Assembly: GCF_003704095.1 (NCBI RefSeq)
Contig: NW_020844184.1
Location: forward strand, 1 to 64,000
Source: Pocillopora damicornis
Lineage: Eukaryota
Direction of reading: 5' to 3'
DNA length: 64,000 bases
A model generated the notes under the pieces. It was not told the DNA's origin and did not search any database. It saw nothing but the letters and a program-made list of their open reading frames with translations. Made by a program: the position numbers and the translations under genes. Positions 1-64,000 of this stretch are shown piece by piece; positions within the stretch are counted from its first letter, which is position 1; the number at the start of each line of letters is the position of its first letter.

Positions 1-330
1 AAAGACCCTTCATTAAGAAAGAATGCCCAATTTGATTGGTTTACAAAACACATTTAAGGGTCGTCTCAGCCAAGATATGTTAATTACGATAGACAAATGT
101 TTTCAAAAGAAGACACCCACCACTACAGATAATTCATTTCAAGTAAAGAACACGCATCGTAATTAAAGGGGTACAAATATGCTTTGATACCTAAAGTAAG
201 ATGTAAAAAACATGCTCTAAGGTCTCTTCGTTACTTCGCCGCTGTAAGGACTTGGAATTCGCTACCGGAGACGATACGCGCTATAGCCGGCACAAGAGAA
301 ATTTAAAACTGGATTCCAGACACGCAATTT
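1..330 (+). mobile_element. 3' remnant of an L2/CR1-type LINE
   Basis: Manual translation of ~190-290 gives PKVRCKKHALRSLRYFAAVRTWNSLPETIR, which matches the RSF...WNSLP C-terminal motif of CR1/L2 ORF2. Confidence 0.6.
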
Positions 331-418
331 ACATGTAAATTATGAGGTAATCATATTACTTATTAGAGTTTTATATCTTTATTCGTGGAATAAACCCTTC
401 CCCCGAGGGGGCAATGAA

Positions 419-959
419 TTATCGGCCAAGTATCAGTGAAGTATCGGTCAAGTGTCGGTCAAGTATTGGTGAAGTACCGGTGAAGTATCGGTCATGTCTC
501 GGTCAAGTATCGGTCGTGAATCGGTCAAGTATCGGTCAAGTGTCGGTCAAGTATCGGTCAAGTATCGGTCAAGTGTCGGTCATGTATCGGTCATGTATCG
601 GTCATGTATCGGTCAAGTATCGGTCGTGAATCGGTCAAGTATCGGTCATGTATCGGTCAAGTATCGGTCATGTATCGGTCAAGTATCGGTCAAGTATCGG
701 TCATGTATCGGTCAAGTATCGGTCATGTATCGGTCAAGTATCGGTCATGTATCGGTCGAGTATCGATGGTTTAAGACTATATCGGTCGACTGTCGGCCGA
801 TACATCGGACGACTATCGACCGATAGTCGGTCGACAGTCGCCCGATAGTCGGTCGATTGTCGACCGATCGTCGACCGATAGTCGACCGATAGTCGACCGA
901 TATATCAGGCGACAGTCGACCGATATGTCGACCGAGTCCACCTATAGTACACATGATCC
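419..959. repeat. 11-bp tandem array (TATCGGTCAAG/TATCGGTCATG) followed by an inverted 11-bp array (GTCGACCGATA)
   Basis: About 30 units are directly visible at 419-770. The array at ~810-935 is the reverse complement of a related unit (TATCGGTCGAC). Confidence 0.9.
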
Positions 960-1119
960 GGGATTACTTCTAAGAGTTGTTTCATAACGAAAACCATTTT
1001 TCAAGTAGCTCAGAGCTGAGGGTGTAAAAACGACCCCATGCTTTAGGCCTCTCATAAACAAACAAATTTTAAAGCACATTATAAAATGGCTTAAAGAGAT
1101 ATTATGTATGTACAGTATA

Positions 1120-1912
1120 ATGACTTTCATTGAAACGGTATATAATAATAATGATCTTAACATTGAATTAATTGCATATGTAGATGATAAACAGAATATA
1201 TGGTTTAAGGGTAAATAAGTGACTAAGATATTAGGTTATGTAGACACAGGTCAAGCTATCATAAAACATGTGGATCATGGGGACCGGAGAGTAAAACCCC
1301 TGAAAACAACGGGAAATGGCAGGAGACCTTTTTTTTAAATGAAAGTGGTTTTTACTCCCTTCTATTATCAAGTAAATTAGAATCAGCTAAGGAGTTCCAA
1401 CATAAGGTTACTAAGTAAAGTACTTCCATCTATCAAAAAGTATGGTCATTATAAGTTATTTGATAATTAAATAAGATGTTAAAAGTGGAAACAGAGACTA
1501 ATCTCCATTACAAGGTGGTTCAATATATCAGAAAGTATGATGCAAATGCCATACTAATGGCAGAATTGGGTGAAAATCCAAATACCGTGTATAAGAGGAT
1601 AGACTCTTGGAGAAAAGGATATCAAAAAGGTGCACCAGATTTGATAATAGCAAATAATCACCAGCCCTTTGTGTGGAGTTCAAATCACCAAGTAATGATT
1701 ATACAATATCAGTTGGGCAAATGAAGATGAAAATAGAGTATGAAGAAAATCAGTATAAACTCATTATTGAAAATGATTATGATGAGATCATCAGAGAAGT
1801 CATTGATCATATGTAGGGTGTGAAAATCAGATGTAGACATTGTATTATTAATTTGATATCAAAGGAGTCTCTGATGGTGCGTTTGATGGAGTTCCATAAA
1901 ATTATCACCTGA
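1120..1912 (+). pseudogene. Viral Bro-N domain + VRR-NUC-like (PD-(D/E)XK) nuclease, disrupted
   Basis: ATG at 1120: MTFIETVY...IWFKGK*VTKILGYVDTGQAIIKHVD...FLNESGFYSLLLSSKLESAKEFQHKVT..VLPSIKKYGHY is a classic Bro-N pattern. It continues into ORF 1476-1724 (...SWRKGYQKGAPDLIIANNH, GxPDL nuclease motif). In-frame TAA at 1216 and several frameshifts. Confidence 0.8.
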
Positions 1913-2039
1913 AAATATATAACTATACACAGTTTTTATCCATGAAACCACCATGTAAAGGGACATTTCAATAATATATTTTTGACTTTAAGAAAACACA
2001 TTTTCTATTATTTTTATTACAGAAGATGAACGTTGATGA

Positions 2040-5000
2040 AATGATATTGTCTGGAGCTGGGAAAAAATATGCCATATGCAAACCTGTTTGAAAGAAGAAT
2101 AAACAACATTATGGGTAAGAGAAAGAAAGCATCTATTCTTGTTGATGTACAGACAGCAACAATGTTTGATAACACAGAAAAGGATGGTTTATAAACAGGA
2201 TGATTATGATATGCTAAACAAAAAGACTATAGAGAGTAAAATCGTTGATACAGGTATCAGACAGAAGACATGGTCCTTTCGCAGATGAATTACCAAATCC
2301 TATTGAGGATAATATGTACAAGTTTCTTATGTACGCTTTTTTGAAGAACAAATTTACTATGCTTTTAGGAGATTATATTGATAGTTAGGTGGTATTGTCA
2401 TTTCAGAAGATAAGAAACAGTTTGCTAAGCATAGTATGGGTGCATTGAGGTTGGAGAGTTATTCATTGAGAGATCAGAAGAAGATTAAATCACATGGTGA
2501 TAATACTCTTGTTTTTTATTATGTTTGGAATCAAGTAAAAGGTTAGAGAGGTTTTAAGAGTTACAATTATAACAAACAAAAATATGAAATATGTAGTTAT
2601 GTGTTAAATGCATCAAGAGTAACCACTGAAGGGCTTGTTTATTGGGTCAGAGAATGCCATGGTCATGTATCTCTTCATGCATTTGATAGTACTTACAAGA
2701 AGCTCCTTACATTTACCAATGCCAGAATTAGCATCTCTCTGGTATATATTGTGAAGGGTCATCATTGTTTCCCTATTAGTGATTACAATTTGAAGATTGC
2801 TGCAACAAAGGCCAATCAGGGGGGTTCTAGTGATCTATTAGAGCATATGTCTGATAATTTGATAAATTACATAAGAAGAATAAATTTGCTGTATTGCCAA
2901 AGAAGTAAGAATGGCTGATGCTGTTATTGAGTAAGTCAAGAAATCATACTATTATTTGGAGTATTTACATTGCAACAATAATAACTATTTGGATGGGTTA
3001 ATGAGTTCCCAGAAGCTGAGGCCAAGAAGATAGCGAATAGTTTTATCAGTGATCTTGGGAGGAGGTATAACGAGATCAACCATGGTTTTATATGTACTGA
3101 ATATGATAGCGGAATGTGTTGTTGGACATCTGCCATGAATGTTAAGAGAAACCTTACCACTGATCACTGTAATAGCTTATACATAATAAGAGAGCAGAAG
3201 GTAGAGAAATCATTTGATAACAACACCAGTATAAACCGTTTTGTGGTATCAGAAGCAAACTGAAATGTTTGCAGCTCATTGATTGTTGCTATGGCTAGGA
3301 CAGCGTGTTGTATGGTTACAATACCGATGGTATTTATATCATGAAAAGTGAGAAGAGATTCAAGAATAAGATGCCCTTTAAATTTAGCACAAAGCAGATT
3401 GGCAATGCTTATGAGACCAATTTCAAGCCGACATACTTTTGAGATGCATTACAGAGAAAATATGTACTTTGATGACTATGAAGTAAGATTGAGAAAAGGA
3501 TATNNNNNNNNNNNNNNNNNNNNNNNNNNNNNNNNNNNNNNNNNNNNNNNNNNNNNNNNNNNNNNNNNNNNNNNNNNNNNNNNNNNNNNNNNNNNNNNNN
3601 NNNGAACACGGCATAAAGTGGGGGCGAACTCGATAGGGGGCGAACGCGGTGCAATTCAGTAGAGAATGTTAGAAATAGATTGATATTCTTTGGTTATGAC
3701 AAAGAACAATTAAATAGTATGTGTTTTACATTTGATAGTTACTTCTGTGAATGGTTGGATAAAGACTGTACATAGAAAAACCTTTAGAGAAAAGGTATAT
3801 TCATTGAAGAATTTAGTATGGTACCAAACAAATGGATGACCAAGATTTACAAAGCCTTTACTATGTTCAACAATAAGGTATACTTATTTGGAGATTACAA
3901 TCAATGTGAACCCGTTGAAACTGGTAGTCAAGTGCATTACAATTATCAGTATTCTATTACCATCAATCACATGTGCAGCAAAACAAAGACACCACGATAC
4001 ATTGAAAGTACTAGTAGGTATGATACAGAGACCAATGATTTGTTAAAAGTATTCTTCGATACTGGTAGAATATCTACTTACTTTGAACCGGCGGGTAACT
4101 TCAATAAAAATATCTGTTTAGTGAATTCTGCCAGAATAAGGGTTAATACCAAATGTTATAATTAACCGATTCGTGGACAACAAGAAATATGCAACCACCG
4201 AATTCAAGTATTATGGTTAGACTGAGAAATATAAGGTATGTGTTGGTTCTCCAATCATTGCAACAAAAAATATTAAAGACTAGAAGATATTCAATACCAT
4301 AGAATTTATTATTAAAGACATATAATTTAATGATGAAAGGTTTGATCAAACTCTAGTTTTCAGCAAAGAGGAAAAGGTTAATGGTGCTTCTTTCATCAAT
4401 AAAGAAGTAAAGGTAAATAATGAATGGTTTACCATGGAGAGTTAGCAGAATACTTCATCCGAAGTTTCTGTGAAACAGTGTACAAGTATCAGGGTGCAGA
4501 TATTGATGAGAACTATAATATCTACGATGTTCATCGTATGCATAAAAAAAAACAATTAAGAAGTTTGAGTACATTCATATGAACTTTAAAGAGGTCAAAA
4601 ATAGGTATTTCATTAGAGTGCAGCCCAGGTTGGAGCTATTAAAAAGTAAGTTTAGTAGTATGTTTAAAAATACTAAGATCTACATTATTATGTTCGATGA
4701 TGGAAGAGTATATCTGGGTTTAACTTTTGTAGAACTTAAGATGAGGTTAAAGTGGCATCTATCCAACAAGAAGAGCCAAGTGTATAACGACAAGTGTACT
4801 AGTCGTTTCAGATCCATTTTCTGATAAGAAATCACTTGAGAATGTAGAGAGTTTTTATAACAATGAGTATGTTACTAAATACAAGAATAAACTGATAAAC
4901 GTAAGATCCAATCCATTAAAGAAGAGAGAGAAGATGCAGTATAATGTTACAGTAGAGAATAACCAGCAATTAATAGGGAGAGAGAGTAGGATTACTGGAC

Positions 5001-5181
5001 AAAAGAGTTGTAATCAAGGACAACAGCGATAAATCATTTCTGTCTATTGATACAAAGATGGGTGGTAAGAGATATTACAAGAAAACCAGATCCACAGAAA
5101 ACACTAGAAAAGGAGGCAGTAGCCAATATAACAAAGGAGAAACAAAAGATTATTGAAGACCTGACTATTAATTTTGATTGA
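2040..5181 (+). pseudogene. Divergent family-B DNA polymerase - SF1 (PIF1/RecD-like) helicase - GIY-YIG gene of a Polinton-like virus, disrupted
   Basis: PolB motif B-like KKIANSFISDLG (3024-3059) and motif C-like YGYNTDGIYI (3311-3340). Helicase Walker B-like IFIEEFSMV (~3797-3823), motif III LFGDYNQCEPV (~3883-3915) and motif V-like FCETVYKYQGADI (~4466-4504). GIY-YIG-like KIYIIMFDDGRVYLGLT..ELKMRLKWH in ORF 4579-4824. Many stops and frameshifts. Walker A would fall in or near the N gap. The start is approximate. Confidence 0.7.
3604..3657. mobile_element. Terminus of a small DNA-transposon-type repeat inserted in the viral gene
   Basis: GGGGGCGAACTCGATAGGGGGCGAA next to the gap. The same motif recurs at ~33576-33601. 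Confidence 0.5.
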
Positions 5182-5267
5182 ATATCATCTTATATCATAT
5201 TATTATAATTATTTATGTATGTAAGGTATACATCATATACTATTTTTTAATAATCATACTTCTTAAC

Positions 5268-5706
5268 CAACCCTCCTGTATGGCTCAGAATGTTGGCGCT
5301 TAACGGAGAAGGATCTATCAAAACTCTCCACTTTTCACACCAAAAGCCTTCGGCGTATTTTACGCATCTTTTGGCCTAATGTCATTTCCAACAAAGATCT
5401 TTTTGAACGGTTTGGAACCGAATCAATGGCTACCATCCTGATGAGGAGACGCTGGAGGTGGATTGGCCATGTCACCCGCCAAGAAGCTTCCATTGCAAAA
5501 ACTGCTATGCATTGGACGCCAGAAGGGAAACGCAAGCGGGGTCGCCCCAAGATCACATGGCGACGGACAGTTGAGAAGGAAATAAAGGAGATGGGGAAGA
5601 CCTGGGAGGGAATCAAGTTCATGGCAAGGGATCGCCAGATGTGGAGGGAACACGTTGCTGCCCTACATGCCTGTTAGGCGTAAAGGGCATGAAGAAGAAG
5701 AAGAAG
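5268..5706 (+). mobile_element. 5'-truncated RTE-clade LINE with (GAA)n tail and target-site duplication
   Basis: TLLYGSECWRLTEKD...RRRWRWIGHVTR...WTPEGKRKRGRPKITWRR. GAA tail at ~5691-5706. Flanked by ATACTTCTTAAC (5256-5267) and ATACTTCCTAAC (5707-5718). Confidence 0.9.
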
Positions 5707-6079
5707 ATACTTCCTAACTATTTATAACAACCAATACTCTTTACTATTTTATAAAACTGTTTCTGTACCCATTTACATAACTATGCTTTTATGGCTATAT
5801 TTTAATACCTATTCTTTACTAATATATTATAATATCCTAATATTGTCATATAATAATAATACATTAGAAAATAAGCTATCAGAGAAAAAATTTCTAACTT
5901 TTCTAGATGAATACCGTAAAATAAAAAGTAAGAAGAGGTACTACATGCACTGTGGAATGACAAAAAATGGCTGTATTGCCTTTCCATAATGTAGCGTGAG
6001 ATTTTGGCATGAAAGTGCATGTAGTCTAGCCGCTTGTTTGTCTTCTTTTAACTAGTTTATGTACTTTATGGGAACAAGT

Positions 6080-7045
6080 GAGGTCTGGGCTAATGTCTGC
6101 GTACAAAGGAAGGTGATGCGCTTCTCAAGCCTCTCCCTTCCAGGTAAAGTGGTAGCCACATGTTTATCTGCTATGCAGTAGAGAATTCCATGAGCTCTAC
6201 CTGGGTCTCTAAACATGCATTCAATATCCAGCAGCTTTGGTTAAGCTACGGAATAGATGACACACTCCCTGGTGGGAGATCTTCGAGAAAAGAGACAGCT
6301 AAGGAGTAAACCCAAATAGAGATCGAATGCTGGAGCCTCTGAGGCAGTTTGGTGGCAAACTTTGTCATAGTCTAAAAGTTCCTGCGATGTAATTGGTGCT
6401 AAGCACTATCAGCCTTTTTTTGTTCACTTGGGTTCACCAGTTGCGTGGTGTTGAATGGCCAACAAGTGATCCTCCTTATTACCCTACCCTGGCTTGCGCC
6501 GTAGAGGAGTCACTCCAACTTTGCTTCAAAGCGTGGAAAAAAATGGGAAGCAGCAGTCTACAAGTTATAGGCCATCGCTCGATTTGCATAGAGCTAGGCC
6601 TCAGGGATTGCTTCCGTCGATGGGAGGGATTTTCGCATCTCAGTAAACACGTACTTCCCACCTCAAGCTGCGCAGCTCCCAGCCGGTAAAATGCTGTTTC
6701 ACCATGGTTTGCCTTCCTGACCGACAAGCAGACCGCAACACCCACACCAGGCAGGAAAAAAAACAAAAACAAGCAACAAATAGAGAGCAGCTCTTAAACT
6801 GGGATGCTGGAATATCTGCACGGTGATAACAGGACTTGAAGAACTTCAGAACATCAGTGACGCAATAAGTCCGCAGTTATTTTTGACGAGCTACTAAGAC
6901 GCAGGCAGACATTACCATCTCTACAAGAAACGTGTCTAGCTGACCCAGGATCATTGAAGGAGAAAGACTGTACTTTCTACCCGCATGGTAAGAGTTTTAA
7001 GGATTGCAGAAAGTACGGAGTTGGGTTTGCTGTCAGGAACACCTT
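6080..7045 (+). mobile_element. 5' part of an RTE-clade LINE (UTR and N-terminus of the APE endonuclease), degraded
   Basis: ~6790-7045 reads LKLGCWNICTV...LQETCLAD.GSLKEKDCTFY..GKS...YGVGFAVRNTL. The 5' boundary is approximate. Confidence 0.7.
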
Positions 7046-7049
7046 GCCA

Positions 7050-7490
7050 GAGATCTCCATACTTCTCCAGTCAACCTTATTAGCGCCCAATTCATCTAGT
7101 TTGCGCATCTTGCCCAGTCTAACCATTTTAGTTAATTTTATTAGTCTAGCCAGTTAACCCAATTGAACCAGTTGTTATAGTTTGTATACTTAAACCGTTT
7201 CAGCTAATTTGACCGTTTTGATCACCTAAATCAATTGATGTAGTCTGTGCATTTTGTTCAGTTGAAGCTTTTTTGTGAAGTTAACCATTTTGTCCAGTTG
7301 CACCAATTCGTCTAGTTTCTGCACTTTTTCCAGTTCATCGTTTTCACTCAATTAAATCATTTTAACTAGTCAAAGCAAAGACGCTTGCTTGTGCATTTGT
7401 CCAATTAAAGCGTCTTAGCCAATTTGGCAGTGTTAAGCTGTTGCACCTATTCAGCTACTTTGTGCATTTTGTACAATTTAACTATTTAGC
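7050..7490. repeat. Degenerate 72-bp (4x18-bp) satellite, segment 1
   Basis: Recurring GTGCATTTTGTCCAGTT / AACCGTTTCAGCTAATTT / GACCATTTTAAC subunits, shared with 19160-19390 and 22490-23320. Confidence 0.7.
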
Positions 7491-7886
7491 CCGTAACTTG
7501 AGAGGTTACCTAAGCGAATGAACGGACAATTCGAACGCGCACAGTGAGTGACGAAATTTGCTTGATGAGGAGTAGTGGTTGAGTTTGCGTGCGTGTGGTT
7601 CGAACTAAAAGAAAATACAACAGGAACTAATCTAGAAAAAATGCGTTGCGAAATGTAACATTAACCTGCTGACTAAAATTGAACCGATCGTACGGAAAAC
7701 TGATTACGTGAACTATACCAATAATACATATAAAAGGTAAACAACATAAATGTAAAAGAAATAAAAACTTACTTTGGTCAAGCTCCTAAAGGTAGTAAAT
7801 AGCCTGTAGTGAACGATAACAAATAGCTTGTAGCGATTATCTAACAGCGACGATTAGCAGTGATGATTTAGCAGCGATAACTAGTA

Positions 7887-9195
7887 GTGACGATTGAAAT
7901 AGAATCTTTACACGTCAAATTTACGCATAAACCTATTAGTATGGCGCAAACACGTGCATGTCACGGCTCCGTTGAAACGCTTTTACTTCTCCTCTTACAA
8001 TTGCTTTGCTGTCTTGGAAGGGAATATAATGACCTTAATGTATTATCGAATTCAGAAACCGAGCAAATGAGACCAGTGTGTATGTTTCTGATATCATTCA
8101 TTGCTGCAAATCGCCGCCATCTTGTAAATAAGTGTCATACGAGGTACACCAAGTCTAGATTTCACTACTAGAGCAACAGCACCGCAAGCGTCAACTTTGA
8201 ACTGCTTCGTCTAAGTGGAGACATTAGCCCTAATCCAGGACCGGAAAGTTGCACCGTTTGTATAAAAGTGGTAGCTAAAAATCACGGGGCTGTGTGTTGC
8301 AACGAATTAAACGAATTCATATCAAGTGCGGTGGAATCTCACCAAAAGAGTTAAAGCGGTTACAGGCTTCTGAAACCGCCAGTTGGATATGTCCTCCCTG
8401 CTTGGACGAGATAAAACAACTACCTTTTGCTGACGTTAGTGAAATTGATACCAGCTACAGTTCTTGCAGTGACACCGACCAGACTCTGAATGAGAACGAA
8501 GACCACAACAACACTTGGACGAGTTTTGACACTTTAGTTAAAACTCATCGGAGAAACGTAAAGATAGGTCATATCAATGCCAACAGCATAGGCGGCTTTA
8601 AATTCCATGAGATCAAAAACTGACTTATGCGCGGAAGGTTCGAAATTAAAACATATCCTGACAGCCAGTTTGCCATTCAGGGCTTTCGTATGTGCCGATT
8701 GGATAGAAACATTTATGGTGGGGGGCTTATGATATTCGTACGAAGTGATCTTTGTTTCACTGTGACAAAAGAGCTTGGAGATCAAAATGGTATTGACACG
8801 TCAAACTTCAGGACAGAACACATCATACTGAAAGTGAAGGTAGCAAAGTCCTGGCTCACTGTTATGGTGATTTACAGGCCGCCATCTATTCCAACATCTC
8901 CATTGAAATTCGAACTGAGCAGGTTATTTGAAGTTGTTACAACTTTTTAAAACGATGTCATGAGACTTCAATAATAATCTGTTGGATCATAATAATCTGT
9001 TGGATCATAAGAACGGTGGTCACTTAAGAGATTTACTAGAAGTATACGGTCTCAAAAATTTGATTAAATCACCCACTCGCATAGGCAAGACATCGTCAAC
9101 TTTACTCGACTTGATTTTAACAAATAACACAAGAAGAATATTTTCATCGGGCGTAGTGGGTGCTGATATCAGCGATCATTCTCTAATATATACTA
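7887..9195 (+). mobile_element. L2/CR1-type LINE 5' part: hydrophobic leader, 2A-like motif, PHD finger, APE endonuclease (disrupted)
   Basis: LLRLSGDISPNPGP (8202-8243). PHD-like CTVC...CC...HIKC...WICPPC. Endonuclease motifs IGHINANS, RLDRNIYGGGLMIFV, VIYRPPS, PTRIGKTSSTLLDLILTN and ISDHSLIY. Confidence 0.85.
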
Positions 9196-10289
9196 ATTCT
9201 AAAAACCACAGCTCCGCGATTGCGATCAATTTTTTTATTGATTCTTCATTTGATGAGTTTGTTTGTTGTGGAAATATGTTTGCTGAGCAAAAATTTAGTG
9301 AAAATGTTTGTGTGAATTTTGAGTTGGTTCATGGATATAATTATGATGAAGAGTACGTTGATTATTGGCAGAATTGGCGCAAATTTAGAAAGAAGTCTGT
9401 TTATGATAGAAAATATAATTTGTTAAATCATTTGTTAAGAACTGAAAAAGAAAATTTTATTCATTTGACGCTAAACCAAATGAATAAAATTTTAAATGTG
9501 TTTAAACTTTTAGATAAAACAAAGTTTAACAAAAAAAGATTGATTAATATGAGATTTTAGGAGGGTTGAACGAACGATTCAGAGATCGCGCTAGATTCGA
9601 ATTGAATTTCCGTTTTCTACTTGTACACAAGCGTTTCAAGGTCGAGATACCCTTCACTTGAATCTTTGGATACCAGCGGCGGGTTCTACGAAACATATTT
9701 TTCTTAAGGCCGTAATCTGTTTCTTTTTCTGTTAAAGCGCCAGAGTCTCACATAAGAAGATAAGTTATGACGCTGCGCGCTCACGAAGAGAGATGTTTTA
9801 ATTTTTTCAGAGAAACTGAAACTTTCTTTGATCCACTGTTTTTACATATATAGTATGAGCGTACTTTGCCGTTGAACGATGCTTCATGTCTCCACCGTAA
9901 AGTAAATTGCTTTCTTCAAACTTTTATGGTTTTATAATAATGAAAGAATTGTTTCATGTGATGTCTATTGATACGAACATTAAAATTAAAAATTCAAAAA
10001 GAACATTGAAAAAGTATGAGCAATATTGGAAAAATGTAATTGAAAGTAAAATAAATGAAATAGGGAAAATCATTTTTTAGTTGTGAATTCCTTTTTGTAT
10101 TTCTCATCGTACGCCAGTAGGAGAGTTAACACAATGAACCAAGGCACGTCCAGATAGTGAAAGGCTTTAATCGCAACAGGGAAACTAGACTCCGAACGAG
10201 TAACAAACAATATGGCCGACGCGACGAGGAGAAAAGCCATCAAAAGGGCATGCTCAACCCAGATACCGCTGACCGGTACTGGCGGTATC

Positions 10290-10737
10290 TGTGGGCTGGA
10301 AGAGACAAGTCTATTATTATTAAATCTCACTGATTTATTTCTGTTGGGAATTTGCTTTGGTCGTATTCTATGCCTCTCAAATATAATCTTACTTGGGTTA
10401 ATACTTTTGCATAAGATGTGAAAGCAAATCGAGACATTTCTACCTTTCTTTTAAAGTTTTTGGTTTCTGCATAGGCTTTTAAGACCATTCCTGATGTTGT
10501 TATTGATTCAAGTATAACAGGATTTGCTGTCAAACCACCCGCTAATATTCCTCCACAAAAAAGAGTGGCTGATCCAATGGTGCAGCAAAGATCAAGATAT
10601 TTGTAGTATCTAAATGTTTTTCTGTGCGTCTATTCTTGTTTGCGATAATGATGATACAGACTATCAAATTTTTCTTTTATTTGTGGATCTAATTTGGGAT
10701 CGATGTGATTGAAATTGAATAATGACTTCTTTTGCAT
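10290..10737 (-). pseudogene. Small viral membrane protein with a hydrophobic hairpin
   Basis: MQKKSLFNFNHIDPKL...KQE*THRKTFRYYKYLDLCCTIGSATLFCGGILAGGLTANPVILESITTSGMVLKAYAETKNFKRKVEMSRFAFTSYAKVL. In frame with ORF 10327-10533 across one stop. Confidence 0.55.
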
Positions 10738-10759
10738 GTATTGTTCATATTATTTTTTC

Positions 10760-63360: not shown

Positions 63361-64000
63361 CTAAATCTTAGACTGAAAAATAACTGACACCAATGCTAAA
63401 ATACACATCTATAGGACTAAATTTACCCCCTTTGGACAAGCATGTGTCCAAAGGGATTAGTTGTGAAACACACACCCTCTTATATCAGGCACTAGGAATT
63501 CAGTGTTTCATTTTGCATCAGTTTTCACTTCAAGCGTACACCAGAGATTTTGTACTGTTTTGTTTTTCTTCCCACCCACCCTCCCACCCTGGGTGATTTT
63601 GTGTGATGTTATAGGGTGGCAGAGAGGTTTATTAAGCATATCATTGGCTTTTGCTTACTGTTGGTTTGTATTCTTTATAAACTTCACACACAATTGTGTT
63701 TTATTTGTGTCAGGAGGCCTAGTTGAGGAAATGGTTTTTCATGTTTACATTTCAAGACATATGGGACTGTTGTTCTTTAACACAGTAATTTATCAAACAG
63801 TAACTGTGGGTGGCTTTATTTAGAAAAATTACTGAAACAGTGAGAATTTGAGGTCACAAACATACATGAACACTTTCACCAACTGATTGGCAGTATACAT
63901 CACTTCCTATTACTGCATGCATGCAATCCTATTTGTTCAGTAATAAAAGGGTTACTCAATTCGTAGCATTATATTTATTGAGACGCAAAAGGAATGAATT

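Follow-up and report, generated by a model that had tools for sequence, protein, structure and literature searches.

Positions 2040 to 5181 (plus strand) of the window, the whole 64,000-nucleotide stretch of coral DNA analysed here, form one decayed pPolB-S1H-GIY-YIG fusion gene of the Tlr1 type, broken by stops, frameshifts, a ~188-codon deletion and one assembly gap. This copy was inactivated later, by mutation, deletion and retrotransposon insertion, and the locus is an ordinary viral fossil. The window very probably carries a dead copy of a Maverick/Polinton replication gene, in which the usual polymerase is likely to have been replaced by a Tlr1-type fusion predicted to copy linear DNA from its ends. 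The catalytic residues of four domains are conserved in the intact relatives and their dN/dS is ~0.1; therefore, judged from sequence, the intact pPolB-S1H-GIY-YIG proteins are likely active.

Six-frame translation revealed no open stretch longer than 125 codons within 2040-5181. The initial annotation had named a series of motifs collinear on one strand, and all of them lie on the plus strand in the order given, with shifting frames: the motif B-like KKIANSFISDLG at 3024-3059 (frame 3), YGYNTDGIYI at 3311-3340, FIEEFSMV at 3800-3823, GDYNQCEPV at 3890-3916 and TVYKYQG at 4475-4495 (all in frame 2), and a GIY-YIG-like segment at 4675-4719 (frame 1). A tblastn search with P0026, a natural ORF of 1,274 aa, demonstrated that its residues 49-1273 are collinear with window positions 2075-5175, with 927 residues covered; the top segment scored 191 bits, whereas 50 shuffles gave 23.9 at most.

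The same alignment confirmed the deletion reported near 3000, since P0026 residues 397-584 have no counterpart in the window and the junction falls at ~3000-3015. Motif A is among the ~188 lost codons, together with the distal pre-palm part. All or most of this stretch survives in sister copies C2798, C4107 and C4301, and the deletion is therefore not a family trait. The annotation had both the exonuclease and motif A disappear at this junction. Motif A did so; intact relatives, however, lack the catalytic exonuclease motifs too, and proofreading was therefore lost before the window's deletion. The helicase Walker A motif is also missing, and its position coincides with an assembly gap of 100 N, so that this absence may be an assembly effect. 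Moreover, an OTU protease domain that the annotation did not contain maps to ~2490-2860; in the window copy the catalytic Cys position is not conserved and the His motif is retained. The features of the locus are as follows.

963..1100 (+): left edge of the element, with homology to sequence that directly follows the RVE integrase of sister copy C4107
1105..1860 (+): decayed BRO-N and VRR-NUC-like gene upstream of the replication gene (Pfam)
2060..2400 (+): variable N-terminal region, presumptive terminal-protein region by its position; maps to P0026 49-180
2490..2860 (+): OTU-like cysteine protease domain, supported by the OTU match of model residues 36-148
2875..3015 (+): start of a vestigial exonuclease-like subdomain, ending at the deletion junction; model residues 178-249 align within the N-terminal part of phi29 polymerase
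3000..3500 (+): polymerase fingers and palm, with motif B at 3024-3059 and motif C (YNTDG) at 3311-3340 (alignment, model and motifs)
3504..3603 (no strand): assembly gap of 100 N at the expected Walker A site (P0026 mapping)
3656..4570 (+): Pif1/RecD-like SF1B helicase, motifs II-V (Pfam AAA_30, E 4.5e-5)
4675..4915 (+): GIY-YIG nuclease domain in two frames (Pfam in relatives, Atlas 0.91)
4980..5181 (+): conserved C-terminal domain with no assigned fold, possibly DNA-binding; maps to P0026 1210-1273
5267..5690 (+): inserted 3' fragment, between gene and TIR, of what we take to be a LINE-like retrotransposon; no Pfam hit
5907..6025 (+): right terminal inverted repeat, ending ...CATGTAGT; aligns with the ends of loci L026, L027 and L029 and with the reversed left end of C4107
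9210..16018 (no strand): a second decayed Maverick, oriented like the first and represented by its left half
within 9210..16018: small ORF (+), presumed SLATT-like gene (-) and tail-fibre-like genes (-) of the second Maverick
14065-14553 (-): A32 ATPase of the second Maverick
15256-16018 (+): gene of the second Maverick that we assume to be penton-like

Intact relatives were found readily. Of 97 candidates retrieved with the longest window fragment, 50 were homologues, reaching 1,333 aa and ~60% identity. The natural relatives are single ORFs of 1,230-1,333 aa; 39 natural proteins have at least 900 aa, and the 24 with at least 1,200 aa join polymerase, helicase and GIY-YIG, which bears out the proposal that the ancestral gene was one continuous ORF. 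Where cluster members carry species names, two belong to Montipora capricornis and Porites evermanni, and many of the full-length proteins are encoded on megabase contigs; such relatives point to a coral as the host of the window. In a profile search, 3,073 proteins passed a cut-off of E 0.001 and 580 passed one of 1e-30. Residue conservation was scored in 88 homologues, mostly 20-30% identical, comprising 85 of the 150 listed profile matches (1,100-1,600 aa) and three close proteins; the profile included the GIY-YIG domain, and this selection therefore favours GIY-YIG-bearing proteins. Scans of viral contigs with the helicase fragment, alignment A1 and the penton-like fragment returned no relatives.

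A model of the natural 590-residue stretch upstream of the helicase, built with 66 of the 111 sequences first aligned, reached pLDDT 91 and pTM 0.88. Its top match was phi29 polymerase (E 1e-8; Z 16.0, rmsd 4.2, 350 residues aligned), far above RNA-primed PolBs at Z 7.9 or less, and its top named viral match was mavirus pPolB (E 1.2e-10). This match supports the initial reading of the 3.0-3.35 kb segment as a PolB palm. It extends no further than residue 499 of the 571-residue chain, and the thumb therefore seems to be missing; an exonuclease-like remnant of ~70 residues that aligns to phi29 is visible in the model. Residues 36-148 match many OTU proteases, with a middling top Z of 5.6. The helicase is Pif1-like, as indicated by Foldseek (Pif1, E 4.5e-9) and by the family profile against PDB Pif1 (E 1e-28). 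Pfam recognised GIY-YIG in 1 of 10 close homologues (P0037, E 1.6e-7) and in 14 of 30 distant ones, and named no PolB in those 40 proteins; Atlas also assigned GIY-YIG (0.91). Among solved structures, a polymerase was absent from the four hits of one sequence search and from the best 60 of 255 in another. An earlier model from 30 close sequences (pLDDT 54) resolved only the helicase and GIY-YIG parts, and a whole-protein search with it listed no fold match for GIY-YIG or the C-terminal part. We thus identify the palm from its predicted structure, its motifs and an Atlas lead (0.91). Folds, Pfam and alignments together give the domain order: variable N-terminus, OTU protease, phi29-like palm with vestigial exonuclease, Pif1-like SF1 helicase and GIY-YIG.

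PMC5499653 argued that palms of this kind are dead, and on that 2016 reading of Tlr1-like helicases the palm would be structural while the helicase recruits host polymerases. Several features fit: the first Asp of motif C is replaced in the homologues (by Asn in 61 of 88), the sites where exonuclease acids would lie are freely variable, and the thumb is apparently missing. However, the motif A Asp, the motif B Lys and the second Asp of motif C are invariant in 88/88 proteins despite their low mutual identity, and the motif B Lys is present in 39/39 proteins of the earlier natural-protein set. Palm dN/dS equals that of the helicase: the palm gave 0.08-0.15 (6 pairs of natural ORFs) and the helicase 0.05-0.13 in 10 of 13 pairs, with 0.22-0.43 in three near-identical pairs that hold very few changes; dS is often above 1, near saturation. 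Moreover, PMC11161782 names PolBs that are active although they too lack the first Asp of motif C, and it withdraws the "inactivated" label that the initial annotation had carried over for such palms. We therefore consider a dead palm improbable.

The other domains appear to be under comparable constraint. The OTU Cys and His are invariant in 88/88 homologues (dN/dS 0.09-0.11, 3 pairs of natural ORFs), as are the Walker A Lys, motif III Gln and motif VI Arg of the helicase. All five GIY-YIG core residues are kept in 80/88 homologues, and the domain gave dN/dS 0.06-0.19 (6 pairs), so that it is likely an active nuclease.

The genome holds 42 family matches on 9 contigs, all fragments. The helicases of four compared copies are 76-88% identical, and the insertions are therefore old. 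Reference C2735 is a canonical Maverick with a stand-alone pPolB. Pfam named its rve integrase with chromodomain, PLA2-like gene and A32 ATPase, and gave no name to its capsid, protease and presumed penton; the capsid is 61% identical to a coral adintovirus hexon, and the protease weakly matches adenain (E 0.017). In C4301, capsid (a fragment, 59% to adintovirus-type capsids), protease and PLA2-like pieces, integrase and then the fusion gene follow the order of C2735, with the fusion gene in the slot of the C2735 pPolB. In C4107, the integrase (73% identity to the C2735 one) is followed by the same BRO-N/VRR-NUC-like genes as in the window and then by the fusion gene. In the window these BRO-N matches reach E 3.8e-7 and 1.7e-6 in two frames, and VRR_NUC is weak (E 0.064, below the cut-off). 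The RVE integrases of C4107 and C4301 both match the C2735 integrase with chromodomain, tail genes occur in C2798 and C2498, and a packaging ATPase lies in the window's second element. The gene order of a Maverick with the fusion gene is thus pieced from several broken copies, none of them whole. Where a canonical Maverick has a stand-alone pPolB with exonuclease and a DTD motif C, these copies have the fusion gene.

Three metagenome loci (L026, L027 and L029) share a terminal sequence a few hundred to ~900 nt past the stop. The same sequence ends the window's element at 6025 and lies at both ends of C4107 in inverted orientation. Two elements are thus represented in the window, one by its right end (963-6025) and the other by its left half (9210-16018). 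At the left edge, blastn aligned L010 7733-8327 with window 963-1520 at 66%, and the integrase of C4107 ends at 73549; left of 963, the integrase, the capsid module and the left TIR of the window's element are all absent. An inverted-repeat search of window positions 1-20000 yielded 100 pairs, and the 25 longest did not include a TIR pair. Mavericks/Polintons generate a 6-bp target-site duplication; none was readable here, and the terminal bases are eroded in copies with two ends. A tyrosine-recombinase-like fragment at 17657-18384 was rejected as an integrase, being beyond the element's end and not seen beside sister copies.

As the initial annotation stated, the window has no RVE integrase match. 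It had proposed that the GIY-YIG domain might serve integration, as it would if the element were an integrase-free or capsid-less, transpoviron-like replicon whose nuclease nicks DNA for this purpose. Consistent with such a replicon, the window also lacks a major capsid match, several copies are short TIR-flanked units (C4107 ~5.8 kb, C2498 ~4.6 kb), and none of 8 A32 ATPase hits is on a contig with the fusion gene. However, C4107 and C4301 carry an RVE integrase beside the fusion gene, which speaks against GIY-YIG as the integration enzyme. Different parts of the full Maverick also remain in the short copies, a pattern that deletion derivatives should show: C4107 has kept the integrase, C2798 and C2498 have kept tail genes, and C4301 has kept everything from capsid to integrase. 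This last copy already weakens the replicon idea. Transpovirons have no virion genes; here capsid, protease and tail genes are linked to the fusion gene in sister copies. In the literature, most cnidarian elements that have this domain set measure ~19 kb, and a capsid gene is present in most of their group (PMC13215967). A transpoviron-like replicon is thus very improbable, and we retain the Maverick with a replaced polymerase.

Profile comparison of the fusion-gene polymerase with the genome's canonical pPolB gave no match (E 0.61). The gene was therefore swapped and not fused in place, and a recent origin by fusion of the genome's own pPolB was rejected on the same result. Two of the seven loci with downstream sequence, L023 and L025, retain a stub of canonical pPolB ~105 nt past the stop: 37 codons that share 73-76% identity with its C-terminus. 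The two loci are 99.7% identical, so that the stub counts as a single event, and neither the window nor the own-genome copies examined show it.

Tentatively, and somewhat ahead of other roles, we propose that the GIY-YIG domain processes replication or recombination intermediates. A less likely alternative is a homing nuclease that cuts rival Mavericks near the polymerase gene and drives replacement of the resident pPolB by the cassette. The closely related backbones of C4107 and C2735 with their unrelated polymerases, and the stub in L023 and L025, are what such homing would leave. PMC11161782 reads domains of this kind as invading homing endonucleases, and in nematode Polintons a nuclease-bearing pPolB2 displaced pPolB1 (PMC10748475). 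The initial annotation had ascribed a PolB-helicase fusion to nematode Polintons; the word "helicase" does not occur in the available part of that paper.

However, the stub represents a single event that ordinary recombination also explains. Homing nucleases usually decay once fixed, and the catalytic set is conserved more deeply here than expected for a passenger. Integration or a passenger role takes the probability that processing and homing leave. The fuller proposal, that the fusion gene is a self-spreading cassette whose GIY-YIG cuts co-resident canonical Mavericks and puts the polymerase-helicase gene into their polymerase slot, where a stub of the old polymerase stays behind, is doubtful. 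If it were true, coral genomes would record a nuclease-driven takeover of animal Mavericks by a replicase of protist-virus type.

Under the preferred reading, in which a Tlr1-type fusion replaced the Maverick polymerase, the N-terminal region would prime synthesis at the TIR ends and the OTU protease would cut this primer region off, as PMC11161782 and general knowledge of protein-primed replication suggest. The palm would polymerise without proofreading, the Pif1-like helicase would open the duplex in front of the palm, and GIY-YIG would cut or resolve replication and recombination intermediates. A separate RVE integrase would integrate the element, and the capsid module would package its DNA.

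The invariant catalytic residues and low dN/dS favour the 2024 prediction that Tlr1-type palms are active, as far as sequence comparison can, and the intact coral ORFs are substrates for a first activity assay of such palms. Conservation of the terminal nuclease argues against a decaying passenger. An intact GIY-YIG across the family and one natural stub junction hint at nuclease-driven swapping of replication genes, and this junction offers a way to test whether GIY-YIG drives the exchanges of replication modules reported in Mavericks.

The initial annotation presented the locus as the best candidate for an under-described viral system, a view that published work does not sustain. PMC5499653 (2016) described the palm-SF1 fusion and the GIY-YIG domain in Tlr1, and PMC11161782 (2024) added TP and vOTU, predicted an active palm and treated the nucleases as invaders. 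A 2026 catalogue (PMC13215967) already lists complete elements from cnidarians whose domain set matches, and the system is therefore not under-described. In that catalogue, 58 of the 65 listed complete elements of pMVRE group 3 come from corals and a box jellyfish and are mostly ~19 kb with TIRs, and a truncated pPolB fused to an SF1 helicase is noted. The polymerase co-occurs there with capsid (52), GIY-YIG (47), chromodomain (45), RecD (42), PLA2 (34), A32 (32) and Bro-N (16). Host range, size and domain set agree with the coral family, whereas the window copy is decayed and partial. The available part of the paper holds no discussion of a GIY-YIG role or of swap junctions, and nowhere in the literature consulted did we find GIY-YIG conservation or swap junctions analysed for coral elements, although supplements may contain such an analysis.

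Among other relatives, the OmPLV fusion (PMC12721341) also joins a polymerase and an SF1 helicase in one protein, in an element with a BRO-N-VRR-NUC gene; its helicase is N-terminal, its exonuclease is complete, and its origin is independent according to that paper. Mavirus pPolB shares the vOTU-palm polymerase with reduced exonuclease, but in mavirus the helicase is of the SF3 type and encoded by a gene of its own, and no SF1 helicase is fused to the polymerase (PMC11161782). Group 2 Maverick-Polintons/alpha-adintoviruses share the PLA2-type virion module, RVE integrase, adenain-like protease and TIRs, and differ in their canonical form by a stand-alone pPolB with exonuclease; this pPolB is often replaced by SF1/SF3 helicase-polymerase fusions (10.64898/2026.06.19.733378). 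PMC8502044 (2021) reported degraded S1H-replicase contigs in corals and jellyfish, whereas full-length fusion ORFs exist on megabase contigs.

The closest likeness is to Tlr1, with which the coral fusion shares the order vOTU, palm, SF1 helicase and GIY-YIG (PMC5499653, PMC11161782) and, by eye in the paper's supplement, similar OTU Cys and His signatures. In common with the Tlr1-like helicase/pPolB-S1H proteins of Tlr1, PLVs and transpovirons, it has no exonuclease motifs, no first Asp in motif C and a length of 1,200-1,400 aa. Unlike these fusions, the coral model shows the exonuclease-like remnant. Moreover, the maturation protease is absent from Tlr1 and all virion genes are absent from transpovirons, whereas the coral fusion sits in an animal Maverick backbone that keeps the maturation protease and a PLA2-like gene.

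Directly 3' of the fusion gene, two loci (L023 and L025) retain a 37-codon stub of the C-terminus of canonical pPolB, the stand-alone polymerase. At a third locus, L024, the first 82 nt past the fusion-gene stop are common to these stub loci, after which another gene follows. As the reference for comparison we used a canonical Maverick of the window's own genome, on contig C2735, which has frame breaks. The features concerned are as follows.

L023 1423-1533; L025 2384-2494: stub of canonical pPolB C-terminus
C2735 31800-45300 (L048, L049): reference canonical Maverick, with frame breaks
L027 111-1357; L028 1-664; L031 729-980; L049 5839-6024: small genes between integrase and polymerase
Window 420-935: 11-bp tandem array, then related inverted array, adjoining the left edge of the first Maverick remnant
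Window 6280-7140; L014 6927-7831 (C3226 copy): LINE-like 5' fragment, 3' of the fusion gene
Window 9210-16018: remnant of a second Maverick (left half, decayed), oriented as the first
Window 17657-18384: DUF3504 and phage-integrase-type fragment; a host transposon of the Crypton-like kind is the probable source

The small genes vary in content (HNH-NUMOD, DUF5754, zinc-finger/AT-hook, BRO-VRR), and the zinc-finger gene is common to canonical and fusion-type elements. Moreover, both polymerase types are nuclease-bearing, since full-length relatives of the C2735 pPolB (P0285) have an endonuclease VII domain.

Within the fusion gene, L024 and L025 hardly differ in the helicase (dS 0.006), versus a dS of 0.275 in the palm; this contrast may reflect intragenic recombination or an assembly chimera.

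The second Maverick, 3.2 kb beyond the right TIR of the first, carries tail-fibre-like genes, an A32 ATPase and a presumed penton-like gene. The tail genes match those adjoining the fusion-gene copies on C2498 (E 9e-39) and C2798 (E 2e-20) better than those of canonical C2735 (E 1e-11).

Because the window and C3226 share the LINE-like fragment (78% identical) and are the closest pair of copies in the helicase comparison (88%), their fusion-gene regions are possibly an old segmental duplication.

Polintons typically start with 5'-AG, whereas the fusion-gene elements end differently, with 5'-ACTAC...GTAGT-3' in most copies (window 6025; C4107 72154; right ends of the metagenome loci L026, L027 and L029).
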